From Terriglobia bacterium (GTDB lineage Bacteria; Acidobacteriota; Terriglobia; JAJPHL01; JAPKYU01), in contig CBDCVK010000010.1 in the NCBI GenBank assembly GCA_965223005.1, positions 1,152,001 through 1,216,000 on the forward strand: DNA of 64,000 nucleotides. Reading direction: 5' to 3'. Below the pieces are notes generated by a model that had not been told where the DNA came from, made no database searches, and saw only the letters and a list, made by a program, of their open reading frames with translations. The number at the start of each line of letters is the position of its first letter. Position 1 is the stretch's first letter. Made by a program: the position numbers and the translations under genes. Positions 1 to 64,000 of the stretch are shown here, in pieces.

Positions 1-2
1 CG

Positions 3-251
3 CGGCGCGTCATTGTGGCCATGGAGCACACCACCAAGGACGGCGCGCCAAAGATTCTGCGCAAGTGTACGCTGCCGCTGACCGGGGTGGGAGTCGTGGA
101 CACGATTGTCACCGAGCTGGGCCTCATTCAAGTTACCAAGGAGGGACTGGTGCTCGAAGAGGTGGCCGAAGGAGTTACGCCCGAGCAGGTGAAGCAGGCG
201 ACAGAAGCGCCTTTGCAAGTCAGCCCGAATCTCAAGAAAATGGAGGGGTGA
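3..251 (+). CDS. 3-oxoacid/acetoacetate CoA-transferase subunit B, C-terminal part (truncated by window start)
   Basis: Motifs [13 protein letters not shown] and [18 protein letters not shown] typical of ScoB/AtoA; directly upstream of a thiolase. Confidence 0.85.
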
Positions 252-261
252 GGGAGGGAGC

Positions 262-1446
262 ATGGAACGGGCAGTGATTGTCGGGGCGGCGCGCACCGCG
301 ATCGGCAATTTTGGCGGGGCGTTGAAGGAAGTCCCGGCGGTGGAGCTGGCGGCGCGGGTCGTGGAAGAAGCGCTGCGCCGGGCAGGGTTGGAGCCGGGCC
401 AGGTGAATGAAGTCATCATGGGCCACGTGCTGCAGGCGGGCGTGGGAATGAATCTGGCGCGCCAGGCGGCGGTGAAGGCAGGCATCCCCATCGAGGTGCC
501 CTCCTACACGGTGAACAAGGTGTGCGGCTCAGGACTGAAGGCGGTAACGCTGGCGGCGCAGGCGATTGCCTGCGGCGACGCCGAGGTGGTGGTAGCCGGC
601 GGCGCGGAGTCTATGAGCGGGGCGCCCTATCTGCTGCAAGGGGGCCGATGGGGCTACCGGCTGGGCCACGGTGAGCTGCAGGATGCGTTGCTGGTGGACG
701 GGCTGACCTGCGCGATGACTGACTCCTGCCACATGGGGGTGACGGCGGAGAATATCGCCGCCCGTTACAGCATCGGGCGCGAGGCCCAGGATGCCTTTGC
801 GGCCTGCAGCCAGCAGCGAGCCGAGCAAGCCATTGCTGCCGGCAGGTTCACCGAGGAGATTGTGCCAGTGCCAGTGCCGGGCAAGAAGAAGGGGGAGGTG
901 CGGCAGTTCGCCACCGACGAGTTTCCTCGCGCGGGTACGACGGCAGAAGGACTGGCGAAGCTGCGGCCGGCGTTTCAGAAGCAGGGCACGGTGACGGCCG
1001 GCAACGCCTCGGGGATCAACGACGGAGCGGCGGCGCTGGTGCTGGTCTCGGAGAAGCGTGCGGCCCAGTTGGGCAGCGAGCCGTTGGGCACCCTGCGGGC
1101 CTACGCGGCCGCTGGAGTGCCGCCGGAGGTGATGGGGCTGGGGCCCATCCCGGCGGTGCGCCAAGCGCTAGCGCGGGCGGGCTGGAACAAGGACGAGGTG
1201 GAGCTGTTCGAGCTGAACGAGGCCTTTGCCGTTCAGTCGCTGGCCGTGCTGCAGGAGCTGGAACTGGCGAGCGATCGGGTGAACGTCAACGGGGGCGCCA
1301 TCGCCCTGGGCCATCCCATCGGCGCCAGCGGCGCCCGCATCCTGACCACACTGCTGTATGAGATGCGCCGCCGGGCGGCCCGCCGTGGCCTGGCTGCCCT
1401 GTGCATCGGCGGCGGCCAGGGCATTGCCGCCCTCATCGAACGATAA
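262..1446 (+). CDS. atoB: Acetyl-CoA C-acetyltransferase (thiolase II)
   Basis: NKVCGSG catalytic Cys, [18 protein letters not shown] and CIGGG motifs; 394 aa. Confidence 0.93.
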
Positions 1447-1565
1447 GGAAGCTTCTGTGCGCTGCCAGCAAAGCTCTTGAATCCCCCCAGGAAACTTCCA
1501 TTGAAGTTCACGTGCCGGCTTCCGGGAGCACCCTTACAACCTTTTCGAGAGTTGGAAACACCGTG

Positions 1566-3272
1566 ATGCGCGTCGCCCTGGCAGCAATCATCGCGCTGCT
1601 GATTCTCCTCTGGCCTCTCGTCTTTCTCTCGGAAGGCATCCCGGGCGGGCTCTCGGAAGGCAGCTCCTGCGGGATTCATTTCGCCGATACCGCCCAGCAG
1701 GCCGGCATTCGGGCCCAGATGGTGTGCGGTGGGCCGGAGAAGAAATGGATTCCGGAGGCCAACGGCAGTGGCGCCGCGTGGCTGGACTACGATCGAGACG
1801 GGTGGATGGATCTGTTGATTGTCAACGGGTCCAGCATGGAGCGACTGCGGAAAGTTGTCTCGGGGAAAGCGCCTCCGCCTGCAAAGCACGGGGTTTATCT
1901 GTACCGCAACCTCGGCGAGGGCCGCTTTGAAGACGTCACAGCACGATCCGGGCTGGCCAATCCCTACTGGGGCACCGGCGCCAACGCCGCCGATTATGAC
2001 AACGATGGCGATCCCGACATCCTGGTCACCACGATCGGGTTGGACCTGCTGTTCCGGAACAATGGCGACGGCACCTTCACCGAGGTGGGCAAGGCCGCTG
2101 GCCTGAGCCGGGCCGTGGCTTGGCACACCGGCAGTGCCTTCGGCGATTACGACAATGATGGCCACCTGGACCTGTACGTGGTTGGCTATGTGGATATCGC
2201 GGCGCTTCTCAAAGCTGACGCGCCACCGGTCTGCCAGTGGAAAGGCCTGCCGGTGTTTTGCGGGCCCATGGGCCTGAAAGGCGAGCGCGATATCCTCTAC
2301 CGCAACAACGGCGACGGAACCTTCACCGATGTCACCCGGCGAGCCGGCGTTGAAGACTCGGGCGCGTTTCAGGGCTTCACGGCGGTTTTTGAGGACTTTA
2401 ACCAGGACGGGCGATTGGACATTTTTGTGGCCAATGACTCGGTCCCGAATTATCTGTATTTGAACCAGGAAAACGGCACTTTCCGGGAATCGGCCCTGGC
2501 GGCCGGTGTCGCGGTGGATGGAGATGGCGCATCCCAAGCGGACATGGGTGTCGCCGTTGGCGACTACGATAGCGACGGCAAAGTGGACCTGCTGACGACC
2601 ACCTTCGAGGACGGTTACTTCCCGCTGTTCAAACAAGGCCCGGCCGGCTTTTTCCTGGACGTTTCCTACCGGGTGGGACTCACCATACCGACGACTCCCC
2701 TTCTCGGCTGGGGATGCGGCTTTTCGGACCTGGATAACGATGGAGACAAGGATCTGTGGTTGGCTAGTGGGCATATCTATCCCGGGATCGAGCGTGTCTC
2801 CCATACCAGCTACTCCCAGCCATTTCTCGTGTTTGAGAACCGCGCGGGCAAGTTTGTCCAGGTGTTCAGTTTTCCCTCCAAGCTCGAGCACTCCCTCCGC
2901 GGCGCCAGTGCCGGGGACTTCGATAACGATGGGAAGACTGATATCGCGCTGCTGCCAGTCAGCGGCTCACCGGTCCTGCTGACAAATCGCACCGCCGGCG
3001 GATCGTCCTGGATCGGCTTCACGCTCAAAGGCAGGCAAAGCAACGGGGAAGCCATCGGTGCGCGCATTCGCCTGGAAGCATGCGGGCAGATCCAGTACGA
3101 CTCGATCCGCAATGCAACCGGCTACCTTTCCCGCGACGACCCACGGCCCCGGTTTGGCCTCGGCGACTGCACCAAGATTGGCAAGGTGGCCGTGACCTGG
3201 CCGCGGGGTCAAGTCCAGGTGCTCACCGATCTGCAGGTCAACCGATATATCAGCCTGGAAGAACCACACTGA
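1566..3272 (+). CDS. CRTAC1-family FG-GAP/VCBS repeat protein with C-terminal ASPIC/UnbV domain, secreted
   Basis: Repeated DYDNDGxxD loops and NNGDGTFTDV; C-terminal AIGARI...RFGLG; hydrophobic N-terminus from ATG 1566. Confidence 0.85.
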   Translation: MRVALAAIIALLILLWPLVFLSEGIPGGLSEGSSCGIHFADTAQQAGIRAQMVCGGPEKKWIPEANGSGAAWLDYDRDGWMDLLIVNGSSMERLRKVVSGKAPPPAKHGVYLYRNLGEGRFEDVTARSGLANPYWGTGANAADYDNDGDPDILVTTIGLDLLFRNNGDGTFTEVGKAAGLSRAVAWHTGSAFGDYDNDGHLDLYVVGYVDIAALLKADAPPVCQWKGLPVFCGPMGLKGERDILYRNNGDGTFTDVTRRAGVEDSGAFQGFTAVFEDFNQDGRLDIFVANDSVPNYLYLNQENGTFRESALAAGVAVDGDGASQADMGVAVGDYDSDGKVDLLTTTFEDGYFPLFKQGPAGFFLDVSYRVGLTIPTTPLLGWGCGFSDLDNDGDKDLWLASGHIYPGIERVSHTSYSQPFLVFENRAGKFVQVFSFPSKLEHSLRGASAGDFDNDGKTDIALLPVSGSPVLLTNRTAGGSSWIGFTLKGRQSNGEAIGARIRLEACGQIQYDSIRNATGYLSRDDPRPRFGLGDCTKIGKVAVTWPRGQVQVLTDLQVNRYISLEEPH

Positions 3273-3276
3273 TTTC

Positions 3277-3309
3277 CTGCGCTGCACGCTCCCTGCGCGT
3301 GCAGCGCAG
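3277..3309. repeat. Perfect 13-bp inverted repeat (hairpin) just after the CRTAC1 gene
   Basis: CTGCGCTGCACGC-tccctgc-GCGTGCAGCGCAG; no U-tract follows, so not a classical intrinsic terminator. Confidence 0.6.
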
Positions 3310-3418
3310 CGGTTGGCGCGCCCCGACTCCGGCCCATGTCTGCTTCATGCCTCGAAATCATGGAGATTCCAGTAGCTGGTGGTGTACACTCGCTCCGATT
3401 TCTTCGCAGGAAAACAAT

Positions 3419-4384
3419 TTGAAAATCTTTCTCACTGGCGGAACCGGTCTCGTGGGTAGCAACGTCCTCAAAGTAGCGCGCGAAAAATACGATGTGGAGA
3501 TGGTCGCGTCTCTGTTCCAGCGGCGGCCGGAAGTCGACTGGGGTTGCGAGACGGTCCAGCTGGACCTCGAGGACTTCACCTCAATCCGCAAAGCCGTCGA
3601 GGCTCACAAACCGGATGCTGTGATCCACTGCGCCCAACCCCGAGATGAGGCCGGAATGGAGGTTGACCATGAGTGGAACTGGGCCCTGTTGGTCACAGCC
3701 ACTCGTGTCTTGGCCGAGGTCTGCCGCGATGTGGACGCCAAGCTCATATTTGTCTCGAGCGATTGGATCTTTGGAAATGGCGGCAAGCCGCCCTACCGCG
3801 AGGAAAGCGCACCCTGCCCGGCCTCCTACTTTGGCCTGTTGAAGATGGTCGGCGAGACCGTTGTTTCGACCGTCTGCCCGAACCACGCCGTTGCGCGCAC
3901 CTCGGGGGTCTACGGACCGATGTGGTCCTATCCCAACTACGAGCCCGAAGAAGAGGGATCCGGTTTCGGCTGGCTGCCCAACTACTATGTCTCTCGCTTG
4001 AAGCGAGGCAAACCGGTTGCGGCCTGGACCGACCACATCAACGTGTGGGCGAACCCGTCCTTGGCAAGCGACGTTGCGGATACTTTCTTGACGATCGCGC
4101 ACCAGGACCAACGCGGTACTTTCCATTGTTGTGGTCGGGAGGGAGCTAGCCGGCTAGAGCTGGCGAAGGCGGTTGCCGACGTTTTTGGTTTTGATCAGGA
4201 AATGGTGCGAGCAGCCTCATCCGAAGAAATGGACATCAGAAACATAGCGGGGCCTCCGGCTCCGCGAGACAGCAGGGTAGCCGTAGAGAGCACCGAGGCC
4301 CGGCTCCGACGCACGAACCTGGGGTTCGGCGAGGGGCTCAAACAATACCGGCACCAGCTAGAGGAGATCGGAACTTTAAGCTGA
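3419..4384 (+). CDS. Extended SDR, RfbD/RmlD-like NAD(P)-dependent sugar reductase/epimerase
   Basis: KIFLTGGTGLVG Rossmann motif; PDAVIHCA; FVSSDWIF; FGLLK in place of the YxxxK motif; probable TTG start. Confidence 0.75.
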   Translation: MKIFLTGGTGLVGSNVLKVAREKYDVEMVASLFQRRPEVDWGCETVQLDLEDFTSIRKAVEAHKPDAVIHCAQPRDEAGMEVDHEWNWALLVTATRVLAEVCRDVDAKLIFVSSDWIFGNGGKPPYREESAPCPASYFGLLKMVGETVVSTVCPNHAVARTSGVYGPMWSYPNYEPEEEGSGFGWLPNYYVSRLKRGKPVAAWTDHINVWANPSLASDVADTFLTIAHQDQRGTFHCCGREGASRLELAKAVADVFGFDQEMVRAASSEEMDIRNIAGPPAPRDSRVAVESTEARLRRTNLGFGEGLKQYRHQLEEIGTLS

Positions 4385-4443
4385 GAAATACTGAGGTCTT
4401 CGGCAGACCGCAAAATAGTTAGACGACTGGAGAAAACTTAACC

Positions 4444-5748
4444 ATGAAAAGCAAATTGGCGAAAGGCAAATTGGCAATCCATGGCGGCAAGCCTACCGTC
4501 CCAGAAGCGCTGAAGAAAAGATGGCCCCATATCACCCAGGAGGACAAGGACGCTGTTCTGGGTGTCCTGGAACGCAACGTCTTCACCGGCGAGGAGCATG
4601 GCCCTGAGACGGCGGCTCTGGAGCGGGAATGGGCCGAGTTCACCGGAAGTAAACATGCCATGGCTTTCAATACCGGCACGGCATCTATCCATACGGCGTT
4701 GTTCGCCGCTGGCGTACGCCCAGGCGATGAGGTCATCACCACCGCCTTCTCTTTCGGCGGAACATTCCAGCCCATTCTCCAGCAACATGCCATCCCCATC
4801 TTTGTGGATATCGACCCCCGCACCTACAACATCGACGCGAGCCAGATAGAGAGCAAGATTACCGACAAGACTAAGGTGCTACTGCCGGTCCACATGCACG
4901 GGCTCCCCGCGGATATGGACGAAATCCTGGCGCTGGCCAAGAAACACAACCTCATCGTGGTCGAGGACGCCTGCCAGGCTCACGGGGCTACCTACAAAGG
5001 GCGGATGGCCGGGACTATTGGCGATATTGGCTGCTTCAGCCTCAACGCAAGTAAGAACCTCCCCGCAGGTGAGGGTGGACTGTTCACTACACAGAAAGAG
5101 GAATTCGTCCAGCGGGCAAAGTTGCTCCGCACGTTTGGCGAGATAGTGGGGCGGGAAAAGGAAAAATTTCGTCCCTACTACTGCCACAGCATCGGTTGGA
5201 ACTACCGCTGCCAGGAGTTGCCGGCCGCCCTAACTCGCAGCCAGTTGAAGCGGTTGCCACACTATAACGCCATAGGCCAGCGCAACGCGCAGTATCTGGA
5301 CAAAGAACTGAGCAAGATCAAGGGGCTGATCCCGCCTCACGTCCCCGCCGACCGCACCACCGTGTACCACAAGTATCGGATCCGCTTCGACCCCAAGGTT
5401 CTGGGTCTGAGCATCCCGGCTACCGAATTTCGAGACAAGCTGGTGGACGCCCTGCGTGCGGAGGGAATGGCTGCCAACCTCTGGCACTACAAGCCGCTGC
5501 CCAGCTATCCCATCTTCCAAAAACTCGATGTGGGACTGGGTGACGGTTATCCTTGGAGCTCTCCTCTCTACGGAAGGAAGATCAGCTACAAGCCGGAAGA
5601 ATATCCACGGGCAACCGAACTCTTGAACATGTCTCTTGTCGTGAATGATGAGCGGAATCCCATCTTTGTCCAAGATATGGAGTTAATGGAGCACTACGTA
5701 GCTGCTTTCCGCAAAGTCTTTGAGAACTTGGATGAGGTGGTGGCCTGA
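4444..5748 (+). CDS. DegT/DnrJ/EryC1/StrS PLP-dependent aminotransferase
   Basis: GDEVIT, VEDACQAHG, SLNASKNLPAGEGG (PLP Lys), GWNYR. Confidence 0.9.
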   Translation: MKSKLAKGKLAIHGGKPTVPEALKKRWPHITQEDKDAVLGVLERNVFTGEEHGPETAALEREWAEFTGSKHAMAFNTGTASIHTALFAAGVRPGDEVITTAFSFGGTFQPILQQHAIPIFVDIDPRTYNIDASQIESKITDKTKVLLPVHMHGLPADMDEILALAKKHNLIVVEDACQAHGATYKGRMAGTIGDIGCFSLNASKNLPAGEGGLFTTQKEEFVQRAKLLRTFGEIVGREKEKFRPYYCHSIGWNYRCQELPAALTRSQLKRLPHYNAIGQRNAQYLDKELSKIKGLIPPHVPADRTTVYHKYRIRFDPKVLGLSIPATEFRDKLVDALRAEGMAANLWHYKPLPSYPIFQKLDVGLGDGYPWSSPLYGRKISYKPEEYPRATELLNMSLVVNDERNPIFVQDMELMEHYVAAFRKVFENLDEVVA

Positions 5749-5822
5749 CTTCCCGATAAGGCCGTGTTCCTGTCTATCGTAAGCTCGGGCGCGAGGCGCG
5801 CTTCGGGTGGTAATATGGAGAC

Positions 5823-6209
5823 ATGGGACTCAAATTCGCTTCGACGCTGGGTATGCTGCTGCTGGTGCTGGCTGCCGGAGCTGCGGCCCACGAAAAACAT
5901 GCAAAGAAAAACGCCGCGGCGGAGCAGACGATCACCGGCGAGGTCATTGATACCTCCTGCTACCTCCAGCACGGCAACAGTACCGGCGAACCGCATCGCG
6001 CCTGCGCATTGGAATGCGCTAGGCAGGGCGTACCGTTGGGGCTGCTGACCTCTTCCGGAACCATCTACCTCCCGATTGCCATGACCCACAAGGATGCCTA
6101 TAACAAGCCTCTGCTGCCTTACGCTGGCAGGAAGGTCCGCGTCAAAGGACGCGTGCTCATCAAAGGAGGTTTTCGAGGCATCGTGATCAAGTCGGTCGAG
6201 TCGCTCTAA
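5823..6209 (+). CDS. Secreted hypothetical protein with Cys/His motif (OB-fold-like)
   Basis: Signal peptide; GEVIDTSCYL...H.ACALEC..GVPLGLL...GRKVRVKG pattern. Confidence 0.65.
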   Translation: MGLKFASTLGMLLLVLAAGAAAHEKHAKKNAAAEQTITGEVIDTSCYLQHGNSTGEPHRACALECARQGVPLGLLTSSGTIYLPIAMTHKDAYNKPLLPYAGRKVRVKGRVLIKGGFRGIVIKSVESL

Positions 6210-6291
6210 TAGGCTTCTGAAAGACTCCAAGCTTCGCCAGGCCATCCGGACTTTGCCAAGCCATCCAGACTTTGCAGGATAAGATGGGCCC

Positions 6292-7281
6292 GTGCGGAAA
6301 GTCCTGCTGGACGTGGACACAGGGGTTGACGACGCGCTGGCGTTAATCTTCGCGCTACGCTCACCGGAGTTGGACGTGCGAGCGATCACCACAGTGGCCG
6401 GCAACATCGAGGTGGACAGCGTGCTGCGCAACACGCTGCTGCTGCTGGACGTGCTCCAGGCCCCGCCCATCCCCGTGGCGCGAGGTGCCGATCAGCCGCT
6501 GGTTCGACCCCTGGTCACCGCCGAGGACGTGCATGGCGCCGACGGGTTGGGCAACGCCACTACGGTCTATCCGCCGCCGCGCCGCGGCCCGTGTAACCAA
6601 GACGCGACCGAATTGATCCTCTCCACCATCGCTGCCGAACGCGAGCAGCTCACCCTGGTGGCCACCGGGCCGCTTACCAACCTGGCACGCGCCCTGGAGG
6701 CCGACCCGGCCACCTTTCGCTTGCTGGGAAGACTAGTGGTGATGGGTGGGGCCTTCCGCACCGCAGGCAACACTGGTCCGGCAGCCGAGTTCAACTTCTT
6801 CTGCGATCCGGAAGCGGCCCGAGCGGTGTTTCAAGTGGGGCTGCAAGTAACCCTCGTTCCCCTGGACGTCAGCGAACGCGCCGTGTTGCCGCGCGCCACT
6901 CTGCGCGCGCTCAGTCAGCAACGCGACTCTTCGGTATTCCAGTTTGTCCGCGAATTCACCGTGCTGTGGTTTGACTACCATCGGGAAGTCGCCGGCATGG
7001 AGGGTGGCTACCTGCACGACCCTCTGGCGGTGGCTGCTGCCGCTCTCCCTGACCTGCTCCGTACCGTCCACACTCGCGTCAGCGTGGAGACGGCTGGCGA
7101 GTTCACCGCGGGCATGACGGTGGCCGACTTGCGCGGGCACAAACCGGGGCCGGAGGTGCTGGCGCGCTTCGGCGGCGAGGCGGCTCAGGGCGGACCCTAC
7201 GGGCCTCCGAATGCCCACGTAGCTATGGACGCCGACGTTCCGCGCTTCCTCGATTTATTCTACGAGCGCGTCTGCCGCTAA
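6292..7281 (+). CDS. Inosine-uridine-preferring nucleoside hydrolase family protein
   Basis: DVDTGVDDA Ca-binding motif, TGPLTNLA, AEFNFFCDPEAA, LHDPLAV. Confidence 0.92.
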   Translation: MRKVLLDVDTGVDDALALIFALRSPELDVRAITTVAGNIEVDSVLRNTLLLLDVLQAPPIPVARGADQPLVRPLVTAEDVHGADGLGNATTVYPPPRRGPCNQDATELILSTIAAEREQLTLVATGPLTNLARALEADPATFRLLGRLVVMGGAFRTAGNTGPAAEFNFFCDPEAARAVFQVGLQVTLVPLDVSERAVLPRATLRALSQQRDSSVFQFVREFTVLWFDYHREVAGMEGGYLHDPLAVAAAALPDLLRTVHTRVSVETAGEFTAGMTVADLRGHKPGPEVLARFGGEAAQGGPYGPPNAHVAMDADVPRFLDLFYERVCR

Positions 7282-7318
7282 TTCAAGCCGTGGGGAACAC
7301 AGGGACTGGGATTCAGAT

Positions 7319-9514
7319 TCAGTTCGTGCCTTTACCCTTCTTACGTGTGGTCACCATGGTTTGCTTGCCGGGACTAAGTTGCCAGAGGAGAAAGCCCAGC
7401 TCATCGGCGACGTCTTCAATGGTCTTGCTCACCGGGCGCCCGCCGGAATGGCCGGCCGTGGTCTCGTAGCGCAGCAGCACGGGCCGCTCCGAGCCAGTCG
7501 CCGCCTGAAGCAGCGCCGTCATTTTGCGGGCGTGCAGCGGATCCACGCGCGTGTCTCCATCCCCGGTAACGAACAGCACGGCCGGGTACTTCACGCCCGG
7601 CTTAACCCGGTGGTAAGGCGAGTAGGCGTGCAGGTACTTGAATTGCTCCGACTTGTCTGAGGAGCCATACTCAGAAACCCAGAAGCGGGCCACCAGGAAG
7701 TTTTGGTAGCGCACCATGTCCAGCAGCGGATAGCCGCACACCACGGCCTGGAACAGCTCTGGGCGCTGGGTGAGCGCCGCGCCCACCAGCAGCCCGCCGT
7801 TGCTGCGGCCGCCGATGGCCAACTTTGAGGGCCGCGTGTAGCCGTTGCGGATCAGCCACTCGGCGGCAGAGATGAAGTCGTCGAACACGTTCTGCTTCTT
7901 CTCGAGCATCCCCGCCTTGTGCCACTGCTCGCCAAATTCGCCGCCCCCGCGCAGGTTGGGCAATGCGTAGACGCCGCCATTCTCGGCCCACAGGACGGCG
8001 CTGGCGGAGAACCTCGGGGTACGGCTGATGTTGAACCCCCCGTAGCCGGTCAGCAATGTTGGATTCGACCCGTCGGGCTTGAGCCCCTTGGCGTGCAACA
8101 TAAACATCGGCACCCAGGTCTTATCCTTGGACTGGTACCAGACCTGGCGGAGTTCCAGTTTGTCGCTTTCCACCGGAATCTCGAGGCGCGCCCAGACCTC
8201 GCGCCGTAGTTTCCTGACGTCGTAGCGGTAAATGGTCGAAGGGATATGGAAGGAGCTGAAAGCAAAGAAGGCTTCCCGGCTTTCCCATCGGCCGCCAACC
8301 TCGCTAACGGAACCGACGGCGGGGAACGCAATGTCGGCGGTGTGCTCGCCATCGGGCTCAAAAACTTTCACACGTGACTTGACGTTCTCCAGGTAGTTGA
8401 CAAATACCTTTCCCCCGGCGAGAGAAACATCCTCAATGACCGCATCACTTTCCGGGATGATCTCGCGCCATCTCTCCCGCGCGGGATTTTTCAGCTCAAC
8501 CGCTAGAATCCGCCCCTTGGGTGCCTTCCAGTTGGTGTGCAGGAAGAGCTGTTCGCCACCGAGCTCCCCCCAAAACTTGGCGTCAATATCATTGACTACC
8601 GGCACGATGGGCCCCTGTTGGGCCGTGTCCTGCCCCTGTTGGACCAAGTCCTGGTAGTAAATTTCTGTCCGGAGCGCTGAGGAGCCGTGCACCACGTGAA
8701 TGAGCAGATGGCGCCCATCTTCGGAGAGAGTGGCGAAACTGATCTTTTCCGGCCCGTACCCCTTGCCGAAAATTTCCCGGTCGTCGGCCGGATCTTTCCC
8801 CATTGCGTGGTAGTAGACCCGCGGACCCTCGGCGCCGAAGCGCGTGTAATAAAAGCCGCTGTTGTCGGGCTTTAGTGCAACGCCGAAATAGCGTGCCTTC
8901 GGCAGCCGGTCCCGTAAGTCTTTTCGCGTCTCTACATCGAGCAGCTTGATGGCGATCTCATCCTCGCCGCCCTGCCGGACTCCGTATGCCAGCAGGGTGC
9001 CATCGCGAGAGACCGCCTCCAGATTCACGCTGGTTGTACGATCCGGGCTCATCGGGTGTGGGTCAATCAGCACCTGGTCTTCGCCCTTGAGCCCTTTCCT
9101 CATGTAAATGACAAACAGCTCCTGATCGGCCAGCCGTTTGGAGAAGAAATAGCGCCCGTTTCGCTCCCGGGGCGTGCGAAAGACGTCGACCTTCAGCAGT
9201 TCGGTGAGCCGTTGCATGCGCTGCTGCCTGCCCGGCAGCGAACGCAAGGTGGGTCGAGAGTACTCATTCTGCGCCGCAATCCAGGCGCGCGTCTCCGGGC
9301 TGTTTTGGTTTTCCAGCCAGCGGTAGGGGTCCACCAGCTCGATTCCGTGGAGCACCTCCCGGACGTTATCCCGGCGGGTCTTGGGCGGCTTCTTGAGGTC
9401 AGTCTGCTGCCCCCAGGCCATGTAAGCGAGCAGCACCGCCACAAGCGGCAATAGCCAAAGCTCGATGCCGAGCGAGCAAGCTGGAGCGATTCTCCTTCTG
9501 GCAACCTTGAGCAT
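7319..9514 (-). CDS. Prolyl oligopeptidase (S9A), probably exported
   Basis: DPYRWLE, GRSNGGLL (Ser), DTRV (Asp), GHSG (His). Confidence 0.92.
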   Translation of the reverse strand: MLKVARRRIAPACSLGIELWLLPLVAVLLAYMAWGQQTDLKKPPKTRRDNVREVLHGIELVDPYRWLENQNSPETRAWIAAQNEYSRPTLRSLPGRQQRMQRLTELLKVDVFRTPRERNGRYFFSKRLADQELFVIYMRKGLKGEDQVLIDPHPMSPDRTTSVNLEAVSRDGTLLAYGVRQGGEDEIAIKLLDVETRKDLRDRLPKARYFGVALKPDNSGFYYTRFGAEGPRVYYHAMGKDPADDREIFGKGYGPEKISFATLSEDGRHLLIHVVHGSSALRTEIYYQDLVQQGQDTAQQGPIVPVVNDIDAKFWGELGGEQLFLHTNWKAPKGRILAVELKNPARERWREIIPESDAVIEDVSLAGGKVFVNYLENVKSRVKVFEPDGEHTADIAFPAVGSVSEVGGRWESREAFFAFSSFHIPSTIYRYDVRKLRREVWARLEIPVESDKLELRQVWYQSKDKTWVPMFMLHAKGLKPDGSNPTLLTGYGGFNISRTPRFSASAVLWAENGGVYALPNLRGGGEFGEQWHKAGMLEKKQNVFDDFISAAEWLIRNGYTRPSKLAIGGRSNGGLLVGAALTQRPELFQAVVCGYPLLDMVRYQNFLVARFWVSEYGSSDKSEQFKYLHAYSPYHRVKPGVKYPAVLFVTGDGDTRVDPLHARKMTALLQAATGSERPVLLRYETTAGHSGGRPVSKTIEDVADELGFLLWQLSPGKQTMVTTRKKGKGTN

Positions 9515-9583
9515 TGCGACTCCGGTTTGGAACGTTTGGTCGGCAAGTAGAGCCTAACAGGCCGCTGGAGAATCGGCTACCTT

Positions 9584-9679
9584 GTCATTCCGGGCGAAGC
9601 AAGGAATCTGCTCTCAACCTTGGTTGCTTTCTGGCAAGCGGATTCCTCAGGGCCGACGTCCTTTGTCGGCCCAAGGAAT
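9584..9679. repeat. REP-like nested palindromic intergenic element
   Basis: GTCATTCC..GCGAAGCAAGGAATCT head; AGGAATCTGCT (9602-9612) pairs with AGCGGATTCCT (9637-9647); GGGCCGAC/GTCGGCCC (9650-9672). Confidence 0.5.
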
Positions 9680-9680
9680 A

Positions 9681-10799
9681 TCACGCGGCATTAGACCTAG
9701 GGCGCGCCATGCGGGCCATGTGCAACGTGAGCGGGCGCGGCTTGAGCGTCTCCAGTTGATAGGTGACCGTGCCAGCCGCCTCGGTGCGCACCAGTCGGTA
9801 GATCCCGGGCTCGACCTCAATGGTCTGCCGGCCACTGAGGTGGCGCAGAAAGGCCCGCACTTCCTTTGCAGTCGGCACCTTGTCTGGCACCCGGCCGGCG
9901 CGAATCGCTTCGACCAGGTAGGACTGCAGCAACTTGGCGCGGTAGCGTTCAAACAGCGCAGGGGAGGCGAACAGGTCGGCCCACACGGCCTGCCCATTCA
10001 CCGCGACCACTACCCCAACCGCCTCCCGTGGGATCTGCGGAAGGATCGCGCGGCTACCCCCGACCAGGTGGTCCTGCACTGGCCGAGCCTCCATGGTTCT
10101 GGCGTAGGAGGATTGGGCACGAAGGGCACCCGCGGCTCCCGCACGTCCGGTTGTGGGCGCCGCGGCCAGTGTATCTGCAACCGACTTGTTGGCCTGAGCG
10201 ACCTCGTTCCAGACCTTCTGCTGATCGCGCGCCTCGGTCACCTCGCGCCGCAGCTTCGGGTGCGCCATCGCCTTGGAGGCGGCAAACTGAGCCGACAAGC
10301 CATGCCAACGGCCCGGCTCCACGCAAAAGACACTGAGTGGGATCGGCTCGCTGTGGGGCGGCACGATGCGGTCCCGTCCCACCACGCGGTCCTGCTTGCC
10401 GCCGCGAACCACCTCTCCGGCCAGCAGCAGCAGAGGCCGGTCGGACAGGTTCTGGATGGCCAGCCCACTCACCCGTGCGCGGTCCTGCGGGACTGGACGC
10501 TGACGCTGGTGCCGGCGCTCCAGGGGGCGCACCATGCCAGCCCCGCGCAGGGTACCCAGTTCAGCCACCTTCACCACCCCTTTCGCCAGACCTTCGTCCA
10601 GCGTCAGGTAGAGGGAAGTCTTGGCCCGGCTCCCGTTGGAAACCGGGAAGATGGTGAGGTTGCCCTGCTGGATGGGATCATGGATCTTCAAGTCGGTAGA
10701 GTGCAACGTGGTTGGCTTATTGGCGCCGGCCACCAGAACCAGGCTTACGGTGCCCAGAACGAGACTTACGGCAAGAATTAAAGACAGAGTGCGCCACAT
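9681..10799 (-). CDS. Secreted DUF6569 (ARPP-1)-like protein
   Basis: Signal peptide; LTLDEGL, LLLLAGEVVRGGKQDRVV and VFCVEPGRW motifs, recalled from this family. Confidence 0.65.
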   Translation of the reverse strand: MWRTLSLILAVSLVLGTVSLVLVAGANKPTTLHSTDLKIHDPIQQGNLTIFPVSNGSRAKTSLYLTLDEGLAKGVVKVAELGTLRGAGMVRPLERRHQRQRPVPQDRARVSGLAIQNLSDRPLLLLAGEVVRGGKQDRVVGRDRIVPPHSEPIPLSVFCVEPGRWHGLSAQFAASKAMAHPKLRREVTEARDQQKVWNEVAQANKSVADTLAAAPTTGRAGAAGALRAQSSYARTMEARPVQDHLVGGSRAILPQIPREAVGVVVAVNGQAVWADLFASPALFERYRAKLLQSYLVEAIRAGRVPDKVPTAKEVRAFLRHLSGRQTIEVEPGIYRLVRTEAAGTVTYQLETLKPRPLTLHMARMARPRSNAA

Positions 10800-11347
10800 C
10801 AGTTTTTTCTCTCCTTTGGCAGGTAGACATTAGAGTGACTTCGGCTGCACCGCCGGGAGGACCGATCAGCCAGATGCCCTCTATCCGCTTGAACGGAATT
10901 AGCTACTGTTTCTTGCAGGATTCAATCGCTACCGGGGAGCGATGGTGGTCTACTTCGGCAAACCACGGCAGGGCTCCTCATGAGCCCTTGGGGAGTCGTT
11001 GGGGAGCACTCGGGGAGGTTGCTGAAAAACGCACAGAACCACCGCTGGCCAACGGTCGGCGGCTCGGTAAGTTGTTCAAGCTACAGGGCCGCGGGCCTAA
11101 GTAAGCGGGCCAGGAGGGTCCTAAGCCACGACTTTTCAGTACGTTGGGAACATACTGCACCGCCGGCCTGCATTGCGGTTTTCTCTTGGCGAAACCACCG
11201 TCTCCTGGCATAATCGGGCTGCTGTTTAGGTTGTACTCATCCTGAAGTCGCACAGGGGTGAGGGGCTACAAGCAGCTTTGTGGCTCTTTTCTTTTTGGCG
11301 GTTGGGGATGGCCTGGCAGCGCAAAACTTAGATCAGGAGTTGAAGTA

Positions 11348-11551
11348 GTGAAAGAGAAAGGTATCGTCAAGTGGTTTAACGCTTCGAAAGGCTACGGCTT
11401 TATCCAGCGTTCGTCAGGGGAGGACGTCTTCGTCCATTACACGGCCATTCAAAACGAAGGCTATCGGACGCTGGACGAAGGCGCTGAGGTGGAGTTCGAG
11501 GTGACCCGCGGCCCCAAGGGCTGGCAGGCCGTACAGGTGGTCCAACTTTAA
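11348..11551 (+). CDS. csp: Cold-shock protein (CspA family)
   Basis: GIVKWFNASKGYGFI (RNP1), DVFVHY (RNP2); AGGAG RBS before GTG 11348. Confidence 0.95.
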   Translation: MKEKGIVKWFNASKGYGFIQRSSGEDVFVHYTAIQNEGYRTLDEGAEVEFEVTRGPKGWQAVQVVQL

Positions 11552-11584
11552 CCGATCGCCAACAAAACTCAGCTTGAGTGTGGC

Positions 11585-11620
11585 GCGGGCCCCGAGGCTT
11601 TCGGGGCCCGCAATTTTTTT
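11585..11620 (+). terminator. Intrinsic terminator of csp
   Basis: 11-bp stem GCGGGCCCCGA/TCGGGGCCCGC followed by AATTTTTTT. Confidence 0.85.
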
Positions 11621-11719
11621 GGTGCCCGCCCGGGCGTACCACCGTGCTCGCTCGCCGTGCAGCTTTCGTTCGTGGGTCCCTATATAGGCAAAATCCAGGC
11701 GTTCGTGTATAACAGCCCC

Positions 11720-13276
11720 ATGCCAAAGAATGACCAGCAAGCGCCGCGCGCTTCTGCCAAAGGCGCAAAGGCCAGGGTGGCTGGCGCTGCCGAAAGCCAG
11801 AGAAGGGAGGCTGTTTTGCCTGCCAGTGAGGTTCGCGTTGAGACCGATACCATGGGTCCGGTGCACGTGCCCGCCGAGGCACACTACGGCGCGCAAACCC
11901 AGCGCGCGGTGGAGAACTTCCCCATCTCCGGTATCCGCTTTCCTCGCCGCTTCATCCGCGCCCTGGGACTGATCAAAGGCGCGGCCGCCCGGGTGAACAA
12001 AGATCTGGGCTTACTGGAGCCGCAGTACTCGGCCGCTATCCTCCAGGCGGCGCAGGAGGTGACCGAGGGCAAGTGGGACGACGAGTTTGTCCTGGATATA
12101 TTCCAGACAGGCTCAGGGACCTCGACCAACATGAATGCCAACGAGGTGATCTCCAGCCGGGCCAACGAGTTGCTGGGGGGCAAGAAGGGCGATCGCAAGC
12201 CAGTGCGGCCCAACGACGAGGTCAACAAGTGCCAGTCGTCGAACGACGTCATCCCTACGGCCATCCACCTGGCCGTGCTGGAGGCGCTCGAGCACGACCT
12301 GCGGCCGGCTCTGGAGGTGCTGGCCGCTGGGTTGGAAGCGAAGGCCGCCGAGTTCAAGGACGTGCTTAAGACAGGCCGGACGCACCTGCAGGACGCGGTG
12401 CCCATCACGTTGGGGCAGGAGTTTTCCGGCTACGCGTCGCAGGTGCGGCACGCCGTGACGCGGGTCCGGTCGGCGATGACGCACCTGGAAGAGGTGCCCA
12501 TCGGCGGCACGGCACTTGGCACCGGGCTGAATGCGCCGGTCGATTTCGGCAACCGGATGTGCGTGCTGCTGGCCAACACCACCGGCATCCAGCTGCGGGA
12601 AGCGGAGAACACGTTTGAAGCTATGGGTTCCCGCGACGCATTGGTTGAGGCGTCCGGGGCGTTGAAAGTGGTGGCGGTGAGCCTGGTCAAGATCGCCTCC
12701 GACATCCGCCTGCTTTCCTGCGGGCCACGTACCGGCATTGCCGAGATCGCTATCCCCGAGATGCAGCCAGGCAGCTCCATCATGCCGGGCAAGGTGAACC
12801 CGGTGATCCCCGAAATGCTGATTCAGGTGGGGGCGCAGGTGATCGGCAATGACGCGGCGGTGACTCTGGGCGGCGTCTTTGGCCAGTTGGACCTGAACGT
12901 GATGATGCCGCTGATGACCCATAACCTGCTCCAGTCCACCGCGTTGCTGAGCACCGGCGCGCGAGTGTTCAAAGAGCGCTGCGTGTCCAGCGGGCCGGAG
13001 ATGCCAGACAATCCGGACAACGTGAAGGGCATCGTGGCCAATCGCGAGCGCTGCCGCAGCCTTGTGGTGAACAGCCTGATGCCGGTGACCGCACTGGTGC
13101 CGCGGCTCGGTTACAAGGAAGCCGCCAACATCGCCCAAGAAGCGCACAAAACCGGCAAGACCGTGCGCGAGGTTGTCCTGGAGAAAAAGCTCATCCCGGA
13201 GCAGGAACTGGACGCCCTGCTGGATCTGACCGCCATGACCCGAACGGGCATCCGCAAAGGCGCCGGCGGCGGCTGA
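11720..13276 (+). CDS. fumC: Class II fumarate hydratase
   Basis: [38 protein letters not shown] signature; exact start uncertain. Confidence 0.92.
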
Positions 13277-13283
13277 CCTTCCC

Positions 13284-14345
13284 ATGCTGGTCAAGACGCG
13301 CAGCGCCGCGGTCTTCGGCATTGACGCCTACCTGGTGGACGTGGAAGTGGACCTGTCCAGCCGGGGCATGCACGATTTCCTGGTGGTAGGCCTGCCGGAC
13401 GCAGCGGTCAAGGAAAGCCACCATCGCGTCCGCGGCGCGCTGAAAAACTGCGGTTACTACTTCGGCCAGAGCGTCACCGTCAACCTTGCCCCAGCCGACA
13501 AGAGGAAGGAAGGCTCCGGCTTTGACCTTCCCATGGCCATGGGAATTCTCGGGGCTTTAGAGGTGGTTTCCTCTGAGCGGCTGGCCGAGTTCCTGTTCCT
13601 CGGCGAGCTGTCGCTGGACGGCTCGCTGCGCCCTATCCGCGGCACGCTGCCGGTGGCCGTGCTGGCCCGGGCATCCGGCATCCGGCACCTCGTGGTTCCA
13701 TCTGCCAACGCGCGAGAGGCGGCGGTCGTCGAGGGGGTCTGCGTCTTTGCGGTGAACTCGCTGGGGGAGGCGCTGGCCCTGGTGAACGATGCGCCCGGTT
13801 TCACCGCAACCCAGGTGGACCGCCAGCAGGCCTTGGAGCAAAGCAGCGTTTATAACGTGGACTTCAGCGAAGTGCGCGGGCAGAAGGCTACCAAACGCGC
13901 TCTGGAAGTGGCCGCCGCCGGCGCCCACAACATCCTGATGATTGGGCCGCCGGGTTCGGGCAAGACGATGCTGGCCCGGCGCCTGCCCACCGTCCTGCCC
14001 GGCCTGAGCTTTGACGAGGCCATCCAGACAACCAAGATTCACAGCGTGGCTGGAGTGCTGGACCCGGCGCAGGGCCTGCTCTGCACTCGACCCTTCCGCT
14101 CACCGCACCATACCATCTCGGACGCCGGCCTGGTAGGCGGCGGGACCATTCCTCATCCTGGCGAGGTGAGCCTGGCGCACAACGGGGTGCTGTTTCTGGA
14201 CGAGTTGCCGGAATTCCGGCGCAATGTGCTGGAGGTGATGCGCCAGCCTTTGGAGGATGGCGCGGTGACGATCGCCCGGGCCACCATGACCGTGGCCTTC
14301 CCCTCCTCCTTCATGCTCGCCGCCGCCATGAACCCTTGCCCGTAG
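13284..14345 (+). pseudogene. comM: comM/YifB Mg-chelatase-like AAA+ ATPase, 5' fragment (interrupted by island)
   Basis: [19 protein letters not shown] (Walker A), [17 protein letters not shown] (Walker B); ends AAMNPCP* at an island-supplied TAG. Confidence 0.95.
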
Positions 14346-15831
14346 GGCTTATTTCATTGCGACACCTATCTGTAAGAATCGAAAGGCCTGCCACGCGGTA
14401 GTTGTGTACGTGGATTCCGGGGACAATCGCTTGCAGAAGCCTCCGTTTGTGGTCCCTCGATAAAAACTCCCACTCGTGGAAGGGTGCAAACACCTGCGCC
14501 AGTTCCGCCGCAGAAAAGGACATTTCTGGGGACTCCCGCATCAGCATTTGCCGGTACAGCGCCTGGTCCCGCTCGACGGCGGCCAGGCGGCGATCCCGCT
14601 CTTCCTGCGTGATCACTCCATCGAAGTAGGTCCCGAGAACCCGCTCCCGCTTTCCGGCGAGTGCCCGCAGTTCAGACTGCAACCGCACCACCTGATTATT
14701 CTCGCCATCACGACCATGTCGGTACTGTTCCATCAAGTCTTCGAGGAAATCACCGTCAGTCAACCGTTGCGCAAAGAGCGAATCCAGTGACGCTTCCAGA
14801 CGCTCGCGACGCATATAGCGGCTTTCGCACTTCCCGCTTAGCCGACGGTTCTTGCAGATGTAGTAATCACGCCCTCGATGGTGTGTGTAAATGATTTCAT
14901 TGCAGGCGGAGCAGTTAAGAAACCCGTTGTAGACAAAGCGATGCTCATAATCCAGACGCGACCGCCAATGCCGCTCCCGCTTCAGGTCAAGCAATCTCTG
15001 CAGATGAGAAAATTCGTCTTCGCTCAGAATACCGTCCATTACCTTGACGCGAATAACTTCTTCCGGCGTCCGGGCCACCTTGGGCCGATCCGCCTGCCGA
15101 CCGTCTTGTTTGGTACGTTTGGCTGCGGGCGAAGGGTCCCGCCGCTGAGAGTACACTCGCCAACCCGCGTAGATCGGGTTGCGCAGGATCACCCGTAGGT
15201 TAAAGGGGTCAATGCCAAGCTTCTCCCCCACAGCTCGGTAACTGGTTTCTCCCCCAAGAAAAAGGCGCACCGCTTCTCGCACCTTCTCGGCTTCCGCTTT
15301 GTAGTACCAGCCACGATGCTCGTCATACGCGACCCCGAACGGGAGAGTTATCCAAGATTGCGGGTGCTTGCCAGCGCGCCGGTTCTCTTCCTTTGCCGCC
15401 CACACGCGCTCCAAAATCTCGGTGCGCTCTAAGCCGGCGATGGCTGCCCGGATCGGTCCCATAAGCCGACCGGCCTTTGAAGACATATCAATCAGTCCGT
15501 CCGGGAGGTATAGCACCGTGCGCGTGTCAACGAAGGCTTGCAGCAGAGCGTAATCTGTAAAATTTTCTGGCCGCATCAGGCGCGAGAATTCCTTCGCCAC
15601 AACACCATGAATCTGCGGTGACTCCATCAGCCGAAGTAGTTCTTTCATCTCCGGCGCCATCAGAACCGCTGCTCCCGAAACGTCGGCCATCTCAATAGTG
15701 CGAACAATCTCAAGGCCGTACTGCTGGGCTGTGCGCCTGTTCGCCGCACGTTGGGCCGGGACGCCGGCGCGACCCTCGGCCGCTTGCCCCTCAGTTGACA
15801 CGCGGATGAGTTCGATCACCTTTTTGTTCAT
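14311..15831 (-). CDS. Large serine recombinase (integrase), 506 aa in the integrated state; 3' end crosses the att junction
   Basis: ELIRVST catalytic Ser, [18 protein letters not shown] recombinase domain, CSAC...YYIC...C zinc ribbon, coiled coil; start MNKK at 15831. Confidence 0.93.
14315..14366. other. Left attachment junction (comM half-site + island arm); crossover dinucleotide CC 14340-14341
   Basis: Joining 14341 to 22934 restores MNPCPCGFFND in frame; island arm 14342-14366 is a 17/25 inverted repeat of 22907-22931. Confidence 0.85.
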
Positions 15832-15972
15832 CGTCCAACCCGCAGAGTTTTCTTGCCAGCCGCAATACTGTTGATTGGTCCCCGCTTTCGAGCGCTGCCC
15901 GAAGGCTGGCGAGAGTTTCGCGCCTTTTGCGCGAGATTTCAAGCGCCGCCTCCAGGATTCCTTTGGAATTGG

Positions 15973-17366
15973 TGGGCTTGATCCGGTTTCGTGGACACGT
16001 TCCGAAAGGCGGATACGATGTCCAGAATGGGATCAACGAAGGCAGGGAGACGGGCGCGACGACAGTTCAGTGAGGAGTTCCGGATCGGAGCCGTTCGGCT
16101 GGTCTTGGATGCGGGCAAGACGGTCGGCGCCGTCGCGCGCGAGTTGGATCTGACGCCATCGGCCCTGGCGCAGTGGGTGAAGCAGGCACGTGCCGATCGG
16201 ACGAAGGGCAAGACGGGGCTGACGACCGAGGAGCGCGCCGAGCTGGCGCGCCTACGCAAAGACAATCGCGAGCTGCGGATGGAGCGCGACGTCCTAAAAA
16301 AAGCCACGGCCTTCTTCGCGAAGGACCACCTGTGAAGTTCGCGTGGATCCAGGCGGAGAAGGCCACCTACCCGCTCACGAAGCTCTGCCGCTGGCTCGAC
16401 GTCACGCGGAGTGGCTTTTACGCCTGGCGCGCGCGTCCAGAATCAACGCATGCACGCGAGGATCGCCGGCTGGCCGTGCTGGTGCGGGCGTCGTTTGAGG
16501 CGAGCAAGCAGCGCTACGGCAGCCCGCGCGTTCACGAGGATCTCCTTGAGCAGGAGGAGCACGTCAGCCGCAAACGGGTCGTGCGCCTGATGCAGAAAGA
16601 CGGGCTGAAGGCGCGGCGGCGCAAGCGGTACAAGCTCACCACGATGAGTGATCACGATCAACCGGTGGCGGCCAATCTCCTGGACCGACACTTTGAGGCG
16701 GCCGCGCCGAATCAACGGTGGGTCGGCGACACGACGGAGTTCGTCATCGGCGGCAGCGGGAAGCTCTACCTTGCGGCGATCTTGGATCTGTTCTCCCGGT
16801 TCATCGTGGGATGGGCCGTGAGCGCCGTCAACGACCGCCATCTGACCATCAAGGCGCTCCAGATGGCGCTGAAGCGCCGCTGCCCCGACGCCGGTCTGCT
16901 GCACCATTCCGACCAGGGCGGCACCTATGCGAGCGAGGACTACCAAGACGTGCTCGACACACACGGTATCATCTGTAGCATGAGCCGCCGGGGCAATTGC
17001 TACGACAATGCCGTGATGGAAAGCTTCTTCTCGACGGTCAAGAGCGAACTCCGCGAGCACTTCGACAGCAACGGCGAGGCCAAGATGGAGTTATTCGACT
17101 ACATCGAAGTGTTCTATAACCAGCGGCGGCGCCACTCGACGCTCGGCCAGATCAGTCCGGCCGCCTTCGAGCGACGCGTGGCGGCGTAGGGCATGGACGC
17201 TGCCGTCCCTGTGGACGCGGAAAACGCGTCCACGAGTGACTTGGAAAACCGCACAGAACGCGGTTTCCCACAGCGTCCACACCCATTATCGCGTTCATGA
17301 AAGGAAGAAAAAAGAGAGAGACTCAACCAACGTAACTAAACCGTCCACTGAATCGGATCAGGCTCA
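15973..17366 (+). mobile_element. IS3-family insertion sequence, 1,394 bp, 3-bp target duplication TGG
   Basis: TG...CA ends; IRL TGGGCTTGATCCGGTTTCGTGGAC vs IRR(rc) TGAGCCTGATCCGATTCAGTGGAC (19/24); TGG at 15970-15972 and 17367-17369. Confidence 0.95.
16018..17189 (+). CDS. IS3 transposase OrfA (16018-16335) / OrfB joined by -1 programmed frameshift
   Basis: OrfA HTH and ELRMERDVLKKA; A7G slippery site at 16296-16303; OrfB WVGDTT, HHSDQG, CYDNAVMESFF (DDE). Confidence 0.93.
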
Positions 17367-17407
17367 TGGGCGGCGTTCCGGGCTGTGGGTCGCGGCTCAT
17401 TCGTGGT

Positions 17408-17893
17408 TCAGAACGATGTACTCCGCAACTTTCGCAGCATGGCTTTGCTACCGGCATCTACGCCACACCGGCGGGCATGTTGCTCCTGCCGTTTCTTCCG
17501 CTGGACCCGTGCCGCCTCGATGCCCGGCAGGAGGCAATCGCAGCGCCGCACGGTGTTTTCATTAACCTGAATCCAGCCGCTCGTGTCGGCACAGTTCTCA
17601 CAAAATCTACCGGTGTCCTCCGGGTCGTAACTTTTCTGGCGCTGTGTCGTTTGTGCGGCCTTGCTGATGGCGGCCACACTGGGGAAGTAGTCGTAGTTCC
17701 TCAAGCACCACGCACAAGCCTCGGACAATAGTTCTGGCGACAAATGGGCCAGGCCCTCAGCGTAGACGGCAGCGTGCGGTTCAGTAATCTCCCGGTTCCA
17801 GGAGGCGCTGAACTGGAACAGCCAGTGTTTGAGTGCCGCCAGGAATTGCTCGTTCGAGCGCGGTAGCAGTTCGGATGATTTTTTGCTGTTCAT
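17408..17893 (-). CDS. Phage-type replication accessory protein (helicase loader/inhibitor-like) with zinc knuckle
   Basis: Helical N-terminus ending YFPSVAAI, then CENC...GWI...RRCDC; directly downstream of the initiator gene. Confidence 0.5.
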   Translation of the reverse strand: MNSKKSSELLPRSNEQFLAALKHWLFQFSASWNREITEPHAAVYAEGLAHLSPELLSEACAWCLRNYDYFPSVAAISKAAQTTQRQKSYDPEDTGRFCENCADTSGWIQVNENTVRRCDCLLPGIEAARVQRKKRQEQHARRCGVDAGSKAMLRKLRSTSF

Positions 17894-18692
17894 AAGACAG
17901 GGTTCCCTTTAGTGGTTTTCCGAAGCGGTCTAGTGGTCCGCCAGCGTATTTCGCTAAATTTCTGAGCCAGAAGTGTGGCGGCTCGCTGTGATTTGCTTCG
18001 CTTGCGAATCGGTGTTGGAGGCACACCAAAATCTGCTCCGTGGTCCAGGAAGGGTTTTCGCGGAGGAACAGGGCGAGGTTTCGTCCTTCTGTCGGTCCCC
18101 AGGGGGCCGTCGGCACCCCAGGGTTGCGTTCGCGCCAACCTTGCTGGATTGCATTTCTGACTTCAGGGTGCCGGGTGTCAACTTCGCCCGTGGCCGGTGC
18201 TTTTGGACGTGCCACAAGGCCCTTCTCCTGGGTTCCCTTAACATGTGTACCCTTAAGCGGAAGGTGGTTCCGCTGGTTTCTGCTGTCATTTTCCGCTGGC
18301 TCTGCGCTTGTTTTCCGCTGGTGGCGGAACGTGGTTCCGCTGGCACCGGAATCTAATTCCGCTGGCGGGAGCCATTCGGACTTGTCAAGCAAATGGTAGA
18401 CGTTATTCAAAAACCCGCCGCTTTCGGCACGTCGGCGCTCCACCGCTATCAGGCGGAGGCGCTCCAAAAGGTGGAGGTATTTACGAACGCTACGGGCACT
18501 GATGCCATGTTGTTCGGCGATTCTTTGTTCGGAAGGAAAGCAGGACTCATTCCGGTCAACGTGCCGACATAGGCTCAAGTAGATAGCTGTGCCAATGGGT
18601 CCCAGCACCTTCGCGTAGCCATTCAGGTACAAGTCGTCTACCACGAAGTATCCCTTTCGCCTGCGGTCCCTGACCTGGAATCCTGCGTTCAC
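17781..18692 (-). CDS. Winged-HTH replication initiator-like protein (phage O/replisome-organiser type)
   Basis: AIYLSLCRH...CFPSEQRIAEQHGISARSVRKYLHLLERLRLI..NNVYHLL (HTH_36-like); low-complexity linker holding direct repeats. Confidence 0.7.
   Translation of the reverse strand: MNAGFQVRDRRRKGYFVVDDLYLNGYAKVLGPIGTAIYLSLCRHVDRNESCFPSEQRIAEQHGISARSVRKYLHLLERLRLIAVERRRAESGGFLNNVYHLLDKSEWLPPAELDSGASGTTFRHQRKTSAEPAENDSRNQRNHLPLKGTHVKGTQEKGLVARPKAPATGEVDTRHPEVRNAIQQGWRERNPGVPTAPWGPTEGRNLALFLRENPSWTTEQILVCLQHRFASEANHSEPPHFWLRNLAKYAGGPLDRFGKPLKGTLSYEQQKIIRTATALERAIPGGTQTLAVPVQRLLEPGDY
18268..18365. repeat. Five iteron-like direct repeats TTCCGCTGG (putative origin inside the initiator gene)
   Basis: Exact copies start at 18268, 18291, 18313, 18335, 18357 (spacing 23, 22, 22, 22). 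Confidence 0.8.
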
Positions 18693-18868
18693 CTCGTCGC
18701 CTCCAGGGTGACGCGCTTGCTAGCCCTCGCTGGGCGACGCACGTCATTTCCCATCCCGCCCGGTGGTTCTGCTGGATGGACTCTTTCCGCGAGCCAGGTA
18801 CACACAACTTCCGAATCCAGCCGAACCAGACGCCCCACCTTTACGAAAGTGATTTCTCGCAAAGAAAC
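18689..18868 (-). pseudogene. Excisionase-like (HTH_17/MerR-type) remnant lacking its N-terminal half
   Basis: VSLREITFVKVGRLVRLDSEVVCTWL; its TGA overlaps the initiator GTG (GTGA); not in the ORF track (<60 aa). Confidence 0.55.
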
Positions 18869-19094
18869 CGGGGGGCCTTTTCGTGGAAAAGCTCTATTTG
18901 GCAGTGTTCTGTGGGCGCACTGCCTTATCCTGGCATTTCTCGGCTTGCGGGGTTCCTATGTGGTTGGCGATCAGGTCGGCCCTGAACTCCATGGTTCTTC
19001 GTGAGCCGCCGGGAGCGACTAAACCGTCTAGCCTATTTGCAGCAGTGTGCCGTGACCCCCTACAGTCACCATCGCGCACGGGCGCCGAAACGGA

Positions 19095-19417
19095 CTATTT
19101 TCTTTCCATCTCCGCGTGCACTTCCAACGTCTGTCCTGCCGCAATCGAAATCTTGCGCTCCCAATCCTTGAAACCCTGCTTTCGCAGCTTGGCGTTGTAC
19201 TTTCCCGGCGCCAACGTTTGGGACTGTGGACTGACTCCAGCGTAAGCTCCGTCGATTTCGACTTCAGCCCACGCAGGATCGGAAGTTATCTTCACGGCAC
19301 CTTTCTGCTCTTCGCTCGGTGGAACGTCTAGTTCGGCCTTTACACCTTTCTTAAACAGCCACTTCCGGTCCTTTTCATCAGCATAAATAGGCTTGCCTGT
19401 ATGGAATGTGAGGGCAT
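19095..19417 (-). pseudogene. PEGA-domain protein, 3' fragment
   Basis: VKITSDPAWAEVEIDGAYAGVSP...LAPGKY...KQGFKDW PEGA pattern; joins 22031-22493 in frame. Confidence 0.85.
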
Positions 19418-19528
19418 CTAGGCCCGGATTTCCTTTATGAACTATCGGCGGCAACCTTCTGAATGACTCCAACGTCAGTATTGATGCGGGTTCCAGCATC
19501 AACATTGCCTTCCGGAGGTGTACACCGA

Positions 19529-20857
19529 ATGGGTGAGAGCCAAAAACAGGCGTTTCAACTGTCATTCAACCGGTTTCTGCGGGTCACATTTCAGGGATCG
19601 CGAATCACTTCCGACGGCGGTCTGATTCTGGTGCGCGAGTTGGACGAACGTTTGGGGTTCGGCGAACTTATCGAACAGCACTTGATCGACTCTCGGGGGA
19701 AGAACACTCGGTTGCCCCTCGCTGACTTGCTGCGGCAGTCCATCTACAGCCGCTTGGCAGGATACGAAGACGTCAACGACGCCGAGCGGCTTTCCCAAGA
19801 TCCGACGTTCCGGCTGATCGGTTCGGAGAAGATCTGGGAACGTGGCGCAGCCCTGACTTCCCGGTTACAGTCGTTCGAGACAGAACTGCTGACGCAAGAC
19901 GAGAACCTTGCTGGTTTGGCAGCGATCAACCGGGATTTGATCGCCAGGGCGGAAGCTATGGATGCGCCGCGCCGGGTGGTGCTGGACATGGACAGCACCG
20001 AGATCCCGGTCTACGGCGAACAGGAGCAGAGCGCCTACAACGGGCATTTCGAGTCGAGTTGCTATCACCCGTTGTTGCTGTTCAGTCGCGAGGGTGACTG
20101 TCTGGCGGCCAAGCTGCGACCCGGCAACGTGCACAGCGCCGAGGATTGGGAAGAACTTCTCCTGCCAGAGATCGAACGGCAGCAGAAGCTGGGCAAGGAA
20201 GTGGTGTTTCGCGCCGACGCCGCCTTCGCCAAGCCGGAGATCTACGACGCACTGGAGGAGCGGGACGTGAAGTATGCGATTCGCATCCCGGCCAACGACA
20301 GTCTGGAGAGGGACATCGCGGAGTTGTTGACGCGGCCAGTGGGGCGACCGAGCCACAAGCCGGTGGTCTGGTACAAGAGCTTTCTCTACCAGGCAGCCAG
20401 TTGGAAAAAGGCGCGGCGGGTGGTGGCGAAGGTGGAGTTCCACTTTGGCGAACTGTTCCCTCGCGTGGGGTTCATCGTCACCAATCTGGAGACCGACAGC
20501 CGGGCGGTGGTCCGGTTCTACAACAAGCGGGGCACCGCAGAGCAATGGATCAAGGAAGGCAAGCAGGCGGTAAAGATGACCCGGCTGAGTTGCCATCGGT
20601 TTCGGTCGAACGAGGTGCGCCTATGGCTGAGCCTGATCGCCTACAACTTGGGAAACCTGTGGCGGCGGCTGGTGCTACCGAAGAGGATCAACAACTGGTC
20701 GCTGACGAGTTTGCAGCAGCGGCTGGTGAAAACGGGAGGACGGCTGGTGAAACATGCGCGATATTACTGGCTTTTGCTGGCCGAAGGGCACTTGAGCCGG
20801 AGGCTGTTCAGCAGCATGCTGCGAACGATCTCGGCACTGCCGCTGCCAGACGGCTAG
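19529..20857 (+). CDS. IS1380-family DDE transposase
   Basis: TSDGGL, GYEDVND, LDMDST, FRADAAF, YNKRGTAEQWIKEGK. Confidence 0.93.
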   Translation: MGESQKQAFQLSFNRFLRVTFQGSRITSDGGLILVRELDERLGFGELIEQHLIDSRGKNTRLPLADLLRQSIYSRLAGYEDVNDAERLSQDPTFRLIGSEKIWERGAALTSRLQSFETELLTQDENLAGLAAINRDLIARAEAMDAPRRVVLDMDSTEIPVYGEQEQSAYNGHFESSCYHPLLLFSREGDCLAAKLRPGNVHSAEDWEELLLPEIERQQKLGKEVVFRADAAFAKPEIYDALEERDVKYAIRIPANDSLERDIAELLTRPVGRPSHKPVVWYKSFLYQAASWKKARRVVAKVEFHFGELFPRVGFIVTNLETDSRAVVRFYNKRGTAEQWIKEGKQAVKMTRLSCHRFRSNEVRLWLSLIAYNLGNLWRRLVLPKRINNWSLTSLQQRLVKTGGRLVKHARYYWLLLAEGHLSRRLFSSMLRTISALPLPDG

Positions 20858-21016
20858 CGACCCAGGAGAGAGGGTAATTTTAGGTGCTCAGAAGTGGTCG
20901 GGCCGGACAAGTGTCAGCGGCGAGGCAGGCTGGGCAGGCGAAACCCGCACAGCGACTCCGAAGAACAGCCAAAATGTGCCGCACTACGACCTCAAAGAGG
21001 CCCGGGCGATTTGCGA

Positions 21017-21045
21017 TTGACACGACAGGGTAAGAGGCATAGGTT
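21017..21045 (+). promoter_or_regulatory. Outward-facing sigma70-type promoter inside the IS1380 right end
   Basis: TTGACA (21017-21022), 17-bp spacer, TAGGTT (21040-21045), pointing at the captured gene. Confidence 0.5.
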
Positions 21046-21142
21046 TTCGGGTGAAGGGGAAGCTCAAAATGGAAATTCCGGGTAAGAGATTAGACCCTGT
21101 TTCACTTGACGGACTAAGTCCGCAAGCCAGAAGGGGTGAACC

Positions 21143-21952
21143 ATGAGTTTGTCGAAGATCGTTGCTCTGGGCACCGGGATTTACCATCACTACGGCCTGG
21201 AAGCTGCACTGAAAGGGATTCATCGGGCCGGGTGCGGCTATGTGGAGATGGCAGCCAACCCACCACATGCAGAACACGTTTCCCTCGACATGGACGACGC
21301 CGCAGTCGAGGCCCTGCTGGCCAAGCTTCAGCAGTACCGTCTCAAGGTCGTGGCTCTAAACGGCAACATCGGCATGATGAGGAAAGGCGACGTCGAGCGA
21401 TCCAAGAAACTCATCAGCCTTGCTCCAAAGCTTGGCGCCGGGGTTGTGGTGAATACACTCGGCGGAGCCGGCCTGGAAGAGGACTTACCCCCGTTTCTGG
21501 CCAACGTCGGGGAGGTGGCGGACCATGCCCGAAAAAACGGTGTCACGATTGGCCTGGAAGTGCACGGCAAGCACACTGCCAACGGCAAACTCGCTTTGGC
21601 CACGGTTCGCGCGGTCAATGACCCAAACGTTAAGATCAACTACGATACCGCCAACTGCATCTATTTCGGCGATACCTTGCCCTACGAAGACCTGCCGGTT
21701 GCTGTCCCCGAAATGGCGCACATCCATCTGAAGGATAAGATCGGCGGCAAGGGAGTATGGAACTTTCCGCCCATAGGAATGGGTGAAATTGACTTCGAAA
21801 GGGTGCTCAACATCTTGGACGACGGAGGCTATCGAGGTGCGCTGAGCGTGGAGATCGAGTTCGACGACCGGGGCTGGCCTCCTGTTGCCGAGGTGGACGA
21901 GGCTGCAAGCTCCGCCTATCGCACCCTCATGCGATTGCTGGAGACGCACTAG
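21143..21952 (+). CDS. Sugar phosphate isomerase/epimerase (xylose-isomerase-like TIM barrel)
   Basis: Metal-ligand motifs GLEVHG, NYDTAN, HIHLKD, SVEIE. Confidence 0.85.
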   Translation: MSLSKIVALGTGIYHHYGLEAALKGIHRAGCGYVEMAANPPHAEHVSLDMDDAAVEALLAKLQQYRLKVVALNGNIGMMRKGDVERSKKLISLAPKLGAGVVVNTLGGAGLEEDLPPFLANVGEVADHARKNGVTIGLEVHGKHTANGKLALATVRAVNDPNVKINYDTANCIYFGDTLPYEDLPVAVPEMAHIHLKDKIGGKGVWNFPPIGMGEIDFERVLNILDDGGYRGALSVEIEFDDRGWPPVAEVDEAASSAYRTLMRLLETH

Positions 21953-22030
21953 CAGGAGCTGAGGGTTTCTGCCCGCGGCCGTGTCAGGCGCTGAGGTTCT
22001 TGAACGACTCCTTCATCTTGCGAAACTCAG

Positions 22031-22493
22031 CTAGGATACCCTTGAATTGCTTCTTATGCGCTTTCATCTGCAAGCCACGCTCCCGATTTTGGTCGTCGGT
22101 CCATTCAACGAGAATGAGGTGCTGACGCGATTTGTGGAGGATTCCGACTAACGCAATTGGTGCTAGCAAGACACCAACCGCAACCCATTTGGCGACCCTC
22201 CTGGTCGTGGCCTGTCCATACGTCAGCCTTGTTACTCTGTCGACCGGAATTGTCACCGGCGGAATCACATCCTTCTTGAAGCCAAAGGTGACTTCCTTTT
22301 CGGTGACGTAGAGTCTGTTGTCCCAAGATTTGCGGACTTTCTTTATATCCTCATCCGCAAAACCGGCACCTCCAAGGTACTTGATGCCCTTCGGGAAATT
22401 TTCTCCATAGGCCGAAGGGAGTATCAAAGATACACAAAAAAGTGTCACGATCAGCTTCTTCGTACCTTCACGACGCGCACTGAGTTGAATCAT
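22031..22493 (-). pseudogene. PEGA-domain exported/membrane protein, 5' fragment (currently reads on into passenger DNA to TGA at 21984)
   Basis: AGGAGG RBS, signal-like N-terminus, internal hydrophobic stretch; reconstructed protein 261 aa. Confidence 0.8.
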
Positions 22494-22906
22494 CACTTGC
22501 CTCCTTTCGCGCGACCCGTCGGCGAGCCAAAGTAGTACCGTGTGCGGACGAACGGTCCAAACCCTCTTCCTTTGCCACCTGTGCCCCTCAAGGAGAACTG
22601 AGAACGCGGATGGTAAGTAGAGAAATCAATCCCCCTTGCCGATAACCTACGCTCCCCTCAGGAGCTAGTCAAGAACGGGCCAGTGTGGCCTTTATTAGAG
22701 GTCGGGGAGGGTGATCCTAGGCGACCTCACTCCGGGACTCGTGCTTCCTCTTTACTTAATGGTTTAATTCAAGCGGTAGGAATACGTTAGCAGTGGTGGT
22801 TACAAGGCCAGCCGTAGTCGAATGGTTGGCGATGCAACCACTTCAGGTCGCTCTCAAACGCCAACCTGCCTACGCCGCAAAGTCCAGCCGCAGGTATAAG
22901 TTGCGG

Positions 22907-22958
22907 GGCGCCGTAATGAGATAACCCGCAGCCCTGTGGTTTCTTCAACGATTCTACC
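22907..22958. other. Right attachment junction (island arm + comM half-site); CC 22932-22933
   Basis: GGCGCCGTAATGAGATAACCCGCAG-CC-CTGTGGTTTCTTC; the arm is an inverted repeat of the left island arm. Confidence 0.85.
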
Positions 22959-23408
22959 CGCGAGTGCCACTGCACTCCGGGCGTGATCCAGCGTTACGTT
23001 TCAAAGATTTCCGGCCCGCTGCTGGACCGCATTGACATCCACGTTGATGTCCCGGCAGTGAAGTACCGCGAGCTGCGCTCCGAGCAGAGCGCGGAAGATT
23101 CGGCGGCGATTCGCGCCCGGGTGGAACGCGCCCGCGCCACGCAACTGGAGCGCTTCCGCAACGACGGCATCTACGCCAATGCCCAGATGAGCACCCGGCT
23201 CATGCGCCGCCATTGCCCGATTGACGAGGCTTCCGAGAAGCTGCTGGAGACCGCCATTAGCCGCATGGGGCTTTCCGCCCGCGCCCACGACCGCATCCTG
23301 AAGGTGGCCCGCACCATTGCCGACCTGGAAGGCTCTTCCGCGATCCAGTCCCGCCACATCGGTGAAGCCGTTCAGTACCGCTCGCTCGACCGCACCTACT
23401 GGGCCTAG
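22932..23408 (+). pseudogene. comM: comM 3' fragment
   Basis: [37 protein letters not shown]...[19 protein letters not shown]; reconstructed ComM is 510 aa. Confidence 0.95.
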
Positions 23409-23428
23409 TTTGGAACGGCCCTCCCGAA

Positions 23429-24073
23429 TTAGTTCTGGTCGTCTTGGAATTTGACATGCCAGTGCGTGCCGTCACAGAAAGGTTTGTTCTTGGATCCTCC
23501 GCATCGGCAGAGGGTGTACTGCTCCTCCGAGGCTCCCTCACCACGGATCACACCTGCGAGTTCAGGTCCGCCGGTGACAACGTAGGGGCCGTTCTTGGCG
23601 ACGGTGATTGCTGGCTCACGGTCCTGGTCCCGGTGTTCGACTCCTTCAAGGGAGTAACTAAGAGCCCCTGACGGACATTTCTTTATCGTCTTGACGATCT
23701 CTTCCGAAGTCGCGCCATCCGGGTCAATCCACGGTTCTTTTCCGTACAGGAAAACCTTTGGCAACCCCTCCGTGCAGAGCCCGGCATGCGCGCAGATTCC
23801 CCGGTTGTCGTGGATGGCGATTTCGGCTCCGACGTAGTTGTCTCGCTTGTCTTCAGCCGTGCCTTCGAGCTTGCCGTCGGAAAAACCGATCTTGGCATGG
23901 GTCCCGTCGCAGAACGGTTTTTTCGCCGAACCGCCACAGCGGCAGAGTGCGAATACTGGCTTGGTTTGGATCTGCTCGCCGCTAGAGTTGCGAAGCTTCT
24001 CAAGGCTGTTCACGACGTAGGGTCCGTTTGGAGCGGTCGTGATTTTAGATTTCTTTTGTTCACCCGAATCCAT
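23429..24073 (-). CDS. CDGSH iron-sulfur domain protein with central divergent ferredoxin-like domain
   Basis: Two LCRCGGS..KPFCDGTH motifs flanking CAHAGLC...CPSGAL. Confidence 0.88.
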   Translation of the reverse strand: MDSGEQKKSKITTAPNGPYVVNSLEKLRNSSGEQIQTKPVFALCRCGGSAKKPFCDGTHAKIGFSDGKLEGTAEDKRDNYVGAEIAIHDNRGICAHAGLCTEGLPKVFLYGKEPWIDPDGATSEEIVKTIKKCPSGALSYSLEGVEHRDQDREPAITVAKNGPYVVTGGPELAGVIRGEGASEEQYTLCRCGGSKNKPFCDGTHWHVKFQDDQN

Positions 24074-24205
24074 AACGCTTCTCCTTGGTCTGTCAACCTA
24101 GAGTCTATCAACCTGGACGAGCGGCTGCAGGCGCTAGACAGAGCCCACTATTATCCAATGACAGAGGTTGGAAGAACACCCCTGGATCCAAAACGAGTCC
24201 GACTC

Positions 24206-25246
24206 TCAGAACGCGATGCCAAGCCCGGTGACCAAGCCGTAGTCGTTGCGCCGCACCTGGAGCGGTGGCTGGCTGTCGTAGTGGTTGAACAGGCTGAGGT
24301 TCCAGCTCAGCCGGCTCACCATAGGGATTCGCACTCCGCTGTCCAGTGTGACCCGGTAGCGGCCGGACTGGGTAAAGTTAGGCAGCACCGATAGCTCGGC
24401 TTCGAGTTTGACGCCGCTCGCGACCGTAGTCTCCCATTCGAGACCGGCCAGGCCTTCAACGCTTGTATGGGGGGGAACCGGATCACCCGGCTGTAGGCGA
24501 AACTGTTCGTTTTCGAAAGTGAATCCTCCGAGAAGCGACAAAGTGGTTCGGCCCGAGTGGATGATTTTCCGGCCCAATCCCCCTCCAAGATTGCTGCGCA
24601 GGTTTAGGCGCCTGCGGTCATCGCGCTCGAAGCGCGAGAGGCCGAAGACGAACGTATCGTCGTTAAGAAACCGGTCGTAGCGGAGGCTGGCCTGCTGTTG
24701 GCTGTTGGTGGGAGCGCCCGACTGGCTACTGAAGAGAGAGGAGGCGTTGGCCTGCACTTCGTATTTTGGCTTACGGTACCGGGTGTTGATCCTGAGTGAG
24801 GACTGGCTGTTATTAGAATTCCCTCTCGCGATGCTGTAGCCGAGGTCCACGGTGCCCTGAACCTGGTCCCAAAAGGTTTCCGGACGCGCTTCTTTAGCCG
24901 ACTTCATGCCGACAATGGCGGGCCGCGCCACCGTGACCGCTTTCTCTGCAGAAACGATCCGAAGCCCCTGGTCGGATTCCTCAATGCGCCCGCGCACACG
25001 CAGTCCGCTGTCCAGTTCCACTTCGACAGGCTGATCGGTCGAAATACCCTCGATCATTCTCCAATCAATCTTCACAACACCGGCATAGCTGGTTTCCAGC
25101 GAGAGGCTGCGCTGTTCCAGCTTTTGGATCTGCCCGCTGAGACGGTCTGCATTTTTCAGCTTCACCACGTCTGCCCGGCACGCCACGCCAACTGCCAGGA
25201 TCAGGCCGAAAACGAAAACAGCCATGCGGCTCTTGTGGAGGTTCAT
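24206..25246 (-). CDS. DUF481-family outer-membrane beta-barrel protein
   Basis: Signal peptide, DVVKLKNADRLSG N-domain, amphipathic strands, terminal Phe (GLGIAF). Confidence 0.75.
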   Translation of the reverse strand: MNLHKSRMAVFVFGLILAVGVACRADVVKLKNADRLSGQIQKLEQRSLSLETSYAGVVKIDWRMIEGISTDQPVEVELDSGLRVRGRIEESDQGLRIVSAEKAVTVARPAIVGMKSAKEARPETFWDQVQGTVDLGYSIARGNSNNSQSSLRINTRYRKPKYEVQANASSLFSSQSGAPTNSQQQASLRYDRFLNDDTFVFGLSRFERDDRRRLNLRSNLGGGLGRKIIHSGRTTLSLLGGFTFENEQFRLQPGDPVPPHTSVEGLAGLEWETTVASGVKLEAELSVLPNFTQSGRYRVTLDSGVRIPMVSRLSWNLSLFNHYDSQPPLQVRRNDYGLVTGLGIAF

Positions 25247-25890
25247 GAGGAATCAGTCATTTCCTTTCTTGACTCAGAGGAGTGATAGGCGATGAGTGTC
25301 TCCGGAAAGAAGGTCACCCGGCAGCCAATGACGCGGCCCTTGGGAAACAGCCGGCGCAGATCGCGCCTACTGAGTGCCCGCAAGCTCGGATACGGCGTTT
25401 TCCCCAGTATCCGAACGAGACGCCGCTGCCAAGGTTCAGGCGCAAACTGGATGAAGGGCAAGTGGTAATGAGGCTCGATGGGATACCAGAAGTTGGGAGT
25501 GGTCACGAACCAGCTTCGTCCCACCCGAGACACTTCGCTGGCAAATCGCTGCTGCTCTTCCCACGTCGGCAAATGTTCCAAGACGGCGTTGCAATAGACG
25601 ATGTCAAACGACTGATCGGCAAAGGGCAGCGCGCACCCATCTAATGCCACCGCCTTTACAGTGGGAAAACTCCCGGCATAATCCTGAATGTCGGCGAGAG
25701 AGAGGCTTCCGCCGATCACGCGCTCGCAATGGGGATAGAAAGTTTCAAGCTGATCGGGCAAGCCAATCTGACTTCCAGTGGCACCAATGTTGAGGACCCG
25801 GCTTTCCGGTGTGGGGCGCAGCAACTGCCGGAATAGCTGATACTTTTTCTCGCGCGATTTGCGGTGAAGACGCGTGAAGAGTCGATTCAT
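25243..25890 (-). CDS. Class I SAM-dependent methyltransferase
   Basis: LPFADQSFDIVYCNAVLEHL, TTPNFWYPIEPH; degenerate motif I (VLNIGATG). Confidence 0.8.
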   Translation of the reverse strand: MNRLFTRLHRKSREKKYQLFRQLLRPTPESRVLNIGATGSQIGLPDQLETFYPHCERVIGGSLSLADIQDYAGSFPTVKAVALDGCALPFADQSFDIVYCNAVLEHLPTWEEQQRFASEVSRVGRSWFVTTPNFWYPIEPHYHLPFIQFAPEPWQRRLVRILGKTPYPSLRALSRRDLRRLFPKGRVIGCRVTFFPETLIAYHSSESRKEMTDSS

Positions 25891-26094
25891 GTTAGATCGC
25901 CAAGGAACGCGAAAGAGGCGCCTTCCACCCCTACTCTATATGTATGCCATGCGTCGCCAGTCGAAAGCTAGGACCGCCTGCCGGCCACTACCATCGGCGG
26001 CCTTAGATGCCATTCTTGAGCTGGGGCGTTGGCAACTGCCGCCTTTAGGAAGGCCAGCAACAGTGTGCAACCGGTATATAATCCGAACAAAGCA

Positions 26095-27543
26095 ATGGGA
26101 CGGGACCGACTGGCCGCGCGGAGTTTCCTACTGTCCACCCTGCTGGTAGCGGTCGCATTTGGGGTAGCGGCTGCGGCGACGACGGAGACGCTGGCGCCTG
26201 TTGTTCAGGTCGCCGTGAACTATGCGCCCGGCAAGAGCACGATGATCAGCGGCTTTCTGGTCGGTGGCGGCCGCTTCGTCCTTACCCAAGCGAGCATCCT
26301 GCATGGGGCCTACGACACCGCCGTGGCCTTCACGAATACGGACGTCTTGGACCCGGTTCTGGAGCGCTTCGACGGCCGGTTGAATATCGCCGTGCTCCGG
26401 CTACCCAGGCCGGTGAGAGCCGAGTTCGCAGCAGTGGCCGAGCTACCGTCCGGCGAACTCCGGGCTACCATCGTTGGTGCGCCGACCGCCTTTGAGACCG
26501 GCAAGCTCTCAGTGTTTCTGAAGCCGTTGGCCGGCGGCCGGCGCTGGGAGATCGTGCCAGCCATTCCGCTCGCCTTCCGGGGCGCACCCATTCTGGATTC
26601 CGCAGGCAGGCTGTTGGGCATCGCCGTTGAGGAACCCGAGAGCACTTCTGTGGTGGGAATTCCGGTATCGGAACTTAGGGACTTGGTTCCTGATTTGGCG
26701 GTGCGGCGGTCGAGTGCGACGGTGGCGGCGCCGGCGCAGCCACCGGCGCGGGCTTCGCAATCCGCGGCAGTGCCGCCAGCCTCGGCGAGTAGCGCGGCAA
26801 GGCCGGCCGCGGAGCCAAAGGTGGAAGGAGAGCCAGCGCCGCCACCGGCTCGGGCTTCGCAATCCGCCGCGGTGCCACCAGTCTCAACGAGTAACGCGGT
26901 AGCGCCGGCCCCGGAGCCAAAGGCGGAAGGAGAGTCGGAGCTGCCTAAAACAGTCCTGGAACCAATCGAGCGGCCACTGGCTGGGGTTTCCGCTTCGGTT
27001 CCGGCAGCAAAGGTCGAAGTGCAGCCCCCTCCCGAACCTGCACCCACTGTGGCCGGCAGGCCACTTCCCGAAGAGGTGGAAGCCGAGGAAGGGGAGGCCC
27101 GGAAGTCGGCAGCCGGGTCGGAGACGGCAACGACCGGGCGCTCGTCAGCGAAGCAAGCCTCCTCTCCCCTTCCCACCGCCGCCGACCCGGGTGGCTGGGA
27201 AGTCCGGATCCGCCAGGATCCTGATGACATCCAGTTGCGCCTCCGCTACGCGGATGCGCTCCTGGGTGCCGGAGATTATCGACAGACGGTGGCGGTGCTT
27301 GAGAAAGCACAGCAACGGTTTCCCTTGGTGCCGCGTGTGTACTGGTACCTGGCTCACGCCTACTGGCACCAGTCCTTACACAAGCCAGACGGCGGCCGCC
27401 GGCGCTCCATGGAAAAGAAGGCATACCGCAAGAGTTTGGCCGCGTTTGAAACTTTCCTAGCTTTGGCTCCGGACGATCCCCGTGCCCCTGAAGCCCGCTA
27501 CCGCCTGAACCTGCTCAAGCAGGCGCAGTACGGGCGGCGATAG
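26095..27543 (+). CDS. Secreted trypsin-like pseudoprotease + Pro/Ala linker + TPR domain
   Basis: SGFLV..FVLT, IAVLRL, GAPILDSAGRLLGI scaffold without the catalytic triad; C-terminal TPR helices. Confidence 0.6.
   Translation: MGRDRLAARSFLLSTLLVAVAFGVAAAATTETLAPVVQVAVNYAPGKSTMISGFLVGGGRFVLTQASILHGAYDTAVAFTNTDVLDPVLERFDGRLNIAVLRLPRPVRAEFAAVAELPSGELRATIVGAPTAFETGKLSVFLKPLAGGRRWEIVPAIPLAFRGAPILDSAGRLLGIAVEEPESTSVVGIPVSELRDLVPDLAVRRSSATVAAPAQPPARASQSAAVPPASASSAARPAAEPKVEGEPAPPPARASQSAAVPPVSTSNAVAPAPEPKAEGESELPKTVLEPIERPLAGVSASVPAAKVEVQPPPEPAPTVAGRPLPEEVEAEEGEARKSAAGSETATTGRSSAKQASSPLPTAADPGGWEVRIRQDPDDIQLRLRYADALLGAGDYRQTVAVLEKAQQRFPLVPRVYWYLAHAYWHQSLHKPDGGRRRSMEKKAYRKSLAAFETFLALAPDDPRAPEARYRLNLLKQAQYGRR
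26741..26934 (+). repeat. Two diverged 102-bp-period repeats encoding PPARASQSAAVPP...EPK.EGE
   Basis: Copies begin at 26741 and 26843. Confidence 0.75.
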
Positions 27544-27729
27544 CGCTGGGAGCCCGTCTAGACATATTAACGATCCGGGTCTTGTGCGAATTCCCGATTA
27601 AGTGGTCAGGCCGACTAACTCAGAGGAGGATTTCCGATTGTGCCTCTCCTCCCACCACGAGTATACCCCTCCTGCTTTCAGGTATGACGATTCTGGTTTT
27701 CGTTCTCATCTTGCACTCTGAACCGATCC

Positions 27730-29223
27730 TCAGCTGCGGAGGACCACCTGAAGAGATTGGCGCCAGGTGTGGTTGAGGCCGATGCGCCGCGCCGGAATTT
27801 CCGGCGACAGGTAGCGCAGCAGCAAGTCGGTCAGGGAGTGAAATTCAAACACCGGCGCCACCAACCACAGCAGGGGTGGCTCGGCGCGCAATTCGACGCC
27901 AGAGAAATAGCCCAGGCTGCGAAACTCGCCGCGTTCCTGGTGCCACTTGACACGCATCCAATAGTCGAGAGCCTGAAGGGGCAGGTTGGGGTCGGCGGAG
28001 GCTTTCAGCTCAATCACCACCAAGCGGCCCGTCCGGGTGAGGGCCAGCAGGTCAATGATGCCACGCTGCCGCCCCGCCACCGCCGGCACCTGGGAGTAGA
28101 CGAAGCGCGGGTCGAGGTCGCTCGAAAGCACGCCGATGTCGCGGACTAGCAGCGATTCCAACCACCGCTCCGCCTGCGTCGTGTAAAAAGGATGGCGGCG
28201 GTTGGTGGAATCGGCCGCGCGGATCCGCCCGATGTCCTGGGCCAAGCGCTCGGCCTGGGACAGCGATTCCGAAACAAGTGGCTGCCAGTGACTACCGCGG
28301 CCGAACGTCGCGCCATCGGGTCCGGCGCGGGCAAATTCCAAGCCGTTGATACGGCAGGTGAGGCCGGCGCCGGGCCGCACCGCCATCTCCACTCCCGATC
28401 TTCCGCCCAGGCGCCGCAAGAGTCCCAGCGCTTCCGCGGGTGCCGTTGCCGCTGGGCAGGGCATGGGCAGTTCGGTACGCAGATTGGCGTACTCACCCTC
28501 TTCGGCGCGACGGACGGTATCTTCGGGCGAGAAAGCGAACAGCTCGAATCCAGCTAATTCCTGGTTGAGATAGCGCCAGCGGAGCGCGGTCCTCTCGACA
28601 AAGCGCTCTGGCAGGAAAAGCTTTAATCCGGCCACCAAGCGCTTTGACCGCGCCGCGCTGTGCCGCAGAGAGTCCAGCCAGGCCAGCCCTTGGGTGAGCG
28701 CGGTGGCAGCCGCGGCTTCGCCCTCCTCCTCCGCGCAGCCGACCACCGCCCAGTCGCTCTTGCCGCGCGAGAGGACGGCTCGTGCCGTCTGCGAAGAAAG
28801 GGAGCGCTCCAGGTCTCGCTCCGCGGTCAGTTGTTTCAGCTTCCAGCCGGGGAAGGTGTGCGCCAGCAGCTTGCGCAAGCGCGCGGCGAAGCGGCTGCGC
28901 ACCGCCTCCCGCTCGAGTTCCGGCGCACCCTTGGCGGAGGCCACCAGTCGCACCAGTCCCTGCCCGGCGCCGAAGCGCTGGTAGGCCAGCACCAGTTCCC
29001 CAGGTTTTTGACGACGTACCTCGAGGATGCGGCGAACGATGCTGCGCGATTCATCCCAAACCTCAAGCAACACTTTGCCGCGCTGAGCCTCCACACTGAA
29101 GCGGCCCGGCTCCAGCGGCATCGTCTCGCCGCCCACTTCCTTCAGCACTGGACGCTGATTCTTGCACCCGGTGACAAAGGAGAGGATGCGATCGCGGAGT
29201 TCTTCGGGGGAGACGGCGGACAT
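27730..29223 (-). CDS. Hypothetical protein with C-terminal PD-(D/E)XK nuclease-like domain
   Basis: ERWLESLL...IIDLLAL..GRLVVIELK...QALDY (NucS/RecB-like motifs). Confidence 0.6.
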   Translation of the reverse strand: MSAVSPEELRDRILSFVTGCKNQRPVLKEVGGETMPLEPGRFSVEAQRGKVLLEVWDESRSIVRRILEVRRQKPGELVLAYQRFGAGQGLVRLVASAKGAPELEREAVRSRFAARLRKLLAHTFPGWKLKQLTAERDLERSLSSQTARAVLSRGKSDWAVVGCAEEEGEAAAATALTQGLAWLDSLRHSAARSKRLVAGLKLFLPERFVERTALRWRYLNQELAGFELFAFSPEDTVRRAEEGEYANLRTELPMPCPAATAPAEALGLLRRLGGRSGVEMAVRPGAGLTCRINGLEFARAGPDGATFGRGSHWQPLVSESLSQAERLAQDIGRIRAADSTNRRHPFYTTQAERWLESLLVRDIGVLSSDLDPRFVYSQVPAVAGRQRGIIDLLALTRTGRLVVIELKASADPNLPLQALDYWMRVKWHQERGEFRSLGYFSGVELRAEPPLLWLVAPVFEFHSLTDLLLRYLSPEIPARRIGLNHTWRQSLQVVLRS

Positions 29224-29270
29224 GAGTTTGAGGCTGAGAGGAGAATTATGAGTTCATGACGGATGACTCT

Positions 29271-29951
29271 TCACTCTTCAACCAGCACGCCCTTGTCCAG
29301 GTGGCGTACGGTGCGGGCGTAGCGTGTGGCGCGAACATCGTGCGTAACCAGCACAATGGTTTTGCCGAAATCTCGATTCAGTCGTCCGAAAATTTCCAGC
29401 ACTTCCGAGGCGGACTGTGCGTCCAGGTCGCCGGTAGGCTCGTCGGCCAGCAGCAGGGTGGGGTCAGTGACGAAGGCACGTGCGATGGCCACTCGCTGCT
29501 CCTGTCCGCCGGAAAGCTGCCGCGGATAGTGCTCGGCGCGGTCGGAGAGGCCAACCAGCTTCAGTGCGGTCAGCACGTGCTGGCGGCGCTCGGCCCGCGA
29601 CAGTCGGGTCAGCAACAGCGGCAGCTCCACGTTTTCAAACGCCGTTAGCACCGGGATCAGGTTGAAGGTTTGGAACACGAATCCGATATGGTGGTTGCGC
29701 CAGCTCGCCAGCTCGCTCTCGGACATGCGGGTAGGCTCGGCATTCAGGACTGTCAGACCGCCGGAACTGGGTTGGTCGATGCCGGCGATCAGATTCAACA
29801 GCGTGGATTTTCCCGAACCGGACGGCCCCATCAGCACCAGGAAATCCCCCTGGGCCACGTCCAAGGTAATCCCGTCCAGCGCGCGCACCTCGATGGAATC
29901 GCGCCGGAATATTTTTTTCAACTGGTGCACTTCGATGAGCTTAGATGCCAT
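29271..29951 (-). CDS. ABC transporter ATP-binding protein (LolD/MacB type)
   Basis: [34 protein letters not shown]. Confidence 0.93.
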
Positions 29952-30012
29952 GTGGATTAGATTTCCGAGCGCAGCTCCGGGATTGCAAGTTCTTGGCTTG
30001 GCTTGCCTGCGC

Positions 30013-31350
30013 CTACTGCCTACTGGGCGTCCGGACGCGCTGGCCGTCCTTTAAAGCTTCGGGATTGCTCACCACGACAACTTCGTCTCCGTTCAGCCCG
30101 GAGAGAATGCGGATGGAACCGCCGGTCTGGGAGCCCAAGCGGACCGTCTTGCGCGCCGTGCGTGAATTTTCCACTGCCAGCACCGTAGGCTGGCCTTCGG
30201 CCTGAAATACTGCGGCGCGCGGCACCATCAATTCCCTTTCGCGGACCTGGCCGCCCTCGGGATCTTCAAAGAACACTTTGGCGTTCATTTCCGGGCGCAG
30301 GTACTCGTCCGGACCCTCAACCTGCACCTTCACCTGCACGGTGGCCTTCTGCCGGTCCGCTTCCGGGGCGATCTCAGCGACCACGCCGCTGTAGCGCCGG
30401 TCGGGGAACGCATCGGGCACGACCCGACAGGACTGGCCCAGCGAGACGCGGGCGAACTCGCTCTGACTAATGTCTAACTCCACTTGCAGGTCGTTCAAGT
30501 CGGCCAGCGTCACCACTGACGATTTGGCGCCGCGCTCGCCCACGAACATGGTGGTCACCATTTCCCCCTGCTCCACAAGGCGCTCCAGAACAGTGCCGCT
30601 GACAGGGGACCGGATCCGGGTGGCCTCCAGTTGCGCTTCGGCGAACTGCAGGGTGCCGCGGGCCTGCTGCACCTGAGCGCGCGCCTGGTCAATTTCTTCC
30701 TGGCGGGGTCCCAGGCGGACCAGCTCGTACTGCTTTTCGGCCGCTTCTACCTGGGCCTTCACCATGTCGGATTGGGCGCGCGCGTTGTCCAGAGCTTCGC
30801 GGGAAACCACGCCCTCTTGCGACAGGCTCTCGGCACGTTCTAGGTTGAGTTTGGCGTTCCGCAGGTTTGCCTGCGCTTCTTCGAGCTGGGCCCGGGCACG
30901 TTCGATTTCCTGTGGCCGCGACCCAGCCTCCATCTGGCGCATGCGCGCCTCCGCAGCTTGCAGCGTCCCGCGTGCCTCTCCTACCTGAGCCCGGTACTCC
31001 CGGTCGTCGAGCCGCACCACCATCTGATTCTTCTGCACGGGGTCGCCCTTCTCCACTCCAATCCAGGTGACCCGTCCCATCACCTTGGTGCCGAGCTGGA
31101 TCTTGTGATGGGGCACGACGTAGCCGCCAGCCACCAGCACGGCCACGGGTTGGCTCATTTCCATCCCGGTCACGCGGGCCACCTGCACCAGCGGGGGGCG
31201 GGCGCCGAACCAGACTGCCAACGCCAACAGCCCCACGGCACCGACTGTGAGCGGAACAAGTACGCTGCGGGACAGACGTGGGCCTGGGGACGGCTTCGAC
31301 TCCCGGTCAATCCGTAGCGTCTCCAGTTCCTGCGAGAGGCGATCCTTCAT
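30013..31350 (-). CDS. Efflux periplasmic adaptor (MacA/HlyD family)
   Basis: N-terminal TM, lipoyl-like VEKGDPV and IRSPVSGTV halves around a long coiled coil. Confidence 0.88.
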
Positions 31351-31468
31351 TGGTACCCATCTCCCCTCGCTAGTTCATCAAGTTGTTGAAGAACATCTGG
31401 CATGGCCACTCGCTCACGGTCGCGGCTCGGTAGTGTCTGCCTTTCTGTCTTCCCTACCAGGCACGTTC

Positions 31469-32626
31469 TTACTCGCGCAGTCCCAGCACTGGCGGTTTCT
31501 GCGCCGCCAGTCGCGCTGGTAGCAGGCCGCCTACGACGCCCACCACCGCCGCAAACATCAGGCCCTGCCCCATCAATGGCGGCGTAATGCGAAATTGAAA
31601 CGCCAGTTCGGCGAAGGTGGAAAAATTCACGGTGCCGGTGGACAGGCCGTGAACGGGAAGTGCCAGCAGACAGCCCAGCACGCCCCCGGCCGTGGCCAGC
31701 AGCACCGATTCGACCAAGAGTGCCAGCATCACCAAGGCCCGCGAGAACCCCAGCACTCGAAGCGTGGCGACTTCCCGCGCCCGGTAGGCCACCGTGGCGT
31801 ACATCGCGTTCATAGCCGCAAAGCACGATCCGACGGCCATCACCAGGGCGATGAAGGTGCCCAGCACCTTGATCGGCGTCGAGGAACGTGTCTGATCGCG
31901 GTAGTAGGCCGGCTCGGGACGTGCCTGGAGGTGGAGCTGGCGGTCCTCGCTGATGCGACGGGAAAGTTCACCCACCGCAGCGGCGTTCTCGGCCCGCAGC
32001 AGAACCGAGGAGTACATCCCGCTCCGGTTGAAGTCGTCGGCGACAGCGCTGACGTCGGTCCACAGCTCCGAGTCGTAAGCGCTCCCGCCGGCTTCGATGA
32101 GGCCGACCACACGCCATTCACTGGGCCCAAGCCGGATTGTGGAACCCAGCCCCAGCCCGAATCGGCGCGCCATTCGGCGGCTGCACACCAATTCCCGCAG
32201 GCCGCTTCGATAGTTGCGGCCTTCCACCAGACGCACCTGCTCGCGCAGCAGGAATCCGGCCGGGGTGGTCCCGCGCAGGATGACGTGGGTTTCGTCGCCC
32301 CCGGCCCGCGGGATGAAAATCAACACCAGCACTTCAGGTGAGACCAGCGGTTCACCCGAGCCGTCTTTCTGTATTCCTGGGAGGTACTTTAGAGTTTGCA
32401 GGGTGGGCACGGGCAGGCTGCTGTTGGTTTCCACTTGCGAACCCTGCCGGATCACCACCAGGTTCAGTGGGTGCCCGGTTTCGGCAAAGACGCTTTCCAG
32501 GCCCTGCACCAGGGCCATCACGGAGATAAAGATAGCCACGGTGGCGGCGACGCTGATGATGGCCATGGCAGTGCCGGTGCGCCGCACTAGCAGGCTGCGA
32601 AGGCTGTACTTCAGTGGAATGGCCAT
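31469..32626 (-). CDS. MacB/FtsX-type ABC permease
   Basis: TM1, periplasmic domain, REVATLRVLGF FtsX motif. Confidence 0.88.
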   Translation of the reverse strand: MAIPLKYSLRSLLVRRTGTAMAIISVAATVAIFISVMALVQGLESVFAETGHPLNLVVIRQGSQVETNSSLPVPTLQTLKYLPGIQKDGSGEPLVSPEVLVLIFIPRAGGDETHVILRGTTPAGFLLREQVRLVEGRNYRSGLRELVCSRRMARRFGLGLGSTIRLGPSEWRVVGLIEAGGSAYDSELWTDVSAVADDFNRSGMYSSVLLRAENAAAVGELSRRISEDRQLHLQARPEPAYYRDQTRSSTPIKVLGTFIALVMAVGSCFAAMNAMYATVAYRAREVATLRVLGFSRALVMLALLVESVLLATAGGVLGCLLALPVHGLSTGTVNFSTFAELAFQFRITPPLMGQGLMFAAVVGVVGGLLPARLAAQKPPVLGLRE

Positions 32627-32631
32627 ATGGC

Positions 32632-33780
32632 TCAGCCCACGTGCCGGAGGGCCTGCGCAATAGGTAGTCCGGCAGCGCGCAGGGCGGGCACGGCCGCCGC
32701 CACCAGCCCGATGGCCAACGCCAGGCTCATGCCCAGCACCATTGCCTCTGGCTGGACCCGGAGCTGGATCAGAAAACCGCCGGTGGCGCTCTGCATGTCC
32801 AGGGTGGAATACAGCAGCTTGGCGCCTCCGCAACCCAGCAGTCCGCTCAGGAAACCAATCAGCAGCGCCTCGCTGAGCAGCAGCCCCAGGATCAGGTTGC
32901 GGGTGTACCCCAAGGTTTTCATCACCGCCACTTCCGACGTGCGCTCGCGAATAGACATGGCCATGGTTGCGGCCGTGACCAGCAGAATGGTGAAGACCAC
33001 CACCGCCGAAATGCTGCCGATGAACAACTTCACGTTGCCCAGCATGTTGCTGAAGCTAAGCTGGAACGCCTTTTCGGTTTCGGTCTTAGTGGGAGCGGTG
33101 CTGTTGCGGAACATGTCGTCGACGGCCCGCGCGACTAAGGGAACTGCTTCGGCCGACTCGGCCAGGATGCAAAAGGACCCGGCCACGCCCCGGCCGTCCA
33201 TCATCTCGTCGAAATAGTCGTAGTGAAACAGCAGCGTGGCTTCGTCGGGCGGGTTGGGGGAGGTGAAGCTACCCACCAGTTTCAGTTCCGCGTCAACGGG
33301 ATAAATGGTGCCCCTCAATGTGATGCGATCGCCAATTTTCCAGCCAAACCGTTCGAACAGGCGGATGCCCGCCACTGCCGCCGTACGTTCTTTGATGAAG
33401 TTTTCCCGTTGCTGCGGGTCGATTTCCATCTCCGAATAAATCTTGAATTCCTTTTCGGCGTCCACGGCGAATTGGGCAAAGAAGTTCCTCTCGTCAATGT
33501 AAATGCCCCCGAACCAGTTGGCGACCATGATGTCCTTAACGCCAGGCACTTGAGCGATTTGCTCGCGGTAGGCCAGCGGCAGCGTGTTGGCGATGGAAAC
33601 CGAGTGGCGCGTCCACAGGCGCAGATCGCTTTCCGGCGTGGTGGTGGTGGCTTGAAGCTCGTACAGCACGGTGTGCAGGGTGACCAGCAGGAATAGGGAT
33701 GCCCCCAGGCTGAGCACCGTCAGAAGGGTGCGGCGTTTGTTCCGCACCGCACTTTTCAGCACCAGCGCTGCAAACTTCAT
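32632..33780 (-). CDS. MacB/FtsX-type ABC permease
   Basis: RNKRRTLLT, SIRERTSEVAVMKTLGY. Confidence 0.88.
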   Translation of the reverse strand: MKFAALVLKSAVRNKRRTLLTVLSLGASLFLLVTLHTVLYELQATTTTPESDLRLWTRHSVSIANTLPLAYREQIAQVPGVKDIMVANWFGGIYIDERNFFAQFAVDAEKEFKIYSEMEIDPQQRENFIKERTAAVAGIRLFERFGWKIGDRITLRGTIYPVDAELKLVGSFTSPNPPDEATLLFHYDYFDEMMDGRGVAGSFCILAESAEAVPLVARAVDDMFRNSTAPTKTETEKAFQLSFSNMLGNVKLFIGSISAVVVFTILLVTAATMAMSIRERTSEVAVMKTLGYTRNLILGLLLSEALLIGFLSGLLGCGGAKLLYSTLDMQSATGGFLIQLRVQPEAMVLGMSLALAIGLVAAAVPALRAAGLPIAQALRHVG

Positions 33781-33822
33781 GGGAGTCGAACTTGGAAGGC
33801 CGCGACCCTGGTTAAACCGTGG

Positions 33823-35169
33823 TTAAGACGCCCCGCCCAGGCGGCGCAAGATCTCCCCAACAATGGTGTCCACCAAGCCCGGGACCGCCTTCAAGTTCGG
33901 CATGGCCTTGTCCAGGGCGCCTTCTACTGCGGCTCGCACACCCGCCTCGTCTGGAACAGGCCCTGCCCCTTGCGGAGGTGCAGTGACCAGTGGCTGCGGC
34001 GGCGCAACAGGCTCTGGGGCTGGTGGTGGCGCGGCCTCTTCCGCCGGGGCTGGCGGTGTTGTGGGCTCAGGGGCAGCCAACGGAGCGGCCTCCGGGACGG
34101 AATCCGCAGGCGCTGTTGCTTCCTGGGGGGGCACTGGTGCGGGTTCCTCAACGCGCTCTAATAGGTCCGCCCAATCCACAGCGGGCGCTGGTTCTGGCGT
34201 GGCCGCTGCTACCGGCTCCGGAGGTGCCTTTTCAGCCTCCGCCGGACGTGCCTCTTCAGCTTCCGGAGGTGGAGCAGCGCCAAACACGGCGCGGTCCATG
34301 TCCGTAACGCGTTCAGGTTCGGCCACCCAGTGCTGGGCCGGCTCGGGTGCTACGGCGGCCATGGCCGCTGGCGCGGGCTGCTCTTCGAGTTCCGGCACCG
34401 TCAGCTCGGGGATGACAACATCCTCCGTGGCTACCTGGCTTTCTGCCGCTTCCGCATATTCGCCCACCGGCGCGGCCAGCGGCTCTTCGGCCTGAGCGAT
34501 TTCCTGAGCCACTGCGGGCTCGGCGCCGTGGGCCGCAGCAGCCTGCAATTCCACCTCTGCCGCGGAAACAGCAGGTGCTGGCGCTTCCACTGCGGCTGAG
34601 GCAGGGGCGGCCGGAGCAGTCTCTGCAGATGGAGATTCCTCAAACAAGTCAAATGCAGCCTGCTGCTGCAAGTCTGCCGGCACTTCCACACGCGCCGTGG
34701 AGGTCGTGGGGATTTCTTCCAGCAGCTGACTTTCCTCAGCCTTCTGTGCCTGGAGCTCTTCTGGGGATGGGGGAGGTGGGGGAGGCGCCGGCTTCCGCTC
34801 CTGCGACAGTTGCAGCATCTCGCGCACCGTCGTCACCACGTCACTAGCTTCGAAAGGTTTTTTCAGGACCGCATCCGCCTGCACCTTTCTGCCTTGTTCC
34901 TGGTTGTAGGGCTCCAGTTGGCCCACGACCAGCACCACCGGAATGTGGGCAAGTTTCGGGGAGCTTCTGACGAAGCTGCAGACTTCGTAGCCGGTGCGGC
35001 CGGGCATGAACACGTCCGCCAGAACCACGTCAAATCCGCCTTCGGGAAGCTTCTTCACGGCTGCTTCGCCATTACTGACCGTCACTACTTGGATGTCCTC
35101 GCCGGCAAGGATCTTGGTGGCCATGCGCTGGGCGTGCGTACTATCGTCTGCTAACAAAACCTTAGGCAC
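33823..35169 (-). CDS. Response regulator receiver domain with long acidic Pro/Ala-rich tail
   Basis: VLLADDS, LADVFMPGRTGYEVC, LKKPF; no DNA-binding output domain visible. Confidence 0.82.
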   Translation of the reverse strand: MPKVLLADDSTHAQRMATKILAGEDIQVVTVSNGEAAVKKLPEGGFDVVLADVFMPGRTGYEVCSFVRSSPKLAHIPVVLVVGQLEPYNQEQGRKVQADAVLKKPFEASDVVTTVREMLQLSQERKPAPPPPPPSPEELQAQKAEESQLLEEIPTTSTARVEVPADLQQQAAFDLFEESPSAETAPAAPASAAVEAPAPAVSAAEVELQAAAAHGAEPAVAQEIAQAEEPLAAPVGEYAEAAESQVATEDVVIPELTVPELEEQPAPAAMAAVAPEPAQHWVAEPERVTDMDRAVFGAAPPPEAEEARPAEAEKAPPEPVAAATPEPAPAVDWADLLERVEEPAPVPPQEATAPADSVPEAAPLAAPEPTTPPAPAEEAAPPPAPEPVAPPQPLVTAPPQGAGPVPDEAGVRAAVEGALDKAMPNLKAVPGLVDTIVGEILRRLGGAS

Positions 35170-35408
35170 AGAACTTCTCCCTACCTTTGCAGGTGACCTT
35201 TAGGAATTCTAACCACGAGGGTAGCGGCCTGACAAGCGCGAAACGGTTTCCGCCGGAAGATAGGGAAACGGCTTCGATGGTTCCATTTAGGCATGGAAAG
35301 CGTGCAGCTGCCGTGGCTGTCGACTCTTGCGTTCCCGTGCGGGTAAGAGTTGGCTTTATTTTTCCTGCTCTTACTTTCCCGAGTGTGCGAGCTGCCCTCA
35401 GGCGGAGG

Positions 35409-36533
35409 CTACGGTGTCGAGGACTCCGGCGCGTTGCCTGAGGTTGGCGGCGGAGTCGGGTCCGAAGTGGTAACCGGTTCGGACGCCGGCCGGACCGCTT
35501 CCAGACGGATACCTGAGGTACCTGTACGGCCGGGTTCGGCGGCCGTGATGCTGACTGATTCGGTTTCTGGCTTCTTGGGAAACAGCACCGGTTTACCCGC
35601 CTTGCTGGCCATGCTGACGTCGGGCCGCGTGCGGAACACGCCCATCGTCTTCCCCATGATTCCCTTCGTCTCGCGATGTTCCAGATCGTATTTCATCCGC
35701 GCATAGGCTTCCGGGTTGGGGTCTGGGATGGGCAGCTCCCAGTCCACCAGCTTGTCCTTAGCGTCGCTTACCAGGTCACTGAGGGGGTAGTCGGAGATGA
35801 TCTTGGAGTAAGCCGCGGCCGCCTGAGGCCGATAGTTCTCCCCCCCCATCTCCCAAGATTCGCCCATCATCCACAACGCCCGGTCGCCCCGGCTGTAGTT
35901 GGGGTAATTGTCGGTGAGTTCCTTCAGCCGGGAGATGGTCGCGCGGGGATTCCCCTTGATGAAGTAGTGGCGACTCACGCGAAAATCGCTCTCAGCAATT
36001 ACCTCCTGGACTTCGCGCAGGCGCTGCTCGGCTTCCTCGCGGAAGGGGCTGTTTGGGAACTGCAGCAGCACTTGACGGAACTCCTCCTCGGCGCGGAGCG
36101 AGTGAGTCCGATCGCGGTCCGGCTTTTCCATCTGCTGGTAATGGATCATGGCCACTTTCAACTGGGCCTCGGAGGCTTCCGGCATCGTGGGGAAGAAGGT
36201 GATGAAATCCTTGTACTCCGCCTCCGCTTGAGCCAGACCGCTGGTGCCTCCGTGGCGGTACCAGGAGTCGGCGATAGCAAGCTTGGCCTTGGCCAAATAT
36301 TCGCTGTCGGGATAGGTGTTCAAGAGGGTTTGTAACGTGAGCCGGGCTATCTCGTAGCGACCCCTTTCAAGGTCGCGCACCGACTGGTCAAACAGCGTCT
36401 TGTCCGGCTGCTGCGAATCGCCGACGATCGGCGTCTCGTATTTGTCACGGCGCAAGCTACAGCCGGTCCACAGAGCCGCCGAGAGCAACAGCACCAGTGC
36501 GCGAGCTACCATCGGAGCAGGTTTATTCATCAC
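35409..36533 (-). CDS. bamD: Outer-membrane protein assembly factor BamD (lipoprotein)
   Basis: Lipobox WTGC; TPRs with TYPDSEY, PDRD..., QFPNS. Confidence 0.88.
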   Translation of the reverse strand: MMNKPAPMVARALVLLLSAALWTGCSLRRDKYETPIVGDSQQPDKTLFDQSVRDLERGRYEIARLTLQTLLNTYPDSEYLAKAKLAIADSWYRHGGTSGLAQAEAEYKDFITFFPTMPEASEAQLKVAMIHYQQMEKPDRDRTHSLRAEEEFRQVLLQFPNSPFREEAEQRLREVQEVIAESDFRVSRHYFIKGNPRATISRLKELTDNYPNYSRGDRALWMMGESWEMGGENYRPQAAAAYSKIISDYPLSDLVSDAKDKLVDWELPIPDPNPEAYARMKYDLEHRETKGIMGKTMGVFRTRPDVSMASKAGKPVLFPKKPETESVSITAAEPGRTGTSGIRLEAVRPASEPVTTSDPTPPPTSGNAPESSTP

Positions 36534-36549
36534 ATCACCCTTGGCGTGT

Positions 36550-37254
36550 TCAAATTTTCGACAGCATGGCCGTCTCGGCCCGTTTCAAGAGCAACTCGAC
36601 CGCAGCCGCCGGATCGGCGCTGTGAAACACACTGGAGCCGGCCACAATAATGTCAGCTCCCGCCTGCACCGCCTCCAGGACGTTGTCGGAGCTGATACCT
36701 CCGTCAATCTCGATGAGAAATTCTAGACCGCGCTCTTCCCGCATCCGGGCCAGTCGGCCAATCTTGTCCAGAGAGCGGGGGATAAACTGCTGGCCGCCAA
36801 ATCCTGGGTTGACGCTCATTACCAGGACGTAGTCTACGCACTCCAGCACCTCGCCAAGCGTCTCCACCGGCGTGGCCGGATTGATCACCGCCCCGGCCGC
36901 TGCCCCACAATTGCGGATGTAGCTGAGAGTGCGGTCTAGATGGAGGCAGGCTTCCTGGTGCACGGAGATCATTTCCGCTCCCGCCTCGCAGAAGGCGGAA
37001 ACGTAGCGGTCCGGGTCGGAGATCATCAGATGACAATCCAGAGGCAACACAGTGACCTTGCGCACCGCGGCCACCACCGGCGGGCCGATGGTGATATTCG
37101 GGACGAAGTGGCCGTCCATCACGTCCAGGTGCAGCAGGCTGGCTCCGCCGCGCTCCACTGCCTGGATTTGCTCGGCCAGATGGGCAAAGTCAGCCGAGAG
37201 AATGGACGGCGCAATCTGCACACGGTTAGGCACCAGGCGTTCCAGCCCCTTCAT
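36550..37254 (-). CDS. rpe: Ribulose-phosphate 3-epimerase
   Basis: IAPSILSADF, HLDVMDGHFVPN, MSVNPGFGGQ, IDGG; start uncertain. Confidence 0.95.
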   Translation of the reverse strand: MKGLERLVPNRVQIAPSILSADFAHLAEQIQAVERGGASLLHLDVMDGHFVPNITIGPPVVAAVRKVTVLPLDCHLMISDPDRYVSAFCEAGAEMISVHQEACLHLDRTLSYIRNCGAAAGAVINPATPVETLGEVLECVDYVLVMSVNPGFGGQQFIPRSLDKIGRLARMREERGLEFLIEIDGGISSDNVLEAVQAGADIIVAGSSVFHSADPAAAVELLLKRAETAMLSKI

Positions 37255-37551
37255 GCGCTTCAACAGTGTCATTCTAGCATGGCCCGCCCGCCTTGACCAA
37301 CTGGGTGACTGCCCTCGAACTCGCTCGCTGCTCGGCAGCCGATGCGCTGCGCAAACTGGGCGGGACGACAAGACCGGGTTCACCTTGAAGCTGTGGACAA
37401 TGTCGGATTCATGTCATATGTTCGCCTGTGGTCTACGCGGCGGCCAGGCGGTGAAGGCGGGGTAGTGAATTGTTGCTCCGAGCCAGGGAACAGGCCTTCC
37501 AGTCAGTGCTCGGAGGTCTGTTGAAGTTCTGCGAAATAGGGAGGAGCGGGG

Positions 37552-38427
37552 ATGGCGACCGGGGTGCATGACAACGAGCTGGCCGAGCGTCTCCAAGTGG
37601 CCCGTCAGGCAGCGAAACGCGCCGGCAGAATCACGCTGAAGCATTTTCAAACCGATTTCGAGCGGCAGACGAAGGCCGATGGTTCGGTGGTCACCATTGC
37701 CGACCGTCAGAGCGAGCAGCAGCTGCGCAGGACCATCGAAAGAGCGTTTCCCTACGACGCCGTCCTGGGCGAGGAGTTCCACGAAAAGCCGGGCCAGACG
37801 CGCTATCGCTGGATCCTGGATCCCATTGACGGCACGATCAGCTTCGTCCAGGGCGTGCCGCTGTACGGGGTGCTGGTTGCGCTGGAGGACCTGGAAGTTC
37901 GGCGAAGCGTCCTGGGAGTGATCCACCTGCCGTCGCTCGGGGAAACGGTGTATGCCCAGCGTGGCCACGGTTGCCATTGGGAACGCTGGGTTGGAGGGAA
38001 GCGGCTGGCCATCCCGGCGCGGGTGTCGCGCGTGGACAACCTGGACAACGCCGTGCTGCTGGCCTCCGACTTTTGGAACGTACCGCTCGAAGGACGGCGC
38101 CAGGAGCTGGCCCGGCTGGCGGGCAGAACTCGCCTCCAGCGAACCTGGGCCGATTGCTACGGCTACGTCCTAGTGGCCACCGGGCGCGCCGAACTGATGC
38201 TGGATAGCACGTTCAACCTTTGGGACGCTGCCCCGATGCAGCCAATTTTGGAGGAGGCGGGGGGGACGTTCACCGATTGGACCGGTAAGCCAACCATCCA
38301 CGGCGACTGTGGCCTGGCCACGAATGGTCTGCTGTTGAAAGAAGCGCTGGCCGTGATGCGCGAGGGACCGGGGTTGGGGTCTAGGGGTCCCGCCGCTGGA
38401 AGCCCCTACCGGGGGCAGCGCTTCTGA
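37552..38427 (+). CDS. hisN: Inositol monophosphatase family, probable histidinol-phosphatase
   Basis: KADGSVVTIAD, GEE, WILDPIDGT, WDAAP. Confidence 0.75.
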   Translation: MATGVHDNELAERLQVARQAAKRAGRITLKHFQTDFERQTKADGSVVTIADRQSEQQLRRTIERAFPYDAVLGEEFHEKPGQTRYRWILDPIDGTISFVQGVPLYGVLVALEDLEVRRSVLGVIHLPSLGETVYAQRGHGCHWERWVGGKRLAIPARVSRVDNLDNAVLLASDFWNVPLEGRRQELARLAGRTRLQRTWADCYGYVLVATGRAELMLDSTFNLWDAAPMQPILEEAGGTFTDWTGKPTIHGDCGLATNGLLLKEALAVMREGPGLGSRGPAAGSPYRGQRF

Positions 38428-38532
38428 GATGGGCAGTCTGGATCCGATACCTCACCCTGCTGGCAGCTGCCGGCGTTCCTTGACAGGGGCTGGCGCGGGC
38501 ACCGACAATAAGCCGACGGGCCGGAAGCCGCG

Positions 38533-39354
38533 ATGAATGTGGGGTTTTTCTGGACAGTCGGGCGCGCGTTTGTGTCCAACCTGGTGCAGCGGCGTGCACT
38601 GGTCGGCAACCTAGTCGTCCGCGATTTCAAGCAGCGCTACGTGGGTTCCTCGATCGGCTGGCTGTGGGGAGCGGTGCACCCGGCGGTTCTGCTGCTCAGC
38701 TACTGGTTCGTCTTCTCGAAGGTGTTCAAGGTCCCTCTGCGCCCCGAGTCGGGCACCGACAGCTTTGCTCTCTACCTGTTCGTGGGCATTCTGCCCTGGC
38801 TGTTGTTCCAGGACACCGTGCAGCGCTCGGCTACTGCCGTGATGGACTACTCGAACCTGATAACCAAGACCATGTTCCCCTCCGAGGTGCTCCCCATCTC
38901 GCTGTTGCTTTCCGGCATGCTGAATCACCTGCTGGGTCTGCTGGTGCTCTTGGGAATTCTGGGCCTGCTGGTCAAAAAGCTGACGGTGTTTGCGCTGCTG
39001 GTGCCGGTCTACACCCTTTTGCTGGCAGTGTTCACCATCGGCGTGAGCTGGCTGGTGGCCAGTCTGAACGTGTTTCTGCGGGATACGGCGCAGGCACTCT
39101 CGGTCGGGCTGATCTTCTGGTTCTGGTTCACGCCGATTTTCTACGCCGCCGACCGCCTGCCGGAAAACGCGCGGTTTATCGCCTGGATCAATCCGTTGGC
39201 CTACGTGGTGGACGCCTACCGGAAGTGCCTGCTGGCCGGCCAGGCGCCGGCGCTTGGCGACCTGGCGATTACCGCCGTCTTTGCTGTCACCGCTTTCGTG
39301 GCCGGCGGCCTGTTCTTCCGCTACACAAAGCGCGCCTTCGGAGATGTGCTCTGA
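38533..39354 (+). CDS. wzm: Polysaccharide ABC exporter permease
   Basis: RDFKQRYVGSSIGWLW, RD...WFTPIFY, NPL. Confidence 0.9.
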   Translation: MNVGFFWTVGRAFVSNLVQRRALVGNLVVRDFKQRYVGSSIGWLWGAVHPAVLLLSYWFVFSKVFKVPLRPESGTDSFALYLFVGILPWLLFQDTVQRSATAVMDYSNLITKTMFPSEVLPISLLLSGMLNHLLGLLVLLGILGLLVKKLTVFALLVPVYTLLLAVFTIGVSWLVASLNVFLRDTAQALSVGLIFWFWFTPIFYAADRLPENARFIAWINPLAYVVDAYRKCLLAGQAPALGDLAITAVFAVTAFVAGGLFFRYTKRAFGDVL

Positions 39355-40670
39355 TGGGCGCGGCCGTGGCGTTGGAGAACGTCAGCAAGAGCTACCCGGT
39401 CTATTCGGCGCCCGCCCACCGGTTGAAGGAGCTGTTGACCCTGGGGCGCCGCAGCTACCATCAAGACTTCTGGGCACTGCGGGACGTCAGTTTCGAGATC
39501 GAGCGCGGCACCACCTTCAGTATCCTGGGCGAGAACGGCGCCGGGAAGAGCACTCTGCTGCAACTGGTCGCTGGCATCCTGCGGCCGACCGCCGGCCGGA
39601 TTGAAGTCAACGGGCGCGTTTCGGCGCTGCTGGAACTGGGCTCCGGGTTCAACCCCGAATTCACCGGGCGCGAGAACGTATTTCTGAACGGCGCGATCCT
39701 AGGCCTGAGCAACAAGGAGATCGAGCGGCGCTACCCGGCGATCGTGGATTTTGCTGAAATCGGCGACTTCGTCCGCCAGCCGGTCAAGACCTATTCCAGC
39801 GGCATGGTGGTGCGGCTGGCGTTCGCTGTGGCTATCAACGTGGACCCGGAGATTCTGCTGGTGGACGAGGCCCTGGCGGTGGGCGACATCTACTTCCGGC
39901 AGCGGTGCATGCGTAAGATCCACCAACTGCAACGCTCCGGCGTCACGGTCATCTTCGTCACCCACAGCGTGGCCGACGTCAAGAGCCTGGCCACCCGAGC
40001 GCTGTGGATCGCCGGGGGGCGCGTCGTCGAGATCGGCGATCCGGACCGTGTCGTCAGCCACTACCAGGCGGCGATGGTCAACAAGGACGCCGAATACCTG
40101 CGGCATCGCGCGGTGGCAGAGGCCAAAGCCACCGGGCAGACCTACGCGCTGCGTGCCCCTGAGGTCGTCGAGAAAATTCCCAATGTGGATTTTCGCTACG
40201 GAACCGGCCGCGCTCACGTGTTGGGCATTGCACTCCTGAACCAGAGAGGCGAGGAACTGGGCCTGTTGCCGCCGGCGGAAACCGTCGTGGTGCGCGTCAG
40301 CGTGCAGGCTGCGCAGGAGGTGCCGCTGCCCATCGTCGGCTTCATGCTGCGGAACCACCTGGGCGTGGATTTTTCCGGCACCAACACGGCCCTCGAAGAC
40401 ACCGAGTTGCCCCCACTCAATCCAGGCGACACGCTGACCGTGGATTTCCACCTGAGCCTGCCGGAACTGTATCCGGGGCATTTCTCCTTCTCGCCGGCGA
40501 TTGCCAACGGCGCACTGGAAGGCTACGAGATGTGCGACTGGATTGACAATGCCGTCACGCTCCAGATGGAGAAGCGGCGGGAGATGTACGGCTACTTCCG
40601 CCCGGCCTGCCGGGTCGAAGTCCACGGCGTTCGGCTGGTGGCTGGAGTGGGAGTCCAGGGGAGAGGGTAG
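39354..40670 (+). CDS. wzt: Polysaccharide ABC exporter ATPase with C-terminal carbohydrate-binding (Wzt_C) domain
   Basis: GENGAGKST, YSSGMVVRLAF, DEALAVGD; ~170-aa beta-rich extension; ATG overlaps wzm TGA. Confidence 0.9.
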   Translation: MGAAVALENVSKSYPVYSAPAHRLKELLTLGRRSYHQDFWALRDVSFEIERGTTFSILGENGAGKSTLLQLVAGILRPTAGRIEVNGRVSALLELGSGFNPEFTGRENVFLNGAILGLSNKEIERRYPAIVDFAEIGDFVRQPVKTYSSGMVVRLAFAVAINVDPEILLVDEALAVGDIYFRQRCMRKIHQLQRSGVTVIFVTHSVADVKSLATRALWIAGGRVVEIGDPDRVVSHYQAAMVNKDAEYLRHRAVAEAKATGQTYALRAPEVVEKIPNVDFRYGTGRAHVLGIALLNQRGEELGLLPPAETVVVRVSVQAAQEVPLPIVGFMLRNHLGVDFSGTNTALEDTELPPLNPGDTLTVDFHLSLPELYPGHFSFSPAIANGALEGYEMCDWIDNAVTLQMEKRREMYGYFRPACRVEVHGVRLVAGVGVQGRG

Positions 40671-40676
40671 CAATAA

Positions 40677-41978
40677 GTGGAGTTCACTGGCGAGCGCGTA
40701 ATCCCGGGAGAGGTAGATCCCGATCTGTGGAACGAGCATCAGTCGCGCTACGCCTTCGCGGCCCTTTTTGCTCAACGGCTGCTGAGCGGCCGGGGGGTGG
40801 TGCCCGACGGCAGATTGCAGTCCACGGCGGTTTCCGGTGCTGCGGCTGCGGGCGCTGATCCGGCCACCGCCGTCTTTCGGGTGCTGGACGCCGGTTGCGG
40901 CTCCGGCTACGGTGCAGCCCAGCTGGCGAGCCTGGATCCTGCGCTGCAGGTGGTCGGCATAGATCTCAGCGAGGAGGCCCTGGCATACGCCCGCCCGCGC
41001 TATGGTGGGCCCAACCTGCATTTTGCCCACGGCGACTGTCTGGCCCTGGAGTTTGCCGACGGAGAATTCGACCTGGTGGTGGCCTTCGAAGTCCTCGAGC
41101 ATTTGACCGAGCCGGCGGCGTTCTTGCAGCAAGCACGCCGCGTGCTCCGTCCTTCCGGCCACCTGGTGGTTTCCACGCCGAACCGCCGCTACTATTCTGA
41201 GGAGCGCCGCTACGTCAACCCCTTCCACACCCGGGAGTACGATGCGTCGGAATTTGACTCGCTGCTAGAAGAGTTTTTCTCTGAGCGCGTGATTTTTACG
41301 CAAAATCACGCCCCCGCCATTGCTTTCTTTCCCAGCGATGGAACGCTGCCATGCTCGACCGAGGGAGACAGCGGAGCAGTTGCCCGATTCGCTGCTCCGC
41401 CTGAGGCCGCCGACCAAGCCCATTTCCTGGTGGCTGTCTGCGCCCGGAAACCAGGACCCGTCCCCGAGCCGTTTGTCTTTGTGCCTTCGGCCGGTAACGT
41501 GTTGCGCGAGCGAGAACTGCACCTGCACAGGCTGGCGCAGGAACTGGAGGGACGCGCCGCCTGGGCTCGAGATCTGGACCAGGAGCGAGAACGCCTGGCA
41601 GGGATCGTGCGGGAATTGCAGGCCGACCTAGAGAACAAGGTTTCCTGGGCGCGTTCGCTGGAGGCAGACTTGGAACGGGCTCGCGAGGCGCTGGGCGAGC
41701 TGCAGCGAGAATTTGAAGAACGTACGGCCTGGGCCTTGAAAAAGGTTTCCTGGGCGCGTTCGCTGGAGGCAGACTTGGAACGGGCTCGCGAGGCGCTGGG
41801 CGAGCTGCAGCGAGAATTTGAAGAACGTACGGCCTGGGCCTTGAAACTCGACGCTGAACTGAAAGCTGCAGGCGCCGACCTGCGCCTTCTCTTCGGCTCC
41901 CGCTGGTACCGTACGGGGAAGAAGCTCCGGCTGAGTCCCGTGCCGCCCTCGGATCAAGGGCGAGGGGGCGGCCCATGA
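40677..41978 (+). CDS. SAM methyltransferase with long C-terminal coiled coil (WbdD-like chain terminator candidate)
   Basis: EFTGER, VLDAGCGSGYG, AFEVLEHL, VSTPN; heptad region; basic/aromatic anchor SRWYRTGKKLRL. Confidence 0.8.
   Translation: MEFTGERVIPGEVDPDLWNEHQSRYAFAALFAQRLLSGRGVVPDGRLQSTAVSGAAAAGADPATAVFRVLDAGCGSGYGAAQLASLDPALQVVGIDLSEEALAYARPRYGGPNLHFAHGDCLALEFADGEFDLVVAFEVLEHLTEPAAFLQQARRVLRPSGHLVVSTPNRRYYSEERRYVNPFHTREYDASEFDSLLEEFFSERVIFTQNHAPAIAFFPSDGTLPCSTEGDSGAVARFAAPPEAADQAHFLVAVCARKPGPVPEPFVFVPSAGNVLRERELHLHRLAQELEGRAAWARDLDQERERLAGIVRELQADLENKVSWARSLEADLERAREALGELQREFEERTAWALKKVSWARSLEADLERAREALGELQREFEERTAWALKLDAELKAAGADLRLLFGSRWYRTGKKLRLSPVPPSDQGRGGGP
41637..41846 (+). 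repeat. Exact in-frame tandem duplication, 2 x 105 bp (35 aa)
   Basis: 41637-41741 is identical to 41742-41846 (KVSWARSLEADLERAREALGELQREFEERTAWALK x2). Confidence 0.95.
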
Positions 41979-42115
41979 TGCTGCCCCACCCGATGCTCGA
42001 AGCGGCTGCGATGCGGAAACTGCCTGCCGCGTTGGCCCGTCAAGCGTGGGAACTATATGCCGACGAGCTGTTCGCGGGGTGCCGCCTGCGGCCCGCGCCC
42101 CTGTGCTAAACATCG

Positions 42116-43510
42116 GTGGAGTCGCCTCTGAGCAACAAAGAACATTTCGAACGGCTGCTCGAAAGAATGCGTCGCGACTGGGACGAGCGCGCCGCGCAAG
42201 ACGGGGAGCATTACGTCTACACGCGCGACTCAAACAGCGACGAGAGCGACTTCGAAGCCTCAGGTCGGGTTAACTACGACCAGTTGGTGCGCCCGTATCT
42301 TCCCGTGCTGCTCAACGGCCGTTCCCCCAGCTGCTCCCGGGTCGCGGAAATCGGCTGCGGCCTGGGGCGCATAACCCGTAGTTTTGCCGAGGAGTTCCTG
42401 GAGGTGCATGGCATTGACGTTTCCGCCAGGATGATCGAGCAAGCCCGGTCCCGCTTGCGGGATTACCCCAATGTCATACTCCATGTAGGCTCGGGGCAGG
42501 ACCTGGCCAGCCTGCCCGACAACTACTTCGACCTGGCGTTTTCCTACCTGGTGTTCCAGCACATTCCCTCTCGCGAGGTCGTCGAAAGCTACATCCGGGA
42601 GGCGGCGCGCGTCTTGAAGCCGGAGGGAGCATTTCGGTTCCAGCTACAGGGACACCTGTCGCCTGAGTACCGGCGGCAGGAGAAGGACACCTGGCTGGGG
42701 GAAAGTTTTTCTCTGGCCGAGGCCACCCAGATGCTGGCCGCTGCCGGGTTTTCGCCGCTAGACGCCACTGGCGCGGGCACGCAGTACTTTATGCTCAACG
42801 CTCGTAAAATTCCGGAAGAGGACAGGCCTCTTGTGCCCCACATCTTTGCGGGCCAGGGTTGGGCGCGCGGACAGTTGCTCGAAGGATGGAACGAAATGGA
42901 CGCGGGTGGCGGCTGGCCCATCGAGCCCTTTTCCCGGGCCATTTTGGCGGTCCCTGCAGCGCCGCAGTTGCGTGTGTTCCTGTCTCTCTATCTACCGCCG
43001 GTCGAGCCCTTCGCAACCCTGACCCTGAAGGCGAGCTTGGACGAGGTTCCACTGGGGTCGGCGTCTCTCGGACGTGCCGGAGACCCCTATCTTGAGTGGA
43101 CTGTTCCAGCCGGTGCGGTCACCGACTCTCGGGCCGTGCTTACGCTGGAATTCCACCCGCCGGAGAGAAGCGTTCTCCCGCGTGTTCGCGCCCTGGGGAT
43201 TTATGCCCCGAGTGAAGCGGAGCAGCGAGGGGAGGACCCGGCTGCGGTTACCTTTCGACGCCTGCAAAGGCAACACCAGGAAGCGGTCGCCTGGGCCCGC
43301 GGGTTGGAAGCGAACGCCCGCGAGGCACTCGCCAAGCCGCAGGGCGAGTTTGAGGAACGCACGGCCTGGGTCCTGCGCTCGCAAGCAGAACTGGAAGTGG
43401 CGCGCGCCGATTTGAGCCTCCTGTTCGGCTCCCGGTGGTACCGCCTGGGGAAGAAGCTCCGGCTGAGTCCCGTACCGCCCTCGGATCAAGGACAAGGGGG
43501 CGGCGCTTGA
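42116..43510 (+). CDS. SAM methyltransferase + beta-rich domain + short coiled coil with the same C-terminal anchor
   Basis: MRRDWDERA, EIGCGLGR, FSYLVFQHIP; ends LLFGSRWYRLGKKLRLSPVPPSDQG; start uncertain. Confidence 0.8.
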   Translation: MESPLSNKEHFERLLERMRRDWDERAAQDGEHYVYTRDSNSDESDFEASGRVNYDQLVRPYLPVLLNGRSPSCSRVAEIGCGLGRITRSFAEEFLEVHGIDVSARMIEQARSRLRDYPNVILHVGSGQDLASLPDNYFDLAFSYLVFQHIPSREVVESYIREAARVLKPEGAFRFQLQGHLSPEYRRQEKDTWLGESFSLAEATQMLAAAGFSPLDATGAGTQYFMLNARKIPEEDRPLVPHIFAGQGWARGQLLEGWNEMDAGGGWPIEPFSRAILAVPAAPQLRVFLSLYLPPVEPFATLTLKASLDEVPLGSASLGRAGDPYLEWTVPAGAVTDSRAVLTLEFHPPERSVLPRVRALGIYAPSEAEQRGEDPAAVTFRRLQRQHQEAVAWARGLEANAREALAKPQGEFEERTAWVLRSQAELEVARADLSLLFGSRWYRLGKKLRLSPVPPSDQGQGGGA

Positions 43511-45930
43511 TTCTGCTTCGTCTGCTGCTGATGCTGGTAACGGCAGTGCTGCTCCCGCCACTACTGCTGCTGAACGGTATCAGCCTAGCTCTAGTGGACC
43601 TGGCCTGGATTCTCGGCGGCCAGCGCCGCAGAGCCACCTCAGAAGGAGCCTCTGAACCGAACGAGCGACCCACCTCTGTAAGCGTGGTAATTCCCAGTTG
43701 GAATGGCCGGGAGTTGCTGGAAAAATTCCTGCCTTCGGTCGTCCGCGCCGCCTCCTTTCATCCCGACAACGAAGTCATCGTGGTCGATAACGGCAGCGAT
43801 GACGGGACCGCGGAATGGGTTCGCAGGCAGTTTCCCGGGACAGACTCGGATGGAAGAGAACCAAAGTTGGTCCGCCTGCTTCGGTTGGAGCGCAACCTGG
43901 GCTTCGGGGCCGGCAACAACCTAGGGGTGCGAGCGGCGTGCAACCCCATCGTGGTGGTCCTGAACAATGACATGCGGGTGGAGCCGGATTGCTTCCAGCG
44001 ACTGGTGGAGGGCTTCACGGACCCGGGCGTGTTCGCCATCAGCGCGCAAGTCTTTTTCCTGGATCAGGGCCGGCGGCGCGAAGAAACCGGCCTGACCGAA
44101 GGACGCTTCGAGCGGGGATTCTTCCGTCTGGGCCATCTGGCTGAGGACATTTCCACCTTGTACCCCACGTTCTACGCCGGGGGCGGCTCGACCGCCTATG
44201 ACCGCGCAAAGTTCCTTGAACTCGGCGGCTTTGACTCGCTGTTCCATCCCTTCTACGTGGAAGACGCCGACCTTTCTTACAATGCCTGGAAACGAGGCTG
44301 GAAGGTGCTCTACCAGCCCGCAGCGGTGGTCTATCACGAACACCGCAGCACCATCGGAAGGCATTTCTCAGCTAAACGCATAGACGCCATCCTCAAAAAG
44401 AACCACATCCTGATGGTGTGGAAGAACGTGCAGGGCTGGAGCCGGCTGGCGGAGCATTTCTGTTGCCTCTACGCGGGCCTAGTGTTCTCCACATTTGTCG
44501 GGTCCGGTCCTACGCGCCCTACGATGGCGGGTTACGCCGGCGTGCTGCGCTTCTGGGGCAAGGTGCTCCAGCGGCGCTGGCAAGCCCGGAGCCTGAGCAC
44601 GATTGGTGACGACGAAGCGCTGCTGCGCCCGCTGCCCGCCTATTACCGGGACCGTTTTGTTCCGCCGCGGCCGCTGGAGGAAGGGCGGCCGTTGCGCATT
44701 CTGTTTCTTTCCCCCTACTCGTTGCATCCGCCTACGCACGGCGGCGCTGTCTTCATGCAACAAGCAGTGCGGGCGCTGGCCCGCCGCCACGAGGTTCACC
44801 TTCTGGCCTTTGTGGATCGTCCGGAGGAGGTGGAAACGAACCGAGCGCTGGAACGCTGCCTGAGCTCGGTCCAATGCCTGGTACGCGATTTCCCGCCCCA
44901 CCGTGATTCGCTCGGCCTTTTACCCTACGCCGTACGCTGCTTCCTGAGTCCGGAATTCCGCCGTCGGGTCCACCGCCTGATCTGGGAACACCAGGTTGAC
45001 CTGGTCCAGGTGGAGTACACGCAGATGGGACACTTTGCAGGCGGCTGGCGCCACACTCCCACGGCCTTGTTCGAGCACGACGTGTATTTCCAATCTGTAC
45101 GGCGCGCGTTGAGACAGGCGCGGTCGGTGGCAGAGTGGCTGCAAACCTGTCTGGAATGGCTGCGGGCCCTGCGCTACGAACTCCACCTGCTGCGCCGCGT
45201 TGACCTGGTCCAGACCTGCAGCGAGGCGGAGCGCCGCTTGCTGGAATCCTTCCTGGGGAGGGAGGCGCCACCTGTCAATGGCACCCTACGGGCGGCGCTG
45301 GACACCGGCGACTACGTTCCGGTCTTCACGGGACGCCAGCCGGAGACGCTGTTGTTCGTTGGCAACTTCCGCCATGCACCTAACATAGACGGCTTGCGAT
45401 TCCTGGTGCAGCAGGTCGTGCCAGTGTTGCGCGCAGACCGTCCGAACGCCGAATTGTTGGTCGTGGGCGCCTATCCTTCGATGGAGGTAGAAACAATGTG
45501 CCACCAGCCGGGGGTGAACCTTCTGGGGATGGTGCCGGAAATCCGCGAGGTGATGGCCCGCTACTCGCTGTTTCTGTGCCCCATTTTTAGCGGTTCGGGG
45601 GTGCGAGTAAAAATTCTGGAGGCGTTCGCCGCCGGCATGCCGGTGATCTCCACGCCACTGGGCGTGGAGGGACTGGACGTCGTCGACGGACAGGAATTGC
45701 GGCTGGTCAGCAATGCTCGCCAGTTCGTCTCTGCTATTATAGAACTGCTGGAACATCCCGCACGTGCTGAAGCCCTGGCGCGCCGCGCCCGCCGCAGGGT
45801 CGAACAGCAGTGGGATGCCGGCGTCGTCCTGGAGAGACTGGAATACGCCTATTGGGAAATCTTGCGCGAACGACGATCGGTGACACCCGCCGGGGCTTCG
45901 CTGGTCACAACTTCTTCGAGGTCCTCATGA
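43507..45930 (+). CDS. Bifunctional GT2 + GT4 glycosyltransferase
   Basis: SVVIPSWNG, VDNGSDDG, YVEDADL (GT2); FVGNFRHAPN, GSGVRVKILEAFAAG (GT4); TTG overlaps the upstream TGA. Confidence 0.88.
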   Translation: MILLRLLLMLVTAVLLPPLLLLNGISLALVDLAWILGGQRRRATSEGASEPNERPTSVSVVIPSWNGRELLEKFLPSVVRAASFHPDNEVIVVDNGSDDGTAEWVRRQFPGTDSDGREPKLVRLLRLERNLGFGAGNNLGVRAACNPIVVVLNNDMRVEPDCFQRLVEGFTDPGVFAISAQVFFLDQGRRREETGLTEGRFERGFFRLGHLAEDISTLYPTFYAGGGSTAYDRAKFLELGGFDSLFHPFYVEDADLSYNAWKRGWKVLYQPAAVVYHEHRSTIGRHFSAKRIDAILKKNHILMVWKNVQGWSRLAEHFCCLYAGLVFSTFVGSGPTRPTMAGYAGVLRFWGKVLQRRWQARSLSTIGDDEALLRPLPAYYRDRFVPPRPLEEGRPLRILFLSPYSLHPPTHGGAVFMQQAVRALARRHEVHLLAFVDRPEEVETNRALERCLSSVQCLVRDFPPHRDSLGLLPYAVRCFLSPEFRRRVHRLIWEHQVDLVQVEYTQMGHFAGGWRHTPTALFEHDVYFQSVRRALRQARSVAEWLQTCLEWLRALRYELHLLRRVDLVQTCSEAERRLLESFLGREAPPVNGTLRAALDTGDYVPVFTGRQPETLLFVGNFRHAPNIDGLRFLVQQVVPVLRADRPNAELLVVGAYPSMEVETMCHQPGVNLLGMVPEIREVMARYSLFLCPIFSGSGVRVKILEAFAAGMPVISTPLGVEGLDVVDGQELRLVSNARQFVSAIIELLEHPARAEALARRARRRVEQQWDAGVVLERLEYAYWEILRERRSVTPAGASLVTTSSRSS

Positions 45931-46526
45931 GGAGCAGGCTTTTTTTGTTTCTGGCTGGGATTCTGGTCGTCTGCTTGGCAGCCGCGGCCGGCTGGGCGCG
46001 CAAGGCTCCGGATTTCTCCCTGCCGGACCCCAACGGCAAAAAGATTCGGCTTTCCGAGCAGCGCGGCAAACTCGTGGTGCTGGAATTCCTCCAGACCGGG
46101 TGCCCCGCCTGTCAACGTGCTGGCCGCACTTTGCAGAAGCTGTTCTCCGAGAACCAGAAGGACCTGCTGATCATCGGCATTTCCCATGATGCGCGGGGGA
46201 TGACGGCCATTCGCGAGTACATCCAGCAGCACGGCCTGACCTACCCGGTCGTGCTCGGCGATCTCACGGTGGCGGTGAATTACCTGGGCATCACGCCGCG
46301 CAGGCCGAGTTTCGATGTTCCCGTCTTCTTCTTCGTGGGTCCCGACGGACAACTTCTAGGGGAGCGCAAGTCAGGACGGGCAGCTGACCGCGACTGGTTT
46401 GCCGAAATGGACCAGAACCTGGAAGCAACGGTGCGCCGCCTGCTCGCCGCGCATCAGACACCCGTGAGACAGGCGCGCGTCCGGGAGCGGAAAGCGGCCG
46501 GGCGAAAGCCGCTTGAGCCGAAGTAG
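45927..46526 (+). CDS. TlpA/peroxiredoxin-like thioredoxin-fold exported protein
   Basis: Signal peptide, APDFSL, GKLVVLEF, CPAC. Confidence 0.82.
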   Translation: MRSRLFLFLAGILVVCLAAAAGWARKAPDFSLPDPNGKKIRLSEQRGKLVVLEFLQTGCPACQRAGRTLQKLFSENQKDLLIIGISHDARGMTAIREYIQQHGLTYPVVLGDLTVAVNYLGITPRRPSFDVPVFFFVGPDGQLLGERKSGRAADRDWFAEMDQNLEATVRRLLAAHQTPVRQARVRERKAAGRKPLEPK

Positions 46527-46551
46527 AGAAGAGGGCCCGACCCGCGATGGC

Positions 46552-47226
46552 ATGTACAAAGGCAAGCGCATTACGATCATCATCCCCTGCCTGGACGAGG
46601 AAAAAGGCATTGCCCAGGTGATGGAAGCGATCCCGCCGCTGGTGGACGAGATGATCGTGGTGGACAACGGTTCCAGCGACCGAACCGCGGAAGTTGCCCG
46701 ATCGCTGGGCGCCACGGTGCTCCGGGAAGACATCCGCGGTTATGGGCGGGCCTACAAGCACGGCTTTCAGCACGCCACCGGGGACATCATCATCACCCTG
46801 GATGGCGACCATTCCTATCCGGTGGATGCCCTCTCCTACTTGCTGGAGGCCTTTCATCATCTGAACGCCGATTTTCTGAACGCTTCTCGTTTCCCCGTTC
46901 AGGACCCGAAGGTCATGAGCTTCAAGCACCGGCTGGGCAACCTGGTGCTTTCGGCAGTCACCTCGCTGCTGTTTTTTCGCTTGGTGCGCGACTCGCAGTC
47001 CGGAATGTGGGTCTTCTCCCGCCACATCCTTCCTCTGATAAGGCTGGAAAGCGACGGGATGGCGTTCAGTGAAGAGATTAAGATCGAGGCTATCCGCAAC
47101 CCGAGGATCCGATTCCGGGAAATCATCATCAACTATTCGTCCCGGGTGGGCGAGAAGAAGCTGCGGCCGTGGCGGGACGGGATGAGCAACCTGCTGTGGT
47201 TGTTCAAGAAGAGGTTCCTCCGGTGA
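46552..47226 (+). CDS. GT2, polyprenol-phosphate glycosyltransferase (DPM1-like)
   Basis: IIIPCLDEE, VDNGSSD, LDGDHSYP, DSQSG, GEKKL. Confidence 0.85.
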   Translation: MYKGKRITIIIPCLDEEKGIAQVMEAIPPLVDEMIVVDNGSSDRTAEVARSLGATVLREDIRGYGRAYKHGFQHATGDIIITLDGDHSYPVDALSYLLEAFHHLNADFLNASRFPVQDPKVMSFKHRLGNLVLSAVTSLLFFRLVRDSQSGMWVFSRHILPLIRLESDGMAFSEEIKIEAIRNPRIRFREIIINYSSRVGEKKLRPWRDGMSNLLWLFKKRFLR

Positions 47227-48365
47227 GCGGCGAGCGCACGGTGGCGATCATTCCCAACCGGGACGGAGCCGGTCGCCTGGAGCGCTGCCTGGCTACGCTG
47301 TTGGCACAGCGAGGCGCTGCCCTGGAAGTGGTCGTGCCGGAAGTGGTCGTGATAGACAACGCTTCTAGCGATGGCTCAGCCGAAGTGGCCGCCCGTGCCG
47401 GCGCTCGGGTAATTCGCTTTCCGGAAAACCGCGGGTTTGCGGCCGCAGTCAATCGCGGCGTGGCCGAGAGCGACTCGGAATTTGTGGCGCTGGTCAATAA
47501 CGATGTTGAACTCGAGCCGGAATGGCTCCACCGGCTCCTGGGTGTCCTGAAACGTCACCCGGAGTGCGGCATGGTCACCGGTCGGACGCTGCAACGCGAT
47601 AGCGACAGCACGCTGGACGGGGCCGGCGACGCGCTCGCGCTGGGTCTGGCCGCCGCGCGTTTGGGGTTCGGCTTCCCCGATGGCCCTGCGTACCGGCAAG
47701 AGCGCTCGGTGCTGGCCGTTTCTGGCGCCGCTTCGCTGATTCGTCGCGAGGTCTTCCGGAGCATCGGCGGGTTCGACGAAGCCTTTTTTGCTTACCTGGA
47801 GGACGTGGACTTTTGTCTGCGGGCGCAGTTGGCCGGTTTCCGGGCGCGGTATGTCCCGGAAGCTGTTGCCTGGCACGAAGGCAGTGCTACCACGGCGGGC
47901 CAGGCAGGCCTGCCTCTCCGCGTTGCCCCGGACCTGCACCCGCAGGTGGCTACCTGGCTAACTGGACACCAGCTCTTGTTGGCTACGCGATACTGCCGAT
48001 GGGGGACGCTGCGTGTCCTGCTGCCGCGGGTCCTTTTGGTACAGGTGCTGTGGGCGGCTCGCCTAGTGCGGGTCGGACGGCTTGGCGCTTGGCTCCGCGG
48101 CTTGGCGTTGGCTGCTACCCGCTGGCGGCGCCTCCGGCGTTGGACCTTCCCTCCGGGAGCCGGGCCGCAGCGGCTACTGGAACTGCTGCGCGCCTCGGAA
48201 ACCCAGATCTACGCCGACCGCGCCCGCCGAGACACTTTCTGGCGCCTGTACTTCCGACTGTTCCCACCCGCCGTCCAGGCCAGCTTCTTGGCTGCCGGAG
48301 AAAGCAGCACCTCGAGTAGCAAGGCCGAGCCAGGCGACGCGAGTCGCCGCTATGCCGAGCCTTGA
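47223..48365 (+). CDS. GT2 glycosyltransferase
   Basis: IDNASSDGS, NRGFAAAVN, VNND, YLEDVDFCLR. Confidence 0.87.
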   Translation: MSGERTVAIIPNRDGAGRLERCLATLLAQRGAALEVVVPEVVVIDNASSDGSAEVAARAGARVIRFPENRGFAAAVNRGVAESDSEFVALVNNDVELEPEWLHRLLGVLKRHPECGMVTGRTLQRDSDSTLDGAGDALALGLAAARLGFGFPDGPAYRQERSVLAVSGAASLIRREVFRSIGGFDEAFFAYLEDVDFCLRAQLAGFRARYVPEAVAWHEGSATTAGQAGLPLRVAPDLHPQVATWLTGHQLLLATRYCRWGTLRVLLPRVLLVQVLWAARLVRVGRLGAWLRGLALAATRWRRLRRWTFPPGAGPQRLLELLRASETQIYADRARRDTFWRLYFRLFPPAVQASFLAAGESSTSSSKAEPGDASRRYAEP

Positions 48366-49309
48366 GCACTGGAACGCCCTTGGCGGTCTCTGTCGTCGTC
48401 GTCGTTGTCAGCTACAATTCTTCCAAATACCTCCCGCTGTGCCTGGATTCACTGCGCGGGGTGGGCGTCGAAATCATCGTCGTGGATAACGCGTCGACCG
48501 ACGATTCGGCTGCCGTGGCCCGCCGGCACGGGGCCAGAGTGATCGCCAACTCCGAGAACCGAGGTCTGGCTGCAGCGGCTAACCAGGGTGCGGGTGCCTC
48601 CGCTGCGGAGTTTCTGCTGTTCCTCAATCCGGACACAGTGTTGTTGGATGGATTCGCGGACTTGCTGCGTGCTGTGATTGAAGAGCCGCAGGCCGGAGCG
48701 GTTGCCGGCCTGTTGCTGGATGAGGCCGGGCGGCCGCAGGTCGGTTTCAATGTCCGTAGCCTTCCTAGTTTTGTGATGCTCGCCTGCGAGGCGCTTCTGA
48801 TGAACCGGCTTTGGCCGCGCAATCCTGTCAACCGGCGGTACCGCTGCCTGGACGTGCCGCTGGACCGGCCGGGCGAAATTGAGCAACCGGCCGGGGCTTG
48901 CCTGTTGGTTCGCCGGCGCGCCCTGGAGCAGGTGGGCTACTGGGACGAGCATTTTTACCCGCTTTGGTTCGAAGACGTTGACCTGTGCCTGAGGTTGCGC
49001 CGGGACGGATACCGTATCCTGTTTTGCCCGACCTGTCGCTGGCGCCACCACGGAGGGCACTCGCTGGACAGTATCTCATTTGCCCGAAAGCAACTTTCTT
49101 GGTACCGTAATCTACTCTATTACGTGCACAAGCACATGGGTTCCGCCGCCGCGCTGGCCATGAGACTGCTGGTATGTGCTGGCGCTGCCGCTCGTTGGAT
49201 GGCTACCTTGGTTGTTCCGAGCGGGCAGCACCGGTTGAACGCCTATTGGGCGGTGATGAAGTTGGCGCTTAGCAGACCGGCAAAACAGCCGCCGCCCCAC
49301 GTGGTTTGA
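48362..49309 (+). CDS. GT2 glycosyltransferase (WbbL-like)
   Basis: VDNASTD, FLNPD, GACLLVRR, FEDVDLCLR. Confidence 0.87.
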   Translation: MSTGTPLAVSVVVVVVSYNSSKYLPLCLDSLRGVGVEIIVVDNASTDDSAAVARRHGARVIANSENRGLAAAANQGAGASAAEFLLFLNPDTVLLDGFADLLRAVIEEPQAGAVAGLLLDEAGRPQVGFNVRSLPSFVMLACEALLMNRLWPRNPVNRRYRCLDVPLDRPGEIEQPAGACLLVRRRALEQVGYWDEHFYPLWFEDVDLCLRLRRDGYRILFCPTCRWRHHGGHSLDSISFARKQLSWYRNLLYYVHKHMGSAAALAMRLLVCAGAAARWMATLVVPSGQHRLNAYWAVMKLALSRPAKQPPPHVV

Positions 49310-50368
49310 ATGTCTTCACTGGTTAGCGTTACCCTCGTTACTTATAACAGCGGGCGCTACATCGGCCCCTGTCTGGAATCCATCTTCACCCAGCAGCACT
49401 GCCACCTGGAAGTGCTCGTGGTGGACAACGCTTCGCAAGACACCACCCGCGAGGTGCTGGCGCGTTACGCCAATCGTATTCAGATCATCTGGAACCCGCA
49501 AAACATTGGCTTTGCTGCCGCCCAGAACCAGGCGATTGCCGCCAGTACGGGCAGGTGGGTGCTGGTGCTCAACCCCGACGTGGTGTTGATCCCAAGCTTT
49601 GTGGCTATGCTGGTCAAAGCTGCCGAAGGACACGCCGACCCCCGTCTGGGCGTTCTGTGCGGCAAGCTGCTGGCCATGGAGCCGGGCCTGAGCCTTCCCA
49701 CCAATCCGCGGGTGGACTCGGCAGGCATCTTCTTCACTCCAACGCTGCGCCACTTTGACCGGGGCTCTGGCAAGCCGGACAATGGCAACTACGAGAGAGC
49801 CGAGTACGTTTTCGGGGCCTCGGCGGCGGCTGCCCTCTACCGGCGCGAAATGATCGAAGACGTCAGCCAGGAGGGGGAATTCTTCGATCCGGACTTTTTC
49901 TCCTACCGCGAGGACGCCGATGTGGCCTGGCGCGCCCAGCTCCTGGATTGGAAGTGCCTCTACGTGCCGGACGCCCTGGGCTACCATGCGCGAAGGGTGC
50001 AGCACTGGAACCGGGCCCAGGTGCCGCCGCAAATCAACATGCACTCGGTGAAGAACCGGTTCTTGATGCGCCTGAAGAACGTAGGTGCCTCCCTCTACCT
50101 GCGCAACCTGCTTCCCGTCACCGTGCGGGATTTGGGAGTGCTGGGCTACTGCCTGCTGGTGGAACGCTCCTCGTTGCCGGCCTTCTGGCTGCTCGGGCGC
50201 GCCTGGTCTCGCGCCTGGCGCAAGCGGCGCTGGATCCAGCAACGCCGGCGCGTGGCCGACCGCGAGCTGGCCCGCTGGTTCCGCTTTCGTCCGGTGTCCT
50301 TTCCCATGCGGGAACAGGTCGTTTCGGTCCCCGCCAGTTCCAGCTCACGACTAGGCGTCTCATCCTGA
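49310..50368 (+). CDS. GT2 glycosyltransferase
   Basis: VDNASQD, VLNPD, YREDADVAWR. Confidence 0.87.
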   Translation: MSSLVSVTLVTYNSGRYIGPCLESIFTQQHCHLEVLVVDNASQDTTREVLARYANRIQIIWNPQNIGFAAAQNQAIAASTGRWVLVLNPDVVLIPSFVAMLVKAAEGHADPRLGVLCGKLLAMEPGLSLPTNPRVDSAGIFFTPTLRHFDRGSGKPDNGNYERAEYVFGASAAAALYRREMIEDVSQEGEFFDPDFFSYREDADVAWRAQLLDWKCLYVPDALGYHARRVQHWNRAQVPPQINMHSVKNRFLMRLKNVGASLYLRNLLPVTVRDLGVLGYCLLVERSSLPAFWLLGRAWSRAWRKRRWIQQRRRVADRELARWFRFRPVSFPMREQVVSVPASSSSRLGVSS

Positions 50369-50425
50369 TTAGCTCCTGTCGGGGCTGACCGGCTCCTGTC
50401 GGGGGTGATTAGCCCCTGTCGGGGT
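50366..50425. repeat. Three tandem 20-bp repeats, consensus TGATTAGCTCCTGTCGGGG(N), filling most of an intergenic gap
   Basis: Units at 50366, 50386, 50406; the first unit begins with the upstream stop codon. Confidence 0.85.
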
Positions 50426-50444
50426 GCATGGCCGACATGGCTTG

Positions 50445-51554
50445 ATGAACATTGCCATTTTGGGAACCCGGGGCATCCCGGCCGCCTACGGCGGATTTGA
50501 GACGTTCGCGGAAGAGCTGGCTGCTCGCTTGGCGGCGCGAGGCCACCGGGTCTGGGTCTATGGGCGGCCGCATCGGGTTGGCTTCCGACTGCCGGGGGCG
50601 ACCCAATATCGCGGCGCCCACCTGGTCCTGCTGCCTTCCATCCCTCACAAGTACCTGGAGACGGTTAGCCATACCTTTCTCTCCGTGCTGCACCTGTTGT
50701 GGCGCTTGCGTGCAGTGGATGTGGCACTGGTTTGCAACGCCGCAAACAGCGTCTTTTCGTGGCAACCCCGCCTGGTCGGCGTCAAAACGGTGCTCAACGT
50801 GGATGGCCTGGAGCGGCTGCGCCGGAAGTGGAACGTGGCGGGCCGCGCCTACTACCAGGTCTCCGAATGGCTGGCCACCTGGTTGCCCACCGCCGTGGTC
50901 ACCGATGCCCACAGCATCCAACGCTATTACCTGGACCGCTATGGAAAGACCTCGCGGTACATCCCCTATGGAGCAACCTCGCCGGGGGAAGCCGGGACCG
51001 ATCAGTTAACCCGGTTAGGACTTGAGCCGGGCAACTATCTGCTCTACGTCAGCCGGCTGGAGCCGGAAAATAACGCCTTGCTGGTGGTGCAGGCCTTCGA
51101 AAAAGTCGCGACCTCCGCGCGGCTGGCTGTGGTCGGCGACGCCCCGTATGCTGCTGACTACATCCGCCAGGTCCGCCAGACGCGCGATCCGCGCATCGTG
51201 TTCCCGGGTGCCATCTACGGCGAAGGTTACCGGCAGTTGCGCGCCCACGCCCTGTTGTACGTCCACGCCACCGAGGTCGGTGGCACGCACCCCGCGCTGC
51301 TGGAGGCGATGGCGGCCGCCCGGCCTGTGCTCTACCTCGACACGCCGGAAAACCGCGAGGTTGCGGGCGAAGCAGGCCTCCCGTTCACCCATTCACCTGA
51401 AGACCTGGTCGAGAAGATAGGCTTTCTGCTGGCGCGCCAGGACGAGCGGCAACGCCTGGGCGCGCTGGCGTGTGAGCGCGCCCGGCGCCTGTATGATTGG
51501 GAGGATGTGACGACCGCCTACGAGCAGTTGTTCCAGGAATTGCTCAATAGCTAG
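50445..51554 (+). CDS. GT4 glycosyltransferase with DUF1972-type N-terminus
   Basis: IAILGTRGIPAAYGGFETF, NVDGLE, RLEPENN, VGGTHPALLEAMA. Confidence 0.9.
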   Translation: MNIAILGTRGIPAAYGGFETFAEELAARLAARGHRVWVYGRPHRVGFRLPGATQYRGAHLVLLPSIPHKYLETVSHTFLSVLHLLWRLRAVDVALVCNAANSVFSWQPRLVGVKTVLNVDGLERLRRKWNVAGRAYYQVSEWLATWLPTAVVTDAHSIQRYYLDRYGKTSRYIPYGATSPGEAGTDQLTRLGLEPGNYLLYVSRLEPENNALLVVQAFEKVATSARLAVVGDAPYAADYIRQVRQTRDPRIVFPGAIYGEGYRQLRAHALLYVHATEVGGTHPALLEAMAAARPVLYLDTPENREVAGEAGLPFTHSPEDLVEKIGFLLARQDERQRLGALACERARRLYDWEDVTTAYEQLFQELLNS

Positions 51555-51724
51555 GGCAGGACCGACAAGACGAGCAAGATAAGCATTGGCCCCCAGGTCC
51601 GGCTATCTGAGGCCAATCCTGCAAGTTTCAGAAACTTGCTTTGGCTGCGATTCCGATCCCGGACTCCCTGATAGGTGAGTTCAAAGGTGGTTCCCATTAC
51701 TCCGCAGCTCGGGTACATCCCTTG

Positions 51725-52240
51725 TCAGGCATTCGTCCTATTTAAGCCTTCGACAAACCCGAAGAGCTGGGATTCGGCGTCGCGAAGCGCGCCTTCATTC
51801 CCGTGCTTCCAGTCTCGGAAGGCGTAATAGAAACCGATGTGGCGCGTGCGCGGGAAGCGCCCGAACAGAATGGCCATGGGGTTGAAGTTCACATCCGGAG
51901 CCCAGTGGCGAAACACCCGCGCTGCAAACGGTTGCGTGCGCCTCCATGTGGCGCGGTCGGACCAGTCCAAGACCACCGCGTGGTCTGTTAGCAGCGGCAG
52001 CCAGTTCGTCTCAATGTACGCCTGCCATACCGGACTGCGAGAGTAAACCAGAAGGATACGCCGGCCGCGACCGACCCAGAGTAACTCGACAACGAGCCGT
52101 AGAAGTAGCCGATATGCCAAGTAAAACGGAAGGACGACCACCACGAAAAGTAGGACGTAAAGCATAAGAGGAACTGCAAGGGCGATGAACAGAATTTTGC
52201 GGATCCTTCCCGGCTTCTTTCCCGTTGTCTGATTGCTCAC
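51725..52240 (-). CDS. Hypothetical membrane-anchored protein, antisense within the glycan locus
   Basis: 171-aa ORF with N-terminal hydrophobic helix, filling an otherwise empty 870-bp gap. Confidence 0.6.
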   Translation of the reverse strand: MSNQTTGKKPGRIRKILFIALAVPLMLYVLLFVVVVLPFYLAYRLLLRLVVELLWVGRGRRILLVYSRSPVWQAYIETNWLPLLTDHAVVLDWSDRATWRRTQPFAARVFRHWAPDVNFNPMAILFGRFPRTRHIGFYYAFRDWKHGNEGALRDAESQLFGFVEGLNRTNA

Positions 52241-52421
52241 TCGAACTACCTAGCTCCAGGTTTCTGCTGGACTGGATAAGACCGGTCGCGGTCGGCCTAC
52301 CACAAAACCACCAGACAGCGGACTGGCGCGGCAACCGCATTGTTTCTCGCAGGCTGGCTAGCCATTCTCACTTGGCCACATCCAACCCTCACACTGTACA
52401 ATCACGGAATTAGCCAATTCA

Positions 52422-53483
52422 ATGATCACAGGATCAGCCCCAGAAGTTTCCGTAGTGGTGGCGAACTGGAACCGGCGCGACCTGCTGCGTGCATGCCTGC
52501 TCTCGCTACGTGCGCAGACCTTCGGCAGCTTCGAGCTGATCGTCGTGGACAACGGCTCCGAGGACGGCTCGCCGGCCATGGTGCTGGAGGAATTCCCCGA
52601 GGTCGTGCTCATCCGCAACGCCGAGAACCGCGGCTTCTGCGCCGCCAACAACCAGGGCATCCGCCAGGCGCGCGGGCGTTACGTCGCGCTGCTGAACAAC
52701 GATGCTGAGGCCGAGCCCCGCTGGCTGGAAGAGCTGCTTAGCGGCTTGCGCGCCGGGCCGGACGTAGGTATGTGCGCCTCCAAAATTTTGTTCTACGAAG
52801 CCCGCGGTGTCATTGACAAGGTCGGCCACCTGATCTACCCGGACGGGCAGAATCGGGGGCGGGGTTGTGGGGAGCCGGATCGCGGCCAGTACGAGCGCCC
52901 CGAAGAGGTGCTGCTGCCCGATGGCTGCGCCGCCCTCTACGACCGGCGAGTGTTCGAGAGCGCCGGCCTGTTCGACGAAGACTTTTTTGCCTACGGTGAC
53001 GACGCCGAGTTGGGTTTGCGCGCGCGGCTGGCCGGCTGGCGCTGTATGTACGTGCCTACGGCGGTGGTCTACCACCATCACTCGTCCACGCTGGGCCGTT
53101 TCTCGGAGCGGCGGCTGGTGCTGGTGGAACGGAATCGGGTGTGGCTGGCGGCAAAGCTGTTTCCCTGGCGCTTGCTCCTGCTGAACCTTTTTTACACTGT
53201 CGCCCGACTGGCGGCCAACGCCATGGCCGCCGCGCGAGGCCGCGGGGAAGCGGGCCAGTTCGCTGGTGAGCGCGGCTGGTGGCTGCTGGTGCGTTGCCTG
53301 TTGCGGGCCTATTGGCAGGCGCTGGCCGGGCTGCCCGGCGTGTGGCGCAAGCGCCGCCAGGTCCGCCGCGCCCGCAAGCTCTCGGACCGCGAGTTCCTGC
53401 GGCTGCTTCGGCGCTTCCGCATAAGCGCGCGCGAACTCGCCTTCCAGGCGAGACACTTTCCCGGATCGGCGGAGGCGGCATGA
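52422..53483 (+). CDS. GT2 glycosyltransferase
   Basis: VDNGSEDGS, LLNND, YGDDAELGLR. Confidence 0.87.
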   Translation: MITGSAPEVSVVVANWNRRDLLRACLLSLRAQTFGSFELIVVDNGSEDGSPAMVLEEFPEVVLIRNAENRGFCAANNQGIRQARGRYVALLNNDAEAEPRWLEELLSGLRAGPDVGMCASKILFYEARGVIDKVGHLIYPDGQNRGRGCGEPDRGQYERPEEVLLPDGCAALYDRRVFESAGLFDEDFFAYGDDAELGLRARLAGWRCMYVPTAVVYHHHSSTLGRFSERRLVLVERNRVWLAAKLFPWRLLLLNLFYTVARLAANAMAAARGRGEAGQFAGERGWWLLVRCLLRAYWQALAGLPGVWRKRRQVRRARKLSDREFLRLLRRFRISARELAFQARHFPGSAEAA

Positions 53484-54427
53484 ACAAGGCCGCCTCCTGC
53501 CCCTTGTGTGGGGCCGAGCAGCCGCGCCTGCGCTACCGGTGTTCGGACCGCTTGTTTCGTACCACCAGCGAGCAATTCCATGTGGTCGAGTGCGGTGCCT
53601 GCCGTGTTCTTTACCTTTCGCCGCAGCCATCCAGCGAGGAACTGGCGCGGTACTACCCTGAGGGCTACTGGTGGGGCGCGAGCCGGCAAGGAGGCATCGC
53701 CCGGCGGCTCGAGGGCCTCTACCGCCGCACGGTGCTGCGCGACCATGTGGCCTTTGTCACCCGCGCCGTCGGGCCGCCCCCGGCGCGCATCCTCGATGTC
53801 GGCTGCGGTACCGGAGATCTGATGGCCGCGCTGCGGCAGCACGGGTATTCTTGCATGGGGATGGATCATTCTCTGGCAGCGCTGGCGGCAGCGCAGACCC
53901 AGGGCGTGCCTGCGCTGCTCGGCGACTACCATGCCGCCCCGCTGGCGCCGGAAAGCTTTGACGCGGTGACCATGTTCCACTTCCTGGAGCACGTGCCCGA
54001 CCCGGGCTGCGCGTTTCGGTTTGCTCATCGACTCCTGCGATCGTCCGGACGGCTCATTGTGCAGGTGCCCAACGCGGCAAGTTGGCAAGCCGCCGCGCTG
54101 GGAGCACGCTGGAGCGGGCTGGACGTGCCGCGACACCTGGTGGACTTCCGCCGCTGCGACCTGGAACGGTTAGTGGAGCAAACTGGATTCCGAATCGGTC
54201 GGGTAAAACACTTCTCCCTGCGGGACAATCCTGCCGCGCTGGCCACCAGCCTGGCGCCGGGCCTGGATCCGATGGGGCGGTTGGTGCGGTGCAGGGAAGG
54301 GGTAGGACAGCGGCTGGCGCTGGATCTGGCCTACTTCGCGTTGGTGCTGGCGGCCCTTCCCTGGGCCATTGCCGAGGCCGTGGTCGGGCGCGGCGCTACC
54401 ATTATGTTGGAGGCCCAGAAGTGCTAG
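53480..54427 (+). CDS. SAM methyltransferase with N-terminal CxxC...CxxC
   Basis: CPLCG...CGAC, ILDVGCGTG, FHFLEHV, DVPRHL. Confidence 0.85.
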   Translation: MNKAASCPLCGAEQPRLRYRCSDRLFRTTSEQFHVVECGACRVLYLSPQPSSEELARYYPEGYWWGASRQGGIARRLEGLYRRTVLRDHVAFVTRAVGPPPARILDVGCGTGDLMAALRQHGYSCMGMDHSLAALAAAQTQGVPALLGDYHAAPLAPESFDAVTMFHFLEHVPDPGCAFRFAHRLLRSSGRLIVQVPNAASWQAAALGARWSGLDVPRHLVDFRRCDLERLVEQTGFRIGRVKHFSLRDNPAALATSLAPGLDPMGRLVRCREGVGQRLALDLAYFALVLAALPWAIAEAVVGRGATIMLEAQKC

Positions 54428-55149
54428 ACCCGCGCGTCCGTCGAGCCGCTGAGCGCCTCCTACCCCGCTTCTTGCTGCGCGCCCTGGATCCCTTTGAGAG
54501 CCGCGCCGAGGAGGCGCTGGCCGCCTTCGCGGCGTCGCTTCCGGAAAATTCCCGGGTGCTGGATGCAGGCGCCGGCCAGTGCCGCTACGCCCCTCTGTTT
54601 ACCCGCCACCGTTACCTGGCAATGGACAATGCCGTTGGAGACCCTTCCTGGGACTATTCGTGCCTCCACCTGCTTGGAGATCTGGAGCAGTTGCCGCTTG
54701 CGACGGCAGCCTTCGATGCCGCCATCAGCGTGGTCGTGCTCGAACACACACGGGAGCCGCAGCGCGTGCTGCGCGAAACAGGGCGCGTATTGCGCTCGGG
54801 CGGGCGGCTTCTGTTGGTGGTCCCCCAGGAATGGGAAGTGCACCAGGCTCCCCACGACTACTTCCGCTTCACACGCTACGGGGTGGAGTACCTGCTGGAG
54901 TGCGCGGGCTTGCGGGTGCGAAAATTGGAAGCGGTGGGCGGTTTCTTCTGGCTGATGGCCCGTCGCTCGGTGAACCTGCTCAGTTTCTTTCAGGGCGGGC
55001 TAAAGTGGCCGCTGTTCGTGCTGCTGGCACCGCTCTTCGGCTTCTTGATTCCCCTGCTGCTCTATTTCTGTGACCCGCTGGACCGCCAGCGCGACTTCAC
55101 CCTCGGCTACATCTGCGAAGCCGAGAAGGCCCCTGCCCCACCTCAGTAG
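54421..55149 (+). CDS. Class I SAM methyltransferase
   Basis: VLDAGAG, VLEH, HQAPHDYFRFTRYG. Confidence 0.85.
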   Translation: MLDPRVRRAAERLLPRFLLRALDPFESRAEEALAAFAASLPENSRVLDAGAGQCRYAPLFTRHRYLAMDNAVGDPSWDYSCLHLLGDLEQLPLATAAFDAAISVVVLEHTREPQRVLRETGRVLRSGGRLLLVVPQEWEVHQAPHDYFRFTRYGVEYLLECAGLRVRKLEAVGGFFWLMARRSVNLLSFFQGGLKWPLFVLLAPLFGFLIPLLLYFCDPLDRQRDFTLGYICEAEKAPAPPQ

Positions 55150-55211
55150 GTCAGTGGAAGAGTCACATAGACGCGCAGTCGTGTGGGGCTGAGGTAGGGC
55201 CAGCTGTGAGT

Positions 55212-56474
55212 TCAGCGGGGCGCACCGAGAGCGGAAATCTTGAGTTGCAACTGCTGGCGCGTGCGCGGATCAGTGGTGCGAGCCAGCGCCCGCCGGTAGT
55301 GGTCCAGAGCTTCGGTGAAGTTGCGCCGGCCGGCGTAAAGGTCGCCCAGCGCCTCCAAGGCTCCCGGTAGCGCGGGGTCGGTGGAGACGGCGGCCAGCAG
55401 TTCACTCTCCGCTTCGGCCTCTCGCCCCTCCTCCAGCAACAGCGTGCCCAACTCTTCGCGGACGGCCGAATTGCGCGGATCAACCGCCAGGGCGGCGTGC
55501 AATTCCTTTTTGGCCTTCGACTTCCGGCCGCTGCGCCGGTAGAGTCGGGCCAGGTTCAGGCGCGGGGCCACCTGGCGCGGGTCGGCGCGGACTGCTTTGC
55601 GGTAGTGCTTCTCGGCTTCCTTCGGGCGCCGTCCCATTTCGTAAAGGACCGCCAGGTTGTGGTTGGTGACCGGCCCGTCGGGATCCAGCTCCTGCGCGTG
55701 CTGCAATTCCCGCTGGGCCTCGAGGGCCCGGCCGACTTGCAGGTAAAGCACTCCCAGGTTCACGTGCAGGAAAGCCAGGCTCGGCGCATACACGGTGGCG
55801 ACCACCCACTCCCGTTCGGCGGATTCATACTCGCGGAGGGCGAAGTACGCCAGGGCCAGGTTGTGGCGGACGTAGACCCACTGGGGTGTGCGCTGGATGG
55901 CCATCTGAAAATAGGGCACAGCGTCCCCAGGCCGGTGTTCCATCAAGTAGGTGATGCCCAGGCCGTTGTAGCCGTAAGCGACATCGGGATCCAGCGCAAT
56001 GGATTGCCGCAGAAGCGGCCGGGCTTCCCGCCACAGCCCCTTCGCCAGCAAGGCCCGGCCACGGCAAAACTGATAGCTCGCGCGCCATACTCCCTGCTGC
56101 GGCTCCGATTCCGCAGCCCGTTCAAAGAAGAGTGCAGCGCGGTCAAACTCCTCGGCTGTGAGATTTCCTTCCAGCAAATCGGTGGGCCCGGAGGGACGCG
56201 GGTCCCGCGTCTGCAAGTACGCGCGCAGGGTTTCCTCCCCGGCTTCGCTCAGCGCCGCCACCAACGCCTGGCGGGCGGCGTTCTTCTCCGCTTCCGGCAG
56301 GTTTGACCGTTGCAGCCGCGCGTGGATTTCCCAGGCGCTCGATCCAGCCGGCTCCAGCAGCCGTTTTTGTTCCAGGGCTCGTTCCAGCGCGGAAACCAGC
56401 CCCGACGCAGTTTGCGCAAGGGAAAAGTGCGGGAACCCTACCAACACCAGAAGCAGGGGAAGTAACCGAGCCAA
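55212..56474 (-). CDS. Exported tetratricopeptide-repeat protein
   Basis: Signal peptide; multiple TPR units (YNGLG, HNLA, NLG). Confidence 0.8.
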   Translation of the reverse strand: MARLLPLLLVLVGFPHFSLAQTASGLVSALERALEQKRLLEPAGSSAWEIHARLQRSNLPEAEKNAARQALVAALSEAGEETLRAYLQTRDPRPSGPTDLLEGNLTAEEFDRAALFFERAAESEPQQGVWRASYQFCRGRALLAKGLWREARPLLRQSIALDPDVAYGYNGLGITYLMEHRPGDAVPYFQMAIQRTPQWVYVRHNLALAYFALREYESAEREWVVATVYAPSLAFLHVNLGVLYLQVGRALEAQRELQHAQELDPDGPVTNHNLAVLYEMGRRPKEAEKHYRKAVRADPRQVAPRLNLARLYRRSGRKSKAKKELHAALAVDPRNSAVREELGTLLLEEGREAEAESELLAAVSTDPALPGALEALGDLYAGRRNFTEALDHYRRALARTTDPRTRQQLQLKISALGAPR

Positions 56475-56627
56475 AGCTCAGCTAGTCTAGGTCAGCACTC
56501 CGGTTGGGGCAAGCACAATGATAGAAGCGACGGCCTTGTCTTCCCTGAGGAAGGAAACGATTCGGAGCCGTCGCTAGTGAGCAGGGTGGCTGGCCACGCT
56601 ACCTAAGGTTGCGTGAAGCGGATCAAA

Positions 56628-57206
56628 TCATGGGGCGGTGGGCTGCCGCATTCCCTCCCAGCGCTTCACGATCCCTACGTCGAGACCAAACAGATCGAGC
56701 ACGCGCCCCACGGTGTGGTTGACGATGTCGTCCACCGACTGCGGGTGGTTGTAGAAGGCGGGTACCGGAGGAGCGACGATAGCGCCCATCTGGGTCACCA
56801 TCTCAAGGTTGCGGATGTGCGCCAAAGTCAACGGCGCCTCGCGCACCAGCAAGACCAGGCGTCGCCGTTCTTTCAGTGTCACATCGGCCGCCCGCGCCAG
56901 CAGGTTGTCGCAGACGCCGGTGGCCACCGAAGCCAGGGTCTTCACCGAGCAGGGCGCGATGACCATGCCCTCGGTTTGGAACGAGCCACTGGACAGCTCG
57001 GCGGCGATGTCCTGCACCGGGTAGGAGCGGTCGGCCAAGGCCCGGACGCGCTCCACCGTGTAGGAAGTCTCCCAGGCGATGGTGCGTTCGGAGGCCCGTG
57101 AAATCAGCAGGTGGGTTTCCACACTGCGCTCGCCGCGCAGCACCTCCAGCAGGCGCACCCCGTAGATGGCGCCGCTAGCCCCCGAGATTCCGACGATCAG
57201 GCGCAC
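56628..57206 (-). CDS. ubiX: Flavin prenyltransferase
   Basis: IVGISGASG, SSGSF, APCSVKTL, RAADVTLKERR, PAFY. Confidence 0.93.
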   Translation of the reverse strand: MRLIVGISGASGAIYGVRLLEVLRGERSVETHLLISRASERTIAWETSYTVERVRALADRSYPVQDIAAELSSGSFQTEGMVIAPCSVKTLASVATGVCDNLLARAADVTLKERRRLVLLVREAPLTLAHIRNLEMVTQMGAIVAPPVPAFYNHPQSVDDIVNHTVGRVLDLFGLDVGIVKRWEGMRQPTAP

Positions 57207-57410
57207 GGGCGAATTATACCGCCCCCCATATCGGATTTCGGTGTCGGATTTTGGCGTCGAGTTTCGGCATGCGTTTCGACAGGCGATGAAACGGTCTGCG
57301 GGCGCTGGACTGCCGCCCCTGTTCAAGCCTTTGTGCAGGCCTTGTTCAGGCCTCGTCCAGGATTGCGGCTCCCGGCCAGGGATGCAGCGTGCCGGTGGTA
57401 GAATCGCGGG

Positions 57411-57725
57411 GTGGCGTCGCCTGTCTTTTCCTGCTTCAAGTGCGGGGAGGTTGTGCCTCTAGGATCGGGCAGCAAGGTGGGGCGCCGGGAAGCCTGCCCT
57501 AGGTGCTCGGCCGACCTGCATTGTTGCCTGAACTGCACCTTCTACGATCCTCATGCGCACAACCAGTGCCGCGAAACGCAGGCGGAATGGGTGCGCTACA
57601 AGGAAGAGGCCAACTACTGCGACTACTTCCGGCCGCTGCTGGCGGAGGGTCGCGGGGCAGCGGGCAAAGCCAGCTCCTCCGCTGAGGAAGTCCGCAAGAA
57701 ACTCGACAACCTGTTCAAGATCTGA
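57411..57725 (+). CDS. Small Cys-rich putative metal-binding protein
   Basis: CFKC, CPRC..DLHCCLNC.FY, C...ANYCDYF; ends LDNLFK. Confidence 0.7.
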   Translation: MASPVFSCFKCGEVVPLGSGSKVGRREACPRCSADLHCCLNCTFYDPHAHNQCRETQAEWVRYKEEANYCDYFRPLLAEGRGAAGKASSSAEEVRKKLDNLFKI

Positions 57726-57743
57726 GTTCGTAGGCCGTGTAAG

Positions 57744-58472
57744 ATGTCCTTTATGGATACGCAGCCGCGTCTTGTCCGTCGCTTCCTCAGCCTGGGGGTG
57801 GCGGTTGTGCTGTTGGGCGCGGCGGGCTGGGCGCAGTCGTTAGGTGAGGTAGCACGTCGCAACCGCGCCGAGAAAAGAACCCGGCCCAAAGCCACTCGCG
57901 TCTATACCAACGAGGATCTGCCCGGCGGCGGCGGCCTGAGTACCACCGGCACGGAAGCGAAAAGTCAGGTTCAGCAGGCCGAGACGGTCGAGGCGAAGCC
58001 AGGCGAGTCGTTGGCGCCCTTCGTCCCTTCGCCACAAATGTTGGTCGATCGGATGCTTCAGCTAGCCGAAGTCGGGCCCAGGGATACCGTCTATGACATG
58101 GGTTCCGGCGACGGCCGCATTCCCATCACGGCCGCGCGGAAATTCGGCGCCAATGCAGTCGGCGTGGAGCTGGACGAAAGCTTGTCCAAGCAGAGCCAGG
58201 CCCGCGTTAACCAGCTGAACCTTCAGGACAAGGTGACGATCATTCAGGGCGACATGCTGCAGGTGGATTTGAGCCCGGCCACCGTGGTTACCCTCTACCT
58301 GCTGACCAGCGCCAACGATAAACTGCGGCCGAGAATGGAGAAGTACTTGAGGAAAGGCGCTCGGGTCGTTTGCCACGACTTTGAAGTGCCTGGCTGGGAG
58401 CCGGACCAAGTCCAAAACGTGATTGAGGACGAGAACAGCCGCCGGCATGTGCTCTACCTCTACCGGCGGTAG
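57744..58472 (+). CDS. SAM methyltransferase with signal peptide
   Basis: APFVPSP, YDMGSGDGRI, ATVVTLYL, VVCHDF; N-terminal AQSLGEVAR...RVYTNEDL. Confidence 0.82.
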   Translation: MSFMDTQPRLVRRFLSLGVAVVLLGAAGWAQSLGEVARRNRAEKRTRPKATRVYTNEDLPGGGGLSTTGTEAKSQVQQAETVEAKPGESLAPFVPSPQMLVDRMLQLAEVGPRDTVYDMGSGDGRIPITAARKFGANAVGVELDESLSKQSQARVNQLNLQDKVTIIQGDMLQVDLSPATVVTLYLLTSANDKLRPRMEKYLRKGARVVCHDFEVPGWEPDQVQNVIEDENSRRHVLYLYRR

Positions 58473-58616
58473 CAGGTTTCGGACGATCACTTACCGAGCG
58501 TCTCTGTCGGATCAATCCGCAGCCAGAACAGCGCGCCCACCAAGTACGTCGCTGTGGCCACCCTAATCTGCCACAGGAGGGGACGGACTGCCCAACTTTC
58601 GTGCTACGGTGAGGCG

Positions 58617-58928
58617 ATGCAGGCAACCATTCCGGTGCTGGGATGTCCTAGCTGTGGCTCTCAGGCCGTGATCTATAGCTGCGAGCCTAAGTGTTGCTTC
58701 AATCACATTTGCAGTGATTGTCACACGAGCTTCGAACTGGAGACGTCTGACACAGGGCGAGAGCTGGCCGGACTGGAGCCGCCGGAACGCGCCCTGGAGG
58801 CTTGCGATCCCACCACCGAATGCGCCCGTTGCCACAGCCTCACCGTCTACCAGGTGGGCGACGGCTGCGTGTGCCTGACCTGCTCAGCGTTGCTGGAATT
58901 ACGTTATACGGAAATCTCCCCCGCCTAG
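58617..58928 (+). CDS. Small multi-CxxC hypothetical protein
   Basis: CPSC, CEPKCCFNHICSDC, CARC, CLTC in about 100 aa. Confidence 0.65.
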   Translation: MQATIPVLGCPSCGSQAVIYSCEPKCCFNHICSDCHTSFELETSDTGRELAGLEPPERALEACDPTTECARCHSLTVYQVGDGCVCLTCSALLELRYTEISPA

Positions 58929-59017
58929 TCCAAAACCGGACGTGGAGTTTGACTTCTTGCGCAGGGCAGGGTTATTTTGCTGCCACCCCGGATGAGCAGT
59001 ACCACGGGAGCAGCCTA

Positions 59018-59365
59018 TTGCAAACGGAACTGGAGCGTCACGCAGGGACTTTTCTTTTGCGATTGAAAGGCGACTTGCGCCTGTGGGGTAAACCGGACCG
59101 AGGAGAGAACATCGTGAAGGCGTTCCGCTCCGTTTTGGAGGACCCGCCGGGCCGACTCGTGCTGAGCCTAACCGGTGTGGACCACCTGGATACCCTCGGC
59201 ATCTCTTCTCTGGTCAAAATTCTGATCGACTGCTCCAAGCACCAGATTGAACTGCGGTTGGTCATGCCAACGGGATTGGCGGGGGAAGCGGTGCGGCGAG
59301 TGCATATCTTCGAGCCCTCGCTCGTGTTCCCCGACGAACAGTCGGCCTTGCAGGAGGGAGATTAA
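59018..59365 (+). CDS. STAS-domain protein (anti-sigma-factor antagonist-like)
   Basis: LRLKGDL...LVLSLTGVDHLDTLGISSLV; start uncertain. Confidence 0.72.
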   Translation: MQTELERHAGTFLLRLKGDLRLWGKPDRGENIVKAFRSVLEDPPGRLVLSLTGVDHLDTLGISSLVKILIDCSKHQIELRLVMPTGLAGEAVRRVHIFEPSLVFPDEQSALQEGD

Positions 59366-59442
59366 CAAACAGGTATAAGCAGGATATAGGCAGGGTATAG
59401 GCCAGAGGAGAGGGAAGCGACGACGGGTAGATATCTTACGTC

Positions 59443-60219
59443 CTACCGCAAAACACCCTCCAGAGGACTGCTGGCGGAGGCATAGAGACGCCGCGGCATG
59501 CGCCCTGCCGAGTAAGCCAGCCGGCCCGCCTCGACGGCCAGCTTCATTGCATGAGCCATCACTTCTGGCTCCTGGGCCAGGGCCACACCGCTGTTCATCA
59601 GAACGGCGTCGGCTCCCAGTTCCATGGCCACGGCAGCGTCGGAGGCCGTGCCCACGCCGGCGTCCACGATCAGCGGCACTTCGGTAATCATCTCGCGCAG
59701 AATGCGGAGGTTGGAAACGTTCTGGATCCCCATGCCGGAGCCGATGGGTGCTCCCAAGGGCATTACAGCAGCGGCTCCGGCGTCAATCAACCGCCGTGCT
59801 GCCACCAGGTCGTCGTTGGTATAGGGCAGCGCGACGAAGCCTTCCTTCACCAACACGCGGGTGGCTTCCAGTAGACCAAAATTGTCGGGGAACAGGGTCT
59901 TTTCATCGCCAATCACTTCCAGCTTGATCCAGTGCGAGAGGCCCACTTCCCGTGCCAGGCGGGCGGTCCGGATGGCCTCGTCGGCGGTGTAGCAGCCTGC
60001 CGTGTTCGGCAAGATGAAGTACTTCTTGGGATCGATGTAGTCCAGCAAGGACTCGCGAGAGCGGTCGGTCAGGTTCACCCGGCGAATCGCTACAGTGACC
60101 ATTTCGGCGCCGGTGGCTTCCAGGCAGCGAGCCATCTGGTGGAAGCTGGCGTACTTGCCCGAGCCGATGATGAGCCGCGAACGGAACTGGCGGTCGGCGA
60201 TCTTCAGTGCCATATCCAT
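59443..60219 (-). CDS. thiG: Thiazole synthase
   Basis: [46 protein letters not shown]. Confidence 0.95.
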
Positions 60220-60393
60220 AGGCCTATTGTATGCCTGCGGCCCCTAGTGAGGCAAACTACCCAGCCAAGCCCGGAGGCCAACGAAGCCCGGAAGCCGGTG
60301 GCAGCCGGGTACGCCAGATCTAGCAGACTGGCACGCCTGTGCCAGCCCGGTCCAATGCGCCAAGGTCCTGGGACACTTTTTGCCTCAAGGCCG

Positions 60394-60436
60394 TTGACCT
60401 GGAACGGGGAATTCTGCTATAAGTTCGTGGTATAAT
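60394..60436 (+). promoter_or_regulatory. Candidate sigma70 promoter(s) for erpA/iscA
   Basis: TTGACC (60394) 18 bp before TATAAG (60418); a second extended -10 TGGTATAAT ends at 60436. Confidence 0.4.
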
Positions 60437-60470
60437 TAATTTGTTTGCCGTTACGAGAGGGGAAGAACCA

Positions 60471-60794
60471 ATGATTCAACTGAGTGATATGGCGGTCTCC
60501 AAAGTAAGGGAAATCCTGGACCAACAGTCGCCTCGTCCGGCGGGACTGCGCATCGCCGTAGTGGGCGGTGGCTGCTCGGGGTTCTCTTACCATATGGCCT
60601 TCGACAACCAGTCCAACGGGACCGACAAGGTGCTGGATTATGAGGGACTGAAGATCTTCGTGGACCAGGCCAGCCTGCTTTACGTGGACGGGACCGAAGT
60701 CGATTACGTGGAAAGCTTGGAAGGCGCCGGGTTCAAGTTCAACAACCCGAACGTCAAGAGCACTTGCGGCTGCGGTAGCTCGTTCAGCGTTTAG
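60471..60794 (+). CDS. erpA: A-type Fe-S carrier (HesB/IscA/ErpA)
   Basis: GGGCSGFSY, NPN...TCGCGSSF. Confidence 0.85.
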   Translation: MIQLSDMAVSKVREILDQQSPRPAGLRIAVVGGGCSGFSYHMAFDNQSNGTDKVLDYEGLKIFVDQASLLYVDGTEVDYVESLEGAGFKFNNPNVKSTCGCGSSFSV

Positions 60795-60833
60795 CCAGTC
60801 CGGCAAACGCTTCGCGGTCACAACTTCTTCGTG

Positions 60834-60891
60834 GCCCTAGGCTTGCGGTAAGCGAGAAGGTTTACCATGGGCCTGGGGCTTCTGTTTTTTT
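60834..60891 (+). terminator. Long-stem intrinsic terminator
   Basis: GCCCTAGGC...GGTAAGC/GTTTACC...GCCTGGGGC followed by TTCTGTTTTTTT. Confidence 0.65.
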
Positions 60892-60987
60892 CCTTTCCTC
60901 CTTTTTGGGCACTACCCTAACTCCCTTTCGCTTGCAGACAGAAAGCGACGGCGATAGAATCAATCTCCCCGATTCTGCATGCGGCCA

Positions 60988-63900
60988 ATGACCCGGCATT
61001 CTCATCGGATTCTGTTCGTCGCGCTGTGGGCGGCAGCGTTCGCCACCGCCGCCGGTGCGCAGGTGATCTCGACTGTTGTCGGCAACATTTCCGCAGCCGA
61101 CGGCCTCCAGGCGCGCGAGACTCCTCTGGTCATTCCCCGCGCCGTGACTGTGGACCAGGACGGCTTTATTTACATTGCTGATGACGGCAGCGGCACGGTA
61201 CGCCGCATTGACCCGATCACCGGCATTGCCACCGTCATTGCTGGCGGCGGGACTGTGGTGGATGACCTGATCCCGGTCCCCGGCAAGTCAGCCTTTCTGA
61301 ACAGCCCTGTGGGGGTGGGTATTGGCGCAGGTCGGAACCTCTACATTGCCGATGACGGCAACAATCGCGTCCGGCTATTGACCCCCGATGGGTTTCTGAC
61401 GACCGTAGTCGGCAACGGCAGTTCTGGCTTTTCCGGGGACGGAGGGCCTGCCACGCGCGCGCAGTTGTTCCTGCCCACAGGAGTCGCAACGGATTCGGCT
61501 GGGAACCTCTACATCACCGACCGCGGGAATGAGGCCATCCGCAAGGTGGACGCCGCCAGCGCCGTGATCACCACGATTGCTGGCGGCCCCTTCGCCAACA
61601 GTTTTAGCGACGGCATCCCGGCCACCGCGGCCAGGCTTTTCAGCCCATACGGGATCGCCGTGGACGGGGCCGGCAATGTTTTCTTTGCCGACGAAGACGA
61701 CCACTTGGTGCGCAAGATTGAGGCGGCCACCGGCCTGATCCGCACCGTGGCGGGTACCGGTTTTTCGGGGACCAGCGGCGACGGCGGGCCGGCGACTGCA
61801 GCCAACCTGCGGAATCCCGCCGGGGTGGCGGTGGCGCCCAACGGCGACCTCTACATTGGTCACAGCGGTCAGGTGCGCAAAGTGGATGCAGCCACCGGAG
61901 TGATCACAACCGTCCTGGGCGGCGGTAATTTCATCCTGAGCGAGGGACGTCCGGGAACGGACGTCTTCATACCGAGTTCGATCCGGCACATGTTCCTGAC
62001 TCCGGCAAATGTCCTTCTCATTGCGCTCACCGGGGACAACCTGATCGGGCAGCTCAACCTGACGACCGGCATCTTCAGTATTCTGGCCGGAGACCCCCTG
62101 CGAGTGGGTGACAGCGGGCTGGCGGAGACGGCGGCTGTCTCCCAGCCACACCTACTGGCCCTGGATGCCACGGGCAACCTCTACATTGCCGACAAGTTCC
62201 ATCACCGGGTACGCCGCATCTTGCCGGGCACCGGTGGGGCGGGAACCGGAACCATCACCACCGTGGTGGGAGACGGGTTTCCCGCGTTTGGTGAAACCAG
62301 CGGTCCGGCGGCCAGCACCTCCATCACCTTCCCGGAGGGAACCTTTGTTGATGCGAGCAACCGAGTGTATTTCACCGACAATTTCCGGCGCGTCCGGATG
62401 GTTGATGGCGACGGGATGCTCCAGACGGTGGCTGGCCTCAGCACCATCGGCTTTTCTGGAGACGGTGGCCCAGCGACCGAGGCTGAACTGAACACTCCCC
62501 GCGGCATAACGATGGACGGCGCCAGCAATCTGTACATTGCCGACACGTTCAACGATAGGGTGCGAAAGATTGATCTCAACGGGATCATCCAGACGATTGC
62601 CGGAACTGGCGAATTCGGCTTTTCCGGCGATGGCGGGCAGGCCACGCGGGCCCAGCTCAATGGGCCGTACGATCTGCTGCTAGACGGCGACGGAAGCCTG
62701 CTGATCGCCGACCACTTCAACAATCGCGTGTGGCGCATGGATTTGTCCACAGGGATCATCACCACCTTTGCCGGCAATGGATTTTTCGCCTATAGCGGCG
62801 ACGGCGGCCCAGCGACTGACGCCGGTATCTCTAGACCCCGAGGCCTAGCCATGGACGGGCAGGGTAATGTGCTGATCACGAGCGTCAACACCGTGCGCCG
62901 AGTGGATGCGGCCACCGGTATCATCAGCACCGTCGCCGGCGCCGGCGACCCGGGGTTCCGAGGAGATGGCGGGCTGGCGACGCTGGCTCGTCTTAGCGGC
63001 GTGCAGGGCATCGTGGTAGACAGCGCGGGGAATGCGATATTTGCCGACTCAGTGAACAACCGCATCCGGCGCATCTCGTCGGTCGCGGTGATTCCACTGC
63101 TTGCAGTGAGTCCTACTGCACTCTCCTTCGGGGCCCTGGAAGGAGGGCAGTCGCCGGCCGGACAGAGCCTCCAGGTGAGTACCAGCAACCTGGCCAGCAC
63201 CTCCTGGACGGCTTCGGTGCAACTGGCGAGCGGCTCGGGCTGGTTGACTGTCCAACCGATCTCCGGCATGACGCCTGCTGTCGTACAGATCGCGGTGAAC
63301 TCTTCGGGGCTCCCCGCTGGCACGTTTACCGGAAGCATCACAATCACCGCGGCTGGCGCAACCAACTCACCTCAGACGGTCTCGGTCACTCTGACCGTCG
63401 AGCCAGGCGGCAATCCAAAGCTGGCGTTGGACCCGCAATTCCTCACCTTCCGGGCGACGCAGGGTGGGGCCGACCCTCCGCCGCAAACGGTAACGTTAAC
63501 CAATGCCGGCGGCGGCGTGTTGCAGTGGTCCGGCACCGTCCAAGCCAGTGGCGGCAACTGGCTCTCGGTTTCCCCCAGCAGCGGCACCGGCGCGGCCACG
63601 TTAACCCTATCGACCACGCTGGGTTCGTTGCCCGCCGGCGTCTACCAGGGTCTGCTGTTGGTGACCAATCTCAGCGCGGGTGAAAGCGTGGCAGTCTCGG
63701 TGGCGTTCATTGTGAGCGAACCGGTCTCTTCGCTGCTGCTGAGCCAGACCGGGGCCTTGTTCACGGTGAACGAAGGCGGTTCGTTTGTCCCGCCGGGGGA
63801 CGTGCTGGTGGTGAACGCAGGCCAGGGGAGCATGATCTGGCAGGCCGAAGTCCTGCCCCTTTCTGGCGGAAACTGGCTGGGGCTATCCGCGGCTTCCGGA

Positions 63901-64000
63901 ACCAGCGCTCCGGATCTGGCTACGACGCTGCAATTGTCGCCGAGCCCGGCCGGGCTGAGTCCCGGCGTCTACGATGCACTGCTGCAGGTCTCCGCCTCCG
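60988..64000 (+). CDS. Large secreted NHL-repeat (teneurin-like) protein with BACON-like Ig domains; runs off the window
   Basis: Signal peptide ending AGA-Q; many GFSGDGGPAT.A.L..P.G...D..GNLYIAD repeats; then LAVSPTALSF...WLTV BACON-type units; not in the ORF track because there is no stop in the window. Confidence 0.85.
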   Translation, partial: MTRHSHRILFVALWAAAFATAAGAQVISTVVGNISAADGLQARETPLVIPRAVTVDQDGFIYIADDGSGTVRRIDPITGIATVIAGGGTVVDDLIPVPGKSAFLNSPVGVGIGAGRNLYIADDGNNRVRLLTPDGFLTTVVGNGSSGFSGDGGPATRAQLFLPTGVATDSAGNLYITDRGNEAIRKVDAASAVITTIAGGPFANSFSDGIPATAARLFSPYGIAVDGAGNVFFADEDDHLVRKIEAATGLIRTVAGTGFSGTSGDGGPATAANLRNPAGVAVAPNGDLYIGHSGQVRKVDAATGVITTVLGGGNFILSEGRPGTDVFIPSSIRHMFLTPANVLLIALTGDNLIGQLNLTTGIFSILAGDPLRVGDSGLAETAAVSQPHLLALDATGNLYIADKFHHRVRRILPGTGGAGTGTITTVVGDGFPAFGETSGPAASTSITFPEGTFVDASNRVYFTDNFRRVRMVDGDGMLQTVAGLSTIGFSGDGGPATEAELNTPRGITMDGASNLYIADTFNDRVRKIDLNGIIQTIAGTGEFGFSGDGGQATRAQLNGPYDLLLDGDGSLLIADHFNNRVWRMDLSTGIITTFAGNGFFAYSGDGGPATDAGISRPRGLAMDGQGNVLITSVNTVRRVDAATGIISTVAGAGDPGFRGDGGLATLARLSGVQGIVVDSAGNAIFADSVNNRIRRISSVAVIPLLAVSPTALSFGALEGGQSPAGQSLQVSTSNLASTSWTASVQLASGSGWLTVQPISGMTPAVVQIAVNSSGLPAGTFTGSITITAAGATNSPQTVSVTLTVEPGGNPKLALDPQFLTFRATQGGADPPPQTVTLTNAGGGVLQWSGTVQASGGNWLSVSPSSGTGAATLTLSTTLGSLPAGVYQGLLLVTNLSAGESVAVSVAFIVSEPVSSLLLSQTGALFTVNEGGSFVPPGDVLVVNAGQGSMIWQAEVLPLSGGNWLGLSAASGTSAPDLATTLQLSPSPAGLSPGVYDALLQVSAS

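Follow-up and report, generated by a model that had tools for sequence, protein, structure and literature searches.

The locus examined here, within a window of 64,000 nucleotides from a Terriglobia bacterium (the whole stretch of DNA that was analysed), raises the question whether an integrative island rewrites the C-terminus of its own recombinase on recombination, and whether the two resulting forms of the enzyme differ in a way that matters. The 8,592-bp island (14342-22931) splits comM, which codes for an AAA ATPase of the YifB family, at a CC crossover within the codons Cys-Pro-Cys-Gly. The N-terminal part of comM extends to the crossover (13284-14341, forward strand; TIGR00368, 432 bits, profile positions 3-349 of 499) and the C-terminal part follows the island (22934-23408, forward strand; profile positions 349-499). 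At the left end of the island, a large serine recombinase (LSR) gene is found on the reverse strand, from an ATG at 15831 to a TGA at 14311-14313, and codes for 506 aa in the inserted form (14311-15831; PF00239, PF07508 and PF13408; phrog_95 integrase; AF2 mean pLDDT of 81.2). A TTG at 15942, which would give 543 aa, was rejected as the start since the family alignment begins at the ATG. The first-pass annotation had stated that this frame runs through the left junction and takes its last nine codons from the antisense strand of comM, which both the coordinates and the sequence confirm: the codons for GKGSWRRRA are the antisense of comM codons 14314-14340 and, with the stop, occupy 14311-14340 on the reverse strand. 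When the island ends are joined at the CC (14340-14341 = 22932-22933), so that 22933 meets 14342, the rebuilt circle form has 517 aa and ends in a tail on the reverse strand (22870-22932) made of 20 codons (22873-22932) and a TAG (22870-22872), in agreement with the 20-residue tail that had been predicted.

The CC register of the exchange is supported by three independent results. First, it is the sole register that restores the comM frame, giving 510 aa, while the two adjacent registers stop at 369 and 386; the CC at attL (14340-14341) is matched by the one at attR (22932-22933). Second, comM is uninterrupted in two genomes of the same genus (G051 and G053), where it reads ...ATGAACCC[T/C]TGCCC up to the junction and CTG[T/C]GGTTTC after it; in G051 the N-terminal part of comM is 99% identical and the flanking sequence matches the rebuilt attB at every letter. 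Third, in one contig from run X17 position 14339 is connected to 22932, with 2 ambiguous letters, which gives weak support because just 28 letters lie on the shorter side of the joint. The circle junction was absent from the 15 joints listed of the 33 in the run contigs. On the island side of the crossover lie the two attP half-sites, P' next to attL (14342-14364) and P next to attR (22909-22931), and the dyad symmetry between the two arms, seen across 38 elements, is limited to positions 2-23 from the centre. P' codes for the recombinase residues ...CRNEISPT and P for tail residues 1-8 of the excised form.

The crossing of the junction is not confined to this copy but is shared across a large family of elements and phages of Acidobacteriota. 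Indeed, an antisense-comM signature is present at the C-terminal end of 98 among the 120 database homologues listed. In 52 of 80 genome loci (orientation A) the recombinase 3' end adjoins ATGAAYCCNTGY followed by CC (a TGY-CC junction), and in seven of the 80 (orientation B) the element occupies the same comM codons but points in the reverse direction. Excised-form tails could be rebuilt for 38 of the 49 loci attempted in orientation A, the window included, and for 5 of 6 in orientation B, which makes 43. On insertion, 17-58 residues (median 22) are traded for 9 host-derived ones; this 9-residue tail is found in 35 of the 38 rebuilt relatives, and the inserted recombinase gene is truncated in 4 of 38 (open frames of 40-377 aa). 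Furthermore, 13 excised-form genes occur naturally and needed no reconstruction, namely locus L045, ten viral contigs and the database proteins P0115 and P0117. Those ten, out of 15 viral contigs from IMG/VR, have no comM within 3 kb and end in R-h-[FWY]-[ILV]-P-[LV]-x-L.

This viral ending leads to the main feature of the excised-form tail, a hydrophobic-Tyr/Phe-Leu-Pro-hydrophobic motif observed in its loose form in 39 of the 43 rebuilt tails and in its strict form, with Pro, in 36. The order is the same throughout: eight residues from the P half-site, a spacer of 2-4 residues and then the motif, which starts at tail residue 10-13 in 39/39, about 11-16 residues past the crossover, and is usually followed by 2-15 residues up to the C-terminus (range 2-42). 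The four tails that miss it comprise variants in L013 and L064 and a shorter IFVALNW in L008 and L011. Shuffled tails contained the motif 0.60 times on average and at most 4 times (2,000 shuffles) compared to 39 observed, a control that overstates the significance because the related sequences are not independent. As the motif stands at a near-constant position in 39 of 43 tails with a codon-wobble pattern, the excised-form tails of the homologues are not random, a point on which the first-pass reading depended. The window itself carries the version LYLRL (22885-22899, reverse strand), with Arg where 36 of the 43 have Pro.

The motif is maintained by selection on the protein and not by a constraint on the DNA. 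At about positions 33-47 from the centre, it falls beyond the attP half-site of 23 bp, and it varies mainly at third codon positions, which argues that the peptide itself is under selection. The entropy at the three codon positions is 0.98, 0.20 and 1.58 in the motif and 1.81, 1.91 and 1.90 in the next three codons, and pN/pS is 0.285 in the motif versus 0.957 after it, although both windows were picked by amino-acid pattern and are thereby biased towards conservation, the unbiased measures being the motif frequency and its fixed position. Pro is encoded by all four of its codons and Leu by both of its codon families, the remaining five frames contain stops in 15-29 of 39 tails, and the motif is retained in relatives just 46-53% identical to the window recombinase, viral contigs among them.

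The inserted-form tail is another matter. In orientation B it consists of 16-17 residues from the +1 frame of comM, quite different from those of orientation A, and hence a specific function for this tail is unlikely. The "basic tail" to which the first-pass annotation had given the role of a second isoform is a by-product of the comM antisense strand. The part of the proposed isoform switch that stands is that recombination rewrites the C-terminus and that the free-form tail is conserved; the difference between the isoforms that matters is whether they carry the excised-form motif.

The best explanation overall, which we hold to be likely, is that of an integrative element driven by an LSR, with a tail swapped at attP and a selected motif in the free form that would have a docking or switch role. 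The attP core lies within the recombinase gene, at its 3' end, where it codes for a disordered linker, and conservative exchange at CC with the comM site thus swaps the last codons of the gene. In the predicted free circle, the P half-site fixes eight tail residues as the mirror of the half-site that codes for the preceding ...NE-x-T-x-T, and on insertion the whole motif tail is lost and host-derived residues are gained. As for what the motif does, we tentatively favour a role as a short docking peptide at the C-terminus of the enzyme in its integration-competent form, acting as a state-coupled switch, a reading that is possible but short of probable. The motif would fold back as a β-strand, either against the recombinase itself or against its partner in the synapse, and the free and the inserted element would make enzymes of unequal activity or directionality. 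An argument against the directionality idea is that even canonical LSRs, which lack any tail, are locked against excision from the outset; tail loss alone does not explain excision. In the available text on phiC31 integrase, the extreme C-terminus is part of the zinc-ribbon surface that binds the recombination directionality factor (RDF) (10.1101/2025.05.02.651858), and an RDF fused to the integrase C-terminus is described as reversing directionality (PMC5737554). Such fusions show that an appendage at the C-terminus, which naturally lies at the RDF-binding face, can set the direction, as the tail discussed here might, but they are artificial and carry a whole RDF protein, whereas the present motif is natural and of 5 residues.

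Structure prediction is consistent with a docking peptide. The AF2 model of the natural L045 protein has a mean pLDDT of 86.4, with a linker (497-516) below 50 and a last block averaging 81, and places motif residues 519-522 in a confident strand, in one model whose alignment had only 3 excised-type tails. By contrast, the end of the window recombinase in its inserted form (residues 498-506) is disordered, with values below 50 and no strand. The AF2 model of a homologue matches the full-length SPbeta, Bxb1 and phiC31 integrases (9dxh_A, E 6.7e-18). When tail 495-525 and residues 1-494 were predicted as a complex, being two pieces of one chain, the score was 0.44 (runs 0.44, 0.13 and 0.46), on a scale where the mark is passed by 58/80 solved complexes and 2/110 mismatched pairs and where scores of 0.60 or less account for just 7/80 solved complexes yet for both passing mismatches. 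The controls gave 0.00 as best of 3, contact agreement was at least 40% and partner pLDDT at least 34, and the run was graded as weak support.

Our second choice after the docking peptide, and an unlikely one, is a more general tag, whereby the hydrophobic motif would recruit an AAA+ unfoldase or protease (ClpX, ClpA or Lon) for degradation or for disassembly of the product synapse, with Ala-Ala endings as a lineage-specific variant. ClpX is known to disassemble the product complex of the MuA transposase. The motif is hydrophobic, conserved at the protein level and placed near the C-terminus behind a disordered linker, and AA endings are enriched; however, AF2 places it as a strand paired within the protein and not as a free end, and the length after it varies from 2 to 42 residues.

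The mechanism proposed at first pass was narrower, the tail being an ssrA-type Ala-Ala degron by which ClpXP would destabilise the circle-encoded integrase and which insertion would remove; we regard it as improbable. The window tail does end in Ala-Ala, as do 6 of the 43 rebuilt tails (about 0.87 expected from tail composition; two end in LAA) and 2 of 10 natural viral tails, and the usual distance of the motif from the C-terminus is where degrons act. Against this, 37/43 rebuilt and 8/10 viral tails have other, diverse endings, so such a degron cannot be the common mechanism of the family, and the Ala-Ala end does not hold as a conserved feature of the free form. Moreover, the AA tails include the close relatives L040, L041 and L064 and thus represent fewer independent origins, the after-motif length is variable, and conservation falls on the Tyr-Leu-Pro motif and not on the terminus. 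The precedent is integration-dependent immunity in the mycobacteriophages BPs and Brujita and the corynephage CyranoPS, where, in the available text, attP is likewise within a coding gene, at its 3' end, and the protein behaves differently once insertion has deprived it of a C-terminal peptide, a repressor tag in BPs (PMC4557955) and 15 residues in CyranoPS (10.64898/2026.10.29.762952). There a repressor gene is altered by a tyrosine integrase and a degradation tag is removed, whereas here the integrase gene itself is altered and conservation does not lie in an Ala-Ala end.

It is very unlikely that attP merely overlaps the gene end and that the tail is dispensable, its conservation being inherited or imposed by DNA such as an extended attP, an accessory-factor site or a promoter. 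The P half-site does fully explain the first eight tail residues, the inserted form functions with whatever tail the host supplies, in either orientation, and LSR C-terminal ends are often disordered, residues 590-605 of phiC31 being described as without density (10.1101/2025.05.02.651858). Nevertheless, the dyad symmetry ends after 23 bp, before the motif is reached, and the motif varies with period 3 through synonymous changes next to unconstrained codons, has no other open frame, and persists in the distant relatives mentioned above. Least probable is the other suggestion of the annotation, that YLRLDF is a degenerate sliding-clamp (beta) binding peptide, which would tie the excised element's integrase to replication forks: the stretch is Leu-rich, hydrophobic and near the C-terminus, and 6/43 tails read Q-L-[IV]-Y-[LVF]-P, but none of the 43 matches QL[SD]LF or QLxLx[LF], and Gln, the most conserved residue of the clamp motif, is two residues ahead of the motif in just 6/43 and missing from either neighbouring position in 35/43.

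The window's own copy of the island may be decaying, with Arg for Pro in the motif, an IS3-family insertion 138 bp upstream of the recombinase start and a second transposon. The IS3 element (15970-17366, forward strand; transposase 16173-17189; rve, HTH_21 and rve_3) is polymorphic, as 15969 is linked directly to 17367 in contigs from 4/4 runs, the overlap being 3 letters. So is the 2,613-bp mobile segment (19418-22030, forward strand), which carries a DDE_Tnp_1_4 transposase (19463-20857) and a xylose-isomerase-like TIM-barrel gene (21143-21952) by Pfam, and across which 19417 is linked to 22031 in contigs from 3/4 runs, here with 5 letters of overlap. The cargo also includes an HTH_36 protein like phage replication initiators (17781-18692, reverse strand; PF13730; phrog_270, E 1.9e-14) and a 170-aa ORF (21984-22496, reverse strand) with zero matches in Pfam, PHROG and NCBIfam, which in the circle would lie directly downstream of the recombinase gene.

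Several known systems alter an integrase gene by insertion. In the myxophage Mx8 (intP/intX), the int gene acquires a different 3' end on insertion, and in lambda sib retroregulation it is the int transcript whose 3' end differs, so that only RNA stability changes; either way integrase expression depends on the state of the element; both share the altered int 3' end with the present family, but their integrases are tyrosine recombinases. The SSV-type ("suicidal") integrases, which are tyrosine recombinases found in viruses and plasmids of archaea (PMC7253208, PMC8371274), also have the site inside the integrase ORF, and insertion splits the gene into two inactive parts, whereas the serine recombinase studied here keeps its catalytic and DNA-binding body and the C-terminal peptide alone changes. 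The first-pass annotation had left undecided whether the arrangement was already described; it is not wholly new, being in print for one serine integrase. [quoted passage not shown] The Goe14 integrase loses 131 residues at its target spoVK, compared to the short exchange in comM, and that part of the report concerns a single phage without comparative or functional evidence, whereas the present case is a family with a selected short motif.

Integrase-tail rewriting thus extends beyond one island, since related elements and phages share one conserved free-form tail. If the docking peptide is the true role of the motif, the tail would constitute a state-coupled switch acting beside a separate directionality factor, or replacing it.

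In the window, comM, which encodes a YifB-family AAA ATPase, is found in two pieces around the island: an N-terminal part at 13284-14341 matching positions 3-349 of the TIGR00368 profile and a C-terminal part at 22934-23408 matching positions 349-499, separated by 8,592 bp of lower G+C. The first-pass annotation had proposed that the recombinase gene of the island (15831 to 14311, minus strand) reads through the left junction and would acquire another C-terminus on excision. Indeed, its nine terminal codons (GKGSWRRRA), together with the stop, are antisense comM codons, and joining the island ends at CC (14340-14341 = 22932-22933) puts it in frame with 22932 to 22873, giving a 20-residue tail with Ala-Ala at its end and a protein of 517 aa rather than the 506 aa of the inserted form, exactly as calculated there. 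Since both junctions read GCCC, an alignment one base off is possible and the register had to be fixed. comM is in frame (510 aa) solely in the proposed register, and uninterrupted comM with the predicted TTGCC-CC-TGTGG-type site is present in two same-genus genomes, one of which (G051) has the same flanks as the window. This shows that the site can be unoccupied, excision itself not being thereby demonstrated. In a contig of one public sequencing run, 14339 is also connected directly to 22932, two letters being ambiguous; this joint is weak, with only 28 letters on its shorter side, and may stem from a related strain in which the island was never present.

The attP site spans ~48 bp, with dyad symmetry between P and P' at positions 2-23 from the crossover in 38 elements and identity at background level further out. 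The circle joint (22933 to 14342) was looked up in the contigs of four runs and was not among the 15 joints listed, 18 further joints lying outside that list; because contigs drop rare variants, this result is silent on excision. Runs X18 and X21 show opposite-strand joints, 14253 with 15881 and 14254 with 15947 (67 letters on the shorter side), for which a repeat search of the window gave no inverted repeat that would account for them; an artefact of the assembly graph, in a gene common to several strains, may lie behind them. Contig breaks at 14217-14252 probably arise from the same sharing of comM between strains.

The enzyme has the features of a large serine recombinase (LSR). Its catalytic domain matches PF00239 at residues 6-155 (E 1.2e-15) and Ser12, within IRVST, is invariant in alignments of 30 and of 70 relatives. 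PF07508 and PF13408 are matched as well, corresponding to the recombinase domain and the zinc ribbon with its inserted coiled coil, and an AlphaFold2 model of the inserted form places long helices at ~342-469 between the zinc ribbon and the closing hairpin. Furthermore, the protein matches phrog_95, an integrase family of PHROG, and its attP is short and dyad-symmetric with a 2-bp CC crossover and no long direct repeats. Serine integrases catalyse attP x attB recombination, and the reverse reaction requires a directionality factor. The body of this serine recombinase (residues 1-497) is whole after insertion. A suicidal integrase of the SSV type was considered and rejected, as the enzyme is a serine and not a tyrosine recombinase and the body of the gene is unsplit.

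A protein search returned 1,050 homologues, of which 120 were listed; these are 54-73% identical to the query except for one 100% entry, which is the window's own, and the few named entries among them belong to Terriglobia and other Acidobacteriota. An antisense-comM signature closes 98 of these 120 proteins and about eight more, judged by eye, end in the comM +1 frame. Because 98 of the 120 listed homologues end in antisense comM, public annotations of the family are mostly inserted-form chimeras.

Eighty genome loci were sorted into four classes, with L065 and L059 reassigned by eye. At 52 loci (orientation A) the 3' end of the recombinase gene adjoins ATGAAYCCNTGY followed by CC, as in the window, while at seven (orientation B; L006, L010, L021, L024, L031, L036 and L054) the same recombinase arm lies next to the other half of comM and the gene runs into the comM +1 frame. 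The central dinucleotide sets polarity for serine integrases, and on the recombinase strand it is GG in orientation A versus CC in orientation B, between the same attP arms. Nature thus provides, in these two groups of elements, an example of insertion polarity being set by the central dinucleotide and nothing else. More distant recombinases, 37-53% identical, are found at other comM positions in 13 loci (L035, L043, L047, L048, L050, L051, L059, L062, L063, L065, L069, L076 and L078); their site lies around comM residues 310-348 with the CPCG codons intact, and comM therefore has at least two serine-recombinase target sites. The remaining eight loci have no comM nearby.

The excised-form tails of the relatives were then rebuilt. 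The other comM half was located in 45 further genomes which, with three loci holding both ends and the window itself, made 49 attempts in orientation A. Tails were obtained for 38 of these and for five of six attempted orientation-B elements, 43 in all. The orientation-A failures were due to the lack of any comM C-part found (L026), to a comM match that continued upstream of the site without a junction (L012, L028, L037, L044 and L055) or to a contig end at or inside the junction (L057, L033, L046, L070 and L071); the orientation-B tail that was not obtained is that of L024, and L054 was left out of the six. All 43 tails are read in one frame relative to the crossover and measure 17-58 residues, with a median of 22. 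Their consensus is AAG[IY]F[IV]AE, two to four variable residues, [ILV]-[YF]-[LI]-P-[LIM] and a variable end. The second block, a hydrophobic-Tyr/Phe-Leu-Pro-hydrophobic motif, is present in its loose form in 39 of 43 tails and in its strict form, with Pro, in 36, compared to a mean of 0.60 matches and a maximum of 4 in 2,000 trials with shuffled tails. It starts at tail residue 10-13 in every tail that bears it. Among the four misses, those of L013 and L064 are obvious variants; L008 and L011 (attR loci L088 and L090) have a shorter GIFVALNW sequence lacking the spacer and the Pro motif and resembling the IFLPLNW of a sister group, and an in-frame deletion may have fused the residues encoded by the half-site to the end of the motif. 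The rebuilding of relatives' tails, which the first-pass annotation had put forward as a check, hence gives non-random tails with a motif at a near-fixed position in 39 of 43. The inserted-form tail is nine residues long in 35 of 38 orientation-A elements and consists of 16-17 unrelated residues in orientation B; a specific role for it is hardly possible because it is whatever the other strand or frame of comM encodes.

The conservation of the motif was examined at the level of DNA. Tail residues 1-8 come from reading, on the reverse strand, a half-site whose partner encodes F-S-N-E-x-T-x-T before the crossover, and they are explained by the island arms being mirror images at positions 2-23. 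The motif lies at arm positions ~33-47, outside attP. Its variation has a period of three, with mean entropies of 0.98, 0.20 and 1.58 for the first, second and third codon position, respectively, versus 1.81, 1.91 and 1.90 in the three codons past it, where no position is constrained, and pN/pS is 0.285 in the motif versus 0.957 past it; as these entropy and pN/pS figures are biased by the choice of window, the argument relies chiefly on the wobble pattern and on the constancy of the position. Pro is encoded by each of its four codons and Leu by either of its codon families. Stops occur in the other five frames in 15-29 of 39 tails, and an overlapping antisense gene was rejected as the source of the conservation, given that the antisense frames have stops in 15, 28 and 29 of the 39. 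Together, the sequence comparisons point to selection on a short peptide that the excised form alone possesses.

Free forms were also found in nature. A 5.9-kb contig from a metagenome-assembled genome (L045) carries an intact dyad-symmetric attP 61 nt upstream of the recombinase stop, with a tail ending in ERIFIPLSL. Homologous loci were also found in IMG/VR viral contigs, 15 in number; all of them lack comM within 3 kb and ten have excised-type tails, mostly ending R-h-[FWY]-[ILV]-P-L-N-L; the database proteins P0115 and P0117 are of the excised-form type too. The tails in viral contigs therefore indicate that part of the family is phage-borne and that the free-form gene can be seen without reconstruction. 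On L045 (296-3500), a gene for a 442-aa tyrosine integrase (PF00589, E 7.8e-32) lies ~300 bp downstream of the attP-bearing recombinase gene, and the element is thus one with two integrases of different classes. The L061 island in comM (9338-11489) is 2,150 bp long and holds only the recombinase gene and, divergent from it, an ORF of 166 aa whose PIN match is borderline (23.3 bits versus a cut-off of 23.6); its description as a recombinase-only element was corrected on account of this PIN-like ORF. For an integrative element it is very small, too small to accommodate a directionality factor of the typical kind.

The island of the window is larger and has been modified. An IS3-family element of 1,397 bp (15970-17366) lies 138 bp upstream of the recombinase start codon and is missing in the contigs of all four runs, where 15969 is joined to 17367 with a 3-letter overlap; the insertion is therefore recent or polymorphic. 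A 2,613-bp unit (19418-22030), with a DDE_Tnp_1_4 transposase gene and a xylose-isomerase-like TIM-barrel gene, is missing in the contigs of three of the four runs, where 19417 is joined to 22031 with a 5-letter overlap. This unit looks like a transposon with a passenger gene and appears to have cut a PEGA-domain ORF (19095-19565), a fragment of which is part of the island. Given that the run contigs lack both insertions, the ancestral island would measure ~4.6 kb. The island also encodes a phage replication initiator-like protein (HTH_36, phrog_270) and ORFs of 170 and 161 aa that gave no family match in Pfam-, PHROG- and NCBIfam-type profile searches. In the circle, the 170-aa ORF (21984-22496, minus strand) would follow ~370 bp after the stop of the tail on the same strand as the recombinase gene, and the two could be co-transcribed solely in the free form. 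None of the five non-IS island ORFs matched in any other locus. Furthermore, no close homologue of the recombinase was found in 30 host relatives, from the same genus to the same class (best 30% identity), and the island is therefore foreign to the host lineage. The window copy has Arg in its motif where the relatives have Pro; with the IS3 element 138 bp from the start codon, it may no longer be fully functional.

In order to place the tail on the enzyme, the natural L045 protein was modelled with AlphaFold2 from a 70-row alignment that included only three excised-type tails. The model (mean pLDDT 86.4) shows a standard LSR body matching the full-length SPbeta, Bxb1 and phiC31 integrases and 4kis. 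A linker at residues 497-516, with pLDDT below 50, spans the attP-encoded residues and is followed by a four-residue strand (519-522) that is the I-F-I-P of the motif; the last block averages 81. In the model of the window's inserted form, residues 498-506 are below 50 and there is no strand. These results show that a disordered linker of the integrase accommodates the att core, that recombination swaps what comes after it, and that the free-form enzyme has a selected short motif near its C-terminus which the inserted form is without. When the tail (495-525) was predicted in complex with residues 1-494, the score was 0.44 (0.44, 0.13 and 0.46 in individual runs) versus 0.00 for the best of three controls; this is graded as weak support by the tool, whose mark was attained in calibration by 58 of the 80 solved complexes and by 2 of the 110 mismatched pairs, scores at 0.60 or under comprising only seven of the 80 and both passing mismatches. 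In these runs at least 40% of the contacts agreed and the partner pLDDT was at least 34. We infer, tentatively, that the motif could be a docking peptide altering the activity or directionality of the free-element enzyme.

The tail could instead be a tag for an unfoldase or a protease, which we consider rather unlikely. An Ala-Ala end closes six of the 43 rebuilt tails (window, L017, L023, L040, L041 and L064) versus ~0.9 expected from tail composition, as well as two of the ten viral tails. The enrichment looks real, yet these tails are a minority, three of the six belong to closely related elements and the remaining endings vary widely. Hence the ssrA-like Ala-Ala tag removed on insertion, as first proposed, holds for the window's own copy and fails as a family feature, and the strict ClpXP version of the tag is improbable to a further degree. 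The second reading proposed at the outset, a sliding-clamp motif, finds no backing in the tails: the consensus is QL[SD]LF or QLxLx[LF] with a conserved Gln, none of the 43 tails fits it, and Gln precedes the motif in only eight (at -2 in six and at -1 in two). What stands of the first-pass annotation is a switch-like anatomy with a putatively functional tail, as judged from sequence; as a common mechanism, neither the Ala-Ala degron nor the clamp motif stands.

Returning to the docking peptide, a further proposal, to which we give little credence as yet, is that the recombination state of the integrase gene sets direction. The free-element enzyme with its Tyr-Leu-Pro peptide would only integrate, and the inserted-element enzyme, devoid of the peptide, would be competent for excision, or silenced. 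No separate directionality factor would be needed in that case, and the existence of the 2,150-bp L061 element, with its recombinase and PIN-like ORF, would be explained. The extreme C-terminus of phiC31 integrase lies on the zinc-ribbon face that binds the directionality factor (10.1101/2025.05.02.651858) and fusion of such a factor to an integrase C-terminus reverses direction (PMC5737554); by analogy, a directional role of the tail is plausible. If true, evolution would have produced a two-state switch for serine integrases within one protein.

The closest known system is that of Goe14, an SPbeta-like Bacillus phage. [quoted passage not shown] As there, insertion changes the integrase C-terminus in the window and across the family, and natural free forms are seen; the difference is that a 131-aa extension is lost in Goe14 whereas here 20 residues are replaced by nine. 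Because of that report, the principle has already been published, as a speculation on a single phage. An att site likewise lies inside the element's own gene in archaeal SSV-type tyrosine integrases (PMC7253208) and in integration-dependent immunity, where that gene is a repressor (PMC4557955; 10.64898/2026.10.29.762952). No description of the comM-targeting family or its tail motif was found in the openly accessible literature searched; within this same scope, the large comM-targeting family, the placing of the crossover in a linker and the evidence for selection on a short peptide present only in the excised form appear new.

How direction is controlled is the foremost unsolved problem of serine integrases and what chiefly restricts them as genome-engineering tools, and a natural pair of free and inserted isoforms provides a simple means to test whether that control can be intrinsic. 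Annotated inserted-copy sequences are not the enzymes that perform integration, and screens that synthesise annotated ORFs test proteins without the conserved tail. The family also shows how an att site can sit harmlessly in a gene, namely in a disordered linker, one half-site encoding the residues before the crossover and its mirror image those after it. The comM gene is a known mobile-element hotspot (PMC11472951) and an 'ATP-dependent protease' gene is the target of 12.4% of predicted site-specific LSRs in one survey (10.1101/2021.11.05.467528); we take the latter to be probably comM-like, which would make comM a leading LSR target. To these, the present family adds elements of Acidobacteriota and phages that insert in comM in both orientations and are able to restore the gene exactly.
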